64,000 nucleotides of DNA from Armatimonadota bacterium (GTDB taxonomy: Bacteria; Armatimonadota; SYMT01). Shown here one piece after another: positions 1 to 64,000 of this stretch. The stretch spans positions 192,001 to 256,000 of the forward strand of contig JAWLHY010000001.1 of NCBI GenBank assembly GCA_041690135.1, given 5' to 3'. Each line of letters begins with the position of its first letter. Position 1 is the stretch's first letter. The translations under genes and the position numbers were made by a program. The notes under the pieces are model-generated. The model made no database searches. It saw nothing but the letters and a program-made list of their open reading frames with translations, and had not been told where the DNA came from.

Positions 1-40
1 GGGACAAGATCGGTCCCATCATCGCCGTGGGCCTTCCACT

Positions 41-204
41 CGGCCCCCGTGAGCGCAAGGGTCACTAATCGTGTGGGGGAGAACCTTAACAGCACCGGGA
101 CCAGAGCGGGTACGGATCACCAGTGCCCGCCACCGGCCCTCCCACGGGTTAAATCCCTGGGCCGGCTGAACGAACTCCGCACCCACACCCACTCCGTGGG
201 GACC
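41..204 (+). ncRNA. Candidate structured non-coding RNA (long irregular hairpin, 6S-like size)
   Basis: Ends can pair (GGCCCCCGTG / CCGTGGGGACC; GTGTGGG-GGAG / CTCC-CCCACAC). Internal hairpin GCGGGTAC..GTGCCCGC. No credible ORF; followed by a strong hairpin. Family and strand not established. Confidence 0.3.
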
Positions 205-220
205 CGGGCGTAAACCTTAT

Positions 221-257
221 TGGGCCGGCGCGGTCTCCCCGCGCCGGCCCATCGTTT
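221..257 (+). terminator. GC-rich hairpin, probable terminator
   Basis: TGGGCCGGCGCGG-TCTCC-CCGCGCCGGCCCA, 13-bp stem followed by TCGTTT. Confidence 0.5.
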
Positions 258-372
258 AGGGTGGGCAACTCCGTCGATCCGGATTCCGGGCATTTTTTGC
301 CCGACGAGGGCGAATGCGAAAGGCAACTCCCGCAAGTCGGGGCTGGAGTAAAATAACCGGAGGGAGTGAACC

Positions 373-1860
373 ATGAGCGATCGCCAGCGAAGCGTTGTCC
401 GGGCGCCGGATTTTCCGGTGGGGTTGGAGTGGCTGAATGTGGACCGGCCTCTGTCCCTGAAGGACCTGCGGGGAAAGCTGGTCATCCTGGATTTCTGGAC
501 ATTCTGCTGCATCAACTGCCAACACGTGCTGCCCCAGCTCCGGCAACTGGAGGAGCGGTTTCCGGAAGAGCTGGTGGTGATCGGGGTTCACTGCGGCAAG
601 TTCCACGCGGAGGCGGAAACGTACAACGTTCGGCAGGCGGTGATGCGTCACGACGTCCGGCATCCGGTGGTGAACGACCCGAAGTACCTGCTGTGGCGAG
701 CCTACACGGTCCGCGCCTGGCCGACGATCGTGCTGATCGATCCAGAGGGGCGGGTGCTGGGCTCGATGTCCGGAGAGTTCGACGCCAACGCGATCGGCAG
801 CCTGCTGGAGCAGATCATCGCGGACTGCGACAAGAAGGGCCTGCTCAACCGGTCGCCGCTGGAGTTGACGCTGGAGCGGCGGAAGCTGATCGAGACCACA
901 CTGCGGTACCCAGGGAAGGTGCTGGCGGATCCCGCCGGGCGCCGCTTGTTCGTGACGGATACGGACCACCACCGGATTGTCGTGTTCGGCCTGGACAACG
1001 GCCGGGTGCGCCACGTTTTCGGTAGTGGTGAACCGGGTCTTACCGACGGAACGGCGGCCCGGGCGCGCTTCCACTCGCCCCAGGGAATGGCGCTGAGGGG
1101 CGACTCCCTCTATGTCGCGGATACGGAGAACCACGCCATCCGGCGCCTTTCCCTGGACGGCCGGACGGTGCAGACGGTCGCCGGAACGGGAGAGCAGTCG
1201 ACTCCTCTGCCGGAAGCCGGCCCGGCCCGCGCGACCCGCCTCAACTCGCCCTGGGACCTGGAGTGGGTTGGGGATACCCTGTACGTCGCAATGGCGGGCA
1301 GTCACCAGGTCTGGGCCTATCATCCCCAGGGAGGCGTGATCTCCCACGTGGCGGGGGATGGTCGCGAAGCCCTCAAAGACGGTCCCCGGCTCAATGCACG
1401 CCTGGCGCAACCTAGCGGGCTGGCATGGGACGGCGAGCGGCTCTGGATCGCGGACAGTGAGACGAGCAGTCTGCGGACCGTGGGACTGGAAGAGGGGGGA
1501 GAGGTCCGGACCTGGATTGGGCAGGGGCTGTTCGAGTTCGGGGATGTGGACGGGGATCGCGCCACGGCGCGCCTTCAGCACGTGCTGGACGTGGCGGCGG
1601 GGAACGGCCGGATCTACGTCGCGGACGCCTACAACAACCGCCTCAAGGTGCTGGACCCGCGCACGGGACAGATCCGCACCCTTTCCGGCAGCGGAGAACC
1701 GGGCTTCGAGGACGGTTTCGCCGGCGAAGCGTGCTTCTGGGAGCCGGGGGGCATCAGTTTTGCGGGGGACCGGCTGTACGTGGCGGACACCAACAATCAC
1801 GTGATTCGGAGCGTGGAACTGCCGTCAGGACGGGTGGAGACCCTGGACTTGCGTGATTAG
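373..1860 (+). CDS. Thioredoxin-like + NHL-repeat beta-propeller protein (NHLRC2-like)
   Basis: N-terminal LDFWTFCCINC redoxin motif; repeated LYVADTxNH NHL repeats; GGAG-type RBS upstream. Confidence 0.9.
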   Translation: MSDRQRSVVRAPDFPVGLEWLNVDRPLSLKDLRGKLVILDFWTFCCINCQHVLPQLRQLEERFPEELVVIGVHCGKFHAEAETYNVRQAVMRHDVRHPVVNDPKYLLWRAYTVRAWPTIVLIDPEGRVLGSMSGEFDANAIGSLLEQIIADCDKKGLLNRSPLELTLERRKLIETTLRYPGKVLADPAGRRLFVTDTDHHRIVVFGLDNGRVRHVFGSGEPGLTDGTAARARFHSPQGMALRGDSLYVADTENHAIRRLSLDGRTVQTVAGTGEQSTPLPEAGPARATRLNSPWDLEWVGDTLYVAMAGSHQVWAYHPQGGVISHVAGDGREALKDGPRLNARLAQPSGLAWDGERLWIADSETSSLRTVGLEEGGEVRTWIGQGLFEFGDVDGDRATARLQHVLDVAAGNGRIYVADAYNNRLKVLDPRTGQIRTLSGSGEPGFEDGFAGEACFWEPGGISFAGDRLYVADTNNHVIRSVELPSGRVETLDLRD

Positions 1861-2070
1861 GATTGGGACTACGATAAGGATAAGGAAGTCTGGGTAAGGG
1901 CGGGTGCCCTGACCAAGCGGTTGCCACAGCCGGGTAATTACAACTCCCCTGACCAGGGGGCTTGCCGCGTCGGGTAACGAGCTGCGGAGGCAGGGTTGCT
2001 GCTCTTCGGCGTTGCGGCGGTGTGGGTTTGTGGAGTCGGCTGAGGTCTACCCCTCCTCGCAATGACCGCC
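1856..2070 (+). repeat. Dispersed intergenic repeat family A, copy 1
   Basis: GATTAG/GATAAG hexamer start, CCCTGACCAGGGGG core and AGGTCTACCCCTCCTCGCAATGAC end, shared with 2953-3182 and 8160-8522. Confidence 0.75.
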
Positions 2071-2144
2071 GTAATTGCCTCCGTCGTACCTGTCTCCATC
2101 GTAAATGCTTTCATTTCTTGATTGAGGATCGGGCATTCTTGTCC

Positions 2145-2951
2145 ATGAAGCTCTTCGTGCTCCTAACGGTAGTTTTCGGCCTGATTGCGGGAGAGGGGAA
2201 GGCCGCTCCATCTGTTAGGCTCGCGAAGTTCTTTGCCGGCCACGAGGGCGCGTTGGTGCTGTATGACGTGCAGCGGAAGAGCTACGAGCGCTATCGCCCG
2301 GAGCAGGGCCGGCGGCGGTTTCGACCGCAGTCCACGCGGAAGATCGTGGAGGGGTTGATCGGCCTGGAGACGGGCGCCATCCCGGATGTCGACCATCGCT
2401 TTCCGTGGGACGGAACGCGGCATTTCTTCGAGGCTCACAACCGCGACCATTCACTCCGCACCGCGCTGGCCGCTTCCACCAACTGGTACTTCGAGCGGGT
2501 GCACGCGAAGGTGGGGAAGCCGGAACTCGCCCGACGGCTGCGGCAACTCCGCTACGGTAACGCCACACTGGGGGACCGTCCAGCTCTCTATGGCGAGGAC
2601 GAACTGCGCATCTCCGCGGAAGAGCAGGTGGAGTTTCTCCTCCGCCTTTACCAGCTTCATCTGCCGCTAAGCCGTCGCTCTATGGATGTAATGCGCGAAG
2701 TGATGCATTACAAGACCACGGAGAAGGGGATACTGCGGGGCAAGACCGGGACCGGCGGCCATACGAAAGATGGGAAGCCGCGGCGGCCGGATTCGGAGAT
2801 GGTGGCTACCCTGGGCTGGTACGTGGGGTGGGTGGAGCGCGGGGAGAGGGCGTGGATCTTTGCGGCGAACATCACCGGCGGTGAGAACCCCACGGGGGTG
2901 AAGGCGCGCGAGATCGTTGAAGCGATTCTGCGGAGCAAGGGACTGCTCTAA
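2145..2951 (+). CDS. Secreted class D beta-lactamase / BlaR-sensor-like serine penicillin-binding protein
   Basis: Signal peptide MKLFVLLTVVFG; PQSTRK (SxxK), STNWYF (SxN), YGN, LRISAEEQ, GKTGT and GWYVGWVE motifs. Confidence 0.85.
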   Translation: MKLFVLLTVVFGLIAGEGKAAPSVRLAKFFAGHEGALVLYDVQRKSYERYRPEQGRRRFRPQSTRKIVEGLIGLETGAIPDVDHRFPWDGTRHFFEAHNRDHSLRTALAASTNWYFERVHAKVGKPELARRLRQLRYGNATLGDRPALYGEDELRISAEEQVEFLLRLYQLHLPLSRRSMDVMREVMHYKTTEKGILRGKTGTGGHTKDGKPRRPDSEMVATLGWYVGWVERGERAWIFAANITGGENPTGVKAREIVEAILRSKGLL

Positions 2952-2952
2952 A

Positions 2953-3182
2953 GGATTAGGACATGGATTACGATTAGGATTAGGAAGCTGGGTACGGGAT
3001 GGGTTCTCTGATCAAGAGGCCGTGTTGGATTAGGACTTCGACAAAGATAAGGATTGCGGCCACAGCTTTGGCTCCCTGACCAGGAGGTTGCCAATAGGTT
3101 CAGGGTGCCTGCGCTTCGGCATTTCGGCGGTGCGGGTCTGTGGAGACGGTTAAGGTCTACCCCTCCTCGCAATGACGACCGT
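2953..3182 (+). repeat. Dispersed intergenic repeat family A, copy 2
   Basis: Same hexamer start and AGGTCTACCCCTCCTCGCAATGAC end as copy 1, same orientation. Confidence 0.75.
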
Positions 3183-3264
3183 TTGCAGTTTGGGCAGAGG
3201 TTCTGCGGTTTGTCAGGTGTCCGCCCTTAGCGTCGCCGTGTAAGCTCAATGGTCTACTTGGGTT

Positions 3265-3291
3265 CCAGCCCGTCACGCCGTGACGGGCTGG
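3265..3291. terminator. Hairpin between convergent genes
   Basis: CCAGCCCGTCAC-GCC-GTGACGGGCTGG, 12-bp stem, no U-tract. Confidence 0.4.
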
Positions 3292-3302
3292 GGGGTTGAC
3301 GA

Positions 3303-4010
3303 TCAGCTCTTCGGAGTGATCTTGATGTTGCGGTAGGTGACCGGGCCGTGGTCGCCCTGGAACATCAGGGGGCCGGTGGGGGCTTCCTTGCCGGTAACAC
3401 CGGAGGGCGTGGGGCCCTTCATCTCCACGTTCTCGTGGATCACCTGGCCGTTGAGGGTGATCTTGTTGAACTTCGCGTTGCCGACCTTCTTGTCCCCTTC
3501 GAAGCGCGGGGCCTGGTAGTCGATCACGAACTTTTGCCATTCGCCGGGGGCCTTGGCGGCGTTGGTTTTGGGGGCGGCGGCGCCGTAAAGGCCGCCGATG
3601 TCGCCAGGGCCGACCTGGGGCTTGCCGTAGCTGTCTAGGACCTGGACCTCGTACTCGCCCATGACGTAGATGCCGGAGTTGGAGCCCTTGGGAACCATTA
3701 GCTCCAACTCGATCACGGCGTCGCCCCACTTCTCTTCGGTGTAGATATCGACACCGCCCCCCTGGCTGTTCACGAGCTCCGCACCGGCGCCGGTGACCCT
3801 TTCGACCTTGAGCTGGGCGGGATTGGCGGCGTCGAGGGTGGCCTTGCCGACTACCCACTTACTCCGGCCGGGATCGCCCTTGAATTTCCAGCCCTGGAGG
3901 CTGGTTCCGGTGAACGGTTGGGCGGCTTTGCCCTGGGCCGTCGCCTGGTTAACGGCGGCCAGTCCGAAAGTAAGCCCGGCCAGTCCGAGCAGTATCTGCG
4001 AGCTTCGCAT
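3303..4010 (-). CDS. Secreted DUF1080 (3-keto-disaccharide hydrolase family) protein
   Basis: Signal peptide; SNSGIY, YEVQVLDS, GGLYG, PGEWQ and FQGDHGPVTYRNIKI motifs; start placed at MRSSQ. Confidence 0.85.
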   Translation of the reverse strand: MRSSQILLGLAGLTFGLAAVNQATAQGKAAQPFTGTSLQGWKFKGDPGRSKWVVGKATLDAANPAQLKVERVTGAGAELVNSQGGGVDIYTEEKWGDAVIELELMVPKGSNSGIYVMGEYEVQVLDSYGKPQVGPGDIGGLYGAAAPKTNAAKAPGEWQKFVIDYQAPRFEGDKKVGNAKFNKITLNGQVIHENVEMKGPTPSGVTGKEAPTGPLMFQGDHGPVTYRNIKITPKS

Positions 4011-4032
4011 CGGTGGGTCCTTTCCTGTAGAT

Positions 4033-4392
4033 TCAAGCACGGCGAGAAAGATCGGCGCGGATCCGTTCGTAGGCGGCGTTGAGACGGACCATGGTCTCGG
4101 CAGCCTCGCGGGAGCGGCCTGGGTCGTCGGCGAAACGGTCGGGGTGATGCTCGCGCACCAGCCGGAGCCAACAGGAGCGCACGCGCGGAAGGTCCGCTCC
4201 GAGGGGCGCGCCGAGAAGGCGGTAATCGGCTTCGAGGGGATGCGGAGTCCCATAGGCCGCGGGCACCTTCATGCGGCGGGCCGGACCGGGGCGGTCGGCC
4301 CGAAAGGCGGATCCCTGGCTCCAGCCCAGGGTCTCCAAGATCTGCCGCCGGGCCAGCCGCCACAGCCGGGTTAGCAAGGGATCGGCCTTCAT
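4033..4392 (-). CDS. Small J-domain (DnaJ-like) protein
   Basis: YRLLG...WLRLVREHHPDRF...MVRLNAAYERI with HPD motif; ATG overlaps the upstream TGA (TGATG). Confidence 0.85.
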   Translation of the reverse strand: MKADPLLTRLWRLARRQILETLGWSQGSAFRADRPGPARRMKVPAAYGTPHPLEADYRLLGAPLGADLPRVRSCWLRLVREHHPDRFADDPGRSREAAETMVRLNAAYERIRADLSRRA

Positions 4393-5192
4393 CACGAACT
4401 CCGGAGGGTCAGCGTCTCGGTAAGGCTCGTTTCCAAAGCTTCCACGCCCCGCGACAGCCGATTGAGCTCCTCGTATACGGGATCGGTCGCGGGCTGCTCC
4501 GCGGCGACCTCGCCCGCCTGCATCCGGACCACGCGGCTGAGCAGGTTGTCGAACGTGCAGCGGACCGCGGCCAACTGCCCGTCGATGCGGGCGACGGCGT
4601 CCTCCAGCCGGACGTAGTTCTCCAGCTCCTGCTGCTTCTGAGCGAGGGCCTGTTCGTAGAGCTGCCGGGTGACCGGGTCGTGGGTCTGTTCCAGGCGGGT
4701 CTGCAGCTGACATGCCTGGCGCTGGACTTCGGGGCTGCGGATGCTGCTCAGAAACGTCTGCAACTGGCGGCGCTTTTCGGCCAGCGAGAGGCAGTGCTCC
4801 AGCAGGCTCGTGACTTCCGCGCGGGTACCCGGCATCAGGGAGGGACCCGCATCATAGTAGCCGAGGAGGCGCTCCTGGGACTCGACGATGCCCGCGAGCA
4901 GGGTGGAAGTCTCGGAATCGAGGGCGCCCGTCAACGCTTCCAGGCGACGGATCAACTCCCGCCAGCGGGCCTGGAGCAGCTCTTCCTGACTGGTCGCCGC
5001 GAGGGCCGGGTTGCGGACGCGGGTCCACACCCAGGCCAACTCCGCGGAGAGCGCGGCGAGGCCGGCGGGCCAGGCGTCGGGGGTAGGGGTGAGCAGGAGC
5101 GCCGTGGTGCCGAGAAACAGGGAGAGCGGAGAGGTCACCGCGCGGATGATGACCCTCTTGAGCAGTTGTTCGCGGTTGGACCCCTCTGGCAT
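4392..5192 (-). CDS. Membrane-anchored coiled-coil protein, PspA-associated, function unknown
   Basis: Two N-terminal hydrophobic segments followed by long heptad-rich helices; lies between pspA and the J-protein gene. Confidence 0.75.
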   Translation of the reverse strand: MPEGSNREQLLKRVIIRAVTSPLSLFLGTTALLLTPTPDAWPAGLAALSAELAWVWTRVRNPALAATSQEELLQARWRELIRRLEALTGALDSETSTLLAGIVESQERLLGYYDAGPSLMPGTRAEVTSLLEHCLSLAEKRRQLQTFLSSIRSPEVQRQACQLQTRLEQTHDPVTRQLYEQALAQKQQELENYVRLEDAVARIDGQLAAVRCTFDNLLSRVVRMQAGEVAAEQPATDPVYEELNRLSRGVEALETSLTETLTLRSS

Positions 5193-5304
5193 CCGGATCA
5201 CCAACCAAACAGGGGGAGTGAGAGAGCCGGACGCTACGATCGTCCCGTTTCTCTCACTCCCCCTACCTCATGGGAATGGCGACTTTCGATCGCCGTTCCG
5301 GAAA

Positions 5305-6102
5305 CTAAACTTCCAGGTTGCGCACCGGCGGCTCATCCGAGCCCGGACCCGTGCGCACCGTCTGCTGCTGGGCGGAATTGTCGCGCGCGATATCCGCTTT
5401 GAGCCTGGCCAACGGATCTTCCGTCTGCACCGGGGCCATTCCCATTTGCGCCTTCAACGCCGCCAGTTGGGTATCGGCCTGTTCGGCGGCTACCGCGTTC
5501 TCCAGTTTAGCCATCCGCTGCGAGATGTTCCCTTCGGCCAGCTCCATGCGGGCGTCGGCCTTGGCCTTCAGCTCGTTGATGCGGCTCTCCGCGCGGGTGA
5601 ACGCCTGATCGTGGCTCTCCATCGAGATGCCGGTGAGCGCCTTGTTGAGCTGCTCCTGGATCTTCGCCTGCTTCCAGCCGGCCACCAGCGCCAGCCGCTT
5701 CGCGGCCTGCTGGCGGACATGGGCCTCCATCCGCTTGATGTTCTCTTTAACCGCCTCGGCAGCCTGTTCGGCCTGCTCCAGCTGCGCCTTCAGCCCCTCG
5801 ATGTTCTGGTCGTAGGTAGACTTCTCGATCAGGAGCTGCCGGGCCAGGTCTTCGTCGCCGCCCCGCAGCGCGGTGCGCGCCTTGGCCTCCAGCGCGGCCG
5901 ATTGGTTGAGCTGGTCCTGCAAAACGCCGCGAAGCTGGTTGCGCGCGGCGATCGCCTGGACGGCGCTCTCCTTCGCCTTCTCTAACTCCCGGCGCATCGA
6001 TTCCTGCGCTTCCGCGAGAATGACCTCCGGATCCTCAGCCTTCTCGACCCCGATGAGTAGCCACCCTTTGATTAACCGCCAGATCCTGCCGAAGATTCCC
6101 AT
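5305..6102 (-). CDS. pspA: PspA/IM30 (ESCRT-III-like) family protein
   Basis: MGIFGRIWRLIKG amphipathic helix, AEDPEVIL, ALRGGDEDLARQLL, FTRAESRI, long coiled coil. Confidence 0.9.
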   Translation of the reverse strand: MGIFGRIWRLIKGWLLIGVEKAEDPEVILAEAQESMRRELEKAKESAVQAIAARNQLRGVLQDQLNQSAALEAKARTALRGGDEDLARQLLIEKSTYDQNIEGLKAQLEQAEQAAEAVKENIKRMEAHVRQQAAKRLALVAGWKQAKIQEQLNKALTGISMESHDQAFTRAESRINELKAKADARMELAEGNISQRMAKLENAVAAEQADTQLAALKAQMGMAPVQTEDPLARLKADIARDNSAQQQTVRTGPGSDEPPVRNLEV

Positions 6103-6390
6103 CTCTAGCTCCTGTGCCCTCGGGGCTGTGGCCGCTCCTACGATCCGTGCCCACAGACAGCAGTATAGACCGCTATCCCTCCCAGTAAACCGCTGAGACC
6201 GACTGTGCACAATTATACCACGCAGGGTTGCCCCGCGCAAACGCGGCCGGTAGTATAACAGAGAGACGAAACAAGTGGTTACGGTCCGAGCACCCGAGGT
6301 GTCAGCCGCCGATCTTCTGGGTAAATTGTGGCAACGGGACGCGCAACCTGACGTCAGCGTGGAACGTTTTGAAACGGAAGGAGCGGGCGC

Positions 6391-6780
6391 GTGGAGATAA
6401 CTGGGTGGGCACTCGGCGGGTTGGCCGTGATCGTTCTGGTGAATACCCTGTTCATCGTCGGCCTGGCCGTCGCGCTCTTCATGTTAAATAAGAAGCTCGA
6501 TGAGGCACTGGACAAGGCCGCTCCGCTGCTCCAAAAGGCCACGGAGACGTTGAACCAGGTGGAAGAGACCACCTCACGGCTGCAGGTACAGGTGGACCAG
6601 GTACTGGATAAGACCACGCGCCTGGTCGATCAAGTAAGCGAGCGAGTGGACACCACCACGGCCATCGCGGAAGAGGCGGTGACCGAGCCGCTGATCGGCG
6701 CGGCGAGCATCATGGCGGGGATCAACCGCGGCCTGCGTGTCTATACCGAGCGTACGAGCGAGAAAGGAAACGGACGATAA
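6391..6780 (+). CDS. DUF948 / YtxG-like membrane protein
   Basis: N-terminal TM helix plus coiled coil; translationally coupled to the YtxH-like gene. Confidence 0.7.
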   Translation: MEITGWALGGLAVIVLVNTLFIVGLAVALFMLNKKLDEALDKAAPLLQKATETLNQVEETTSRLQVQVDQVLDKTTRLVDQVSERVDTTTAIAEEAVTEPLIGAASIMAGINRGLRVYTERTSEKGNGR

Positions 6781-7259
6781 TGGCGGAAACTCGTGACTTT
6801 CTAATCGGCGTGCTGGTCGGCAGCGCGATCGGCGCCGCAGCGGCCCTGCTGTATGCGCCGGCACCGGGTACCGAGACCCGGCAGATGATCAAGGACAAGG
6901 CCGGAGAGGCGAAAGAGAAGTCCGTCCACCTGGCCGAACAGGCGAAGGAGAAGACGGCGCAGATCTCCGAGCAGGCCAAGATGAAGGCCGGTGAGTTGAA
7001 GGGTACCACGCAGAGCCGCATCGGCGAGATCAAGGGTACGGCACAGAGCCGGATCGACGAGATCACGTCCCAGGCGCAGAGCATGGTGGACCGTGGCCGG
7101 CAGTTGGTGGAGCACCAGAAGGGTGCCGTGGTCGGCGCCGTGGAAGCGGGTCGCCAGGCCTACCGCGAGAAGCAGTCCGAACTGCAGCAGGAAGTGGCCG
7201 AGGATACGACCACCCAGCCGGTGAGCACCAGCACCAGCGCCACGATTACGCCCGCGTAG
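6780..7259 (+). CDS. YtxH-like general stress protein
   Basis: FLIGVLVGSAIGAAAALLYAPAPGTETR signature followed by LEA-like helices. Confidence 0.85.
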   Translation: MAETRDFLIGVLVGSAIGAAAALLYAPAPGTETRQMIKDKAGEAKEKSVHLAEQAKEKTAQISEQAKMKAGELKGTTQSRIGEIKGTAQSRIDEITSQAQSMVDRGRQLVEHQKGAVVGAVEAGRQAYREKQSELQQEVAEDTTTQPVSTSTSATITPA

Positions 7260-7501
7260 TTGTTTCGGGGTGGGCCGCCCTGTTCCTGTGGGGATGGGGG
7301 AAGGGAAGAAAGGGAGAATGGGAGGGCCCTGGAACCCAGGGCTACCTCGTTTTCCCCAGCCCTTCGGGACAATGAAGAATGGGGGAATGGGAGAACCCTA
7401 TATCCGGGGTGATCTCGTTCCCCTTTTGTCTGTTTGGGAAGGGGATAACCTTCTTGTCCGGCAAGCCGCCCCTCGGCGTATAATCTGCCGGGGGTATCCA
7501 T

Positions 7502-8134
7502 ATGCGGTTTGAAGGATTTACGGAACAGGATTTCGATCTCTTCTCGATTGCGGACTTTGCGGGTCGTATGGCGGAGATTCGGGCGACACTGCGACCGAAG
7601 CTGGTCGCCCTGGGGGATGACCTGACGGGGGCGATCGAAGAGGAGCTCGGAGCGCCGACTTTCCCCCATGTGGCCCAGCACATGCGCCGCCGGGTGAACC
7701 CACCGGCGGAGACCTGGGTCGCCTTCGGCCGGGATAAGAAGGGGTATAAGCGCTGGACACATTACCGGGTCGCCGTGAGCGGGTCCGGCGTGCGGGTGAC
7801 GGTGTTCGTCGAAGACGACGCGGACGATAAAGCCCCTTTCGGCACCTGCCTGGCGGATTCCGCCGATGGGCTGTTGAAGGCGCTGGGTCCCCAGGCGCCG
7901 GTTCAGTGGTACACCTTTGGGACCGCGGGAATGCCCCATTCGCAGGTCACCGCGGAGGTCCTCCGCGCGCAAGGGTCGGCTCTCCAGCGGCTCAAGACGC
8001 TGAAGTTCCAGGCGGGGGTGCCGTTGACCCGCGCGGAAGCTCTGAAGATGGCCCCGGAAGCATTCGAGACCTGGGCAATGGAGCAGGTGAGGGTGCTGAA
8101 GCCGCTTTACCTGGCGGGTACCGGCCAGGAATAG
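7502..8134 (+). CDS. DUF1054 / YktB-like protein
   Basis: FEGFTEQDFDLF..RM..IR..LRPKL, FPHVAQHMRRRVNPPAETWVAF, GYK..H. Confidence 0.85.
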   Translation: MRFEGFTEQDFDLFSIADFAGRMAEIRATLRPKLVALGDDLTGAIEEELGAPTFPHVAQHMRRRVNPPAETWVAFGRDKKGYKRWTHYRVAVSGSGVRVTVFVEDDADDKAPFGTCLADSADGLLKALGPQAPVQWYTFGTAGMPHSQVTAEVLRAQGSALQRLKTLKFQAGVPLTRAEALKMAPEAFETWAMEQVRVLKPLYLAGTGQE

Positions 8135-8159
8135 TAGTAGGCCTTCGCCACCCCTTACG

Positions 8160-8522
8160 GTGTCATTGCGAGACCGGCTGAGCCGCTCTTTGACAGCGAG
8201 AGAAGTCTTTGTCGTACGCCAGCCGCAGCTAGGAAGCCGCCGCAATGCCGGTCGTGGCAATCCCCATGGTGAGCGGTCCGAGCACTTGGACACGGGTCTT
8301 TCTGTCCTGAATATGGTGGTTGGCTCTGGATGTCCGGAGGCATGGGTCGGCTGCGGCTTGGCAGGACGCTGCTGCTTTCGGGTAAGGACGGGTGCCCTGA
8401 CCAGGGGGCCTGCCGCGTCGGGTCACAGGTTGCAAATACGGGACGGCTGTGCTCCGGCTTCGTGGCGGTGTGGATCTGTGAAGTTGGTTGAGTTTTACCC
8501 CTCCTCGCAGTGACGGCCGTTT
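8160..8522 (+). repeat. Repeat family A, copy 3, with terminal inverted repeats GTCATTGCGAG...CTCGCAGTGAC
   Basis: Right half matches copies 1 and 2; left end carries the complementary GTCATTGCGAG arm; lies between convergent genes. Confidence 0.7.
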
Positions 8523-8547
8523 GGTTTCGAAACAACCAGGCCCCAGC

Positions 8548-10899
8548 TCATCTATAAGGAACCGTCAGGCGGTGAGGGAGTTTCTCCGGGTTGCCGGCGC
8601 GGTCGGTGGAGGCGGCGGTGAGGGTGCCTTCTTTGGGGGCGGCGAGTTCGATTTCCCAGTCCACGACGCCCGCGGCGGAGGCGAGGATCCGGGCGGGTTG
8701 GCCGTTGACCTGGACCTTCGCAATTTCGCCGTTGTCGTGGGCGACCCCGGTGACGCGCAGCCGGTCCCCGCTGCCGATCCGGCAGACGGCGGTGATCATG
8801 GTGGCGGGGGGGAGGTCGTCCACCGGTTCGAGGAGCGTGGGGAAGGGGACCGGATCGACGGCGGCCGCGACCACATCCCGACCGGTGAACTTGGGCACCG
8901 CAGCGTAGGTGCCGTCCTGCGCCAGGGCGGGGAAACGGCTGCTGACCACGCGGTAGGTTTTGCCCGGCTCGGGGAAGTCGTGGAAGTAGTAGGCGATGCC
9001 GTGCTCCAGCCGCGAGTTGCGGGGGCCGCCGCCAAGATCGACCACCTGGGACTGCGAGGGGCTGTTGATCACCCGCACGCCGCGGAAGTGTCCCGCCTGG
9101 CCTTCGCGGGGGGAGGTGCACGCCATCTGGATCAGGGGGTCGCGGCCGACGCGGCAGTTGGCGATGGTGAGGCCGTCGTAGGTGAAGGAGCCGTACTGGA
9201 CGCTGTCGTCGTCGTGTCCGCGGTTCACCGGCTCCGCGCCGACGCGCTCCAGGTGGATGTTGCGGTAGACGTGGGCGTCGTAGTCCGGGTGGTAGACGCC
9301 GTAGACCGCGCCCTCCACGCGCAAGCCGTCCATCAGGAAGAACTGCAGGTTGGGGCGCAGGCTGTAGTGCGTGGACCAAGCCCGCAGGTTGCGGGCGATG
9401 AATGGATGGTTGCGGTCGCCGCGGACGGCCGGGTTCACGTCGTCGCCGAAGTTGAAGCTGTAGAGCCCTTCGGTGTGCGATTCGTTGGCCTCGAAGCGGT
9501 AGAAGGGGAGCGTCCGCACGTCGCGCCGGGCTTCGCTGCCGTCGGGGTTCCGTAGCAGCAGCTCCGGGTTGAAGTTGCTGCGCCTGGCGATCTCGAAACG
9601 GTAACCGTACTCGTCGTTTTCGCAGGCGACGTTGCGGGTGAGGCTGTTCCGACCGTTGGCCCACCAGAACCCCGCGCCGTCGTTCGGGTCGAACGGCAGG
9701 ACCTGCTTCGGCAATCGTTTCGCGCCGTAGGCCTGCACGGCGAGGTTGCGGTCGAGCAGGTTGTACTGCTCGGTCGCGTCTTCCAGGAAGTAGCCGTGGC
9801 CGACAGACTGGTAGCCGACGCAGTCACGGACCAGCAGATAGTCCGTGCCGTGGATGGTGATCCAGCGGTTGGCGGAGTCCCAGATACTGGCGCCGATGAC
9901 GCCTCTCCCGCGCATGGTGTCCCGCACCTGGTGGAAGTGGAGCGAGTACTTGCCGAGCACGCCTTCCTTGCCCAGGTGCCGGAACTCGGCGTAGGAGATG
10001 CCGCCGGTACTGTTAAGGTGGTACATCGTGTGGCCGCGGATGCCGCCGCGGTCCGCGGATTCGACGACGATGTTCCGCGATAGGTTGGCGACCTCGCTGC
10101 GGGTTTCACCCGTGCCCCAGTGCTCGAACTCCAGGGGACGGTCGAGGGTGAGCTGCGTGCCCTCCAACTCCCGGATGATCCGCTCTTCCGTCTGCCCGCT
10201 GGGACCGCCGCCCGGCTTGCGGTAGGTGGCGGAGTGTCGCTGCCGCGAGCCGGTGAGGATGACCCGGTCACCCACTCTCCAGCCGGAGACGGGCTGCGCC
10301 AGGGTGACGACGGACGCACCCGGTTGGGTGCTTGCCCCCAGCTTGACCCAGGTCCGGTCCATCGGGGCGCCGTGGGCGTCCCAACGTCCGCCGCAGTTGA
10401 TGATCGCGGGAAGTGCGTCCCGGTCGGTTCCCGGGAAGTGGGTGAGACGGATTTGCGTGGTGATCCCCGCCGGGATCGGCTCCTGCGGCGTGCCGATCTC
10501 CAGGGCCGGGCGCGGTCCGGCCGGAGTGCCCCCTGCAGGAGCCGAGTGAGCGTCACAGTTGAAGCCGTCCTCCGTGGCCTCATCGCCGGCCTGGATCTTG
10601 ATCAGGCCGACGTCGAGGCGGGTGGACTTCCGGCGAGAGAAGGAGAGCGTCCCCGCTACGTGGATCATCCGGATCGCCTGGTCGGACTCGACGTCATAAA
10701 CGACCGAGTGCCCGGCTCGGACCTGCACCATGTCGCCCGCGCGGGGCAGGCGCTGTTCGGCCCAGGTCGCCGGGTCGGACCACGCGCCGGACTTTGCCGA
10801 CCGGACCGTGAACGCGACGGTCCGGCCCTCGGCGGTGCCGGCTGCCGCGCCGGTCAGTACCACGGCGGCGGTGAGTAGGAGCGGGTAGAGGGGACGCAT
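8548..10899 (-). CDS. Secreted G8-domain / parallel beta-helix protein
   Basis: Signal peptide; SGAWSDPATW..LPRAGD.V G8 start; EVANLSRNIVV, GHTMY, LGKYSLHFH, GHGYFLED motifs of TMEM2/CEMIP-like proteins. Confidence 0.85.
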   Translation of the reverse strand: MRPLYPLLLTAAVVLTGAAAGTAEGRTVAFTVRSAKSGAWSDPATWAEQRLPRAGDMVQVRAGHSVVYDVESDQAIRMIHVAGTLSFSRRKSTRLDVGLIKIQAGDEATEDGFNCDAHSAPAGGTPAGPRPALEIGTPQEPIPAGITTQIRLTHFPGTDRDALPAIINCGGRWDAHGAPMDRTWVKLGASTQPGASVVTLAQPVSGWRVGDRVILTGSRQRHSATYRKPGGGPSGQTEERIIRELEGTQLTLDRPLEFEHWGTGETRSEVANLSRNIVVESADRGGIRGHTMYHLNSTGGISYAEFRHLGKEGVLGKYSLHFHQVRDTMRGRGVIGASIWDSANRWITIHGTDYLLVRDCVGYQSVGHGYFLEDATEQYNLLDRNLAVQAYGAKRLPKQVLPFDPNDGAGFWWANGRNSLTRNVACENDEYGYRFEIARRSNFNPELLLRNPDGSEARRDVRTLPFYRFEANESHTEGLYSFNFGDDVNPAVRGDRNHPFIARNLRAWSTHYSLRPNLQFFLMDGLRVEGAVYGVYHPDYDAHVYRNIHLERVGAEPVNRGHDDDSVQYGSFTYDGLTIANCRVGRDPLIQMACTSPREGQAGHFRGVRVINSPSQSQVVDLGGGPRNSRLEHGIAYYFHDFPEPGKTYRVVSSRFPALAQDGTYAAVPKFTGRDVVAAAVDPVPFPTLLEPVDDLPPATMITAVCRIGSGDRLRVTGVAHDNGEIAKVQVNGQPARILASAAGVVDWEIELAAPKEGTLTAASTDRAGNPEKLPHRLTVPYR

Positions 10900-10909
10900 C
10901 TTGGTTCTT

Positions 10910-12436
10910 TTAGTCAGGCTCGGAGGCGCCGTAGCCGGCGCGGATGCCGAAGCCGGGGCGCTGCTGGGCTCGCTGGGCGCGGGCGTGGGCTTCCGCCTCG
11001 GCATACTTTCTCCGGTTCGCCGTGACGCCCTCCACCGCCTGCAGGAAGTAATCGGTGAGCGAGCGCAGCGGCTGCTTCTGAACCCGGTCGTAGGCGTAGA
11101 GGTTCTTCCCGTCCTCCACCAGACGCTTGAGGTCGGCTCCGGTGAACCCGTTGGTCGCCGCCACCAGAGGCTGCAGATCCGGCTGGTCGAGCTCCGCGGG
11201 GAGGCCGGCGAGGTGCTGGCGCAGGATCTCCTCGCGGGCTGCCTCGTCAGGTAGCCGCATCTCCAGCCAGAGCTCGATGCGGCCGGAGCGGAGGAGGGCC
11301 GGCGGTATGTTGGCCACGTCCATGGCAGTCAGCATCACGCAGACCCGCTGGTTGCTTTCGCTCTCCAGGCCGTCGAGCATCGTCAGCAGGTACCGGTAGA
11401 GGCCCAACTCCTCGCCGGACTCGAAGATCACGTCGCTGTCGTCGATGAAGATGACGGAGGGGGCGTTCTCCTTCGCCGCCTGGAAGATCTGGTGGACTCT
11501 CCCGTAAAAAGATTGGGTCCCCGAGATGACGGTCCCGTCCACCAGGAAGAACTTGCCGCGCAGGCGGTGGGCGAGGGCCCGGCCGACGGTGGTCTTGCCG
11601 GTTCCGGGAGGTCCCGCGAGCAGCACGCCGCGCTTGGCTTTGAGGCCCAACTGCATCGCCAGCTCGTCCTGTTCCAGTGGAACCACGATGTTGGCCTCGA
11701 GGCTCCGGATGACTTCCTCGCAGCCCTTGAGATCCTGGAGGGCGACCTGCTGCACCTCCTCCAGATCGACGTTGCTGTTCAATCCCTGGGAGCGGAGGTA
11801 CTCGATGAAGCGCTCCGTATCCAGCTCGGGTTCCTGGCGCAGCCAGCGACAGGCGCCGGCGAGCTGGTGCCCGTCCAGGTGCGACGCGAAGCGGAAGATC
11901 CGGGGGTACTCCAGGCGATCCGCCACCTCCGCGTCGAGCATCCGGTGGCAGAGAAAGTCGTAGTCTTCCGCTTCGAAGTCGTCGATGCAGGCGCCGTACC
12001 CGCGCTGTTGGAAGGCGTCCGGCAGGCCGTAGTCCGCCCCCACGACGAGGCGTTTACCCGTCTCAACCACGTAGGCGGCGATCGTCATGGCCGGGGCCTC
12101 CAGCAACCCGCTCCGGGGATAACCGCCGGAACATCCGGAGACCACGCGGATGATCAGGTGCAGGTCGTCGAGAATCACCGTATCGTGCTCTCGCAGCGCA
12201 TCCATCACCATCCGCTCGAACGTCTCCTCAATCGCGAGTGGATGCCGGGACTGGAGACGGTCGATGAAGTCGCGCATGTTCAGGAACGTACCGCCCTGCT
12301 GGCGATGCAACTCCCGGAGCAGGGTGGTCTTTCCCAGGCCGTCGCCACCCCAGAGGTGGACGATGTTGCCGACGGAGAGGCTGCGCAGCACGGTCTGGTA
12401 GGCTCGCTGCTGCGCGGGTGAGAATTGTGCTTCCAT
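10910..12436 (-). CDS. Tandem AAA+ ATPase (degenerate N-terminal module plus classical C-terminal module)
   Basis: GGDGLGKTT/VILDD and GPPGTGKTT/IFIDDSD; ALLRSGR arginine-finger region; GFTGADL. Confidence 0.85.
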   Translation of the reverse strand: MEAQFSPAQQRAYQTVLRSLSVGNIVHLWGGDGLGKTTLLRELHRQQGGTFLNMRDFIDRLQSRHPLAIEETFERMVMDALREHDTVILDDLHLIIRVVSGCSGGYPRSGLLEAPAMTIAAYVVETGKRLVVGADYGLPDAFQQRGYGACIDDFEAEDYDFLCHRMLDAEVADRLEYPRIFRFASHLDGHQLAGACRWLRQEPELDTERFIEYLRSQGLNSNVDLEEVQQVALQDLKGCEEVIRSLEANIVVPLEQDELAMQLGLKAKRGVLLAGPPGTGKTTVGRALAHRLRGKFFLVDGTVISGTQSFYGRVHQIFQAAKENAPSVIFIDDSDVIFESGEELGLYRYLLTMLDGLESESNQRVCVMLTAMDVANIPPALLRSGRIELWLEMRLPDEAAREEILRQHLAGLPAELDQPDLQPLVAATNGFTGADLKRLVEDGKNLYAYDRVQKQPLRSLTDYFLQAVEGVTANRRKYAEAEAHARAQRAQQRPGFGIRAGYGASEPD

Positions 12437-12460
12437 AGGAAGGCGGGGCGCCGTGGCCCC

Positions 12461-12589
12461 GGCGGTGTGCGGCGCGTGTGGGGCCGCACGGGTCAGGTCA
12501 TCCCGGCAGGGGGTCCTTGCCGGGATGACGGGCTGTCGCGAGGAGTGTACCCGAAAAGGGTAGGGGCGTCCACTAATTAAGGCCGGGGC
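12461..12589. repeat. Left direct repeat of the island (uninterrupted copy)
   Basis: 12479-12589 matches 17549-17659 with 2 mismatches; 12461-12490 matches 17367-17396 with 2 mismatches; contains hairpin GTCATCCCGGCA...TGCCGGGATGAC. Confidence 0.9.
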
Positions 12590-12599
12590 GGACGCCGAC

Positions 12600-12760
12600 T
12601 CACCGCAGATTGCATTCACTGTTGTTGATGGCCTCATGATCGGAAACTCCCGCCTGATGCTGGAAGAGGACCAAGCGGATCATCATGGATGGCGACACGC
12701 TCGGGTGGCCATCAGTCCCACAGTCCAGGACGGCGACGGTGCCAACGGGGGAAACGTCCG
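12600..12760 (-). pseudogene. Transposase N-terminal remnant (DUF772; IS1182/IS5-like)
   Basis: VAVLDCGTDGHPSVSPSMMIRLVLFQHQAGVSDHEAINNSECNLR* resembles the GRPSVPP...LLQ...GVSD.EA...DLRW segment of IS1182-type transposases; truncated by a stop. Confidence 0.55.
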
Positions 12761-13429
12761 GCTTCGCCGCCGCCAGCTGGGCATGCAAAGAATGGCAGGG
12801 TGTCTTGATGCACAAACATCGCGCTGCGGCTCCCGCTCCAGGAGCCGCGGTGGGGCGGGCTAATGGCAGCGCGGTTTACTGGCGATGAGCATGTCGGGCA
12901 GTCCCCCACGTACTGAAAAGGCGAAGCGGGAGCGGGCTGAAAGTACCCGGGCACGTGATGGTCAGGCCTGAGCCATCGGCTTCGGAAGAGGCACGCTATC
13001 AGGGAACCTGTCGGCCCCGACATTCACTCCACTCGCCCGGAAGACCACAACCCGGTAGCCCCAACTCGAACTAACTACGACCGCGTGGCACGCGCTCTCG
13101 GTCAGCGACGGCGCCCATGCGCTATGCACATACCGGCTTGCGTTCGAGCGCTTGTGGTATGCGCTGGAGCGCCGGGACCATGGAGACGTGGAATGGTGGT
13201 ATGGCTCATCCATTAGACCAACCCGGTTGGAGGCGAGCTGCGGAACTCGGGAAAACCTTCAGAATGAAGAAGGTAAGTGCAGCGGTCAAGATGAAACATA
13301 TCCAACATCAGCCAAACAGCCTAGGTACCGGCTGTCAAGATGCCAAGCGGCTTGCAATCTGACCTAATTGGAGTACATCCTAACATGCTCCCTAAGGGAT
13401 GTGTGGGAGAAACTGAGCAGTTTCAAAAA

Positions 13430-13510
13430 CCGTGGCGGGTGCGGTTGCCCGTCGCCCGCCACGGAATGGAATTCCGCGGCTACTGCAGAGTGAAACCCCT
13501 GCGGGGTTGA
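13430..13510. repeat. REP-like palindromic cluster upstream of the NLR-like gene
   Basis: CCGTGGCGGG..CCCGCCACGG, GCCACGGAAT-GGA-ATTCCGCGGC and AACCCCTGCGGGGTT hairpins. Confidence 0.5.
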
Positions 13511-13580
13511 CACGGCACCATACCGGTCCAAATCTGCGCAGTTACTCCCCCCTACCCCTTAGTGTCGTGACATTACTCAT

Positions 13581-16500
13581 ATGACCAACATGCGCGTTTT
13601 CAACTGGCTCCACCTTACTGACCTGCACTACGGGCTGACGGAACAAGTGCATCTCTGGCCCAACGTCAGAACATCCCTTTTTGAGGATCTTGGCCGCATT
13701 CACGACACAGCAGGGCCATGGCATGCGGTCCTGTTCACAGGAGATCTTGTCCAAAGCGGCGATGAAAAGGAGTTCAACGCACTCACTGACGAGGTTTTCG
13801 GCCCACTTTGGGAAAGACTCTCGGTCTTGGGTTCCCCATCTCCAACTTTGCTGACTGTCCCGGGCAATCACGACTTGTCCCGCCCCAAGGGGAAACATCC
13901 ATCTGCTGCATTACGCCAACTGCTAAGGCCCCAAGGCTTGCTGGAAGTCTCGGGTGAATTCTGGGATGAGCCTGATTCGGAATACCGGCAAGTCATAGAC
14001 GAAGCATTCAAAAACTATCAATCTTGGTTACGCGCCGCTCACTATAGGAATGGCGTCCAAATAGCCGAGGGACTTCTCCCAGGTGATTTTGCCGCTTCCA
14101 TCGAACTCGCTTATCCCACCACCAATCTGAAGATAGGAATAGCTGGTGTAAATACCACATTTCTTCAATTAATTGCCGGAGACTTTGAGAAAAAGCTTGC
14201 GTGGCACGTCAAACAACTTCACCAAGCATGTGGAGAAGATATATCGAGATGGGCCCATAGCCATGATGCTTGTATTCTGTTAACCCACCAGGGGCCGTCA
14301 TGGCTCGATGAGCAGTCGCGAGAAGACACATACCCCGAGATAAATCCAGCTGGACGATTCGCCGTTCATCTTTTTGGGCATATGCACGATACAGCAGTCC
14401 GTTCGGCAATTGTGGGAGGAGGGGAGTCGATCCGGCTGTGGCAAACCCGATCCCTCTTTGGGCTGGAGAAGTATGGGGAGCCTCCCACATTTGATCGGCA
14501 ACATGGCTATAGCGCAGGACGTCTCCAATTCGACGAACAATCGGCGACAATTCGCCTATGGCCCAGGCGGGCATTTAAGGATGCTAATGGTTGGAGATTC
14601 GGGCGTGATGACGAGAAATGTATACTACGAGAATTCGACGGGGGCACAGAGCCAGACTCGGTTGTTCGGAAAAACAGTGTGGCCACTGCAGGGAAAACAT
14701 TCTCTGGCAGTTACCCTGATGCTGCGATGGCCAGAACGCCATCTCCACCTGCAAAGCCTCACCCGGTAGTACCAACGATCTCAAAGTGGTCGTGGCCCTA
14801 TCAAGAGCCAAAGTTCAGACCTTATTGTGAGGCGGTTTGTAAGGCGCACAGCCATATTCGATTCGTAGAAATACCGCATCTGAAGGATGTATCCGATGTG
14901 GAGATGGACAGCCTTTATGTGGAACCGCATCTGTGCGTAGAAGAATTGGACCCCGACCTACCGACGTTCCGTTGGCCGTTAACGCTGGACGTGCTATCCG
15001 TGTTGCGTGGACATCGTCATGTAGTGCTTTTAGGAGACCCAGGATCAGGAAAGTCCACTCTTGTGAGTTGTATCGCTTGGCAGTTGTGTCGGCCGACGCC
15101 TAGCCCCACTAATGCATTGGCTAAGCAGTTCGCTGGGTGTATTCCAATCCCGATGATCCTTCGAGAACTCCGGCTCAAGGCAGATATAACCTGGGAAGGC
15201 CTACTTGACGCATTCTTGGAACATCGTATCGGTAGGCTACTCGGTGATCGGCAGACCATTCAAGAACTACTCAATAGCGGGCGGGCTGTGGTGCTCCTGG
15301 ATGGATTGGATGAAGTAGGAAATCTGGCCATTCGCAGGCGCTTGAAAGATGCTGTTCACGAGGGGCTAGCCGCCAGTCCAAACAGTATTTGGCTACTAAC
15401 ATCGCGGGTGGTAGGGTATGATGCAGTTCCGTTCCACTATAGAGTGGAAGAGGCCCCTCGAAGTACTGCTATCCGAACTACGGATGGGAAGACTGTATCA
15501 AGCCGCAACGAGATTCAGGTCACTGTGGCTGAGCGATTTTTTCTAGCGCCCTTCAACGACGATCAGATTGGAGAGTTCTCGTTAAAATGGTACACGCAAC
15601 ATGAGCGTGAACAAGAGGTAATTGCGCTGAATGCAGAAGGCTTTGTTAATGCAATCCGAGAAAACTCTGGCACGCAGCGGCTGGCAAGAATTCCGTATTT
15701 ACTTACATTGATGGCTCTTATTCATCATAAGAATGCCCGTCTGCCCCATGGTCGCACCGAACTTTATGAAAGGATTGCTACAGCATATCTTGAGTCTATT
15801 GATGTACGACGACATCTAGATCAATTACCGTACTCATTGTCCCAGAAGAAGCGTTGGCTAGCATATGTAGCCTATCAGATGCAACTTAGGCGGTCTAAAG
15901 GTGCAAATCGGACCGAGCAGAGCCAAATACTTGCTAGTAATCAAGAGGTCGAGCGCTGGATCAAGGATGCAATGACAGAGTCCATTGAAGGTTCTGCAGA
16001 TGAAGCAAAAGTACTTCTGGACTATTTCGCAAAGCGGAGTGGGCTTCTTCTCCCGCGGGGTGAGGGGAAGTTTGCATTCATGCACCTATCGCTCCAAGAA
16101 TATTTTGCGGCTTGTTTCATGGAAGCGCGACTGACAGCATCCCGCTTTGCTTCTGATAGGCGCAAACACAATCCATCGGACAAGCAGTTGCGAGCGTGGG
16201 CAAATGATGAAGGGTGGCGCGAAGCGTTTGTACTTCTTTTTGAACTCTTGTCAGAGAAGTCTATTTCTGAAACTGAGGCGTTCCTGAAACATCTATTTGA
16301 GGGGCGACTGCCATCTGATACAGGTGGGCAAGAGTTCACAGCCGCTGGATTGTTAGCGGAGCTTGCTACAGATCCGTTTGTATCCTTCACTGCGGAGACT
16401 CGTCGGAAATGTAGGCAAGACGCTTGGAGATGGATGTTTAAGCAAGGCGAGCGAAGTCATTACAGCAGAAACAACGTGACCCGAGCATTTGTGCGGGAGG

Positions 16501-17144
16501 CTCAAGGTGATTTGCAAAGAGCGTGGAAGGCGGCTGCGCTGAGCGAACAAGAGCTAGTGAGGGTAAAGAGATTGGATCTTAGTGGATGCTCTTCACTCTG
16601 CGATTTGTCACCACTCAGGTTGCTGCAGAATTTGGAACATTTGGAGCTTCGTCAGTGTCCTGGAATAAGGGATCTTAGTGTGCTCGGAGAATTGAAAGGG
16701 TTGAAGTTGTTAGATTTGGATGGCTGTGCGACAGGCTGTGCTATTGAGTCGGTTGTTGTGAATCTCGAGGAGTTAAATGAGCTTAGCGTAAGTGAACCTC
16801 TGGATTTGTCATGTTTGTCTCACCTGACCAAGTTGCGTTGTTTGCATTTGCACTTCCCTATAGAGGGAGACCTGGATCTGTCGGCGCTGGCTAGGCTTCA
16901 ATCATTAGAGATGATTTGTTGTGAACCAGGGAGAAGAGTGATGCTGGCCAATGAGTTCGTGGCGAACCCATCACTGATAATCTCTCCAGGAGTCAGAAGC
17001 TTGTACGAAGAATCTTCGGGGAGACGCCGTATTCGTGTTTCGAGAGACACGCAGACGAGTCGCGGAAATGCATTGGGGGGCAGCGAAGATATTCAGGGTG
17101 ATACACTAAGGAAGGCTAGGCTTGGCCGGCCCCGGAGGACGTAA
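13581..17144 (+). CDS. Calcineurin-like metallophosphoesterase + NACHT (STAND) NTPase + leucine-rich repeats; bacterial NLR-like protein
   Basis: LHLTDLH, FTGD, VPGNHD and GHMH phosphoesterase motifs; GDPGSGKST Walker A, LLDGLDE Walker B, LLTSR, PYLLTLMA, FAFMHLSLQEYF; C-terminal LDLSGC..L.DLSPL LRRs. Confidence 0.92.
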   Translation: MTNMRVFNWLHLTDLHYGLTEQVHLWPNVRTSLFEDLGRIHDTAGPWHAVLFTGDLVQSGDEKEFNALTDEVFGPLWERLSVLGSPSPTLLTVPGNHDLSRPKGKHPSAALRQLLRPQGLLEVSGEFWDEPDSEYRQVIDEAFKNYQSWLRAAHYRNGVQIAEGLLPGDFAASIELAYPTTNLKIGIAGVNTTFLQLIAGDFEKKLAWHVKQLHQACGEDISRWAHSHDACILLTHQGPSWLDEQSREDTYPEINPAGRFAVHLFGHMHDTAVRSAIVGGGESIRLWQTRSLFGLEKYGEPPTFDRQHGYSAGRLQFDEQSATIRLWPRRAFKDANGWRFGRDDEKCILREFDGGTEPDSVVRKNSVATAGKTFSGSYPDAAMARTPSPPAKPHPVVPTISKWSWPYQEPKFRPYCEAVCKAHSHIRFVEIPHLKDVSDVEMDSLYVEPHLCVEELDPDLPTFRWPLTLDVLSVLRGHRHVVLLGDPGSGKSTLVSCIAWQLCRPTPSPTNALAKQFAGCIPIPMILRELRLKADITWEGLLDAFLEHRIGRLLGDRQTIQELLNSGRAVVLLDGLDEVGNLAIRRRLKDAVHEGLAASPNSIWLLTSRVVGYDAVPFHYRVEEAPRSTAIRTTDGKTVSSRNEIQVTVAERFFLAPFNDDQIGEFSLKWYTQHEREQEVIALNAEGFVNAIRENSGTQRLARIPYLLTLMALIHHKNARLPHGRTELYERIATAYLESIDVRRHLDQLPYSLSQKKRWLAYVAYQMQLRRSKGANRTEQSQILASNQEVERWIKDAMTESIEGSADEAKVLLDYFAKRSGLLLPRGEGKFAFMHLSLQEYFAACFMEARLTASRFASDRRKHNPSDKQLRAWANDEGWREAFVLLFELLSEKSISETEAFLKHLFEGRLPSDTGGQEFTAAGLLAELATDPFVSFTAETRRKCRQDAWRWMFKQGERSHYSRNNVTRAFVREAQGDLQRAWKAAALSEQELVRVKRLDLSGCSSLCDLSPLRLLQNLEHLELRQCPGIRDLSVLGELKGLKLLDLDGCATGCAIESVVVNLEELNELSVSEPLDLSCLSHLTKLRCLHLHFPIEGDLDLSALARLQSLEMICCEPGRRVMLANEFVANPSLIISPGVRSLYEESSGRRRIRVSRDTQTSRGNALGGSEDIQGDTLRKARLGRPRRT

Positions 17145-17396
17145 GGGGTTAGGGCATAGGTATCAAATTAGGCCTGATTGGTTACTTCTGCAGGCACGCC
17201 GAGGCCATTCGGAACGGCTCGCAATGGCAACCGCTGTTACGGTTGGGGATACGCTGACTCGTTGTCCGGCGTCTGAATCCGGGGCTGATGCGTTCCGAAA
17301 TGCGGCATTTTTGGGCCTCGACAAGCTCGGGGAAAGCTTATCTTGATACCGATGCCGTTAGGGTGTGGCGGTGTGCAGCGCGAGTGGGGCCGCACG

Positions 17397-17550
17397 CAGG
17401 GCGGTTCAGGTTTTGGCGAAAGCTACTTCGCAGCCCCGGAGGGGCGACCGGACATTAGCCGGGGGTGCGAACCCCCGGATGCAGAGCGCGCAGAGAACGA
17501 GCCCCGGAAGGGCGGCAGAGCTCAAATCCTACGAAAACTGAACCGCCCTG
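17397..17550. mobile_element. 154-bp MITE with CAGGGCGGTTCAG terminal inverted repeats and 10-bp target site duplication
   Basis: Left CAGGGCGGTTCAGGTTTT, right AAAACTGAACCGCCCTG; GGGCCGCACG duplicated at 17387-17396 and 17551-17560; single copy at the empty site 12481-12490. Confidence 0.88.
17432..17520 (+). repeat. REP family B (AGCCCCGGAGGGGCG...TAGCCGGGGGTGCGAACCCCCGG), inside the MITE
   Basis: Reverse-complement copies at 60902-60990 and 44879-44926. Confidence 0.75.
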
Positions 17551-17646
17551 GGGCCGCACGGGTCAGGTCATCCCGGCAGAGGGTCCTTGCCGGGATGACG
17601 GGCTGTCGCGAGGAGTGTACCCGAAAAGGGTAGGGACGTCCACTAA

Positions 17647-19194
17647 TTAAGGCCGGGGCAGGTAGAACAGGCCGGTGCGGGCGCCGACCCAGACGCCGCC
17701 CCCCGCGACCGGATGGAGTGCCTGGAGTTCCGTATCGAGGAATTCGATCCGGTCGTTGAGGCGGAGCACGCCGGCCGTACTCACTTTCCAGAGACCCCGG
17801 CGGGTGGTAACCAGGAGTGAGTTCCCTCCGGCGGAGGCGATAGCCGTGACGTTTTCTCCCGCCAACTCTGGTACCGACACCCAACGGTCGCCATGATACC
17901 GGACCAGGCCTCCGACGAAGGTCCCCGCGTAGAGGCTATCCCCGCGCGCGTGAAGGGCGGTGATCCAGTCGTCCGTCAGGCCGTGCCGCTCGTCGTGCCA
18001 GCGGACCGTGCCGCGGGAGCGCGAGACCTCCGCAATGCCGCGGCCCTGGGTGCCGACCCACATGCGGTCGCCGCGAGGAAGCAGGGCGGTCACCGGCAGG
18101 CCCTGGAGATCCGGCAGCTTGAGGGAGTGCTTCCAGGCCTGGCCGTCGAATTCGCTCCACCCGCCCCATTGACCGGCGTAGAGGCGTTTCCCGTCCGTGG
18201 TGAGCACAGAGACCTGCCGGCGAGGAAGCCGGAACACCTCCCGGCGCCAGCCTTCCGGGGTCCAGCGGTCCACCTTTCCATTGCCGTGCCGCAGGTAGAG
18301 GGCATTCCGGAAGACGGCCATCTGCCGCGGCGCGTTTGAAGAGAGCAGGGGGGAGCCTACCCGTGACCAACGGTCTCCGGCCTTGACCACGAGCCCCTCC
18401 TCCAGCGTACTCACGAACAGCCGACCCTGAAACTGTGCGAGGGCCTGGCAGTTGTGGTCCTGCGGGCCGCCGGGCATGGTGACCGGCTCGACCCTGGGGC
18501 CGCGACTCCGCCACAGGCCATGACGCGCGGTGCCGATCCAGAGGGTGCCGTCCTGTTTTGCCAGCGCCGTGATTTCTCGCGCCGGCGCAGGGAGCGAGGG
18601 GCCGGCGGGCTTCCATGCGGCTCCGTTCCAGGCGTAGAGGCGATCGCCGAACGAGGCCGCCCACAGCTCGCCGGGCCGTGGCAGCAGGGCACTCAGGTGG
18701 GTACCCGTGCCCGGAGGCATGCCGACGTCGCGCCAACCCGCGCCGGTTTCCATCCGCAGGCCGGCGAACGTGGCGGCACACCGGCGACCCTGCCAGCGGG
18801 TGGTGCAAAGGGTTCCTTCCAGCGCCGCATTGATGGGCTTCGACTCCCGCGTCTCTTCGTGACGCCACTGGCCGGCGTGCCACACGGCGTGGGAGCGGGG
18901 GAAGACGGCCCGGACGCCGGGCTCTCCGGGAAGGAAGGCCCGTACCTCGTGCGAGGGGAGCCCCTCCGCGCGAGTGAACCGGGTCCACTGCCCCTGGGGG
19001 CTTCTTCGCAGAATGCCTCCCGCGGTTCCGACCCACAGCGTACCCTCCGCCTCCGCCCACAGGGCCGTCACCCGGCGGGTGCTGGTGAACACCTGGACCG
19101 GTGCCCCGGCCGGTCGGGTGTCACCGCCGGCCGGGGGTAGGGGAGCCGCCCCGAGCACGGCTCCCAGTCCCAGCAGCAACAGGACCCGCGTCAT
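17647..19194 (-). CDS. Secreted beta-propeller protein (two-component regulator propeller-like repeats)
   Basis: Signal peptide; repeated LWVGT.GG / GL..D.ITAL blades. Confidence 0.8.
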   Translation of the reverse strand: MTRVLLLLGLGAVLGAAPLPPAGGDTRPAGAPVQVFTSTRRVTALWAEAEGTLWVGTAGGILRRSPQGQWTRFTRAEGLPSHEVRAFLPGEPGVRAVFPRSHAVWHAGQWRHEETRESKPINAALEGTLCTTRWQGRRCAATFAGLRMETGAGWRDVGMPPGTGTHLSALLPRPGELWAASFGDRLYAWNGAAWKPAGPSLPAPAREITALAKQDGTLWIGTARHGLWRSRGPRVEPVTMPGGPQDHNCQALAQFQGRLFVSTLEEGLVVKAGDRWSRVGSPLLSSNAPRQMAVFRNALYLRHGNGKVDRWTPEGWRREVFRLPRRQVSVLTTDGKRLYAGQWGGWSEFDGQAWKHSLKLPDLQGLPVTALLPRGDRMWVGTQGRGIAEVSRSRGTVRWHDERHGLTDDWITALHARGDSLYAGTFVGGLVRYHGDRWVSVPELAGENVTAIASAGGNSLLVTTRRGLWKVSTAGVLRLNDRIEFLDTELQALHPVAGGGVWVGARTGLFYLPRP

Positions 19195-21725
19195 GGGTTC
19201 GTCTCCCGCATATCGACGGTGATGGTGGTGCGGTTATGCGCCCGGTCCGTAATGACATAGGTAACGGCCCACGGTTGCCCGCGATACGCCGCTGGCACGG
19301 TCACGCGCGCCCCAAAGCGGTCCCCCGAGGGGGCGAGCAGCACCTTTTCGCCCCATGGAAGGAGCGCAGCGACCCGGGCGGCGTCCGCGCCGGCTTCGAC
19401 CTGCAGGGATGCCATCTCGCCCGCGGGTCCCAGGCGACGCACGCCTCCGACTCCCGCCGGCGCCGTGAGATCGACGCCGTACTTCACCGCGATGACCCTT
19501 CTCGGGCCGGAGCGGGGGACGATGATCACCCGGACGATGTACTCCCCCTCGGCGGCATAGGTGGGAATGTCGAACCGCACCTCCCAGCCCCGCGAGCTCG
19601 GGACGTAGGCCAGGCGCTTCACCTCACCATCCGGCATCACCGCCACCACGTGGAGTGCGTCCACCGGTGCTTCGACCCGGATGAGCGGATCGCCCGTTTG
19701 CGCCGCCAGCAAGCCCCCGGCGGTGTAGGGATTGACCCCTTCCGGCGTTTCCACCGGCACTCCCACGCGGGCCGGATCGCCGCCGGGAGTCTTCCGCTGC
19801 TCTTCCACTGCCACAAAGCTGGTGAACTGCGTCACGAGGCGGTATTCGACCCCCAGTTGGGTGATCCGGGCCTTGAGCGGATCGGGGAAGCTGCCGTTCT
19901 GCAGGCCGGCCGGATCCTGCTGCATCAGGTGCTTGACGTGAGCGCGTGCCCAGAGAGCGGGCAGCGCCTCGTGGCTCCGTTCCGCGGCGGCGGGCGCGAT
20001 GCGGACCTTCCGCTCGAAGGCGCCCCGCGCGGTGCGTCCCCGGAGGGTGAGCGTGCCCCGGGGCTCGCCGCGCAGCCGGCCGTGGACCATCAACGGGCCC
20101 ACGCTGAACAGGTCCGGGATGGCTGCCGGAAACACGTCGCTGACCTGGAGTTCTCCCCAATCGAGGCGGATGTCCGTGAGCACGGGAGCCTGGATCCGCT
20201 CCTGGAAGCGGCGGACCGCGGCGTCCGCCTCCGAGTCGAGGGTGACGTACTCCACCTCTCCCCGGCCGGCGTGGGCCATGCCATCGAGCAGGAAGCGGTT
20301 CACGCTGCTCCCGATCCCGAACGAGAAGACGCGGGCGACGCCGGCATTCTTCCGGACTGCGGCGATGATCTCAAAGTCGTTGCCGACGTAACCGTCCGTC
20401 ATGAAGCAGACCACCCGCAGCCGCTCCGGGTCGCGTCGGCCCTCCAGGGCGGCCAGGACCGCGGGCATCATCTCCGTGCCTCCGGAGCCGGTGAGGTCGC
20501 CGAGGTAACGGCGCGCCCGCTCGCGGTTGGCGGGGGTGTTGCGCACCGGTCGCTCGAAGCAGCGCCCCATGCCGCCGGAGAAGCTCAGCAGGTTGAAGGT
20601 ATCGTCCGGCCCCATCTTCTCGATGCAGAGGCGCATCGTGTCCTTGGCCTTTTCGATCGGGAAGCCTTCCATTGAGCCGCTGCGATCGATCACGAAGATC
20701 ATCTCCCGCGGCCGGGCCTGGCGGGGTGTCACACGACGCGGCGGCTGCAGCACGAGCGTAAAGAACCGTCCGCGCGGGTCTTCGTGGACCAGCAGGGCGT
20801 CGGTGACCTCGTCCTTTACGGTCCGGTAGCGGAGGATGAAGTCCTTGTTCGGCAGCGTGGCCCGGTCCTTCAGGCTGACGACCGCGTGCGACGGGTCGGG
20901 CCGCTGGATGTCGACCTCATGGCTCGGGCACCGGATGTCGAAGAGCTCCGTGCCGGGGTCAAGGCGCACCGAGAGGCTGATGTCGTGACCGGCCCGCATC
21001 TGCGGCGGAAACGCCCCGGGTGTGATGCGGGAAGCATCCGGCACCCGGCCGGTGTCCGCCGCCACGCCGGTGCCGGTGCGGCCGGAGGGTTCCCCGGGAA
21101 TGTAGCGCGGCCCCACGACCATGGGAAAGACCAGCTCGTAGACGCCGTCATCGAACTTCAGCGTCTCCACGTAGGCGATCTCGATATCAATCGTGGCTCC
21201 GGGCTCGATGTTCGCCACTGCCTGCGTGAAGATGTTGGGTCGCTCCTGGTCGAGGAGACTGGCCACGTGACCGGCGCGCTTGGCGGTTTCGTAGACCTTC
21301 CGGGCCTGCTCGCGCGGCTTGACCTTGCCGACGATGCGGCGCTGGCCCACGGTCATCACCATCTCATCGACCGCGCTCTCCTGGGGCAGCGGAAAGATGT
21401 AGACGGCCTCGATCTTGCGATCCAGCGGGTTGGTGAATGTCTGGCGTACCCGGGTCCGCGCCACGTAGCCGCTGACCTGTGTCTGCACATCCGTGTGTTT
21501 CAGGGGGCAGGCGCCCACGGGTTTGCCCCGGTCCAACAGCCGGAGCTCTCCGCCCGTCGCCTTCTGGCTCTCCTGCCCCTCTTTCGTCGGGCTGGACGCG
21601 GCCGTTTCCGCCCGGGCCGCTCCCGAGTTCTCGCGGCCGCCTTCCCGCCCACCCGGACCCAGGCCGAAGGCCAGGAGCCCGTGAAGGAGAAGGACAAACC
21701 CCCATCCCAGGTACGTGCGTTTCAT
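19191..21725 (-). CDS. Secreted VIT + von Willebrand A domain protein
   Basis: PLKHTDV...F.NP...IEAVY.FPLP VIT domain; FVIDRSGSM MIDAS, GGTEM, FMTDGYVG; stop overlaps the propeller gene start. Confidence 0.9.
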   Translation of the reverse strand: MKRTYLGWGFVLLLHGLLAFGLGPGGREGGRENSGAARAETAASSPTKEGQESQKATGGELRLLDRGKPVGACPLKHTDVQTQVSGYVARTRVRQTFTNPLDRKIEAVYIFPLPQESAVDEMVMTVGQRRIVGKVKPREQARKVYETAKRAGHVASLLDQERPNIFTQAVANIEPGATIDIEIAYVETLKFDDGVYELVFPMVVGPRYIPGEPSGRTGTGVAADTGRVPDASRITPGAFPPQMRAGHDISLSVRLDPGTELFDIRCPSHEVDIQRPDPSHAVVSLKDRATLPNKDFILRYRTVKDEVTDALLVHEDPRGRFFTLVLQPPRRVTPRQARPREMIFVIDRSGSMEGFPIEKAKDTMRLCIEKMGPDDTFNLLSFSGGMGRCFERPVRNTPANRERARRYLGDLTGSGGTEMMPAVLAALEGRRDPERLRVVCFMTDGYVGNDFEIIAAVRKNAGVARVFSFGIGSSVNRFLLDGMAHAGRGEVEYVTLDSEADAAVRRFQERIQAPVLTDIRLDWGELQVSDVFPAAIPDLFSVGPLMVHGRLRGEPRGTLTLRGRTARGAFERKVRIAPAAAERSHEALPALWARAHVKHLMQQDPAGLQNGSFPDPLKARITQLGVEYRLVTQFTSFVAVEEQRKTPGGDPARVGVPVETPEGVNPYTAGGLLAAQTGDPLIRVEAPVDALHVVAVMPDGEVKRLAYVPSSRGWEVRFDIPTYAAEGEYIVRVIIVPRSGPRRVIAVKYGVDLTAPAGVGGVRRLGPAGEMASLQVEAGADAARVAALLPWGEKVLLAPSGDRFGARVTVPAAYRGQPWAVTYVITDRAHNRTTITVDMRETNP

Positions 21726-21914
21726 ACGCCCTCCTTGAAAACAAACTTTAGTTTGATTTAGACGCGCGCAGAATCGCCCCAGGTGTGCGTGGGGAGCGGT
21801 TCCGACCGGGATCAGTGGCGGTCGGCGGGGCGGCGAAACGCGCCGGTGTGAACTCTGCTGGGATAGTCCCAGGTCCGCAGCGGCGAGTTCAACAATTCAC
21901 GAAGTTGTTTGGCG

Positions 21915-22991
21915 TCAGACCTTTGCGTAGAGGTTGAGGAGGCGGAGGAGGCTGCCGTTGGGGACGTACTCGTTCCTCTCGACCTTGCGGCCGTTGCCGG
22001 TGCGGCCGCGGTTCTCGAACAGGGCGAGCGCCACCTGGCGACCATCCGGATGGAGGTCCAGGTCGTATCCCGTGGGCCCGGGGATCGAGTGGTAGGTCTC
22101 CGCCTGGTCCGGTTTCCAGAACCAGACGGCCGCGCCACTCTGTCCTTCTCCGCAGCCGACGAGGGTGCCGTCCGCCAGAAAGCGGAGGGCGTTGATGAAG
22201 CCGTCCGCCTTCTCTTTGATCCGGAACTCCTGCTTCGTCTGTCCGGAGCGCCAGTCGAGCAGGAGCGCGCAGGGGGTGCCGGGGCAGAAGGTGTTGCTTT
22301 CGGCGTCGGCGAGGCCGGAACAGAGCAATCCCGACCCAGCGGCATCGAACGTGAGAGCGCGCACGCCGCCCACGTCTGCCAGGAAGTTTTCCTTGCGGGT
22401 GTGCAGCCGCTTTGCGTCCAGGTCCCGGACCGCCTTGCCCGTGGCGAGGTCCCACTCCTTCACGACCCCGAACAGGTCGCCGGTGACGAGCGACTTGCCG
22501 TCCGGGTGGAACGCGGCACTGTAGATATAGCCCGCATGACCTGCCAGGACCGGCCCCGGTTTCCCTTCGCGGGCGTGCCAGAGGCGCACGGTCCGGTCCA
22601 TGCCCGCGCTGGCCAGCCAGCGGCCGTCCGGGCTGAGGGCGAGGGCGCGCACCCATGAGGAATGAGCCTCTGTTACGCTCCACGCGCGCCGGACCCCGTC
22701 GGTGGTGTAGGTCCAGCCGCAGAGGTTGCCGTGGTAGTCGGCGGAGTACAGGCGGGCGGCCTGCGGATCGGGATCCACCACGAGACCGCCGATCCAGCTC
22801 GTGTGGCCGGGGGTGCTGATCTTCTGGTCGGTCTCCAGGTCCCAGCGGTGGAGCAGGGGCTCCAGCCCGCCCGCGAAGAGGTAGCGGCCGCAGGGGGAGA
22901 AGCGGAGGCGGGTGAGCTGCCGGTCGTGCTTGAACGACTTGCCGGGGTGGGCTTTGACGGGTTCCAGCATGGGGGACGTGCCGTTCGTCAC
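21915..22991 (-). CDS. WD40-repeat protein
   Basis: GH..WV..LA.SPDG..LASAG.D.TVRLW repeats. Confidence 0.88.
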   Translation of the reverse strand: MTNGTSPMLEPVKAHPGKSFKHDRQLTRLRFSPCGRYLFAGGLEPLLHRWDLETDQKISTPGHTSWIGGLVVDPDPQAARLYSADYHGNLCGWTYTTDGVRRAWSVTEAHSSWVRALALSPDGRWLASAGMDRTVRLWHAREGKPGPVLAGHAGYIYSAAFHPDGKSLVTGDLFGVVKEWDLATGKAVRDLDAKRLHTRKENFLADVGGVRALTFDAAGSGLLCSGLADAESNTFCPGTPCALLLDWRSGQTKQEFRIKEKADGFINALRFLADGTLVGCGEGQSGAAVWFWKPDQAETYHSIPGPTGYDLDLHPDGRQVALALFENRGRTGNGRKVERNEYVPNGSLLRLLNLYAKV

Positions 22992-24295
22992 GCCAGCACC
23001 TCCTGGATCGGCGGGCAGTCGTCCCGCACCACGGGGAGCGGCTGCTCGTTGTTGACGTACTCCGTCTTCGTCGGGTCGACACCCACGCAGCGGAAGACGG
23101 TGTGGAACAGGTGGCCCACGTCGTAGGGGGTGCTGTCGACCCAGGTGCCTTCCCGGTTGGTCTTACCGACGACGACTCCGCGCTTGATTCCGGCGCCGGC
23201 CAGCGCCAGCGACCATGCCTCGGGCCAGTGGTCGCGGCCGATCCGCTGATTGATCTTGGGTGTGCGGCCGAACTCGGACATCAGCACTACCAGCACATGG
23301 TCCAAAAGGCCCCGGTCGTTCAGGTCGTCGAGGATCGCGGCGAAGGGACGGTCGATCTGGGGAACCAGGTCGAGGTGCATGTTGAAATTGTCGCCGTGGG
23401 TGTCCCAGTGGTAAGAGGTGACCTGCACGAACCGGACCCCGGCCTCGAGAAGCCGCCGCGCCTGGAGCAGATGGCGGCCCAGGGGATGTGTGCCGTAGCG
23501 CTCCACATCGCGCGCGGCCAGTTGGGAGTCGTCGAAGAGGTCCTTGCGGCGCATCAACTGCTGGGCTGTCTGGTAGGAGTACTCGTAGGCGTCGACCTCC
23601 GAGGGGCGGCGGCCCTGCCGGAAGCGGGCATTCGCCTTCAGGCGCAGCGCGTTGCGGGCCTCGTCCACTTCTTCGGTGATTTTGCCGGGCCGGTGGATGT
23701 GGATCGGCGGTTTGCCGTCGCCCAGCGCCAGGGCGCCGTACTTCGCCCCCAGGAAGCCCGCGTGCTGGTAAATGAAGCCGCCGGATCCGGGCTTGATCCA
23801 GATGTAGGGCGGGAGGCCGTTCCGCGACTCCGGGGTGAGGTGAGTGACCGCGGAGCCCAGGTAGGGGTAGTCCACGCCGCGGTTCTTGGGATCCCCGCGC
23901 AGGATGCGGGGCACTCCCGTGGAGTGGTTTTCATCCTGGGTGCACATGCTCCGCACCACGGCAAGCTGGTGCATGCGCTTCGCCGTATGGGGCATCAATT
24001 CGCTGATCTGCACGCCCGGCACCGAGGTGGGGATCGCCCGGAACGGTCCGCCGTACTCCGTCCCCGGCTTGGGGTCCCAGCTTTCCAACTGGCTGATGCC
24101 GCCGTCCAGCCAGATCAGGAGCACCTGGCGTTCCTTCGCCTTCATCTCGGCGGCCAACGAAGGTCGCAGCAAGCTGCCCAGCCCGGTCAGGCCCGCCGTC
24201 GCGCCACCCAGCATGCCGAGGAGCTTCCGGCGGGAGAACCCATGTTCCGACGAGCGGCATTCGTAGGGACGCTTTTCAGTCTCTGTATGGACCAA
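22988..24295 (-). CDS. DUF1501 family protein (Tat-type signal)
   Basis: SRRKLL; LIWLDGGISQLESWDPKP, LQARRLLEAGVRFV, WDTH, SEFGRTPKIN, GRDHW. Confidence 0.9.
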   Translation of the reverse strand: MVHTETEKRPYECRSSEHGFSRRKLLGMLGGATAGLTGLGSLLRPSLAAEMKAKERQVLLIWLDGGISQLESWDPKPGTEYGGPFRAIPTSVPGVQISELMPHTAKRMHQLAVVRSMCTQDENHSTGVPRILRGDPKNRGVDYPYLGSAVTHLTPESRNGLPPYIWIKPGSGGFIYQHAGFLGAKYGALALGDGKPPIHIHRPGKITEEVDEARNALRLKANARFRQGRRPSEVDAYEYSYQTAQQLMRRKDLFDDSQLAARDVERYGTHPLGRHLLQARRLLEAGVRFVQVTSYHWDTHGDNFNMHLDLVPQIDRPFAAILDDLNDRGLLDHVLVVLMSEFGRTPKINQRIGRDHWPEAWSLALAGAGIKRGVVVGKTNREGTWVDSTPYDVGHLFHTVFRCVGVDPTKTEYVNNEQPLPVVRDDCPPIQEVLA

Positions 24296-24307
24296 GGCTT
24301 CCGATCC

Positions 24308-26221
24308 CTAATGGTTGAGGCGGAACTCCGCGGAGGCGAGGAGGGCCCAGGCCAGCTCACCGATGGCCTGAGAGCGGCGCTGCGCGTGCTTCTCCAGGTA
24401 GGCCCGGACCTCGGCCGATTCCTCCGCGGTGGGGCGGCGGGTCAGCACGGAGAGATAGAGCTCCTCGGCCAGGGCGGCGGGGTCGGCTAGCTTCTGGAGA
24501 CGGTCCGCGAGGTTGCCGTTCCGCGGCTCCAGCCACCGGAGGACCAGCTTCTCGTTCATCAGGAACAGCGAGTGGGCCATGGAAGGCTGGAACTCCACCT
24601 CCGGCTCGCCGGGCGGGTTTCCGAAGACGGCGGCGAAGAGCTCCAGCGTGTCCGGCAGGTTCGCGGGCGGCTCGGCGCGGAGGTCATTGCTGTAGTCCTT
24701 ATAGGTGAAGCGGGATTTCTCGGGAACGCCGGCCTTCATCACCTCGGGTAGCGTGCCGGTGGCCTGCATTACGCTCCAGGCGAGCTGTTCGGCCGAGAGC
24801 GGCTTGAGGAGGCCCAGGCGGTAACTCTGCGGCGGCACCTTGGCAACATCGATGCCCGCGGGCGCGCGGCTGGAGCGTTGGTAGGTTTCGCTGACTGCGA
24901 TCTCCCTTAGGAGACGCTTCACGTCGAAACCACTGGTGGCGAACTCCCGCGTGAGGAGGTCCAGCAACTCCGGATGCGAGGGCGGGTTGCCGGAGTGGTC
25001 CATGTCGAGGGGGTGGACGAGTCCCCGCCCCATCATCAGGAACCAGAAGCGGTTGACGCTGGTCCGCACGAAGGCGCGGCTCGCGGTGGCGGTGAGGTCG
25101 CTGGCCAGGATCTGCCGGGCGCGGAACTTCGGCACGCCGGGGAGCCCGTCGTGAGGCGGTTGCTCGAACTCCTGCCCCTTCGGGAATGTGGGGACGGTCA
25201 ATTCCATTCCCCCGAGCAGGCGGGGTCCGGTTGCGTGCTTCGTATCCGGCGTGAAGACGGAGGCGAACTCCACCTTTCCGGTGGGGGCCGCCTCGACCAG
25301 CAGAGTCTCGTTCGTCTTCGCCACCTTATGGAGCTTGCTCTGGCCGAGGTAGGCGTAGAGCCCGAAGTAGTGCGCCTGCTTGTAATCGGTAACCGTGGGA
25401 TGGTCGTGACACTGGGCGCAGCCCAGGTTCATGCCCAGGAACAGGCGGGCCACATCCTGGGTCATCCGGTGCGGATCGCCCTGCCGCCCGTCCGCGAAGA
25501 AGCGCAGCGCGGGACGGACGCGCGGGTCGGTCGTGTCCGCGGCGACGATCTCCCGGACCAGCTGGTCCCACGGCTTGTTCGCGGCGAAGGAATCGCGCAG
25601 ATAGCGATTCCACTCCGCGGTCGGAACCACATCCCCGGTGCGCCGCTCCATCAGGGCGACGGACATTGCCTGCTCCAGGCGACGGGCGTAGTCCGGGCTG
25701 GCGAGGAGACGGCTGATGAGCCGCTCGCGGCTCGGATAAGGATAAGGATTACGATTAGGCCTGGGAAGCGCCGTGTGCCTAGCGGCCCCTCCTTCCTGCC
25801 TCTTGGTTCCCGCACCCTTCGTGCTTTTCCCCGACCCCTGGCCCCCGGCCCCTAATCCCTGACCCATGGCCGCCGACCCCCGACCCCCGGCCGCTGGCCC
25901 CCGACCCCCGGCCCCTCGCTCGCCGGCGCATTCGGCGAGGAAGGCGCGGGCTTCCGCGGGGGTGGGGATGGAGCCGGTGAGATCGAGATAGACCCGCCGG
26001 AGGAATTCTTCATCGGAGGCCACCGGCGCCAGGGGGCCCTGGGCACTTTTGGCGACCAGTTGATCGATCTGCCGGTGGAGGGGAGAAGGGAGCGGGATAG
26101 TCGTGCGTGGAGGCGCGGAATGTGGAAGGGTGGAGGGGCGAGGGGCAGCCGGAGCACCCGATGGCGCCAGGAAGATGCAGCCGGCGCTAAGGGCTATGAG
26201 TTGGCTTTTCCAGAGAATCAC
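24308..26221 (-). CDS. DUF1549/DUF1553 (PSCyt2/PSD1) protein with CxxCH motif
   Basis: FLRRVYLDLTG.IPT, FLGMNLGCAQCHDHP, VNRFW..MGRGLV.P.D, NPPSHPELLD, LLASAEF..NH; start codon uncertain. Confidence 0.88.
   Translation of the reverse strand: MILWKSQLIALSAGCIFLAPSGAPAAPRPSTLPHSAPPRTTIPLPSPLHRQIDQLVAKSAQGPLAPVASDEEFLRRVYLDLTGSIPTPAEARAFLAECAGERGAGGRGPAAGGRGSAAMGQGLGAGGQGSGKSTKGAGTKRQEGGAARHTALPRPNRNPYPYPSRERLISRLLASPDYARRLEQAMSVALMERRTGDVVPTAEWNRYLRDSFAANKPWDQLVREIVAADTTDPRVRPALRFFADGRQGDPHRMTQDVARLFLGMNLGCAQCHDHPTVTDYKQAHYFGLYAYLGQSKLHKVAKTNETLLVEAAPTGKVEFASVFTPDTKHATGPRLLGGMELTVPTFPKGQEFEQPPHDGLPGVPKFRARQILASDLTATASRAFVRTSVNRFWFLMMGRGLVHPLDMDHSGNPPSHPELLDLLTREFATSGFDVKRLLREIAVSETYQRSSRAPAGIDVAKVPPQSYRLGLLKPLSAEQLAWSVMQATGTLPEVMKAGVPEKSRFTYKDYSNDLRAEPPANLPDTLELFAAVFGNPPGEPEVEFQPSMAHSLFLMNEKLVLRWLEPRNGNLADRLQKLADPAALAEELYLSVLTRRPTAEESAEVRAYLEKHAQRRSQAIGELAWALLASAEFRLNH
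25735..25921. repeat. Hexamer and heptamer tandem repeats inserted in frame in the DUF1549 gene
   Basis: GATAAG GATAAG GATTAC GATTAG, then about 13 heptamers (CCGACCC/CTGGCCC/CCGGCCC) at 25831-25921. Confidence 0.7.
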
Positions 26222-26315
26222 GTTCGTTACTGCGGATTGATGGGACTGGACGGCTCCCGATACCACCTTTCCAGACAGTCGCGAACGGCCGAAGTTGCGT
26301 GGAACCGTTCTTGTT

Positions 26316-28082
26316 TCAGGCCGGGGTGCCCTGGAGGGCCTTCTCGCGCGCCTCCATCTTTTCCTGGATCTCCGACCCAACCTTGTGGATGCGGGCGGCG
26401 GTGATGACGAGGCAGAGCGCGCCCAGGGCGAGGTAGAGGACGGAGGTCACGAGCCAGATCGGGACCGCGTCGCCGAACAGCAGCGCCGGTCGGTTGGCGA
26501 AGTGATTGGAGGGATTGCCCAGTTGGGAGAGGCCTTCGAAGGGTACGAGGTAGAGGACCTGCCAGAGAGGCTGGACGGCCTTGGGCTTGGTGGTCAGGTT
26601 GTACCAGGGTAGGAGGCTGAAGTAGGGGAGCACCATCACCACCAGGCCGGTGAGATAGGTGAGGATGCAGGCGGCCCAGCGGCTGGGCAGGGTCACGGAG
26701 AGGAAGTGCCCCACGCCGGAAAGCCCGAGGACGACCGAGACGCAGAGGACCGCACCCGGCAGGAAAACGCCGCTCTGGTTGAACAGGGCGGCCTTCCCGG
26801 TCAGGAAGGCGCCGATCGGGAGTAACGCCAGGAAGAACAGCAGCCAGGCAAGGATGAGGGGGAACCCGCAGGAAAGGTCGTTGCCGAACATCCGGAAGGG
26901 AAGGAACCCCCCGAGATAGCGACCCAGGGCGCTTTCCCCGCGGCGGATGATCAGGTCGCCCGTGTTATAGACGGGTGCGAAGAGGGCGGTGAGCACCAGT
27001 ACCACCCCCAGGAAAAGGGCAAGCCCCTCTCGCACAGGTTGTACACCGGTCCAGCCGCGGACCACGCCGCCCATGATCGGGCCAAAAAGGAACAGGCAGA
27101 AAGCAGCCCAGAGGAGCGTGGCGCAGAGGCGCATCCAGTGGGGCGGTGGCGGCAGGAAGTGCTCCAGGCGCGCCATGGCGGCGTTGGCGATCAGCATCCC
27201 CAGGAGGAAGTTGAGGATCGCGCCGCTGATCCAGCTAGGCATCTGCGCCTGGAAAAGGTACTCCGGGTGGACGGCCCGTAGAGTAGCGGTGAGTGGGTTG
27301 AAGCTTTGGAACGGGATCTCGGGCATGCTGCCCGTCCCACCCCCGGCCATACCCGCACCCTGCGCGGTCATCCCCGGTGTCATGGTCAGGATGAACAGCG
27401 ACAGCACGGTGAGGTAGGTGACCACGGTGGCCGCCGCGGTGGTTCGGAGCGTGGCCGACCAGAAGATTCCGATGGAGCCGTACACGAACGCGCCGAGCGC
27501 GACGAGGAGGTATGAGAAGAAGATCTCGGCCGGAGAGACGCCGCCCACCAGGAACGAGATGCTTACCAGCGGCAGCGAAGCCGTTAGCAGCAGCACCACG
27601 AACGAAACCGCCGCGGCCAGCTTCCCGCGGATCACGTCGACCGGACGCAGCGGCGTGGTCACCAGTAGTTCGAAACAGCGCTGCTCGCGTTCGATGCTGA
27701 CGGTTCCCGCCGTGATGGCCGGGGTGATCAGCGCCACCATGATCGCCTGCGCGATGAAGACGAAGTAGTAGATCTGGCGGCCGAGGTCGCGAGCCCCCTG
27801 GGTGTTGAGGTTGCCGTACAGGGTGTCTGCTTGGGAAGCCGTGCTGGTTTCGTACGCGAAGTACATCATCGCCAGCACGCCCGCGAGCAGGAGTGTGTAA
27901 CCCAGCAGCATCCAGTACGACCGGGTGCCCCGCATGCGGGTCCGGAATTCCTTCACCAGCACGGGGTTGTCGAGCGTCGCCCGGCCGAGCCGCGCCCACA
28001 GGTCGGCCGCCCGTTGCCCGGCGGCCCCCGCTACTCGTGCCAGGGCGTCGTCGCCCGCCTTTGCTTCCGGTTCCAGACTCAC
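26316..28082 (-). CDS. ABC-2 type transporter permease
   Basis: NPVLVKEFRTRMRG, PAITAGTVSIEREQRCFELLVTTPL..GKL; many TM helices. Confidence 0.88.
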   Translation of the reverse strand: MSLEPEAKAGDDALARVAGAAGQRAADLWARLGRATLDNPVLVKEFRTRMRGTRSYWMLLGYTLLLAGVLAMMYFAYETSTASQADTLYGNLNTQGARDLGRQIYYFVFIAQAIMVALITPAITAGTVSIEREQRCFELLVTTPLRPVDVIRGKLAAAVSFVVLLLTASLPLVSISFLVGGVSPAEIFFSYLLVALGAFVYGSIGIFWSATLRTTAAATVVTYLTVLSLFILTMTPGMTAQGAGMAGGGTGSMPEIPFQSFNPLTATLRAVHPEYLFQAQMPSWISGAILNFLLGMLIANAAMARLEHFLPPPPHWMRLCATLLWAAFCLFLFGPIMGGVVRGWTGVQPVREGLALFLGVVLVLTALFAPVYNTGDLIIRRGESALGRYLGGFLPFRMFGNDLSCGFPLILAWLLFFLALLPIGAFLTGKAALFNQSGVFLPGAVLCVSVVLGLSGVGHFLSVTLPSRWAACILTYLTGLVVMVLPYFSLLPWYNLTTKPKAVQPLWQVLYLVPFEGLSQLGNPSNHFANRPALLFGDAVPIWLVTSVLYLALGALCLVITAARIHKVGSEIQEKMEAREKALQGTPA

Positions 28083-28116
28083 GTTTTCGCGGTCTCCTCT
28101 ACGCTCTGGGGGATCG

Positions 28117-29049
28117 TTAGCTCACAACGCCGCGGGTGACCCGCATGAAGATGTCTTCCAGGTCGGTCTGCTCCTCGATGAAGGCCCGGACCCGCACGCC
28201 GTTGGCCACCAGCGCCGAAAGCACTTCGTGGGTGCGGTCGGGCTCGCCGATGTAGTCCACCTTCAGGTCCTGGTCCACCACCCGCGCGGCGCGGACCGCG
28301 GGCAACCCGTTCAGGACCGTGACCGCTCTCTCCAGGTCTTCCGGAAGCACGCGCACGTCGAGCACCTGGCCGCCGGTGACCTGACGCATGATCTCCGTGA
28401 CGTCGCCGCTGACGATCAACTCGCCCTGTTCGATGATCCCGATCTTGTTGCAGAAGTCAGAGAGCTCCGGAAGGATGTGGCTGGAGATGATGATGGTCTT
28501 CCCCATGCTCTTGAGCTCCTTGAGAAGCTCCTTGATTTCGATGCGGGCACGGGGGTCGAGGCCGGAGGCGGGTTCGTCCAGCAGCAGGACCTGGGGGTCG
28601 TGGACCAGGGTCTTTGCAAGGCAGAGGCGTTGCTTCATACCCCGCGACAGTTCTTCGACGTAACTGTCCTTCTTGACCGTGAGGTCGGTCAACTCCAGCA
28701 CGTCATCGATGATGCTGGGGCGCTTGTCGCGCGGGATCTTGTAGGCGGCGGCGAAGAAGTCGAGGTACTCCCAGACCTTGATATCGTCGTAGACGCCGAA
28801 GTTGTCCGGCATGTACCCGATCATGCCGCGCACTTTCTCCGGCTCCCGGGTGACGTCCGTGCCGTCGATGAACGCCCGTCCGGAAGTCGGGCGCAGCAGG
28901 GTCGCCAGCATCTTGATGGTGGTCGTCTTCCCGGCGCCGTTGGGGCCGATGAAGCCGAAGATGTCGCCGCGCTCCAGACGAAGCGACAGGTCCTTGACCG
29001 CGACGAGATTATTGGAATACTCCTTCCGGAGGTGTTGGATATCGACCAC
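28117..29049 (-). CDS. ABC transporter ATP-binding protein
   Basis: GPNGAGKTT, LSRGMKQR, LLLDEP, SSH; GTG start at VVDIQHL. Confidence 0.93.
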   Translation of the reverse strand: MVDIQHLRKEYSNNLVAVKDLSLRLERGDIFGFIGPNGAGKTTTIKMLATLLRPTSGRAFIDGTDVTREPEKVRGMIGYMPDNFGVYDDIKVWEYLDFFAAAYKIPRDKRPSIIDDVLELTDLTVKKDSYVEELSRGMKQRLCLAKTLVHDPQVLLLDEPASGLDPRARIEIKELLKELKSMGKTIIISSHILPELSDFCNKIGIIEQGELIVSGDVTEIMRQVTGGQVLDVRVLPEDLERAVTVLNGLPAVRAARVVDQDLKVDYIGEPDRTHEVLSALVANGVRVRAFIEEQTDLEDIFMRVTRGVVS

Positions 29050-29063
29050 GTTCGCTTCCCCGC

Positions 29064-31124
29064 TTATTTGAGATGCACCATCAGTAGAGTGGCGGATTGC
29101 TCCCGAGGAGTTCCGCCGTTGACCTGAATCCGGGCGACCGGTTCGCGGACCCAACCCATCAGCACGGGATGGTCCGGCGACACGGCGATGCCACCCCCCT
29201 GCGCCGAGGAGTTCAGGGTGGAGAGCGGTTGCAGCACCGCCTGCTTCATCCGCTGTTCTTCCCGGCTTCCCTTGACGTTCGTCAGCAGGCTGGCAGGGAC
29301 CAGTGTGCCGGAGCCCTGCGTCCCGCGCTCGGCGTCCACAGAGGCTTCCTGACCGGCGGCGATATTTCCGACCGGCACGGCCTGGCCACCGAGAAGGAGA
29401 TGGCAATCCTCCAGCGTATAGGGGGTCTGGTTGCGGATCTTGCCCGAGACCGCCTTAGCCGTATGGCGGAGGTTTGCCGTCACGCCGCCGCCCAGGCGGG
29501 TAACCCCTTCCGTTTTGACGACCCGCATCGCCCACATATCGACGGCGAAATCCTCGATCTTCTGGGTATCCTCGAACAGCACGCGCATTCCCTGGCTCCC
29601 CCGCTGGGAGGTGGGCTCCGAAAGCAGCGCGGCAGGGGTATCGGCCGCACCGTCGCCGCCGGCGACCTGCAGGTCGTAACCGGTTTTGCGCGGTGAAAAA
29701 AGCCCCGCGTAGCTGACGAAGGGCGCCGCGGGTTGTCCGCTGTTCGCCTCGATCACCCCCACCTTCACCAGCAGGGTCCGACCGCCCTTGAACCCGTAGC
29801 CGATCAGGTACGCGGCGACCGAGAACACCAGCACGATGGCCGGCGTGGTGAGCCAGGCATACTCCTTTTTGTCCTTCGCTTTCAGCACGAAGTAGTTCAC
29901 CGGGACGAGCACGATGATGTAGGACAGCAGGAAGATCGCCACCACATAGAAGGCGGGAATGTCGAGTTGGGAGATGGCATACGGGGCGTCCGCCAGACGG
30001 GGTTGGCCGCTTCCCCCGAAACCGGCGTTCCATTGACCATCGGCTACTTCGGTGGACGCAATGGCGTGGAGCAGTCCGCCGCCGCGTTGATCCAGCAGGA
30101 GGCTCTTCCAGAAGTCGCTGCTACCTTCCCAACTTCGGAACGGCGGGCGAGCCGGATCGAAGGCCAGGAAGTAGACGCGCCCCGCACCGCGGGTCCCCCT
30201 CACGATGGCTGGCCGGCCCTGGTGACGGTCGAGCACCGTTGCCCCGGGGAGAGGCTCCGCCAGGGCGATGGGGTAGGTGCCGCCCCCGGAAAAGCCCCGG
30301 CCGCGCACCTGGGGGTGCGGCAATCCGGTGAGGGTGCCTCCCCCGGTGACGCGCACCGGCAGCAACTCGGAGTAGAGCGGCGAAGTCAACCGCTGCCAGT
30401 CCACGCCCCCCGTAACGACCAGGGTGCCGCCCGCATGGACGTAATCGCGGAGCGCCGCGGCCCGTTCGACGGAGAACTCCCGCTCGCTCACGTCGCCGAT
30501 CACCACCATGTCCGCTGCTTCCAGGCCCTGCCAGCGGTCCGGGACCTCGCCCGGCTCCAGCGAGGCGACGGCCACCTGGGGTTGGGTATTGGAACGCATC
30601 CAGGGACGGAGCGACGGGGCCAGTTGGGTATTCGCCAGCCGAGCCGTGGTCAGCAGCTTGAGCGTGGAGTCTTCCGCGCCGATCCCCACGACCAGCCAGT
30701 CTCCGTCGTTGAGCATTCGCAGGGGAGGGCGGACCGTGTTGATGAGGCGGCCATCCCGATAGAGGTCCAGCACCAACGCCTGCGTTGAATAGCTGACGGG
30801 TGACTTGATATAGAGGGTATGGACCTGGTTCGCCTGGCCCTGCAGCTCGCGCGGCGGGATCCGGAACTCCGTTCCCCCCTCCCCGGAAGCAAAGCGGGCA
30901 CGAACTTCCACCCGGACCGCTTCACCCTGGTTCGTCAGGGTAACCTGAACGGGAAGCCAGTGTTCCGACTTGTAGTGCTGTTCCAGGCCTGCCTGGGCGG
31001 AGAGGGTGGTTTGGGCTTCGGCCGAGCGCGCCAGGGAGGCCGCCGCCAATCCCAGCAGCGATGCCGCGAGCATTCTCCGGAAGTACGTGGGCCGGAAATG
31101 GGGAGGTCGGTCAGTTCGGGTCAT
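29064..31124 (-). CDS. Large exported membrane protein with glutamine-amidotransferase-like domain, ABC-associated
   Basis: Signal-like N-terminus; P..WQGL...D.VV, YV..GG.LVV.GG, G.GRV; YII.L.PVNY.VLK..DK.E.AW.T.P TM pair; start uncertain. Confidence 0.75.
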   Translation of the reverse strand: MTRTDRPPHFRPTYFRRMLAASLLGLAAASLARSAEAQTTLSAQAGLEQHYKSEHWLPVQVTLTNQGEAVRVEVRARFASGEGGTEFRIPPRELQGQANQVHTLYIKSPVSYSTQALVLDLYRDGRLINTVRPPLRMLNDGDWLVVGIGAEDSTLKLLTTARLANTQLAPSLRPWMRSNTQPQVAVASLEPGEVPDRWQGLEAADMVVIGDVSEREFSVERAAALRDYVHAGGTLVVTGGVDWQRLTSPLYSELLPVRVTGGGTLTGLPHPQVRGRGFSGGGTYPIALAEPLPGATVLDRHQGRPAIVRGTRGAGRVYFLAFDPARPPFRSWEGSSDFWKSLLLDQRGGGLLHAIASTEVADGQWNAGFGGSGQPRLADAPYAISQLDIPAFYVVAIFLLSYIIVLVPVNYFVLKAKDKKEYAWLTTPAIVLVFSVAAYLIGYGFKGGRTLLVKVGVIEANSGQPAAPFVSYAGLFSPRKTGYDLQVAGGDGAADTPAALLSEPTSQRGSQGMRVLFEDTQKIEDFAVDMWAMRVVKTEGVTRLGGGVTANLRHTAKAVSGKIRNQTPYTLEDCHLLLGGQAVPVGNIAAGQEASVDAERGTQGSGTLVPASLLTNVKGSREEQRMKQAVLQPLSTLNSSAQGGGIAVSPDHPVLMGWVREPVARIQVNGGTPREQSATLLMVHLK

Positions 31125-31348
31125 AAGGAGTTCTGGCATTAGCCACGGAATATTCCCCGTGGAGCGGTTGTCGTTCGGTGCCGAATAGATGAACGCTGGC
31201 GGGCGGTGACCCGTTACGTCCCCCGGAAGTTTGCTGGGAGCGCTCGGGCGGAGGTTGTACCATCCTTCACCATTCGGAGGCGCATTTCCCTCCCGGGCCG
31301 CCCGCCTTCCGACGTTCGTCACCAGGTTACCGGCGCTGCACGGAGCGT

Positions 31349-31377
31349 TTGACACGCCCCATGGGGCGTGTTATACC
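31349..31377 (+). promoter_or_regulatory. Sigma70-type promoter with a perfect 20-bp palindrome across the spacer
   Basis: TTGACA-17 nt-TATACC; ACACGCCCCATGGGGCGTGT at 31352-31371. Confidence 0.6.
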
Positions 31378-31433
31378 TACACATTGAGCCGACCCGGTCA
31401 ACATCCAGTCCCGCGATCAAGCCCAGGACCAGC

Positions 31434-32669
31434 ATGCAAGCTCCTCGCCTCACCATCAAGTCGCTGTGGCGTCTCTATCATACAGCCCAAACGCTGTTGA
31501 AGAGCGGCCAGACCCAGAATGCCGCCGAGCAATTCCACAAGATCGCGGTGGCCCGCGTGCGGAAGCCGCGGAATGCGGAGCCGGGCGCCTGGGAGCGAGA
31601 GAATCCGCTGGTGACCCGGGCCAGGTTGGGCCTCTGCTACTGTTACGTAGAAGAAGGGCAGTTGGATCTCGCGATGCGAGAACTGCGCCAGGTGCTGGAA
31701 GCGGAACCCCACAACGCGGAAGCCCTCTGCGAGCTGGCGTACATCCATGGTTTGAAGGGCGAACGTGCCCACGCGAAGTCCGCGCTGCAGCAGGCGCTGG
31801 AGCACAATCCGGACAGTGCCCGCGTCCATAAAGCCCTGGGGTACTTCTATCTGCAGACGGATGAGGTCGATGCGGCGGTCGAGGCATGTCGCGCGGCGGT
31901 GGCCTGCGATCCCGAGTACGATACCGCCCACGTGGAACTGGCGGTGGCCCTGGCCCGTGCCGGACAACTGGAAGACGCGATCACCGCGATGTCGGACGCA
32001 ATCCGGCTTTCACCCTGTAACCCCGAGTATTACGTCAGCCTCGCTTCGCTGCTGCGGGAGTGCCATCGCTGCCAGGAAGCGTGTGAGGTACTGGAGAAGG
32101 GACTCCGGCTCGATCCCGGTAATCCCGAGTTACTCCAGTCGCTGGCGGAGCTGATGTTGGAATGCGGGCAGCCCGACCACGCCATCTATTACGCGCAGCG
32201 TTTGCTCCGGCGTTCGGGTAAGAACCTCGTCGCGCGGGACGTCCTAGGGGTTGCCTACCTCCAGCAGGGCCGCATCAACGAGGCGCTGCGAATGGCGGAC
32301 CAGATGGTCAACCTCAATCCGCTGGACCCCGGCCACCACTTCAAAAAAGCGGTCCTGTTCCAGCAGCAGGGCATGCTCCGAGAGGCGCTCGTCGAGTTCG
32401 CGCGTGTCCTGGATCTTTCCCCCGACTCGGAGATGGGTCAGGAAGCGCGCCAGGCGATCGAGGTGATGGACCATCACCAGATGCGGCAGATCATTCTGCT
32501 GGCCTCGGAAGACGTGGTATTCCGCGCCAAGCTGCGGAGAGATTCGTCGGAGGCCTCTCGCGAGCGCGGCTTCTTCCTCAGCGACGGGGGCGCGGCCGCC
32601 CTGGAATCTCTCGACCTGGACGCCTTCTGCTCCTATCACCCCGTCAGCTACCCCGCGGTTTACAACTAA
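31434..32669 (+). CDS. TPR-repeat protein with C-terminal NHLP-leader-like helical domain
   Basis: Multiple A...LG..Y...G....A.......L...P TPR units; C-terminal IILLASEDVVFRAKLRRD....ERGFFLS. Confidence 0.85.
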   Translation: MQAPRLTIKSLWRLYHTAQTLLKSGQTQNAAEQFHKIAVARVRKPRNAEPGAWERENPLVTRARLGLCYCYVEEGQLDLAMRELRQVLEAEPHNAEALCELAYIHGLKGERAHAKSALQQALEHNPDSARVHKALGYFYLQTDEVDAAVEACRAAVACDPEYDTAHVELAVALARAGQLEDAITAMSDAIRLSPCNPEYYVSLASLLRECHRCQEACEVLEKGLRLDPGNPELLQSLAELMLECGQPDHAIYYAQRLLRRSGKNLVARDVLGVAYLQQGRINEALRMADQMVNLNPLDPGHHFKKAVLFQQQGMLREALVEFARVLDLSPDSEMGQEARQAIEVMDHHQMRQIILLASEDVVFRAKLRRDSSEASRERGFFLSDGGAAALESLDLDAFCSYHPVSYPAVYN

Positions 32670-32711
32670 CTCACCCCTAGCCGGGCGTAGCCGGAACCAA
32701 GAGGAAGGCGG

Positions 32712-33089
32712 CGTCATCCATACGGACTTGCAGTTTGCGAAGGAGCCCAAGCGCCCCTATGCTTCGCCGGGCAGGCTTGCGAGTTTACCCGGCGAAGTAC
32801 ACCCGGCGGAGCATAGGGCTAGGGCAATCCCCCTGTCCTCCGCGCCGCCGCCTTTACGACCGTTCACCCGCTTTGCGAAATTCACTGCGGAACCCTGGGG
32901 CCGGAGTGCGAGCTCCGGGAGTGAGACCCACTGCGGTCACCAGGGGGATGGCCACAGTTTACCCGGCGCAGCATAGGGCCCCACAATGGACGGACCTCGC
33001 ACGCGGATGCGATACAAAACAAGACACGGCTAGCGTGGCTACCGGCCGATCGGGCGGGGCTCGCAAACCGTAGGTCCGTATGGATGACG
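32712..33089. repeat. 378-bp MITE/REPIN-like element with 29-bp imperfect terminal inverted repeats
   Basis: CGTCATCCATACGGACTTGCAGTTTGCGA vs TCGCAAACCGTAGGTCCGTATGGATGACG; internal CCCTATGCTTCGCCGGG / CCCGGCG(G/C)AGCATAGGG repeats. Confidence 0.65.
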
Positions 33090-33160
33090 TGCGCTAGCTT
33101 TCCTCTGCTACACCATTTGTGCGCGTTTTGCGCAGAAGTGCACGGGTAAGAGACCAACGG

Positions 33161-34333
33161 ATGGCCGACTCTCACCACTACGCGCTGAACGCCGACTACA
33201 ACTTGCGGTGCTTCGCCTCCGATTCGGCCGCCAGCATGGCCGCGGGATCGCGGCGCTTTCCCCACCCGGCCGAGGCCGAACTCGGTCCCCTTAACCTGCT
33301 GATCGAGGCCTTGCCCGAGCCGGCTGCCTCCGTTCTCGCCTCCGCAGCTGCTGGTGCGCCGGTCGCCTGTTGTGTTTCCGAAGTAGGGGCCTGGTTGAGC
33401 GGTACGTCTCCGCATTTGGAAGCCGTGGCGGATGCTCTCCACTCCCACACCCCCGATCTCACCGGGGAGATGCGGGCGGCGCTCCAGGGCTACCTGGCGG
33501 CGCGCCGCGCCTCGCGCTCCACGCTCGTGATGGGCATACTCAACGTTACCCCGGACAGCTTCAGCGACGGCGGGCTCTGGCTCGATACGGAAGCGGCGGT
33601 GGAGCAGGGGCTACGCCTGGTGGAAGAGGGGGCGGACGTGCTCGATATCGGCGGCGAGTCGACGCGGCCCGGCGCCGCCGAGATTCCGGCGGAAGAAGAG
33701 CTCCGGCGGGTGCTGCCGGTGGTGGAACGGCTGCGAGAGCAGACCTCCGTACCCCTTTCCATCGACACGCGCAAAGCGGCGGTGGCGGAACGGTGCCTGG
33801 AAGCCGGGGCGAACTGGGTGAACGACATCAGCGGCCTTACCTACGAACCGGAACTGGCGGCGGTGGTCGCCCGTTATCCGGGGACGGAGTTGGTTCTGAT
33901 GCATTCCCGATCGCGACCCGGCGACGAGCGGTACTCCACCGAGTATGATTCCGCGGGCCGGCCGGTCTATACGGACGTGGTGGCCGATACGCTGCGCTGG
34001 CTCCGCCGGCAGGTGCGACAGGCGGTCGCCGCCGGCGTCCCAGCGGAGCGGATCTGGATCGACCCCGGATTCGGGTTCGGGAAGACGTACGAGCAAAACG
34101 TGGAACTGCTGCGGCGCCTGCCCGAATACAACTCCCTGGGCCTGCCGGTGCTGCTGGGTACTTCCCGTAAGAGCAGTGTGGGGCGTATGCTGGGGGATCT
34201 ACCGCCGGGGGAGCGCCTCGAAGGGACCCTGGCCACTTCCGCCTGGGCGGCCGGCCACGGCGCAGCCGCGGTCCGCGTGCACGACGTCCAGGCGAACAAA
34301 CGCGTCGTCACGGTCATCGATGCGCTAAGATAA
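33161..34333 (+). CDS. folP: Dihydropteroate synthase with N-terminal extension
   Basis: VMGILNVTPDSFSDGG, DIGGESTRPGA, SIDT, IDPGFGFGK, GTSRKS, VRVHDV. Confidence 0.95.
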   Translation: MADSHHYALNADYNLRCFASDSAASMAAGSRRFPHPAEAELGPLNLLIEALPEPAASVLASAAAGAPVACCVSEVGAWLSGTSPHLEAVADALHSHTPDLTGEMRAALQGYLAARRASRSTLVMGILNVTPDSFSDGGLWLDTEAAVEQGLRLVEEGADVLDIGGESTRPGAAEIPAEEELRRVLPVVERLREQTSVPLSIDTRKAAVAERCLEAGANWVNDISGLTYEPELAAVVARYPGTELVLMHSRSRPGDERYSTEYDSAGRPVYTDVVADTLRWLRRQVRQAVAAGVPAERIWIDPGFGFGKTYEQNVELLRRLPEYNSLGLPVLLGTSRKSSVGRMLGDLPPGERLEGTLATSAWAAGHGAAAVRVHDVQANKRVVTVIDALR

Positions 34334-34339
34334 GTCGTC

Positions 34340-35893
34340 ATGAATCCTCAACCCGATCAGAACGTGCTCGTCGTCGATTTCGGTGCGCAGTACAGCCAGC
34401 TCATCGCGCGCCGCATCCGCGAGTGTCAGGTTTACTGCGAGATCGTGCCGTGCGACACGCCGGTGGCGGAACTCGTCGCCCGGCGGCCGGCCGGAATCGT
34501 GCTCAGCGGCGGACCGCCCAGCGTTTATGAGGAGGGCGCGCCCTCCATCGACCCCGCCATCTACGACCAGAACATCCCGGTCCTGGGCATCTGCTACGGG
34601 ATGCAGTTGATGGCGCGCCAGCTCGGCGGCGAGGTGGTGCCCGGCGGGCAACAGCGGGAGTACGGCAAGACCGACCTGCACGTGGCGCGGGACCGGGCCG
34701 CGGACGCGCTGTTCTGGGGGGTCGGCTCGGAGTTGGTGAGCTGGATGAGCCACGGCGATCGGGTGGACGCGCCGCCTCCCGGCTTCCTCACGCTCGGTTC
34801 GACGGATAACACGCCCGTGGCGGCGATGGGGAATCCGGAGCGCCGGCTCTACGGGGTCCAGTTCCACCCGGAGGTCACCCACACCCAGGGCGGAACGCGC
34901 GTGCTGCGGAACTTCCTCACCGAGGTCTGCAAGTGCGACACCACCTGGACCATGGAGAACTACCTCCAGCAGGCAGTGGAAGATATCCGCCGGCAGGTAG
35001 GGGACGCGCGGGTGATCTGTGGATTGAGCGGCGGCGTGGACAGCGCGGTGGCCGCGGCGCTGGTGCACCGGGCGATCGGCGACCAGTTGACCTGTATTTT
35101 CGTGAACCACGGACTGCTCCGCCAGGGCGAGCCCGAGGCGGTGCGCGAGACGTTCGAGGGCCATTTCCACGTCCCCCTGGTCTACGTGGACGCGGAAGAG
35201 CGGTTCCTGCAGGCGCTCGCCGGTGTTTCCGACCCCGAGCGCAAGCGGAAGATCATCGGGCAGGAGTTCATCCGGGTTTTCGAGGAAGAGGCGCGCAAGG
35301 TTGGGGATGCGGAGTTCCTGGTTCAGGGCACCCTTTACCCGGACGTGATCGAGAGCGGCCCCGGTAAGGCGGCGACGATCAAGACGCACCACAACGTGGG
35401 CGGTTTGCCGGAGGACATGAAGCTTCGGCTGGTGGAGCCGCTGCGCTGGTTGTTCAAAGATGAGGTCCGCGCTCTCGGCGAGCAGTTGGGACTCCCCGAG
35501 GAGATGGTGTGGCGCCATCCCTTCCCCGGTCCGGGTCTCGCCGTGCGCATTCTGGGCGAGGTCACCCACGAGAAGCTGGAGATCCTGCGCCACGCGGACC
35601 ATATCCTGATGGAGGAGCTGCGCCGCGCGGGGCTCTACCGCCAGCTTTCGCAGGCGTTCGCGGTGCTGCCCAACGACCGCACCGTGGGCGTGATGGGCGA
35701 CCAGCGCACCTACGCCTACTTCGTCGTGTTCCGGGCCGTGACCACGGAGGACTTCATGACGGCCGACTGGGCCCGGATCCCTCACGACGTGCTGGAGCGG
35801 ATGAGTAACCGGGTGGTCAACGAGGTGGCCGGCGTTAACCGCCTGGTATACGACCTGACTTCCAAGCCCCCGGGGACCATTGAGTGGGAGTAA
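34340..35893 (+). CDS. guaA: GMP synthase (glutamine-hydrolysing)
   Basis: [53 protein letters not shown]. Confidence 0.98.
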
Positions 35894-36029
35894 GGGGCGC
35901 ATTGTCCCGGAAGACCGCCTCTGTATCCCCGTGCCCCTCGGCAATCGCCGAGGGGCCGTTTCACGTTCACGGCAGCCACACCGTCCTTACCCGGGTGCAT
36001 ACCTTTTCGTAGGAGACGATCGAACGTCG

Positions 36030-36593
36030 ATGGACCCCACCGCATTGCATCCCGATATCGAGGCGGTCCTGATCGCGCCGGAGCAGATCCGGGCGCGGGT
36101 TCAGGAGTTGGGCGCGGAGATCTCCCGCCGCCATGCCGGGCATTCCCTGCACGTGGTGGGGGTGCTGCGGGGAGCCGCCATTTTCATGGCCGACCTGCTG
36201 CGGGAGTTGACGGTGCCGACCACCATGGACTTCATCGCGATCTCCAGTTACGGAAACCGGACGCGGTCCAGTGGGATCGTCCGCATCGTGAAAGACCTGG
36301 AGGATACCGTGGAAGGCCGCCACGTTCTGGTGGTGGAAGACGTGGTGGATACGGGGCTTACCCTGAACTATCTTCGGGAGTTGCTGGGGGACCGCGGGGT
36401 AGCCTCCCTGGAGGTCTGCGCGCTGCTTGATAAGCCCTCGGCGCGCAAGGTCGAAGCCACCGCAAACTACGTCGGGTTCACCGTGCCCGAATCCTTCGTT
36501 GTGGGTTATGGGCTCGATTTCCGGCAGAACTACCGGGGTTTGCCTTATATCGCAACTCTGCGGCCTGAAATCTACGAAATGCGGGAAGAATAG
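36030..36593 (+). CDS. hpt: Hypoxanthine phosphoribosyltransferase
   Basis: GVLRGA..FMADL, SSYG, VLVVEDVVDTGLTL, FVVGYGLD. Confidence 0.96.
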   Translation: MDPTALHPDIEAVLIAPEQIRARVQELGAEISRRHAGHSLHVVGVLRGAAIFMADLLRELTVPTTMDFIAISSYGNRTRSSGIVRIVKDLEDTVEGRHVLVVEDVVDTGLTLNYLRELLGDRGVASLEVCALLDKPSARKVEATANYVGFTVPESFVVGYGLDFRQNYRGLPYIATLRPEIYEMREE

Positions 36594-36780
36594 GGCGTGA
36601 GCGGCGGCCAGGGGCCGTGGACACTCTACAGGCTTCGCGCTATACTGTTGGTCGAAGTGCAACCAGCATAACGTCCGGCGCTTGCCTTCCCCGTCTCCCT
36701 TTCACCACCGCTCTCCCGTCCGGCTTTGATCGCCCCACGGTACTGAACCCCGCGCGATCCGCTCCTGGATCGAGGTACCC

Positions 36781-38043
36781 ATGGAACTCGCCGAGCTCGA
36801 ATCCAAGTCTGTCGAGGAGCTGCAGGGCATCGCCAAAGACCTCAATATCTCCGATGCCGACCGGCTCCGCAAACACGACCTCACCTTCAAGATCCTGCAG
36901 ACCCAGGCCGAAAGCAGCGGCCTCATCTACGGCCAGGGCGTGTTGGAGATCCTCCCCGACGGTTGGGGCTTCCTCCGCCACGACAACTTCCAGCCCGCCG
37001 CCGATGACATCTACGTTTCCCAGTCCCAGATCAAGCGCTTCGGGCTGAAGACGGGCGATTGGGTGAGCGGCCAGGTACGCCCGCCGAAGGAGAACGAGAA
37101 GTACTACGGTCTCCTGCGCGTGGAAGCGGTCAACCAGGTGGAACCGGAGCGCGCCCGACAGCGCAAGGATTATGCGGACCTTACCACCGTTTATCCGAAC
37201 ACGCGGCTGCGGATCGAGACCACCCCGGACATCATCGCGGGACGGTTCATCGATCTGATCGCACCGATCGGAAAGGGACAACGCGGCCTGATCGTCGCCC
37301 CCCCGAAAGCCGGCAAGACGACCCTGCTCAAGCAGATTTCTCACGGGATCACCTCCAACAATCCCGAGGTGTTTCTGATCGTGCTGCTGGTGGACGAGCG
37401 GCCCGAAGAAGTCACCGACATGCGGCGTTCGGTCAAGGGCCAGGTCGTTAGCTCCACCTTCGACGAGTTGCCCGAGAACCACATGCGCGTGGCCGACATG
37501 GTGCTGGAAGAAGCGAAGCGCCTGGTGGAGAGCGGGCGCGACGTGGTGGTGCTGCTGGATAGCCTGACCCGCCTTTCCCGTGCCTCCAACCTCACGGTGA
37601 ACCCCAGCGGCCGTACCCTTACCGGCGGTCTGGACCCGGCGGCGCTCTACCGGCCCAAACGGTTCTTCGGCGCGGCACGGAACATCGAAGAGGGGGGAAG
37701 CCTCACGATCATCGCCACCGCGCTGGTCGATACCGGCAGCCGGATGGACGACATGATCTTCGAGGAGTTCAAGGGCACCGGCAACTGGGAGCTTCACCTC
37801 AGCCGCGAGCTACAGGAGCGCCGCGTCTTCCCGGCCATCGACATCAAGAAGTCCGGCACCCGCCACGACGAGCTGCTGTTCGACGCGGACACGCTCAAGC
37901 AAGTCTGGAAGCTCCACCGCGCGCTGTCGGCCCTCGACACGGTCCAGGCCACCGAGCTCTTGATCGATCGGCTCCGGAATACCAAGAGCAACGACGAATT
38001 CCTCAAGATCGTGGATAAGACCCTGCGCGACGCGGCGGATTAG
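36781..38043 (+). CDS. rho: Transcription termination factor Rho
   Basis: [52 protein letters not shown]. Confidence 0.98.
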
Positions 38044-39380
38044 AATCGGTCCAGAAGGGCCGCCAGGGTCGGGTCTTCTTCCTCGGGGGGATGGATCCAC
38101 TTCTCGAGCTGGACGATGGTTCCTTCCGGACCGGAGGCCAGCCAGAGACGTTCCACCAGTTCCAGCATCAGGGTAAAGCCCATTCCCAGGGAGATCTTGG
38201 TGGAGAACCCGGGGCGCAGGATACTGGAGGGGAGGTTTTCCGGGTGAATTCCCGGGCCCGCGTCCGTAACACGGACGGTGACCCGATCTTCCGAAATGAA
38301 CACGGCGGCCCGTCCCCCGACACCGTGCTTGACCGCGTTTGTGGCGGCCTCGCCGGCGGCGACCACCAGGTCCTCCGCGGCGCCTTCGGCTAATCCCGCC
38401 TCCAGGCCGACCCGGCGTAGCTCTCGCCGGAAGGCGGTATAGTTTTCAGGCTCCTGCAGGGAGGTGGTGAACCGCTGCGTGCCTTCCGTCAGGATTTCCC
38501 TCGGTTCGACGAGTTGCAGCTTATCCCGCGTGACTGCCCGGATGACTTCGCCGTAGAAGCGCTTCTTCTCGACCTCCGTAGACAGGAGGCGCTGATGGGC
38601 AGCCTCAAGCGCTTCCTCCGTTCGTTTTAGAGCTGTTACATCGACCGCGAAGACGATCACCCCGGTGACGTTCCCGCTCTCATCCCGGTAGGGGAGCTTA
38701 TCGGTGCGGACCCAGACCCGCTCGCCGGAAGCGTGCTGGTATGGCTCCACGATGCCCAGCCGGGGTTGCCCCGTACGGATCACCTCCAGGTCGTCCGTAT
38801 GGTAGGCTTTCGCATCCTCCCGGGGGTAAAGGTCGTAGGTGGAACGACCCTCGATCGCCTCGACCGTCAGGCCCATGGACGCGGCGGCGGCCCGGTTGGC
38901 CCGGAGGATGCGGTTGTCGGCATCCTTGTACCAGATCATGGCCGGAACGGAGTGGAAGATGATCTGCTGCTCCTCCTGAAGGCGGCGGAGCTCGGTTTCC
39001 GCCCGCTTCCGCTCGGTCAGGTCGCGCAGTACCCGCGCGTACCCGCTGATTCGGCCATCTTTCCGCAGGGCGGTGGTGACGCCGTTGGCCCAGAACCGGC
39101 TGCCGTCCTTCCGAACCAGCCAGCGTTCCTCTTCGACGCGGCCTTCCCTACGAGCCGTAGATAAGTGGCGTTCGGGAAGCCCGGCTTCGACATCTTCCGG
39201 CGGGTACAGACGCGCGACCGGCATCCCCACGGCTTCTTCGGCCGTATAGCCGAGCAGCCGCTGGGCGCCCGCGCTCCAGCTTAGTACCCGTCCCTCCGGG
39301 TCCAACATGAAGATCGCGTAGTCCTTGACGCCATCGATGAGAAGACGGAAGCGTTCCTCCACTTCTTCCAGGTTACTCAC
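38040..39380 (-). CDS. PAS-PAS-HATPase protein (RsbW/RsbT-like anti-sigma kinase domain)
   Basis: Two PAS/PAC domains; C-terminal EAATNAVKH, D.GPGI, GFST..SLGMG; no HisKA H-box seen. Confidence 0.85.
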   Translation of the reverse strand: MSNLEEVEERFRLLIDGVKDYAIFMLDPEGRVLSWSAGAQRLLGYTAEEAVGMPVARLYPPEDVEAGLPERHLSTARREGRVEEERWLVRKDGSRFWANGVTTALRKDGRISGYARVLRDLTERKRAETELRRLQEEQQIIFHSVPAMIWYKDADNRILRANRAAAASMGLTVEAIEGRSTYDLYPREDAKAYHTDDLEVIRTGQPRLGIVEPYQHASGERVWVRTDKLPYRDESGNVTGVIVFAVDVTALKRTEEALEAAHQRLLSTEVEKKRFYGEVIRAVTRDKLQLVEPREILTEGTQRFTTSLQEPENYTAFRRELRRVGLEAGLAEGAAEDLVVAAGEAATNAVKHGVGGRAAVFISEDRVTVRVTDAGPGIHPENLPSSILRPGFSTKISLGMGFTLMLELVERLWLASGPEGTIVQLEKWIHPPEEEDPTLAALLDRF

Positions 39381-41659
39381 CTACTTTCTTCCTGCATATT
39401 CGAGCCGTTTCCCGTTTCTTCCATGATCCGGAGAACGAGTACCGCGATGTCGTCGCGGACGTTCCCGTTCTGGAATTCCACGGCGGCCCGTTCGATCCGA
39501 GCCGCGATCTCGCCCACCTCCAGACCGCGGCAGTCGCGGACCAGTGCCGCGAGCCGTTCTTCGCCGAACAGCTTGGTGTCTATACGGGCTTCGATCACCC
39601 CGTCCGTGTAGAACACGAGGGTGTCTCCGCGCTCCAGTTCGACATGGAAGAGCGGCAGTGGCGGTGAGGGGGATATGCCCAGAATCAAGCCGGGTCGCCC
39701 CAACGGCTCGACCGTCCCGTCCCGGCGCAGGCGCAGGGGGGGAGGATGCCCGCCGCTGGCCATGGTCAATCGGGCGCCGCCGCCTGTGATCTCGATACAC
39801 GCGAGGACCGCGGTTACAAACAGGGTCGTATCGGTCTGGTCCAGGATGGCCTGGTTGAGGCGGGCGAGAATCCGGTCCGGCTCCGTCTCGTAGGGTGCGA
39901 CAGCTCGCGCCGTGTATCGGGTGAGAGCGGTGACCGCGGCGGCCGTCACCCCTTTGCCGGAGACATCTCCCAACAGGATGGCGGTGACGCCCTCTTCCTT
40001 GCAGGTGAATACGTCATAGAAGTCGCCCCCCACCTCCAGCCCTTCGCCGGCCGGAAGGTAGCGTGCCGCCAGTCGGATACCGGGGAGTTCCGGCAAGGCG
40101 GAAGGGAGCAGGCTCTGTTGCAAGGTGTGGGCCGTGCGGAGTTGGCGCCGATAGAGGCGCGCATTGTCGATGGCCTGGGCGGCGCGGCGCGCGAGGTCCC
40201 GCGCCAGCGCGAGGTCGTCGGTGTCGTACCGGCGTCCGGACCCCGCATAGGCGAACGTGATGGCTCCCAGCGTCCGGCCGCGAACCCGCAGCGGGACGAC
40301 CATGCCCGAGCTCACGCCCAACTCCCGGAGCAACGCCTGGTGTTCCGGGTCATCCGTGGCCCAGCTCAGGGTCTCGGCGGAGATCTCGGGATGGAGAACC
40401 GGTTTTCCGGTGCGCAGCACGTGCGCTACACCGCTAGGGGCCTGTGGGTCCGGCGGGAACCGGCGGAGCTCGGTCACCTTCTCCTCGAGGGCGGGATCCG
40501 CATGAGCCGTGGCAATGCGTACCAGGGTCCCATCTTCCTCCACCAGGTCCACCAGGCACACGTCGGCGAAGAACGATACAGCCAGGCGAGCGACTCTCTC
40601 CAGGGTCGTTTCGTAGTCCAGAGAAGAGGCGATCTCCTCTCCCGCCCGCGCCAGGAACTTCACCGCCTCCTCCGCGCGGCGACGCTCCGCGACTTCCAGG
40701 GCCAGCGATACCATATCCGCCACGGAGCCGGCGAAGCTCTGCTCTTCCGCGGTCCAGTGACGAGGCCGGCCCACATGCTCATGGCAGACGATACCTACTG
40801 TTTTTCCGCCGTAGCGGATCGGCGCGTCCAACATGGAGGTGATACCGAGAAGAGAGAGATAGGAGCCGGTGAACTCGCGCGTTCGCGGGTCTCGCTGGGC
40901 GTCATCCGCGGCAATGACCCGCTCTTCCTTCAGGGCCTGGAAGTAGGCCGGGTAGTCCGAGCGCGAGATTTCCAGGCCATCCGTGTGCCGGCCGGGGCTT
41001 CGTTCGAAGAGATTGACACAGCGGATGCGGGTACGTTCGGCGTCGAACAGCCAGATTCCCACGCGCTCCAGGTCGAGCGTCCGGGCATCGGCCTCCGTGA
41101 TCTGCGCGAGGGCCACCTTCAGATCTCCGGAGACCAGCGCCGGGTTGCGGGTCAGCTCCACCAGCGCCGCCTGCTGACGGCGGAGCAGTTCCTCGGTTCC
41201 CCGGTGTTCCGTGGTGTCGCGCACGACTTTGGCGAACCCCCAGATGCGGCCCTCGGGGTCCCGGAGAGGGGTTGTTACCCCATCCGCCCAGAAGCAGGAG
41301 CCATTCCGCCGCACCAGCCAGTTCTGATCATCGGCTCGCCCGACCTTCTCGGCCGTCTCCAGTTCCCGCTCCGGAAGGCCGGCCGCGATCTCCTCCGGCT
41401 GGAAGAAACGGGAGAAGTGGAGGCCCTGGATTTCCTCCGGAGCGTATCCCAGCAGCCGCTCGGCGCCCGGGTTCCAGTTGACGACGCGCCCTTCCCGGTC
41501 GAGGATCATGATGGCGTACTCATGGGCCGCCTCGACGAGCGCGCGGAACCGCTGTTCGCTGCGCCGGACCTCTTCCAGCATTCGGGACGGCTCTACCTCC
41601 AGTCCGTCCGAAGCCGACGTGGGTTCCAGTTCTTCTTCCCCGAGCGTGTCGTGAATCAC
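39377..41659 (-). CDS. PAS-GAF-GAF-SpoIIE (PP2C) phosphatase
   Basis: LQQSLLP, VGGDFYD, GDVSGKG, GGHPPP, FYTDGVIEA, DDIAVL; start uncertain. Confidence 0.9.
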   Translation of the reverse strand: MIHDTLGEEELEPTSASDGLEVEPSRMLEEVRRSEQRFRALVEAAHEYAIMILDREGRVVNWNPGAERLLGYAPEEIQGLHFSRFFQPEEIAAGLPERELETAEKVGRADDQNWLVRRNGSCFWADGVTTPLRDPEGRIWGFAKVVRDTTEHRGTEELLRRQQAALVELTRNPALVSGDLKVALAQITEADARTLDLERVGIWLFDAERTRIRCVNLFERSPGRHTDGLEISRSDYPAYFQALKEERVIAADDAQRDPRTREFTGSYLSLLGITSMLDAPIRYGGKTVGIVCHEHVGRPRHWTAEEQSFAGSVADMVSLALEVAERRRAEEAVKFLARAGEEIASSLDYETTLERVARLAVSFFADVCLVDLVEEDGTLVRIATAHADPALEEKVTELRRFPPDPQAPSGVAHVLRTGKPVLHPEISAETLSWATDDPEHQALLRELGVSSGMVVPLRVRGRTLGAITFAYAGSGRRYDTDDLALARDLARRAAQAIDNARLYRRQLRTAHTLQQSLLPSALPELPGIRLAARYLPAGEGLEVGGDFYDVFTCKEEGVTAILLGDVSGKGVTAAAVTALTRYTARAVAPYETEPDRILARLNQAILDQTDTTLFVTAVLACIEITGGGARLTMASGGHPPPLRLRRDGTVEPLGRPGLILGISPSPPLPLFHVELERGDTLVFYTDGVIEARIDTKLFGEERLAALVRDCRGLEVGEIAARIERAAVEFQNGNVRDDIAVLVLRIMEETGNGSNMQEESR

Positions 41660-41853
41660 CGCATCTTGGCCCTTCCTTCTACCCGCGGCGCGGAAGCCTC
41701 CCTGCTGCGGGAACACCGGGAGATGGCCTGCCCGGCGCGGAGAAGGGGTGATGCACCCAAGCTACGGCCGGGCTCCGCCGGTGTCGCTAATGGACTCTTA
41801 CCCGGCTCGCCGAACCTCGAACCGGGATAGCATGAATGCCAGGAGGAGCTACC

Positions 41854-42573
41854 GTGGGGTTTGCGGATCAGTCGGGGTATCGCTGCCGGATGGACTGGGG
41901 GCGACGTGGCGTGCGGGAGGCGGCGGCACGCGGCGCCCTTCTGGTGGTGGTGGACGTGCTGCGGTTCTCCACCACGGTGGCGACCGCCGTCCAACACGGC
42001 GCGGAAGTTTATCCGTACCTGCTTGGGGACGACCTCGCCGGACTGGAGGGTGCGCACCCGGGAGCCTCTCGTGAATACGGCCTCTCGCCGTGCGACTGCG
42101 ACGGAGTACCACCGGGCACGCGGATCGCCCTCACGTCACTCAACGGCGCAACCTGCAGCCGATACGGGTCTCGTGCTCCCTATCTGTTCGTTGCCGCGCT
42201 GGTGAACCGGTCGGCGGTCGCGGAGGTGGTGAACGAGATCCTGGACCGTACTGCGCTGGCGGTAACCGTGGTGGCCTGTGGCGAACAATGGACCACCCCC
42301 GACGAAGGGGAGCGGCTGCGGTTTGCGGTCGAGGATTACCTGGGGGCGGGAGCGGTGCTCGCGGCGCTGCGGCACTCCAAGTCTCCCGAGGCCCGGGTCT
42401 GCGAGAGCGCCTTTCTCGGAGAGCAGGGCCGTCTGACGGAGATCCTTCACGAGTGCGCTAGCGGCCGGGAAATGGCGGGGCGGGGGAGGGGAGCCGACGT
42501 GGAGCACGCTGCGCGCCTGGATGTTTACGAGGCGGTACCGGTAATGCGGGAGGGAAAACTCACCCGTTTTTAG
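41854..42573 (+). CDS. 2-phosphosulfolactate phosphatase (ComB family)
   Basis: VVVDVLRFSTT, LSP, TSLNGA, VACGE, FAVEDYLGAG; AGGAGG RBS before GTG. Confidence 0.85.
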   Translation: MGFADQSGYRCRMDWGRRGVREAAARGALLVVVDVLRFSTTVATAVQHGAEVYPYLLGDDLAGLEGAHPGASREYGLSPCDCDGVPPGTRIALTSLNGATCSRYGSRAPYLFVAALVNRSAVAEVVNEILDRTALAVTVVACGEQWTTPDEGERLRFAVEDYLGAGAVLAALRHSKSPEARVCESAFLGEQGRLTEILHECASGREMAGRGRGADVEHAARLDVYEAVPVMREGKLTRF

Positions 42574-42605
42574 CCTGGCGGACGAGACGTCCGCGCTCCT
42601 CCCAG

Positions 42606-42651
42606 AAACAAAACCGGAGGCGTTCCGCAAAGGAACGCCTCCGGTGTTCTT
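42606..42651. terminator. Bidirectional intrinsic terminator
   Basis: ACCGGAGGCGTTCC-GCAAA-GGAACGCCTCCGGT flanked by A-rich and T-rich tracts, between convergent genes. Confidence 0.8.
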
Positions 42652-42673
42652 ACTGCATGGGAAGCCGGCCGGA

Positions 42674-43015
42674 CTACTGGATGGCCGCTTCGCCCCGCTC
42701 GCCGGTCCGCACGCGGACCGCGTCGGCGATCGGGATGAGGAAGATCTTCCCGTCACCCACTTCGCCCGTGCGGCCCACCGTGACGATGGCATCGATGGCC
42801 GCATCTAACTGCGCGTCGGGGACTACCGCTTCGAGCTTCACCTTCTCCAGCAGGTTCACCCGGTATTCCGCGCCCCGGTAGCGATGCACGTAGCCCCGCT
42901 GCTGGCCGGCCCCGCGGACTTCCATCACGGTGATGCCGCTGACGCCGATCTCGTCCAGTGCGCTCTTCACGTCGTCCAGTTTCTCCGGCCGGATAACCGC
43001 TTCGATCTTGACCAT
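42674..43015 (-). CDS. glnK: Nitrogen regulatory protein P-II (amtB-linked)
   Basis: KIEAVIRP, YRGAEY T-loop, GRTGEVGDGKIF, RTGE. Confidence 0.93.
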   Translation of the reverse strand: MVKIEAVIRPEKLDDVKSALDEIGVSGITVMEVRGAGQQRGYVHRYRGAEYRVNLLEKVKLEAVVPDAQLDAAIDAIVTVGRTGEVGDGKIFLIPIADAVRVRTGERGEAAIQ

Positions 43016-43016
43016 G

Positions 43017-44555
43017 TTACGCCTCCGTGGCCGCCACGGCGCCCGCCGGAACGCCTGCCGGCTTGCCGCCGGTGACGCCCGCCAGACCGTATCCGCCGTG
43101 GGAAGTGGGGTCCATCGCGAAGTCCGGGTAAGCGCGGTTGTCGTGCTCGGAGAGGTCGAGACCTTCCAGTTCCTCTTCCTTCGTCACGCGCAGGCCGATG
43201 GTGGCAGCGATGACCTTAAAGAGAATCAAGCAGAGACCGAACGACCAGATGAACGCGGCTCCAACCCCCCACATCTGGGCGATCAACTGCGTCGCACCGC
43301 CGCCGAAGAAGAGGCCTTTCACGTTCTCGTTGATCGCGCCGTCCGCGAAGAGGCCGACAGCCAGTGTGCCCCACGCTCCGCAAACGCCGTGGACCGAGAT
43401 GGCGCCCACCGGGTCGTCGATGCCGCGGCGCTCGAAGAAGAGCACGGCGCCGAAGACCAGCACGCCCGCCACCAGGCCGGTGACGATGGACCCCACCGCA
43501 CTGAGGTTGGCGCAGCCGGCCGTGATGCCGACGAGCCCCGCGAGGGCGCCGTTCATCGTCATGCTCATGTCCGGCTTCTTGAACATCGCCCAGGAGATGA
43601 TCATGGCGGAGATCGCGCCCGCGGCGGCGGACAGGTTCGTCATCACCGCGATCCGCGCCATATCCAGGTTGGTTCCGGAGGTCGTGCTACCTGCGTTGAA
43701 CCCGAACCAGCCAAACCACAGGATGAAGACACCCAGGGCGGCCATCGGCAGGTTGTGGCCTGGGATGGCGACCGGCTTACCGTCGCGATACTTGCCGATG
43801 CGGGGGCCGAGAACCAGAGCGCCGGCGAGAGCTGCCCAGCCGCCGATGGAGTGAACCACCGTCGAACCGGCGAAGTCCACGAAGCCCTTAGCGGTGAGCC
43901 AGGTGGAGTTGTCCGTATTGTACAGGTTGCCCCACGCCCAGCCGCCGAAGATCGGGTAGATGACGGCGCTGATGACGGCGCTGTAAACCAGGTAGGCCAC
44001 GAACTTGGTCCGCTCCGCCATCGCCCCGGAGACGATGGTGGCGGCCGTGGCGGCGAACACCACCTGGAACATCCAGAAGGCGAAGAACCACTTGTCGTCG
44101 GAGACGCCGTTGAAGAAGAACCCGTTGGTTCCGATCCAGCCACCTGTGGAAGCGCTGACGCCGAACATCAAGCCGAACCCGATGGCCCAGAACGCGATGG
44201 TGCCCACCGCGAAGTCCATCGTGTTTTTCATCATGATGTTCACGGCGCTCTTGGCGCGGGTGAAACCGGCCTCGACCATGGCGAAGCCGGCCTGCATGAA
44301 AAAGACCAGAAAGGCCGCGACGAGAGTCCAGACGTAGTTCACGCCGTCAGTGACCGCGGTCACCTTCTCATCAACCTTTTCCAGGGTCAGGGCGTCCTCC
44401 GCCGGAGCGGGAGCCGGGGCGGCAGCGGCGGGTTCGGTCGGGGCCGGGGCATCCTGCGACCATGCCGGCTGGGCAAACATGGCGGTGAGCGTGAGAACGC
44501 CGGTTAGCATAACTGCCCAGGCGCCGCGCCGCGTCAGAGATAGACGATCGGTCAT
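43017..44555 (-). CDS. amtB: Ammonium transporter
   Basis: FFMQAGFAMVEAG, SGAMAER, DFAGSTVVH, WFGWFGFNAGS, DDPVGAISVHG. Confidence 0.97.
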   Translation of the reverse strand: MTDRLSLTRRGAWAVMLTGVLTLTAMFAQPAWSQDAPAPTEPAAAAPAPAPAEDALTLEKVDEKVTAVTDGVNYVWTLVAAFLVFFMQAGFAMVEAGFTRAKSAVNIMMKNTMDFAVGTIAFWAIGFGLMFGVSASTGGWIGTNGFFFNGVSDDKWFFAFWMFQVVFAATAATIVSGAMAERTKFVAYLVYSAVISAVIYPIFGGWAWGNLYNTDNSTWLTAKGFVDFAGSTVVHSIGGWAALAGALVLGPRIGKYRDGKPVAIPGHNLPMAALGVFILWFGWFGFNAGSTTSGTNLDMARIAVMTNLSAAAGAISAMIISWAMFKKPDMSMTMNGALAGLVGITAGCANLSAVGSIVTGLVAGVLVFGAVLFFERRGIDDPVGAISVHGVCGAWGTLAVGLFADGAINENVKGLFFGGGATQLIAQMWGVGAAFIWSFGLCLILFKVIAATIGLRVTKEEELEGLDLSEHDNRAYPDFAMDPTSHGGYGLAGVTGGKPAGVPAGAVAATEA

Positions 44556-44821
44556 CTGCTGTTCTCCTCGAGAGAAATCGGTCCGTCGCACCTGGGGTGC
44601 GTCGGAGCTTGGCTACATCGTCGTTCGGAGGCAGGGTCGGCGCTGACCGCTGAAAACCTGTCAAACCTTATGTGCGTAAGCGGAGCCGCTACGGCTGTCC
44701 GCTCTTGTTCCGGAGTGTTGCCTGGTTGGGGAGGGGGAGACGGTACTGCATCGCCCGCCCTCCCTACTACCCAGGGCAGTTCCGTTATCCTGAATGCTCA
44801 TCGCTCTGGCGCCCTTTCCAT

Positions 44822-44926
44822 CACCCACTTCGTGGGTACCCGACGCATGCGCCAGGGCTTTTCTGTGTGGGCGTCAAGTCCGGGGGCTCGCGCCCCCGGC
44901 TATCCTCTCTTCGCCCCTCCGGGGCT
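44822..44926. repeat. REP-like elements between the porin gene and amtB
   Basis: CACCCACTTCGTGGGTACCC (similar to motifs at ~51625 and ~52100) and a family B copy CCGGGGGCTCGCGCCCCCGGCTAT..CGCCCCTCCGGGGCT. Confidence 0.6.
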
Positions 44927-44998
44927 ACGGGGCGGTTCTCACCGAGAACTGAACCGCTCTGCCCAGGTACCCGCCCCCCAGGGGGGAAGCGAGTTTTC

Positions 44999-46204
44999 CT
45001 AGTACTGGAAGATCTGGGAGATGATGAACGTTCCCTGGTCGCCGGTGAAAGTGCCGCGGCGTTCGTCCGCGATGAGGTCCGCGCCGCCCACCAGGTCGTG
45101 CCGGTACTCCAGCTTGGTGTGCGTGTACTTGTTCCAGATCTTGGTGTAGCCCACCGTGAACGAGTAGGCGGTGGAGTCATCTCCGAACACGGCGCCGTCT
45201 TCGTCCGTCAGCCACTCCAGTCGGCCGGCCACGTAAGAGGTGGGATCGAGCACGTACTTGCCCTGGGCAGCCAGGCCGTACCACTTGATGCTGCCCTGCT
45301 GGGCGTAGTCGAAGTTGAGCGTGTAGGAGGTCTTCTCGCTGGGGTTGTAAAGGGCCACCAGGTCGATCAGGCTCCGGTAGCTCTTGCTGTTCAGCGCGAT
45401 TTCCTCGCCGCCGTAGTAGTTGCCCACCAGGGTCAGCTTCGGGCTCATCGTCTTGCTGGCCGCAATGAAGAAGCCGGGATCATGACCCGGGCTGCCGACG
45501 GCGTTCCAGCCGCGGTGGATACCTGCCGCGTAGTAGTCCGTATCGTTCACGTAGTGAAAGACCCGAGCGCCCGTGTGGAAGAACGGCTGCGCCCAGTTGA
45601 AGATGAGGCCGCGGCTGTAAAGCCAGTTATCCTTCGGCTCCAGCACCTCGGCGCCGGCCGTGGTGTTCCACTTACCGAAGTCGATGTAGGTTCGTCCGTC
45701 CTTCGACAGGTTGGCGCTCACGTAGAGCTGCTGAACGTGCTGCCAGATCTCGTCATCCGAAGGCTCCAGCGCGTGGAACAGGTGGGCCGTGGGGCCGAAG
45801 AGCAGATCGACGCGGAAGCCCAGCACATCGTTTCCGCGGGCGCCCTGCGCCCAGAGGTCGATCAGGCCGAGGTGGACCCCCTGCTCGTCCTCCACGTCGA
45901 ACGCGCGGAGGGCGTTCATCCCGGTCCACGGATTGTTCAGGTTGCTGGCGAAGTAGAAGTCGGCCGAAGCACCGTAGGTCACGGAAGGGGTAGCGGCCTC
46001 TGCCTCGGCGGCGGTAGCGGCGGCGGGTTCCTCCTTCTTCTCCTCACCCTGCCCGATGGCCGTGAACGGCAGCAGGCTGTTCTGCGCCAGGAAGACGGGC
46101 TTCCTGGAGGCAGACGGGGCAGTGCTCCTTTCCTCATCAGCTTGCACCGGCGCCGCGCCGACCACGAGGGCGGCGGAGGCGGCGATAAGCCAGTGTCTCT
46201 TCAT
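44999..46204 (-). CDS. Outer-membrane beta-barrel porin (BBP2/DUF1597-like)
   Basis: Signal peptide; GFRVDLLFG, QLYV, DFGKWNT..GAEV......NWLYSRG..F....PF.HTG.R, KLEYRHD; terminal aromatic residue. Confidence 0.85.
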   Translation of the reverse strand: MKRHWLIAASAALVVGAAPVQADEERSTAPSASRKPVFLAQNSLLPFTAIGQGEEKKEEPAAATAAEAEAATPSVTYGASADFYFASNLNNPWTGMNALRAFDVEDEQGVHLGLIDLWAQGARGNDVLGFRVDLLFGPTAHLFHALEPSDDEIWQHVQQLYVSANLSKDGRTYIDFGKWNTTAGAEVLEPKDNWLYSRGLIFNWAQPFFHTGARVFHYVNDTDYYAAGIHRGWNAVGSPGHDPGFFIAASKTMSPKLTLVGNYYGGEEIALNSKSYRSLIDLVALYNPSEKTSYTLNFDYAQQGSIKWYGLAAQGKYVLDPTSYVAGRLEWLTDEDGAVFGDDSTAYSFTVGYTKIWNKYTHTKLEYRHDLVGGADLIADERRGTFTGDQGTFIISQIFQY

Positions 46205-46284
46205 TGTTCGTTCCTCTCTCTAGCGGGCGCCAACCCGCGCCCGTGGGACCGGGGTTTCCGTGTTGCCCCCAGATCCGGATGCCC

Positions 46285-46809
46285 CTACGCCTCGGCCGCC
46301 AGCTGGCGGAACCCCTCGCGAATCTTGCGCACGTGGTAGGACACGTTCGCCGCCGTGCAGCCGAGCGATTGGGCCAATTCTTCCTGCATATATCCCTGAA
46401 GCAGGCCGCGCAGGATCTGCTGCTGCGGCCCGCGCAGGCGGGACGACAGCTCGCGAGCGACCCAGCGGCTGCAAACTTCCTCTTCAAACGCCACCCGGTC
46501 CGGCACGGCCGCGTTCACGTCGAGCGACTCGGCCCGCTCCCGCTCCGACCGGCGGATGGCCTCGAGCAACCGCCACTTGCCGCGGAGGAACAGGTAGCAG
46601 AGGGGATCGCCGATGGTGACGTCGACCTGCTGAAGGCCGATCATCATGCCCAGCCACATCTCCTGCTGCAGGTCCTCCCGATCCATGCCGGTGAGGCTGG
46701 CGTAGTGTCCCGCCGTGCGGACCACCCGGTCGCGCAGCAGATCGGAGATCTGCTCCCGCGCCATGTGATCGCCCTGCCTCGCTCGCTCGATGACCTGACC
46801 TAACGACAT
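46285..46809 (-). CDS. Sigma-70 family (ECF/SigH-like) RNA polymerase sigma factor
   Basis: A.QGD..A, DREDLQQE region 2, GY.QEELA..LG....NV....RKIR region 4 HTH. Confidence 0.85.
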   Translation of the reverse strand: MSLGQVIERARQGDHMAREQISDLLRDRVVRTAGHYASLTGMDREDLQQEMWLGMMIGLQQVDVTIGDPLCYLFLRGKWRLLEAIRRSERERAESLDVNAAVPDRVAFEEEVCSRWVARELSSRLRGPQQQILRGLLQGYMQEELAQSLGCTAANVSYHVRKIREGFRQLAAEA

Positions 46810-47074
46810 AGTTGACCTCGCTGCTTCTTACCGGTTGACCATCCCACCGGCTGACCTCGCCGGGTTGATGCCATGCTTCATTGCCTGGCGAGTTCGAGGT
46901 AAGTGTAGGTCGGACAAATTACGTGGTTGCTTCTCCGCCGTTACAGGCGGATATCTTTCGTGTTAAGTCCATGTTTCCGAATGGGGGAAGTGCCACTAAG
47001 CTGTGCCTGCCTGTCCGCGCGGGCGGGAAATCGGGTATGATGATGCCCGTATGCACAGCAAGGGGTGAAACAGC

Positions 47075-47413
47075 ATGGTCAAGGTTGAAGCCATCATCCG
47101 GCCCGAACGGTTCGAGGACGTGAACGCGGCGCTCACCGACCTGGGCATCGTGGGGATGACCACCAGCGAGGTCCGGGGCTGCGGGCGACAGCGAGGGTAT
47201 GTGGAGCGCTACCGCGGGATGGAGTATGAAGTCCGGCTGCTCCCGAAGATGAAGCTGGAGGTCGTGCTCCGCGACGACCAGGTCGACGATGCGGTCAAGG
47301 TGATCCAGGAGGCCGGACGCACCGGCGAGGTCGGCGACGGAAAGATCTTCCTCTCCCGGATCGACGACGCCGTGCGTATCCGGACCGGGGAGCGCGGCGA
47401 AGCCGCCCTGTAA
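47075..47413 (+). CDS. glnB: Nitrogen regulatory protein P-II (glnE-linked)
   Basis: KVEAIIRP, GCGRQRG, YRGMEY, TGEVGDGKIF. Confidence 0.9.
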   Translation: MVKVEAIIRPERFEDVNAALTDLGIVGMTTSEVRGCGRQRGYVERYRGMEYEVRLLPKMKLEVVLRDDQVDDAVKVIQEAGRTGEVGDGKIFLSRIDDAVRIRTGERGEAAL

Positions 47414-47426
47414 AGGCCGGCAGGTC

Positions 47427-50400
47427 GTGGACTGGCTCCCGCTCCTTTCTCCCGAAGCCGCCGCGGTGCTGGGCTTGCCGGCGCTTCGGGACTCCGCCCG
47501 GGTGCGCCGCTCGCTCGACGCGCTAACCCGAAGGATCGGCCCACCGCACGTCGCCATCCCCATCCTGGAAGCGATCCTGGAGACGCTTCCGGAGGCCGCG
47601 GACCCGGAGATGGCGCTGGTGAACCTAGAGCGGTGGGTGGCCGGTCTCGCTGCTCCGGTCGGTACGCTCACGCTGTTCCGGGAAGATCCCCGTCTCCGGG
47701 GGGATGTCGTCCGCCTCTTCGGAGCGAGCCAGTACCTGGCGGAGATCCTGATCCGCGATCCGTGGCTCCACAGCCTCTTCCTCGAAGCCCCGGCGCCGCG
47801 CAGCCACGAGGATTACCACCGGATCGTGGCGGGCGCGCTGCGTCCCCTCCGCCGGCCCGAGACCCGCATCGACGCCCTGCGCCGGGTGAAGCGCCGCGAG
47901 TTCTTACGGATCGGCTGGCGCGACCTGGCCCGCGGGGCCGCCGTGGAGGAGACGATCGGCGAAATCTCGGACCTGGCCGATGCGCTGATCGTCGGCGCTC
48001 TCCAACTGGCGGAGGAAGCCGTGGCCCCGCGGTTTGCGACCGCGAGCGCGCAGGTGAAGTTCTGCGTGCTCGCCCTGGGCAAACTGGGGGCGCGCGAGCT
48101 GAACTACAGCAGCGACGTGGACCTGGTATTCGTGATGGACAGCCCGACCCCTCACGACGATAGCCACCGCCGCTACGCCATTCGGCTCGCCGAGAATCTG
48201 ATCCAGACGCTTTCCCGGGAGACGGGGGAGGGGCGCTGCTTCCGGGTGGACATGCGTCTCCGGCCCGAAGGGCGCTCCGGCGCGCTGGTCCGCTCGCTGG
48301 GCGCCTTTCGCCAGTATTACGACCGCTGGGCCGAGACATGGGAGCGGCAGGCCCTCATCAAGGCCCGTCCCGTGGCGGGGGATGCGGAGCTCGGCCGGCG
48401 TTTCATGGACTTGGTCCGGCCCGTGGTCTACCGTCGTCTGCAGGGCGCGACGCTGCTGGAGGACGTACGGGAGATGCGTTTGGCGGTCGAACGGAAGCTG
48501 GAGTCTACGGGCGGTCTCGACGATCACGTGAAGGAAGGCCGCGGTACCATTCGGGAAGTGGAGTTCCCGGTGCAGCTCCTTCAGCTCCTGTTCGGTGCGG
48601 ATCGCCCCGCCCTGCAGGTGCCGGATACACTGACCGCCCTCGCCCGTCTCGAGCAAGAAGGGCTCTTGACCGCGGCGGAGCGGCTTACGTTCGCAACTGG
48701 CTATCGCTTCTTCCGGGTGGTGGAGCACCGGCTCCAGACGCTGCACGATCTCCCGGTGCGGCGTTTGCCACCGGATCCGGCGGACCTTCAGCGCCTGGCG
48801 CGGAGCTCGCCGCGACCGGACTACCTCCTGAACCCGGTGGGGGAGAGGCCGGACTGCTTCGAGGATGCCCACGAATTCCTGGAGACCTTCCGTACGCAGG
48901 CAGAGTGCGTGCACGTCCTGGCCCAGGAAGTCCATCGACGCCTCGGCGTGAGCACCGGGGCCGAGGGAGACGAATTCCGCGCCGCCGTACTATCCGCCGA
49001 CACTGCTGAAGGGGAAGCCGCGCTGCGGGCGGAATGGGTCCGTCGCGGCTTTCCGGAGCCGGAAACGGCCGTGCCGGCTCTCGTCCGGCTGGCTTCCGGC
49101 TCGGCTCAATATCGCCACCCCTCGACCACCCGGCGTCTCTTCGCCGACCTGGCGCCCGCGCTCCTGGAGGCCTGTGCCGAAGCGGCCGACCCGGCGTGGG
49201 CGGTCGAAGGAATGGCCGACTTTTCGGACCGCAAGGTGCTGCACCGGGCTCTGTACCAGACCTTGATCGAGCATCCTGGATCCCTACACGCCCTCACCCG
49301 TTTCGCGGGCAACGCTCCGACCGCCATGCGGACGGTGTTGCGGTTCCCCGAATGGTCGGACGTGGTAACGGACCAGGAGCAGCTCCAGCGGCGCCGGACG
49401 TGCGAGGAATTGGCGGAGGACCTGCGGGGCCGCTTGGAGGCCGACGGCGGCTACGAGCGGCGTCTTTCGGTGCTCCGGCGTTTCAAGTTGCGCGAGTGGG
49501 TGCGGCTCGCCGCCCGCTGCGTGCTGGAAGCCGTTCCCCCGGAGTTAGTGACCGAAGAGTGGTCGGACGTGGCCGACGTGCTGGTGAGGGCCGCTCTCGA
49601 ACTTGCCGTGAGCCACGCGCGGTCTGCCGGGCGGTGGCGGCAAGTGGGGTGCGGCGGCCTGGGCGTGTTCGCGCTCGGGCGCCTGGGTGGCCGGGACCTC
49701 CACTTCGCTTCGGATCTTGATCTGCTATTCGTGCACGATTCCTCGGGAGGCGTTCCGCACCAGGAGTACGAGGCGCTGGCCCGGGCGTTCGGCGACGTAC
49801 TGTCGCGGGTCACCGAGGAAGGAAAGCTGTTCGAGACCGACCTCCGTCTCCGGCCGGAAGGTCGCCAGGGATCGCAGGTCGTGAGCCTGGAAGCGGTCCG
49901 TCGCTACTACGGGCCGGAAGGGCGTGCTCAGACCTGGGAGTTCCAGTCCCTCACTCGGCTCCGCTTCGTGGCCGGCAGCGCGGCTACCGCTGTGCAGCTT
50001 CATGAAACGCTCACCCCCCGCATCTTCCGGGACCCGATGCCGGCCGAGTGGCAAGCGGAGATCCGCACCATGCGCCGCCGCATGGAACTGGAGCGGGTCC
50101 CGGAGGCGGAGCGACCTTACCACCTGAAACTGGGTCCCGGTGGGCTGGCGGACGTGGAGTTCCTCGTGCAGTTCCTCCAACTGCGGCATGGGGCGGACCA
50201 TCCGGAGTTGCGCGGCACGCGGACCCTTCAACTCCTGGATGCACTCCGGGACGCCGGCATTCTGGATGATGTTGATTTCCAAGCTTGTCGCGAGGATTTC
50301 CTGTTCCTGACGCGCCTGCGGCAGTCCCTCACCCTTCTCGCCCCCGACCGCGACAGTGACCGGCTGCCTGCACCGGAGCGAGAGCCGCGACTGGCCACGG

Positions 50401-50507
50401 CACTGGCTCGGGCAATGGGCTACTCGAACAGCGCGGAGTTGGAGTCGGCTTATCGAGCCACCACCGGCGAGGTACGCAAAGTCTTCGCTCGGCATCTGGG
50501 TGCGTGA
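47427..50507 (+). CDS. glnE: Glutamine synthetase adenylyltransferase/adenylyl-removing enzyme
   Basis: Two nucleotidyltransferase domains: LGKLGARELNYSSDVD..RVDMRLRPEG..WERQA and LGRLGGRDLHFASDLD..DLRLRPEG..WEFQS. Confidence 0.95.
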   Translation: MDWLPLLSPEAAAVLGLPALRDSARVRRSLDALTRRIGPPHVAIPILEAILETLPEAADPEMALVNLERWVAGLAAPVGTLTLFREDPRLRGDVVRLFGASQYLAEILIRDPWLHSLFLEAPAPRSHEDYHRIVAGALRPLRRPETRIDALRRVKRREFLRIGWRDLARGAAVEETIGEISDLADALIVGALQLAEEAVAPRFATASAQVKFCVLALGKLGARELNYSSDVDLVFVMDSPTPHDDSHRRYAIRLAENLIQTLSRETGEGRCFRVDMRLRPEGRSGALVRSLGAFRQYYDRWAETWERQALIKARPVAGDAELGRRFMDLVRPVVYRRLQGATLLEDVREMRLAVERKLESTGGLDDHVKEGRGTIREVEFPVQLLQLLFGADRPALQVPDTLTALARLEQEGLLTAAERLTFATGYRFFRVVEHRLQTLHDLPVRRLPPDPADLQRLARSSPRPDYLLNPVGERPDCFEDAHEFLETFRTQAECVHVLAQEVHRRLGVSTGAEGDEFRAAVLSADTAEGEAALRAEWVRRGFPEPETAVPALVRLASGSAQYRHPSTTRRLFADLAPALLEACAEAADPAWAVEGMADFSDRKVLHRALYQTLIEHPGSLHALTRFAGNAPTAMRTVLRFPEWSDVVTDQEQLQRRRTCEELAEDLRGRLEADGGYERRLSVLRRFKLREWVRLAARCVLEAVPPELVTEEWSDVADVLVRAALELAVSHARSAGRWRQVGCGGLGVFALGRLGGRDLHFASDLDLLFVHDSSGGVPHQEYEALARAFGDVLSRVTEEGKLFETDLRLRPEGRQGSQVVSLEAVRRYYGPEGRAQTWEFQSLTRLRFVAGSAATAVQLHETLTPRIFRDPMPAEWQAEIRTMRRRMELERVPEAERPYHLKLGPGGLADVEFLVQFLQLRHGADHPELRGTRTLQLLDALRDAGILDDVDFQACREDFLFLTRLRQSLTLLAPDRDSDRLPAPEREPRLATALARAMGYSNSAELESAYRATTGEVRKVFARHLGA

Positions 50508-50531
50508 AATCGGAGGCCTTTGGCACCGTTG

Positions 50532-52200
50532 CCCGGAGTCCCGCTGCGAGCAGAAGCCCTCCACAGTGACTATCCAACTCGCGATCTCCGGACCCGATAC
50601 CCGGCCTTGTCTCTCCGGATGGGTCCTGTACCTTGACGGAGTCCCGCTGCGAGGCGGGCCTTCGCGATCTTGAAGTAGGAGCCCGTGCTGATCCACGGCA
50701 ATTCCGTTTTGATATCAGTAGCCGCCGAGTCCCCCACTTCGCGAGAGTTACTTCAGGTTCCCGTGGTGGAGAAGCGGTTCGGCTCCAGTTGTGTGTCTCG
50801 GTGGACCCGTACGGGCACCCTTGACGCGGATCGCAAAGGCCCCCAAAAAGGCATTGGGTAGTCGCGATGCCTCATGACGGGATCCGGATACCACCAGTCG
50901 CGAAGGCCCGCCTCGCAGCGGGACTCCGTCATGGATTCCCACGGATCCTTTTCGACCAGGTTAGGTACCGGATGCGGAGATCGCCAACTGGTTGATTCCC
51001 GCTGGTTGGCAGTGGGTAAGCTCGGCTTCGGAATCGGCACTGGATGAACAGGATGATCATAGGGTCATCCCCGGAGTCCCGTTGGGAGGCGGGCCTTCAA
51101 AGGTGTCTACCAACTCGCGATCTCAGCACCCGATACCCGGCCTAGTCTCTCCGGATGGGTCCTGTACCTTGACGGAGTCCCGCTGCGAGGCGGGTCTTCG
51201 CGATCTTGAAGTAGGAGCCCGTGCTGATCCACGGCAACTCCGTTTTGATATCAGTAGCCGCCGAGTCCCCCACTTCGCGAGAGTTACTTCAGGTTCCCGT
51301 GGTGGAGAAGCGGTTCGGCTCCGGTGGTGAGTCTCGGTGGACCGGAGCGGGCACCCTTGACGTGGATCGCAAAGGCCCCCAAAAAGGCATTGGGTAGTCG
51401 CGATGCCTCATGACGGGATCCGGATACCACCAGTCGCGAAGGCCCGCCTCCCAGCGGGACTCCGTCAAGAACCAGAACCAGAGGGTACAGACAAAGCCAG
51501 GTGCCGGATGCCGAGGTCGCAAACGGGCCGCCTCCCTCCGGTTGGCAGAGGTAGGATCGGGCTCGGAAGCGGCACCGGATATACGCTAGGGTCACAGGCT
51601 CATGCCCGGAGTCCCGCTGCCGGATGCCGGGTACCCGCGTGCGGGTGAGGATGCGGGCCTTCAACAGTGACTACCCAACTCGCAATCTCAGCACTTGATC
51701 CCCGGCCTGGTCTCTCTGGATGGGTCCTGTTCCATGACGGAGTCCCGCTGCGAGGCGGGCCTTCGCGATCTTGAAGTAGGAGCCCGTGCTGATCCACGGC
51801 AATTCCGTTTTGACTTCAGTAGCCGCCGAGTCCCCCACTTCGCGAGAGTTACTTCAGGTTCCCGTGGTGGAGAAGCGGTTCGGCTCCGGTGGTGAGTCTC
51901 GGTGGACCGGAGCGGGCACCCTTGACGTGGATCGCAAAAGTCCCCAAGAGGCACTCGGCAGTCGCCATCCATCACGGTGGGATCCGGATATTGCCGATCG
52001 CGAAGGCCCGCCTCCCAGCGGGACTCCGTCAAGAACCAGAATCGGTCGTCAGAGATCAGAACGGGATCCGGACACTACGGATCGCGAAGGCCGACGCCCA
52101 CACCCGCTGGCGGGTACCCGGCACCCGGCAGCGGGACTCCGTTATGGGTCCCGACGGGGTCCCTTAGGGCGAGGACGGGTGCCGGATGCTGAGATCGCCA
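50532..52200. repeat. Array of three ~536-565-bp composite units, each holding a ~297-bp element with 34-bp terminal inverted repeats
   Basis: Elements at 50634-50931, 51170-51467 and 51735-52031 with arm TGACGGAGTCCCGCTGCGAGGCGGGCCTTCGCGA and near-identical interiors; extra half arms at 50532, 51070, 51605 and ~52080-52142. Confidence 0.92.
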
Positions 52201-52303
52201 GGTACTTCCAGTTCCCGCCAAGGCACAACTGCCAGAGGACATGTTGCACTCGCCAGCGAAGAGGCCAGGAGAAGTTTTCTTCCTACATGCTGGAGTTTGT
52301 GTC

Positions 52304-53605
52304 ATGACGGATCTGGACCCCCGGCTAAACCGCCGGACCTTTTTGATGGGCGCGCTGGCCGCGCCGGTGCTCGCCCCTTCGATTGCCCGCGCCGCCGGAC
52401 CGGGTGAGAAGCTGAAGCTCGGGATTATCGGCGTCGGCGGCCGGGGCGAAGGGAACTGGAGCAACCTGACGAACGAGGAAGTCCTCGTGCTCTGCGACGT
52501 GGACACCACGCGGGTCTCCAAGGCCCACCAGGTGTTTCCCAGCGCGGAGGTCGTGCAGGACTTCCGCCGGGTCATCGACCGCAACGACCTGGACGGGGTG
52601 GTCATTTCCACGCCGGACCACTGGCACGCCATTCCCTCGGTGTGGGCGATGCAGACGGGCAAGCACGTCTACTGCGAGAAACCGCTCGCCCATTCCATCT
52701 ACGAGGCGCGCGTGATGCAGGAGGCGGCCCGCAAGTATAAGCGCGTCACCCAGATGGGCACGCAGATCCACGCCGGCGCCAACTACCGGCGCGTGGTGGA
52801 ACTGGTCCAGGCCGGGGCGATCGGTCCGGTGAAGCGGGTGGACGTGTGGTGCGAGAAGGCCCCCAACCCCGTGCAGCGGACCGTCGGCACCACCCCGCCT
52901 CCGCATCTGGACTACGAGCTGTGGGTCGGCCCCGCGCCGTGGCGCCCCTACGAGCCGGGCCTGGTGCCGTTCAACTGGCGCTGGTGGTGGGAGTTCGGCG
53001 GGGGAGTACTGGCCGACATGGCCTGCCATTACATGGACCTGCCGACGTGGGCCCTGGGTCTCCGGGCGCCGGAGCGGGTGAAAGCGGACGGTAAGCTTCC
53101 CGCCGACTCGGTCAACAAGATGCCTCAGGAGATGCGGGTCGACTTCTTCCATCCCTCCCGTGGCGACCGGGGAGAGGTCCAGGTGACCTGGTGGCACGGC
53201 ATCAGCGGCCCGCGCGATGCCAACGGCCAGGTGATCGACACCGGCTACCGCAACGGCGTCCTCTTCCATGGGGAGAAGGGCCAGATCCTGGCCGACTACG
53301 GTCGCCACAAGCTGCTGCCGGAAGAACAGTTCAAGGACTACCAGCGCCCCGCCCCGACCATTCCGGATTCGGTGGGACACCAGCGCGAATGGGCGGACGC
53401 CATCCGCAACGGGGGCACCCCCTTGTGCAACTTCGACTACGGCGGGTCTCTCACGGAGACGGTGCTCCTCGGCAATGTGGCTTACCACCTGGACCGGGAG
53501 ATCGAGTGGGACCCGAAGAAGCTCCGCGTGAAGAACGCAAAGAAGTCGGAATGGGAGCACCTGATCCGCCGCGAGTACCGCGGGGATTGGACGCTCAAGC
53601 GGTAG
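52304..53605 (+). CDS. Tat-exported Gfo/Idh/MocA family oxidoreductase
   Basis: NRRTFL signal; GIIGVGGRG, ISTPDHWH, VYCEKPL, DMACHYMD. Confidence 0.92.
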   Translation: MTDLDPRLNRRTFLMGALAAPVLAPSIARAAGPGEKLKLGIIGVGGRGEGNWSNLTNEEVLVLCDVDTTRVSKAHQVFPSAEVVQDFRRVIDRNDLDGVVISTPDHWHAIPSVWAMQTGKHVYCEKPLAHSIYEARVMQEAARKYKRVTQMGTQIHAGANYRRVVELVQAGAIGPVKRVDVWCEKAPNPVQRTVGTTPPPHLDYELWVGPAPWRPYEPGLVPFNWRWWWEFGGGVLADMACHYMDLPTWALGLRAPERVKADGKLPADSVNKMPQEMRVDFFHPSRGDRGEVQVTWWHGISGPRDANGQVIDTGYRNGVLFHGEKGQILADYGRHKLLPEEQFKDYQRPAPTIPDSVGHQREWADAIRNGGTPLCNFDYGGSLTETVLLGNVAYHLDREIEWDPKKLRVKNAKKSEWEHLIRREYRGDWTLKR

Positions 53606-53675
53606 GGTTGCCAGGCTAGCGGGTAGGGCGGGCCCTGGAAGCACTTTCCGGGGCCCGTCCCTGTCCGGAGCAGCG

Positions 53676-54209
53676 CTAATCGTGCCTGCGTACGCTCCGA
53701 AGGAGATACGTCCGGTCCCGGTAGAGGTCGGCCCAAAAGGTGGTGAAGGGGCCTTCGAACCGCGTCACCTCCACCGCTCCGAAACGTTCTTCCATCTCCC
53801 GGCGCGTGGAACGGTGGATTCCGTCGCTGTGCGCATCGCCGAAGTGGGGGAGGAGCGCCTCGAATACGCCACCGGGCCGGAGCACCCGATAGCATTCCGC
53901 CACCAGCAATCCCAGTGCCTCCAGGTAAAGGTGGAGCACGAACCCGCAGTGTACGCGGGTGAAAACGGCATCGCGGAACGGGATGAAGGACCGTGCCTTT
54001 CCAGTTTCCACCGAATGCTCCGGCCGAACTTCCGCCCCTACTCTCCGGACATTTGGCGATAGCGTTTCCAGCCGGCCGGATGCAATCATTCCCGAGGTGA
54101 GGAGCGGATCCATCGCCAACCGCAGCACGCCTTCGGACGCCGGGGTTGCCACCCAATGCTCCGCGTTGATGCCCGAGCCCACGTCCAGCCACCATTCGCG
54201 GAGTGCCAT
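53676..54209 (-). CDS. Class I SAM-dependent methyltransferase-like protein
   Basis: LDVGSG motif I, IPFRDAVF, ECYRVLRPGG; overlaps the upstream stop. Confidence 0.75.
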   Translation of the reverse strand: MALREWWLDVGSGINAEHWVATPASEGVLRLAMDPLLTSGMIASGRLETLSPNVRRVGAEVRPEHSVETGKARSFIPFRDAVFTRVHCGFVLHLYLEALGLLVAECYRVLRPGGVFEALLPHFGDAHSDGIHRSTRREMEERFGAVEVTRFEGPFTTFWADLYRDRTYLLRSVRRHD

Positions 54210-55339
54210 TAAGGGTGGTTCGGCACCTCGCAGGAAACGAATGTAAAGGAGTAGATCCCCATCCCCGGATCGCCGGTCGCCAGCTTCAGGGTCCGCTGGG
54301 CGAACTTCGCGTTCTTGATGATGTTGTACATGCGCGGTTCGTCGATCAGCAGGTAGCTCCGGCCCTTCTCGTCGTACCGGATGTCGGTCCCCTTGTCCGC
54401 CTTCGCGACGGGCTTGTTGTCGTGGTAGACGTAGACCCGCACCGGCAGGCCGGACTCCGGCTTCAGCACGGAGTTCACTTCCAGGGCGTGGTACTTGATA
54501 CCGATGTAATCCCGGGGATCCGGAATCTTGCGGCTGCTGATGAGGGCCTCCGCATTATTCAGCCACGGCCCCTTCACATACACCAGGCCGTCTTCCCACT
54601 TGCCCGGGTCCTTATAAGTGACCGTCTTCCCCGGCTGATACCCCTCGCGGTTAGCCAGGGTGCCCTCATGGCCGCCGCGCTCGTATCCCAGGTAGAGTTC
54701 CGGCGTAACAGGGTAACAGACGGCACCCGGCTTGTCCGTGCCCCGGAGGGCCTTCGTGATGGGCGGGAGTTCTACCTTGGGATTCAGCTCCCGGAGCATC
54801 TTCTGGATCTTCTCTTCGGTCGCCTCATAGGCGCCCTCGCCGAAGTGGAAGTACCGGACGAAGCCGTCTTTATCGATCAGGTACTTGGCCGGCCAGTACC
54901 GGTTGCTGTACGATCGCCAGACCACGTAGTCGCTGTCGATCACGATCGGGTAGGTGAGGCCGAACTTCTTGGCGGAGTGGGTGACGTTCTGCTCCAGCTT
55001 GGCGAACTGGAACTCCGGGGTGTGGACCCCTACGATCACCAGGCCTTTATCCTTATACTTCTCGTGCCAGGCCTTGAGATAGGGGAGGGTGCGAATGCAG
55101 TTGACGCAGGTGTACTCCCAGAAGTCGATGAGCACCACCTTCCCCTTGAGCTGCTCCATCGTCAGCGGCTCGGAGTTCAGCCATTTGAGACCCTGGGCCA
55201 GCGGAGGCGCTTCCACCCGGATCTCGTCGTCAGGGCCGGGGGCGGCGACCGCCGGGGTAGACCCGCGGCCGAGTAAGGCGACCCCCATGAGGAGTGCCAG
55301 GAGCAGGGAGCCGGTGAAGTAGGGCTTGTTTCGTTCCAT
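54209..55339 (-). CDS. Exported redoxin with DipZ-type C-terminal domain
   Basis: WLNSEPL, LIDFWEYTCVNC, GVHTPEF, NRYWPA.Y, GEGAY, TPELYLGY, YSFTF. Confidence 0.88.
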   Translation of the reverse strand: MERNKPYFTGSLLLALLMGVALLGRGSTPAVAAPGPDDEIRVEAPPLAQGLKWLNSEPLTMEQLKGKVVLIDFWEYTCVNCIRTLPYLKAWHEKYKDKGLVIVGVHTPEFQFAKLEQNVTHSAKKFGLTYPIVIDSDYVVWRSYSNRYWPAKYLIDKDGFVRYFHFGEGAYEATEEKIQKMLRELNPKVELPPITKALRGTDKPGAVCYPVTPELYLGYERGGHEGTLANREGYQPGKTVTYKDPGKWEDGLVYVKGPWLNNAEALISSRKIPDPRDYIGIKYHALEVNSVLKPESGLPVRVYVYHDNKPVAKADKGTDIRYDEKGRSYLLIDEPRMYNIIKNAKFAQRTLKLATGDPGMGIYSFTFVSCEVPNHP

Positions 55340-55561
55340 ACCCGAATTCGTTGGTCGTGCGAGGCGCTCGGGGTAGGAGGAGCGCCGCGGCCCCAAGTCC
55401 TCCCCGGGGGCCAAGTTTGCCCCATTGTACCATGGCCTCCGCCCCCCGACCAATGCGCGGCGGCCCGGCTGTCACATCCGTGCATTGCGATCTGTTTGAA
55501 ATCAACGCTACTCCAGGGCCAATTCTGCCGATGTTCGAGTTAGAGGGGACCTATCCGCAGC

Positions 55562-56752
55562 ATGAAACTCTCCCGGCGTGATCTCATCATCGCATCCTTA
55601 CCCCCGGTCGGAACAGTCCTGACCGGATGCGTCGGATCCGGCGCTCGCCGCAACGGACCGACGGTCGCCACTCGCCGAGAACCGGTTCGCGATCCCTTTC
55701 ACGGTGGCGAAAAACTGGGGGTGGTGGAGTTCGTCGGGGAGGGACGGCCGCCTCTGGACACCGCCTTCGGCGAGGGTCTCGATGGGCGTCTTTACACGGA
55801 CCTGACTCGTCTTTCTCCCGAAGGGACGAGTGTTCCCAACGACAGCTTCTACATTCGCACCCGCTGCCCCGAGAGGCTGGATGCGGGCTCGGACTGGAAC
55901 CTCCGCCTGCATGGGATGGTGGCCCGTCCCGTGGACTTGCCCATCTCCGACTTGTTGAAGGCAGAGCGACCCATGGGCGTGCACCTGATGGAGTGCGCGG
56001 GAAACACCGCCGGGGGGCGTTTCGGGATGATCGGCGCGGCGGAGTGGTCCGGCGTGCCACTGGCAGAGGTTCTCGACCGGGTGCAGCCCCATCCCGGCAC
56101 CAACCGAATTTCCGTAGCCGGGTACGACCGCCACCTCCGTGGCTCCCGGCACTCGGTCGCGGGGGCGAGCTGGATCTTTACGCGGGAACAGCTTGAGGAG
56201 GCCGGCGCTTTTCTGGCGACCCGGATGAACGGCGAACCGTTGCCCCGCGACCACGGCTACCCGGTGCGCCTGCTGGTACCCGGATGGTACGGCTGCGTGA
56301 GCGCGAAATGGGTGAACGAGATCCGATGGGTGAATGATGACGAACCCGCCACCACCCAGATGCGGGAGTTCGCGGTCCGCACCCACCAATCGGGGATTCC
56401 GCAGCTCGCCCGAAATTATCTCCCTGCGCGGATCGACCGCGCCGCCATGCCGATTCGCGTGGAGAAGTGGCGCGTGGACGGCAAGCTCCGCTACCGGGTG
56501 GTGGGGATCGCCTGGGGAGGGCGAGGGGAGCGGGACCTGGAGATCCGGTTCACGCCGGACGGCGCCTACGAGCCAGTCGCCGATCCGCCACCAGCCGGCG
56601 AGACCGCCTCCTGGTCACTCTGGTCGCACCCGTTCCAGCCTACCGTCGCCGCGGATTACGCCATCCAGCTCCGGCTTGCCGACCGCACGGTGACCACTCG
56701 CCGCCTGGACCGCGGCCATTACCTCCGGTATGCCCGGATCGACGAAGTTTGA
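55562..56752 (+). CDS. Tat lipoprotein, molybdopterin-dependent oxidoreductase (sulfite oxidase family)
   Basis: SRRDLI..LTGC; FYIR, MECAGN, WSGVPL, MNGEPLPRDHGYPVRLLVPGWYG..SAKWV. Confidence 0.88.
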   Translation: MKLSRRDLIIASLPPVGTVLTGCVGSGARRNGPTVATRREPVRDPFHGGEKLGVVEFVGEGRPPLDTAFGEGLDGRLYTDLTRLSPEGTSVPNDSFYIRTRCPERLDAGSDWNLRLHGMVARPVDLPISDLLKAERPMGVHLMECAGNTAGGRFGMIGAAEWSGVPLAEVLDRVQPHPGTNRISVAGYDRHLRGSRHSVAGASWIFTREQLEEAGAFLATRMNGEPLPRDHGYPVRLLVPGWYGCVSAKWVNEIRWVNDDEPATTQMREFAVRTHQSGIPQLARNYLPARIDRAAMPIRVEKWRVDGKLRYRVVGIAWGGRGERDLEIRFTPDGAYEPVADPPPAGETASWSLWSHPFQPTVAADYAIQLRLADRTVTTRRLDRGHYLRYARIDEV

Positions 56753-56907
56753 TCCCCCGCAATCGCAACCCCGCTCTCCGGAAACGTTGCGCGGCCTCAG
56801 CAAACTGCCAGTAATCGAGTTGCAAGCAGAACCCCTTTCCCGCCTATAGAGAACAGGTTGCCGCCCAACCGCGCCGCAACCGCGCTGCTGGACTGAAGGA
56901 GTTCACA

Positions 56908-57645
56908 ATGCACTCATCCCGATCCCTACATCGCTCCGGACGGCCGCGAAAGGCATTCACCCTCATCGAGTTGCTCGTGGTGATCGCCATTATCGCCATC
57001 CTCGCCGCCATCCTCTTCCCCGTCTTCGCCCGCGCCCGCGAGGCGGCCCGCGCCAGCTCTTGCCGCTCCAACCTCAAGCAGATGGGTACCGCCTGGAGTC
57101 TCTACACCCAGGACTACGACGAGCTGAGCCCGCGCTCCAACATCAGCCCCGTTGGCCCCTACACACTACCCAACGGCGCCACGCACTCGGCGGGCGTCTT
57201 GCTCTGGCACACCATGCTTCACCCTTACCTGAAGAATGTGGGGGTGGTGGACTGCCCCAGCGGCGGCGGCGAGTCCAGCAAGTACACCGGCAACTACACG
57301 GGAGGGGGACGGTACGGACAGAATGCCGTCAGCGCTGGGGCCGCCCTGGCCCAGTACAGCCGTCCCGCCGAGACTTCCATCTACGCGGACGTGCGCTCTA
57401 ACTACCACAAGGGCGGTGGGGCGGACATCGCCGGCTGCTGCTACACGCTGGACCGCTGGGATGAACTGGCGGACCGCCACAGCGACACGCTCAACGTCGC
57501 CTACGCGGACGGCCACGTGAAGTCCATCAAGAAGCGGAACGTCGCCTTCGAAGGGACGCCGTCAGTAGTAGCACCGTCAGACGAGATGGCCTCCCGCAAG
57601 ACCACCGGGGGCGAAGACATCTTCTGGCGGGCCGACGTCCCGTAG
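56908..57645 (+). CDS. Prepilin-type N-terminal methylation / DUF1559 / H-X9-DG protein, paralogue 1
   Basis: [38 protein letters not shown]; [16 protein letters not shown]. Confidence 0.93.
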
Positions 57646-57686
57646 AAGCGCTTCAGGGTCTTCTGCACGATTGGGACACGCACGTC

Positions 57687-57720
57687 AAACCGGGAAGGCT
57701 GCCGCCCTTCCCGGTTTCCT
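57687..57720 (+). terminator. Intrinsic terminator-like hairpin
   Basis: AAACCGGGAAGG-CTGCCGC-CCTTCCCGGTTT. Confidence 0.65.
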
Positions 57721-57922
57721 ACTCACCGATGGAAAACCGCCTCGCACGCGTGCAGGCAGAACACCTGACCGACCACGACCCAACGACACAAATGGGCCTG
57801 GAAGAGAACTCAGTAAAATCCCAACATGGGAAGCAGGTGATCCGCAGCTTGCCCTCCAATAATCAACATGCCTTTACTCAACATCCTTGCAACCGCAAGG
57901 TCGCCTCTTAGGAGGGCCTACG

Positions 57923-58669
57923 ATGCTCCTGTTCCGACGACCTCGGAAGGCATTCACCCTGATCGAGCTTCTCGTGGTGATCGCCATTATTGCCATCCTC
58001 GCCGCCATCCTCTTCCCCGTCTTCGCTCGCGCACGCGAGGCGGCCCGCGCCAGCTCTTGCCGCTCCAACCTAAAACAGATGGCCACAGCGTGGGGGATGT
58101 ACACCCAAGATTATGATGAGCTATCGCCACGCTCCGCCAACGGCCCCAACCACCCGCCTTACACACTCCCTAACGGCGCAACCCATTCGGCCGGGTATAT
58201 GTTGTGGCACACCATGATCCACCCCTATCTCAAAAACGTGGGGGTGGTGGACTGTCCGAGCGGTGGCAGCGAGTCCAGCAAGTACACCGGCAACTACACC
58301 GGTGGAGGCCGTTACGGACAAAACGCCGTCAGTGCCGGCGCTGCGTTGGCGCAGTTCAACCGTCCCGCTGATACGATGATCTATGCGGACGTGCGCTCGA
58401 CGTACCACAAGGGTAGTCCTTCTAACACAGACATTGGTTCAGCAGCGGGAGTTCCAAACACCTGTGCCTACACCCTGGACCGATGGGACGAGCTTTGCGA
58501 TCGTCATAGCGATACGCTCAATGTCGCTTACGCCGACGGCCACGTGAAGTCTACAAAGAAGCGGCAGGTCCCCTACGAGTCCATTTCTCCCATCAACAAT
58601 GGGGATGAAGCGGGCGACCGGAAGAAGACCCCTGCGGAAGACATTTTCTGGCTCTGCACCCGCCCGTAA
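57923..58669 (+). CDS. Prepilin-type DUF1559 / H-X9-DG protein, paralogue 2
   Basis: Same motifs; highly similar to paralogue 1; AGGAGG RBS. Confidence 0.93.
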
Positions 58670-58700
58670 GCCAGACAGGCTAACGCCACCAGTTACAGAG

Positions 58701-58726
58701 GGCCTGGACAGAGTTCTGTCCAGGCC
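58701..58726. terminator. Hairpin between convergent genes
   Basis: GGCCTGGACAGA-GT-TCTGTCCAGGCC. Confidence 0.55.
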
Positions 58727-58786
58727 TTCGCAGTCGTTATTGCAGGTGTCGTGATGCCTGTATGGGCAATTATTCCCCGTACCGCT

Positions 58787-59614
58787 CTAGTGCCCGCAGC
58801 AGGAACAAGCCGCGGCAGTGGCCTCTTTGTGCGCATCCAGGGTGGTCCGGGGTGGATTGGCGGGGTCCACCGCCGGAGCCGGGGTGTTGCCGCCCGTCCA
58901 GGCCCACTCGGTCCAGGTGCCGTTCCGGCCGGTCATGTCCCACTTCCAGCCGGCGAACGGCTCGTTCAGGGTGAGTTTCAGGCTCTCACCCACCCGCCAC
59001 ACCGTCCCCTCGGCGAAGTTGACGTTGTGGACCACGATCTGCTTGTTGTCGCGGCCGGTGCGCGCGGTGGTCTCGGCGGTCACGAAGCCCTTGACCACGG
59101 TCCGGAACCCCCCCTTGGTCCGGGTGAAGGATATGTCCGCAGGGGAAGCCAGCAGCCGTTTCTTCTCCCTTACGCGGCTGGGCGTGAAGATGCGCACCAA
59201 CAACTCCTGCGTTGCACGCGGGAACCGTTTATCCACGTACACCGCCGCCTCGAACTTCGGCGAGGGTTTGGCCTTCAGATCCGCCGTGCTCGGATAAACC
59301 GCTACCACCGTCGCCCCATCCAGTTTCTTGCCGTGGGCGGTGCCGCGGTCGATGTGGTGGACCATCACCATCCGGCAACTCGTCAACTGCGGGCCGAACA
59401 TGCACGGGCACCCCACGTTGCAGGAGCAATGGTGAATGCTCACCCCCGTGGCCTGCGGCTTCTTCGGCGTGCCGCTCGGCCCCGCCGGCTTCCGCCCCGC
59501 TAGCGGCTTGCGGGCCTGCGCCGCCAGCAGCGTTCCCGCGCTCGCCAACATGCCGGCCGTCCCAATAGCGACGATGAGGCGGCGTCCCGGATGCCCGGCG
59601 TTGAAAGGAAACAT
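58787..59614 (-). CDS. Exported DUF1326-like Cys-rich protein
   Basis: CSCNVGCPC.F, HIDRG...G..LDG, YVD.R....Q; C-terminal CSCCGH; start uncertain. Confidence 0.7.
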   Translation of the reverse strand: MFPFNAGHPGRRLIVAIGTAGMLASAGTLLAAQARKPLAGRKPAGPSGTPKKPQATGVSIHHCSCNVGCPCMFGPQLTSCRMVMVHHIDRGTAHGKKLDGATVVAVYPSTADLKAKPSPKFEAAVYVDKRFPRATQELLVRIFTPSRVREKKRLLASPADISFTRTKGGFRTVVKGFVTAETTARTGRDNKQIVVHNVNFAEGTVWRVGESLKLTLNEPFAGWKWDMTGRNGTWTEWAWTGGNTPAPAVDPANPPRTTLDAHKEATAAACSCCGH

Positions 59615-59793
59615 TCAGACGTTCTCCATAGGTGTGAGCCCGGACTCACGCGGGATTTGGTAATAAACCGTTAACGCCGTGGTCGCCAAATCCTAACACG
59701 ACGGAAGCGATGGCGTAACTTCCGAGCGCCAAACTCAGCATGGTCCGGCCCCTTCCGGCCGGTTCTCCTCTCACAAAGGAGTCGTGTAAAGCC

Positions 59794-60504
59794 ATGAAGA
59801 GACGCGCTTTCACCCTCATCGAGCTACTCGTCGTGATAGCGATCATCGCTATCCTCGCCGCCATCCTTTTTCCCGTCTTCGCGCAGGCCCGCGAAGCGGC
59901 ACGGAAGGCGAGTTGCCAGTCGAATTTCAAGCAGGTGGCCCTGGCTTTCAACATGTATAGCACCGACTTCGATGGGAATATGGTTCCCGCGGCCACCCTC
60001 GTAGCGCCGGGCTACACCTTTCCCAACGGCTGTACCATCGGCGCCGCCGGCTGCGGAGGTTATTCCGTGGGCGCCCAGATGTGCTGTTCCTTGTGGGGGC
60101 ACTCCCTCTATCCCTACGTGAAGAACGTCGGGGTCTACTCCTGCCCCAGCAATCTCTACAAGTATCCGGGCAACTATCACCCCTACGGTGGCATCTCCGC
60201 CAACCCCCTGGCGGTCGGCGCGTGCGGTACGCCGTTCAACGACTCCGCTTTCGAGAAGCCGGCCGATACGGTGCTGTTTGTCGACTCCGGCACCCGGGGA
60301 GCGGCCGGCGACTACTACCTGGCCTGGTGGGGCTACGCCTTCGCCAACAATGCCACCACCGTGGCACCGCGCCACAGCGAAACCGTTACCGTGGGCTGGG
60401 TCGACGGTCACGTGAAGGCGATGAAGGCGGGCCTGCTCCAGAGCAACGATCCCTATAGCTGTTCGGCGGGGCACCCGCTGTGGCGGCCGTTTAACAAACT
60501 GTAA
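59794..60504 (+). CDS. Prepilin-type DUF1559 / H-X9-DG protein, paralogue 3
   Basis: [18 protein letters not shown]; [16 protein letters not shown]; AAGGAG RBS. Confidence 0.93.
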
Positions 60505-60519
60505 GGGATACTCTCGTCA

Positions 60520-60783
60520 ATGATCACCGCCAACCTCAATCAGCCCCTTCGCCGTGGACTTTCGCTCGGCGCGGCCATTGCTTTAAGCGCCGGTCTCATC
60601 GGCTGTAACCCGCCGAATTCCCCCACGCCCTCCGCCGCGGGTGGAGTACCGCCGCAGCCGTTGCCGCCTACCGCCGCATCCGGAGCGCCGGGCGCCATGC
60701 CCGCCGCGGGAATGCCCGCCCAGGCCATGCCCGCCGCGGGCGCGCCGGCCATGCCCCAGGGTGCGGCCCCGGCGGCCCCGTAG
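60520..60783 (+). CDS. Small Pro/Ala-rich lipoprotein
   Basis: LIGC lipobox; AMPAAG repeats; directly downstream of paralogue 3. Confidence 0.7.
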   Translation: MITANLNQPLRRGLSLGAAIALSAGLIGCNPPNSPTPSAAGGVPPQPLPPTAASGAPGAMPAAGMPAQAMPAAGAPAMPQGAAPAAP

Positions 60784-60901
60784 ACCCCAGGGGAGGCTGT
60801 GCGCGAGTATCCGCCTCCCCATCCTTCCGGGGTTTACGGGGCCTGTCGCCTCACTCGGGCCCTATTCGTCCGCCCTGTTGATCTGGCAGGACGGCTCGGT
60901 A

Positions 60902-61073
60902 CTCTGTCGCCCCTCCGGGGCTCTTTCATACGGTCGGCACGTCCGGGGGTTTGCACCCCCGGCTATGCTCTTTCCGCCCCTCCGGGGCTCCGAAGCGGCC
61001 CTCCGGAGCTCCGAAGCACACCTCCGGGGCTCCGAACCGCCCCTCCGGGGCTCCGAAGCGCCCGTCCGGGGCT
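60902..61073. repeat. REP family B copy extended by 21-bp tandem repeats
   Basis: Reverse complement of 17432-17520, then GCCCCTCCGGGGCTCCGAAGC x4 plus a partial unit (60976-61073). Confidence 0.8.
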
Positions 61074-61127
61074 GGTCACTCACGTCAAGTAAAAGCTGAT
61101 GTATCCTGGCGATGCGGAAGGGCGGCT

Positions 61128-61342
61128 CCATCTGTGGGCACGTTGGTGGAGCCTATCCCATCTTTCCCATCCCATTCGGGCCGTATGGCTGCGTCATCTG
61201 TGGGCTCCCTCCGTCCCCATCGCTTCCGTCCTCTTTCCGCGTCCATCCCATACGGGCAAGCTCGCGTGTTCCGCGGGCAATCTCCCCCTCAATCTTTCCC
61301 ATCCCATACGGGCCGTAGGGCCGCGCTCATCTGTGGGCTCCG
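61128..61342. repeat. Imperfect direct repeats upstream of lysC
   Basis: ATCTGTGGGC x3 and CCATCCCAT(A/T)CGGGC x3. Confidence 0.55.
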
Positions 61343-61430
61343 CTTAACAACCCCGGCGTGCGTGTGAGATACTTTCTCCGTCTTCCGGCCCGGCAATCCA
61401 GTGGGTCCGGAGCAGCCGGATGAAGCACGC

Positions 61431-62666
61431 ATGGCATTGATCGTACAGAAGTACGGGGGGTCGTCCGTCGCCAACGCGGACCGCATCCTCCACGTGGCCG
61501 GGAGGGTGGCCGCCCGCGCCCGGGCAGGGAACCGGATGGTGGTCACGGTCTCCGCGATGGGGGACACCACCGACGAACTGATCGAGCTGGCGCAGAAGGT
61601 CACGAAACGGCCCTCGGACCGCGAGATGGATCTCCTGCTCTCAACGGGCGAGATCGTCTCCTGCACGCTGGTCGCCATGGCCCTCCGGGATATGGGAGTG
61701 CCCGCCGCCAGCTTCACCGGGGCCCAGGCCGGGATCATGACGGATCCCACCCACGGTCGCGCCCGCATCCTCAGCATCGATCCCGCCCGCATCCGGCGCT
61801 GCCTGGACGAGGGGCAGGTCGCCATCATCGCCGGGTTCCAGGGGATCAACGCCGAGACCGACATCACGACGTTGGGAAGGGGAGGCAGCGACACCACGGC
61901 GGTAGCGCTTGCCGCCGCGCTGCAGGCGGACTGCTGCGAGATCTACACGGACGTGGAAGGGGTGTACACCTCCGACCCGCGCATTGAGCCGCGCGCCCGC
62001 AAGCTGAAGGAAATCTCCTACGAGGAGATGCTGGAGCTCGCCAGCCAGGGCGCCCGCGTGATGCACCCCCGCGCCGTCGAGCTCGGCTCGATTTACCAGA
62101 TTCCCATTCTCGTCGCCAGCAGCATGGTCGACGCCCCCGGTACCCTGATCCACGGAGAATGCGAGATGGAACCCACCAACAAGGTCCGCGGCATCAGCCA
62201 CGACACGAACATTGCCAAGGTCACGGTGCTCGACGTGCCGGACCATCCCGGCGCGGCGGCCGAGATCTTCTCCGCCCTCGGCGGCGCGAACCTGGTGGCG
62301 GATACCATCGTCCAGAACGCCAGCGCCCACGGTCCCTTCACGGACGTGACCTTTACCGTAACCACCACGGATCTCCAGCGCGCCCTGGAAGCGATCCAGC
62401 CGGCCATCGAGAAAGTCGGCGCGAAGGGTGCCCAGACCGACGATCGCCTGGGCAAGGTGAGCATCGTCGGCACGGGCGTGCTGAACACCCCCGGCTACGC
62501 GCCCCGGATGTTCAAGACCCTGGCGGACCACGGCGTGAACATCGAGCTGATCACCACCAGCGAGATCCGCATCACCTGCATCATCGCGCAGGAGCAGATC
62601 CCCACCGCCGTCCGCGCTCTCCACGAGGCCTTCGAGCTCGAAAAGGCCGAGCCGGAGGCGGTGTAG
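61431..62666 (+). CDS. lysC: Aspartate kinase
   Basis: VQKYGGSSV, SAMGDTTD, TTLGRGGSDTTA, YTDVEGVY..DPR; two ACT domains ending TSEIRI. Confidence 0.96.
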   Translation: MALIVQKYGGSSVANADRILHVAGRVAARARAGNRMVVTVSAMGDTTDELIELAQKVTKRPSDREMDLLLSTGEIVSCTLVAMALRDMGVPAASFTGAQAGIMTDPTHGRARILSIDPARIRRCLDEGQVAIIAGFQGINAETDITTLGRGGSDTTAVALAAALQADCCEIYTDVEGVYTSDPRIEPRARKLKEISYEEMLELASQGARVMHPRAVELGSIYQIPILVASSMVDAPGTLIHGECEMEPTNKVRGISHDTNIAKVTVLDVPDHPGAAAEIFSALGGANLVADTIVQNASAHGPFTDVTFTVTTTDLQRALEAIQPAIEKVGAKGAQTDDRLGKVSIVGTGVLNTPGYAPRMFKTLADHGVNIELITTSEIRITCIIAQEQIPTAVRALHEAFELEKAEPEAV

Positions 62667-62667
62667 G

Positions 62668-62830
62668 GGAGCCACAGATTGCCACTGAAGAGTTGGAGAA
62701 GGAAAGTCCACAGATTACGCAGATGACGCAGATAAAGAAGAGTGGAACAAAGGGTTCAAACGCTTGCATCTCGCTACCCGGATGGGCCTTCCGCCTGGTT
62801 CCATCTTTCCAATCTGCGTCATCTGTGGAC
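62668..62830. repeat. 9-mer CACAGATT/ACGCAGAT repeat element, left part
   Basis: Outer arm GGAGCCACAGATT; inner inverted pair 62706-62724 / 62812-62830. Confidence 0.7.
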
Positions 62831-63002
62831 ATCCCTTCGCTGGTCCGCGGCTCCACTCCGATCAATGTTGCGGATGCGCGCCGACCTGATTCTAAATCTC
62901 GCCTAAAATAATAAAGGAATGTCCCCATCCGGGATCCTACATCTATTGTGTTGCCGTTAATCTAGCCTGTAGACGTAGGCTTGCCCGTAAGGAGGGCTTG
63001 TC

Positions 63003-63716
63003 ATGAATCGATCCCGAGGAACTCGAAAGGGCTTCACCTTGATTGAGCTACTCGTGGTGATCGCCATCATCGCGATTCTCGCTGCCATTCTCTTCCCCGT
63101 GTTTGCTCGTGCTCGCGAAGCCGCGCGAGCCGCTTCATGTAAATCCAATCTGAAGCAGGTCATCACCGGCATGTCGATGTACGTGCAGGACTATGACGAG
63201 TGTCTGCCGTTCAACTACCACTACAATGTCGATCGTTCTCAGCTCTGGTGGTGGGAAGACGATGTCCAGCCGTACGTCAAAAACTGGAACGTCTTTCTTT
63301 GCCCGAGCGCCAGTCCGCATTTCGGATATCCGACGCTCCGCCCCGTGGGGCAGCCGAATCCTCTGGTCTCGGACTATAAAGCGTACACTATCGCGAACTG
63401 GCCGGCCGGTTCGCCCTGGACGGGTCAGAGTGCGCCGATGGTAAGCTGCGCCGGTTCACCTACCTGCGGACCCCGCGCACTGGCGCAGATTGATGATGTC
63501 TCCGGTACCATCCATATCACCGATGCTTATGCATCGGAGATCTTCAGCTATGCCCATGTGGATGCGTGTGCCGCCTCCGGGCTCACCGGCTGCGAAGCCA
63601 CGCCTCGAAACCGGAAGAGACACAACGACGGCTTCAATGCGGCGTATGTCGATGGTCACGTGAAGTTCGTCAAGAACTCCAAGCCGGGTGACTGGACCAC
63701 CCGTGGCGGGGATTGA
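63003..63716 (+). CDS. Prepilin-type DUF1559 / H-X9-DG protein, paralogue 4
   Basis: [15 protein letters not shown]; [16 protein letters not shown]; AAGGAGG RBS. Confidence 0.93.
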
Positions 63717-63746
63717 TCTTCAGCGCTACTTAAGGATGGAGTAAAC

Positions 63747-63778
63747 AAGAGGCCGAGCGGGAACCCGCTCGGCCTCTT
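63747..63778. terminator. Hairpin between convergent genes
   Basis: AAGAGGCCGAGCGGG-AA-CCCGCTCGGCCTCTT. Confidence 0.7.
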
Positions 63779-63788
63779 CCAATTCCAC

Positions 63789-63819
63789 ATCTTTCTAAAT
63801 CTGTGAAATCTGTGGCTCC
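63789..63819. repeat. 9-mer repeat element, right arm
   Basis: AATCTGTGAAATCTGTGGCTCC; last 13 nt are the exact reverse complement of 62668-62680. Confidence 0.7.
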
Positions 63820-63821
63820 GG

Positions 63822-64000
63822 CTATTCCGCCCCCGCCGGGATGTAGAGCTCGCCGCCCTGGGCTTTGAACTCTTCCGCCTTCTGCTTCAGGCCGGCTTCC
63901 ACGTCCTCGGCGTTCAGCACGTTCAGCTCCTGTTTGGCCACGAAGTCCCGCACTTCTTGCGTGATCTTCATGCTGCAGAACTTCGGACCGCACATGCTGC
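63822..64000 (-). CDS. thiC: Phosphomethylpyrimidine synthase, 3' end (partial)
   Basis: Manual translation [19 protein letters not shown]...[17 protein letters not shown], the ThiC C-terminal Fe-S Cys motif. Confidence 0.93.

Follow-up and report, generated by a model that had tools for sequence, protein, structure and literature searches.

What is the function of a single long gene on an island of compositionally foreign DNA, how did it get there, and has its kind been described before? In the 64,000-nucleotide window analysed here (positions 192,001 to 256,000 of contig JAWLHY010000001.1, Armatimonadota bacterium assembly GCA_041690135.1), the GC content drops to approximately 0.45 to 0.56 over positions ~13150 to 17300, versus approximately 0.65 elsewhere in the window. 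A preliminary description of this DNA had remarked on the island and on its only intact gene, and both observations hold: the gene is the only long open reading frame on the island, and its GC3 of 0.486 is far below the values of 0.82 to 0.89 in four flanking genes. The analysis presented below suggests that the gene arrived horizontally and probably encodes a stand-alone immune protein of bacterial NLR-related type (NACHT clade of the STAND NTPases), for which a mechanism is proposed below.

The island is contained in an insert of 5.07 kb that is bounded by a 129-nt direct repeat, which is absent elsewhere in the 9.1-Mb genome. The left repeat copy (12461 to 12589) is intergenic, holds a hairpin (12497 to 12529) and is located 25 nt upstream of the start of an AAA ATPase gene at 12436 (508-aa gene call P0249). 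It is followed by unique non-coding DNA (12590 to 13392) in which the GC content falls from approximately 0.64 to approximately 0.50 near 13150, and in which no gene remnant was detected. Next comes a dispersed repeat of approximately 168 nt from a host-genome family (13393 to 13561, forward strand), which we aligned with two other copies; it has 24 matches in its own genome, this copy counted, and leaves approximately 19 nt between its end and the gene's first ATG. The right direct-repeat copy (17367 to 17659) is broken by a 152-nt element into 2 parts, 17367 to 17396 (93% identity with the left copy) and 17549 to 17659 (98%), and takes in the last 13 nt and stop codon of a propeller gene. 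The interrupting element (17397 to 17548) is dispersed and MITE-like, with 17-nt terminal inverted repeats and an approximately 10-nt duplicated flank, and contains a match to Rfam Acido-Lenti-1 on the reverse strand (17432 to 17478). Five small flanking ORFs have no Pfam match at E ≤ 0.01. The gene was acquired horizontally on a 5-kb insert.

The open reading frame (13581 to 17144, forward strand) runs uninterrupted for 1,187 codons. The likely true start is the second ATG, at 13590, which gives a protein of 1,184 residues; this is the start chosen in the public gene call (P0002), and the orthologue alignment concurs. The order of the protein is effector, NACHT, sensor, with a metallophosphoesterase (MPE) at residues 5 to 360, a NACHT module at 411 to 850, and leucine-rich repeats (LRRs) at 991 to 1115. 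In an alignment of the protein with 30 orthologues (31 sequences), the MPE metal motifs, Walker A and B, the sensor-1 arginine and the winged-helix histidine are invariant or nearly so. The tripartite architecture proposed in the preliminary description is borne out by a Metallophos match above cut-off, invariant NACHT motifs, and LRR units with matches to LRRs in the PDB, and every motif named there (DLH, GD, GNHD, GHMH, Walker A/B, and winged-helix) was found. In a Pfam scan of the whole protein, Metallophos was above and NACHT and LRR_4 were below their cut-offs.

Calcineurin-like MPEs carry metal and catalytic motifs of the form DxH, GD, GNH(D/E), H, and GHxH. All 5 are in place in the N-terminal module (13593 to 14660, forward strand), as DLH (14 to 16), GD (54 to 55), GNHD (95 to 98), H236, and GHMH (266 to 269); across the 31 sequences they show no variation except at D14, H16, and D55, where conservation is at least 90%. 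Pfam Metallophos (PF00149) matches residues 10 to 269 with 36.3 bits (gathering threshold 21.5). The MPE module is followed by a variable, proline-rich linker (residues 361 to 410; 14661 to 14810, forward strand) with a mean identity of 14%, which is the effector-swap point and also the place where one orthologue is split.

Three elements make up the NACHT signature: a Walker A of the form GxxxxGK[ST], a Walker B (hhhhDGhDE) that includes a second acidic residue, and the sensor-1 arginine. In the NACHT module (14811 to 16130, forward strand), a conserved segment before the P-loop precedes Walker A (GDPGSGKST, 485 to 493), Walker B (VVLLDGLDEV, 570 to 579), and TSR (607 to 609), all invariant in the 31 sequences, followed by helical and winged-helix parts. 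The winged-helix motif reads FMHLSLQEYFAA (833 to 844), and H835 is invariant within FxHLSLQEYF. Pfam NACHT scores 24.5 bits against a cut-off of 26.7 in the whole-protein scan, and the same site reaches 28.4 bits, over the cut-off, in a six-frame genome search; PF05729 is among the precomputed annotations of many orthologues. A helical spacer (residues 851 to 990; 16131 to 16550, forward strand) connects NACHT and LRR, with a weak NLRC4_HD2 match on residues 835 to 903 (E 0.065).

LRRs are tandem units of the pattern LxxLxLxx(N/C)xL. The predicted sensor is short, with 5 to 6 units (16551 to 16925, forward strand); residues 1009 to 1111 contain six LxxLx[LIVM] registers. Profile matches are sub-threshold, both for Pfam LRR_4 (24.7 bits, cut-off 27) and for LRR_14 and other LRR profiles, and orthologues carry a precomputed PF12799 annotation. 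In addition, 30 LRR sequences from the PDB match at E ≤ 0.01, the best being the designed LRR 4r58 (1.5e-7); residues 977 to 1113 are covered by 4r58, internalin B, and the plant NLR RPP1 (7crb). The sequence comparisons establish that predicted leucine-rich repeats are present at the C-terminus. They form the least conserved folded region, with 40% identity among orthologues where the remaining folded parts reach 53% to 69%, and orthologues differ by the gain or loss of whole repeats, a variability that would fit a sensor. The post-LRR segment (16926 to 17141, forward strand) has a SPGVRxL motif, conserved in the orthologue alignment, and a basic tail; among the final 58 residues, 13 are K/R and 6 are D/E. 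Most orthologues also have a basic tail, which excludes a frameshift artefact.

Approximately 34 full-length orthologues were found, with identities of 41% to 61%; the named ones come from Acidobacteriota MAGs. Relatives with other effectors are informative. In P0048, SIR2_2 replaces the MPE on a NACHT-LRR part that is 49% identical over residues 395 to 1115, and P0063 has a caspase domain in the effector place on a related NACHT-LRR chassis; many relatives of 750 to 950 residues have no N-terminal effector. Conversely, MPE modules of approximately 50% to 57% identity are found on nSTAND4, nSTAND5, and NACHT+HEAT+wHTH proteins, behind EAD1, and C-terminally in a 1,472-aa protein. By these comparisons, both the MPE and the NACHT-LRR halves are evidently shuffled modules, and the MPE is a predicted reusable effector.

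The orthologues stand alone, in surroundings that vary between loci and are mostly of housekeeping type, and in every full-length locus having flanks the GC content of the orthologue is below that of the flanks. None of 40 related genomes searched has a full-length orthologue. Searches of phage records gave no homologue, and those of plasmids no full-length one. A conserved partner is likewise absent: among 219 neighbour ORFs from 46 MPE-module loci, every family is confined to 1 or 2 loci, and the neighbour pairs that do recur resembled near-duplicate contigs. No recognisable defence island surrounds the gene within the window or its orthologues at 6 loci. A single conserved housekeeping context for the homologues would have spoken against defence; the contexts differ at every locus examined.

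How does the protein relate to known defence systems? PADLOC and NCBIfam leave it unclassified. A PADLOC scan recovers the MPE part, far under cut-offs, and does not assign the whole protein. The best PADLOC match is PDC-S60 (PDLC05051), with residues 10 to 275 on profile positions 4 to 246 of 1,027 (E 1.5e-12). PDC-S60 appears to be a single protein of approximately 1,000 residues with an N-terminal MPE, of which only the MPE part aligns with our protein, and is mentioned in no paper of the literature searched. The DS9_1 model, which stands for an MPP gene paired with HAD (the PUA-Cal-HAD layout), matches residues 10 to 105 with 35 bits against a cut-off of 420. Assignment to the DS-8 equivalog (NCBIfam NF053861) was rejected, given 34.1 bits versus a cut-off of 790 and an alignment of residues 11 to 275 only; in the genome search, the DS8 model scored 26.7 bits. 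Membership of Avs was rejected as well, with no Avs model among 6 PADLOC matches at E ≤ 1; the PADLOC and NCBIfam scans of the protein gave no Avs or bNACHT-type match. Of 16 MPE-module members, the DS8_antiphage model matches all 16, PDC-S60 15, and DS9_1 14; the curated models nearest to the module, DS-8, DS-9A, and PDC-S60, are anti-phage models.

DS-8 is a single-protein metallophosphatase-NACHT system that protects E. coli, and mutations in the catalytic site or the NACHT abolish defence (DefensePredictor, Science 2026, PMC13092281). Both proteins consist of one polypeptide with an N-terminal metallophosphatase followed by a NACHT NTPase. However, the NACHT parts do not align and only the type of architecture is common; moreover, our protein has an LRR, while none is mentioned for DS-8 in the text examined (PMC13092281). 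The DS-8 phosphatase is described as SMPDL3A-like (PMC13092281), and SMPDL3A is absent from the PDB sequence matches of our MPE module. Kibby et al. (bioRxiv 2022 / Cell 2023) list calcineurin-like phosphoesterases as a class of NACHT effectors and LRRs as a class of sensors. Their bNACHT proteins are laid out like ours, with an effector at the N-terminus, NACHT, and a sensor at the C-terminus; bNACHT16 carries LRRs, and its winged-helix histidine mutants are toxic (Kibby et al.). From its motif, FxHxSxQEYF, H835 would correspond to that bNACHT winged-helix site, and is a candidate counterpart of NLRC4 H443. The tested bNACHTs, as described in the text of Kibby et al. that was available to us, have no MPE effector. 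The preliminary description had left undecided whether the combination was already characterised. Its kind is in print, via the effector and sensor lists of Kibby et al. and the validation of DS-8, and our protein is an additional case of that kind (metallophosphatase-NACHT, and LRR-bearing bacterial NACHT).

For the chemistry of the effector, a different group of systems is relevant. The calcineurin-like effectors MisA (Metis) and PUA-Cal convert NAD+ into NMN plus AMP, and dNDP into dNMP; they are triggered by a PUA-like domain that binds m6dAMP, and one account adds a HAD phosphatase (10.1101/2025.11.05.686725; 10.64898/2026.01.15.699771). These systems, with Calcineurin-CE effectors, use a calcineurin-like MPE as an anti-phage killing effector and provide a plausible chemistry for the MPE here. 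Our module may itself be of the Calcineurin-CE family, judged indirectly from its effector place on several STAND types and its preference for the DS-8 and DS-9A models over SbcD, CpdA, or Mre11. The switch differs, being NACHT-LRR in our protein versus PUA-like in MisA and PUA-Cal-HAD, and our gene has no HAD or other conserved neighbour. More distantly, our protein resembles animal and plant NLRs and Avs in having a STAND NTPase between an effector or adaptor at the N-terminus and a repeat-type sensor at the C-terminus. Its LRR, of only 5 to 6 repeats, can be aligned with the one in RPP1, and we know of no enzyme class like the MPE effector at the N-termini of eukaryotic NLRs.

The gene most likely constitutes a complete anti-phage system by itself, as the preliminary description proposed; the architecture, the effector swap, the reuse of the MPE, the variable LRR, the patchy spread, the lack of a partner, and the anti-phage nature of the nearest models all point in this direction. 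We propose that the NACHT module would keep the protein inactive in the resting state. Recognition of a phage or mobile-element molecule, or of a perturbed host factor, by the LRR, possibly together with the post-LRR motif and the basic tail, would then induce nucleotide-dependent NACHT oligomerisation, gathering the N-terminal MPE domains and switching them on. The binuclear-metal phosphoesterase would destroy an essential phosphodiester or pyrophosphate-linked metabolite, most likely NAD+ (to NMN and AMP) or the (d)NDP/(d)NTP pools and less likely DNA, and the loss of the metabolite would arrest the infected cell (abortive infection).

The identity of the substrate is where other readings enter. 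With the NLR-like defence logic retained, the MPE could be a nuclease that degrades DNA in the manner of Mre11/SbcD. SbcD/Mre11 chains are among the PDB matches of the MPE-module profile (E 1e-3 to 6e-3), PADLOC model PDLC00736, labelled 'Effector / Endonuclease', matches 12 of the 16 module members, and the basic C-terminal tail could bind nucleic acid. We nevertheless consider a nuclease unlikely: the NCBIfam models for SbcD, CpdA, and Mre11 match only 1 of the 16 members each, compared to 16 for DS-8 and 14 for DS-9A, the defence relatives whose activity is characterised have NAD+ or nucleotides as substrates in the accounts cited above, and the Pfam scan of the protein revealed neither an Mre11 capping domain nor a DNA-binding domain. 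The PDB sequences closest to the module, which are weak matches (E 4e-5 to 6e-3) spanning motifs I to III only, also include the class-III cNMP phosphodiesterases Lmo2642, Rv0805, and Icc. These are the best matches with solved structures, and a cyclic nucleotide was considered as the DS-8 substrate by its authors (PMC13092281). Both would suit a housekeeping or signalling STAND switch outside immunity, in which the LRR senses an endogenous ligand and the MPE hydrolyses cyclic nucleotides or dinucleotides as a regulated phosphodiesterase, as would the missing defence-island neighbours at our locus and the 6 orthologous loci. Such a switch is improbable given the foreign composition and repeat-flanked insert, the absence of full-length orthologues from the 40 related genomes, and the lack of a conserved context or partner. 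Moreover, a chassis that also carries SIR2 or caspase, and an MPE that recurs on unrelated STAND NTPases and behind EAD1, show the combinatorial pattern that the discussion of Kibby et al. regards as a hallmark of conflict systems.

A last rival reading is functional silence in this host, with an intact gene that arrived recently, is unexpressed or not yet adapted, and is heading to decay. The extreme codon mismatch with the host, which may limit expression of the gene, fits this, as do the host dispersed repeats inserted on both sides and the orthologue L020, which is split by a frame change. In addition, a scan of positions 12400 to 17800 found no sigma-70-like promoter; it took in sigma-70 consensus sites only, and candidate expression signals might come from the dispersed repeat directly before the start. 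With a frame that is open throughout and every catalytic residue intact, we regard silent cargo as an unlikely explanation.

Two elements of the locus could be new: a true-LRR bacterial NLR with pyrophosphatase attack on NAD+ or nucleotide pools, and a single-gene cassette that lacks a recombinase and, on integration, duplicates approximately 130 nt of intergenic target sequence. That both apply is possible but doubtful. Attack of this type is so far tied only to PUA-sensed systems, as presented in the accounts available (10.1101/2025.11.05.686725; 10.64898/2026.01.15.699771), and mobility of a cassette by an approximately 130-nt target duplication is not described for defence genes in the literature searched. 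If active, the family would add an LRR-sensing relative to DS-8, the one validated metallophosphatase-NACHT system. With approximately 34 orthologues found, the family is small and clearly delimited. SIR2, caspase, and MPE on chassis that are approximately 50% identical constitute a natural effector-swap series, which could address what MPE effectors destroy and what bacterial LRRs recognise. The locus is also a clean case of a defence-type gene outside defence islands, on a single-gene insert with defined borders, and solitary genes of this type are overlooked by guilt-by-association searches. The neighbours of the gene and its orthologues include pyr-biosynthesis genes, SurA, ABC-F, AcrB, ArsA, PspA, and DUF1501/PSCyt2.

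The combination of a calcineurin-like metallophosphoesterase effector module (MPE), a NACHT module and leucine-rich repeats (LRRs) on a lower-GC island, as recognised in the preliminary description, is confirmed by motifs, Pfam matches and a shift in base composition. GC content is approximately 65% in the window and drops to 0.45-0.56 over approximately 13150-17300, while GC3 of the MPE-NACHT-LRR gene is 0.486 versus 0.82-0.89 in four flanking genes. The ORF at 13581-17144 (forward strand) comprises 1187 codons and is open throughout. Since the public gene call for a protein identical to its product (P0001) has 1184 residues, and the methionine matching ATG 13590 is the first residue in 30 aligned orthologues, the true start is probably ATG 13590.

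The motifs previously named for the MPE, NACHT and winged-helix parts were all found at the expected positions in P0001. Aligning P0001 with 30 full-length orthologues shows the MPE metal motifs (D14/H16, G54-D55, GNHD 95-98, H236 and GHxH 266-269), Walker A (485-492), Walker B (D574/D577/E578), TSR (607-609) and H835 within FxHLSLQEYF to be either invariant or conserved to 90% or more. In the HMM scan proposed for the three domains, run with the whole protein, Metallophos was above its cut-off (residues 10-269; 36.3 versus 21.5 bits), NACHT was slightly below (residues 479-612; 24.5 versus 26.7 bits), and several LRR models matched residues 986-1113, every one below its own cut-off. The NACHT site did exceed the cut-off, with 28.4 bits, in a six-frame search of the whole genome. 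Among PDB sequences, the C-terminus aligns with internalin B, a designed LRR protein (4r58, E 1.5e-7) and the LRR of the plant NLR RPP1, and six LxxLx[LIVM] registers are present at residues 1009-1111. The tail following the LRR is basic (13 Lys/Arg per 58 residues); because it is also basic in most orthologues, a frameshift artefact is ruled out. In most orthologues the C-terminus consists of a conserved SPGVRxL motif and, after it, a tail rich in Arg/Lys (residues 1135-1187; window 16983-17141), for which nucleic-acid or membrane binding is possible. A TRADD-N domain between MPE and NACHT, an idea taken from Kaur et al. 2021, was rejected, since it has no Pfam match and the conserved segment at 411-470 is only about 60 residues long.

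At least 34 full-length relatives (at least 90% query coverage, 41-61% identity), all sharing the Metallophos, NACHT and LRR annotations with P0001, are present among the 120 matches listed from a collection of 5.8 billion proteins. An exhaustive scan of 1.84 billion representatives yielded five full-length 50%-identity cluster representatives and a total of 18,459 matching proteins at E ≤ 1e-3, the latter because each half of P0001 is common by itself. Among species-representative genomes, loci with the MPE part number five, all in Acidobacteriota MAGs. The source genome has one copy of the gene and three other NACHT matches above the cut-off, and none of 40 relatives of this genome has a full-length orthologue, the matches there beginning at query residue 378 or beyond. 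No match was found in phage records, and none of the 83 matching plasmid records reaches 80% query coverage; the best plasmid match to the MPE is a solitary 1103-residue "metallophosphoesterase" on a Rhizobium plasmid. In every full-length locus having flanks, the GC content of the orthologue is lower than that of its surroundings.

The MPE and NACHT-LRR halves have separate histories. The MPE (residues ~5-362) recurs at approximately 50-57% identity on nSTAND4, on nSTAND5, on NACHT+HEAT+wHTH, behind an EAD1 adaptor domain and at the C-terminus of a 1472-residue protein. The NACHT-LRR half in turn occurs without any N-terminal effector in many proteins of 750-950 residues, with a caspase domain (P0063) and with SIR2_2 (P0048), the latter being 49% identical to P0001 over residues 395-1115, with homology stopping within the variable linker. 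The NACHT-LRR chassis is of interest for this natural MPE/SIR2/caspase swap series. Mean orthologue identity to P0001 is 0.53 for the MPE, 0.14 for the linker, 0.56 for the nucleotide-binding part of NACHT, 0.69 for the helical/winged-helix part, 0.53 for the spacer, 0.40 for the LRR and 0.14 for the tail, and several orthologues gain or lose whole LRR units. In a Candidatus Angelobacter MAG (L020:10004-13506), a frame change in the linker splits the orthologue into a 349-residue MPE ORF and an 805-residue NACHT-LRR ORF, an arrangement explicable as a natural two-gene form, as a pseudogene or as an assembly error.

Precedents for such a protein have been published. According to Kibby et al. 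(bioRxiv 2022), bacterial NACHT proteins are tripartite, their enzymatic effectors include calcineurin-like phosphoesterases and their sensors include LRRs; in the LRR-bearing bNACHT16, toxicity results from mutation of the winged-helix His. DefensePredictor (Science 2026, PMC13092281) describes the validated anti-phage system DS-8, in which a metallophosphatase and a NACHT domain reside in a single protein; catalytic and NACHT mutants lack defence, and the substrate is given there as unknown. Single-gene conflict systems that are NLR-related and use a metallophosphoesterase effector are thus a kind already known; one point of interest in the present protein is its putative LRR sensor. Our literature searches found nothing joining NACHT, metallophosphoesterase and phage, and nothing naming the PADLOC candidate model PDC-S60; for metallophosphatase, NACHT and defense, only the DefensePredictor papers were relevant. 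Supplementary tables beyond these searches (Kibby Table S1, DefensePredictor tables) may already list precisely this MPE-NACHT-LRR combination.

To place the effector, an alignment of 16 MPE-module members was compared with NCBIfam and PADLOC models. DS8_antiphage matched all 16 members (best E 4.3e-19), DS9_1 14, PDC-S60 15 and the PADLOC "Effector/Endonuclease" model 12, versus one member each for SbcD, CpdA and Mre11, with all matches far below equivalog cut-offs. The MPE therefore groups with defence-associated metallophosphatases, with a substrate that is not readable from sequence. P0001 is not an equivalog of DS-8, scoring 34 bits against a DS8 equivalog cut-off of 790. PDB profile searches gave only weak matches over motifs I-III (Lmo2642, 3.7e-5; Rv0805, 1e-4; SbcD/Mre11, ~1e-3). 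The reading put forward in the preliminary description, an NLR-like single-gene defence system, is the best supported, and we consider a defence role likely. Within that reading, nucleotide or NAD+ depletion is weakly favoured over DNA cleavage; PUA-Cal, placed in the Calcineurin-CE family of Nicastro et al. 2023, is reported to convert dNDP to dNMP and also to cleave NAD+ in vitro.

The gene does not lie in a defence island, either in the window or at the orthologous loci. Its neighbours in the window are G8/CEMIP, AAA ATPase, Reg_prop propeller, VIT-VWA, WD40, DUF1501, PSCyt2/PSD1, ABC-2 and PspA genes, and the sole PADLOC matches among them are weak (IetA-like for the AAA core, HEAT-ARM_XIII with E 3.9e-7 for the WD40 protein). 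The DUF1501 and PSCyt2/PSD1 genes hint at Planctomycetota as the host lineage. In a Pyrinomonadaceae MAG (L017:7632-16881), the orthologue (GC 0.54 versus approximately 0.63 in the flanks) lies within a pyrimidine-biosynthesis cluster, with pyrD/pyrF-like genes (DHODH, OMP decarboxylase) on one side and PRTase/pyrB/pyrC-like genes (ATCase, dihydroorotase-like) on the other. Elsewhere, it is flanked by SurA and ABC-F genes and a nucleoside hydrolase gene (L019), or adjoins TPR, response-regulator, laccase-like and ArsA genes (L020) or a PIN gene and an AcrB fragment (L045); neighbours at L047 and L016 have no Pfam match. The protein is stand-alone, as had been proposed, since among 219 neighbour ORFs at 46 MPE-module loci (up to three genes either side, crude ORF calling) no family occurs at more than two loci, and recurring pairs resembled near-duplicate contigs. 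No HAD partner was found in this survey. The AAA ATPase neighbour (10910-12436, reverse strand, 508 residues; IetA-like match E 1.7e-15) shares 60-66% identity with proteins of MAGs that bear the labels Armatimonadota, Planctomycetes, Acidobacteria and Actinomycetota, the contigs in question being mostly short. Such a spread is unusually wide for a chromosomal gene, and this gene may itself be mobile.

The insert carrying the MPE-NACHT-LRR gene is of interest as a cleanly bounded, recombinase-less unit. Its borders are sharp: a 129-nt sequence at 12461-12589 is repeated at 17367-17396 plus 17549-17659 (93% and 98% identity), and has no further copies in the 9.1-Mb assembly. The beta-propeller gene (17647-19194, reverse strand) ends inside the repeat, which takes in its final 13 nt and the stop codon and also holds a hairpin and the region immediately upstream of the AAA ATPase start (12436). 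Excising one repeat unit (5070 nt) would bring the propeller gene immediately upstream of the gene for the AAA ATPase. One possibility is that the duplication arose via Campbell-type integration of a circle bearing the same intergenic sequence. We found no recombinase gene or remnant on the insert, no integrase, transposase or tRNA near it and no tRNA in the window; five small ORFs on the insert gave no Pfam match. The stretch 12590-13390 has no second copy in the source genome or six family genomes, save one 38-nt match. An empty site was not found among five family genomes: G005, the best assembled, has the AAA ATPase and propeller homologues on separate contigs, and the other four lack a propeller match. 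Within 12400-17800, promoter-like sites (sigma-70 consensus only) number zero versus 3.7 expected, and terminator-like sites five, equal to expectation; these counts are not informative.

Two host dispersed repeats lie within the 5-kb unit. A 152-nt MITE-like element (17397-17548), which has terminal inverted repeats of 17 nt and a flank duplication of approximately 10 nt, interrupts the right copy of the 129-nt repeat; it has 42 matches in the genome, further copies including window ~44880-44926 and ~60902-60995. It contains the only Rfam match in 12300-17800, the sRNA motif Acido-Lenti-1 (17432-17478, reverse strand), which scores 37 bits and so just reaches the gathering score. This model has 32 genome matches, 22 of them above the cut-off, and given both counts Acido-Lenti-1 may here represent a mobile-repeat core, not a free-standing sRNA gene. 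The second repeat (~13393-13561, approximately 168 nt) forms a strong GC-rich hairpin, has no Rfam match and has 24 matches in its own genome, itself included; it ends about 19 nt before the MPE-NACHT-LRR start codon and might serve this foreign gene as a source of expression signals.
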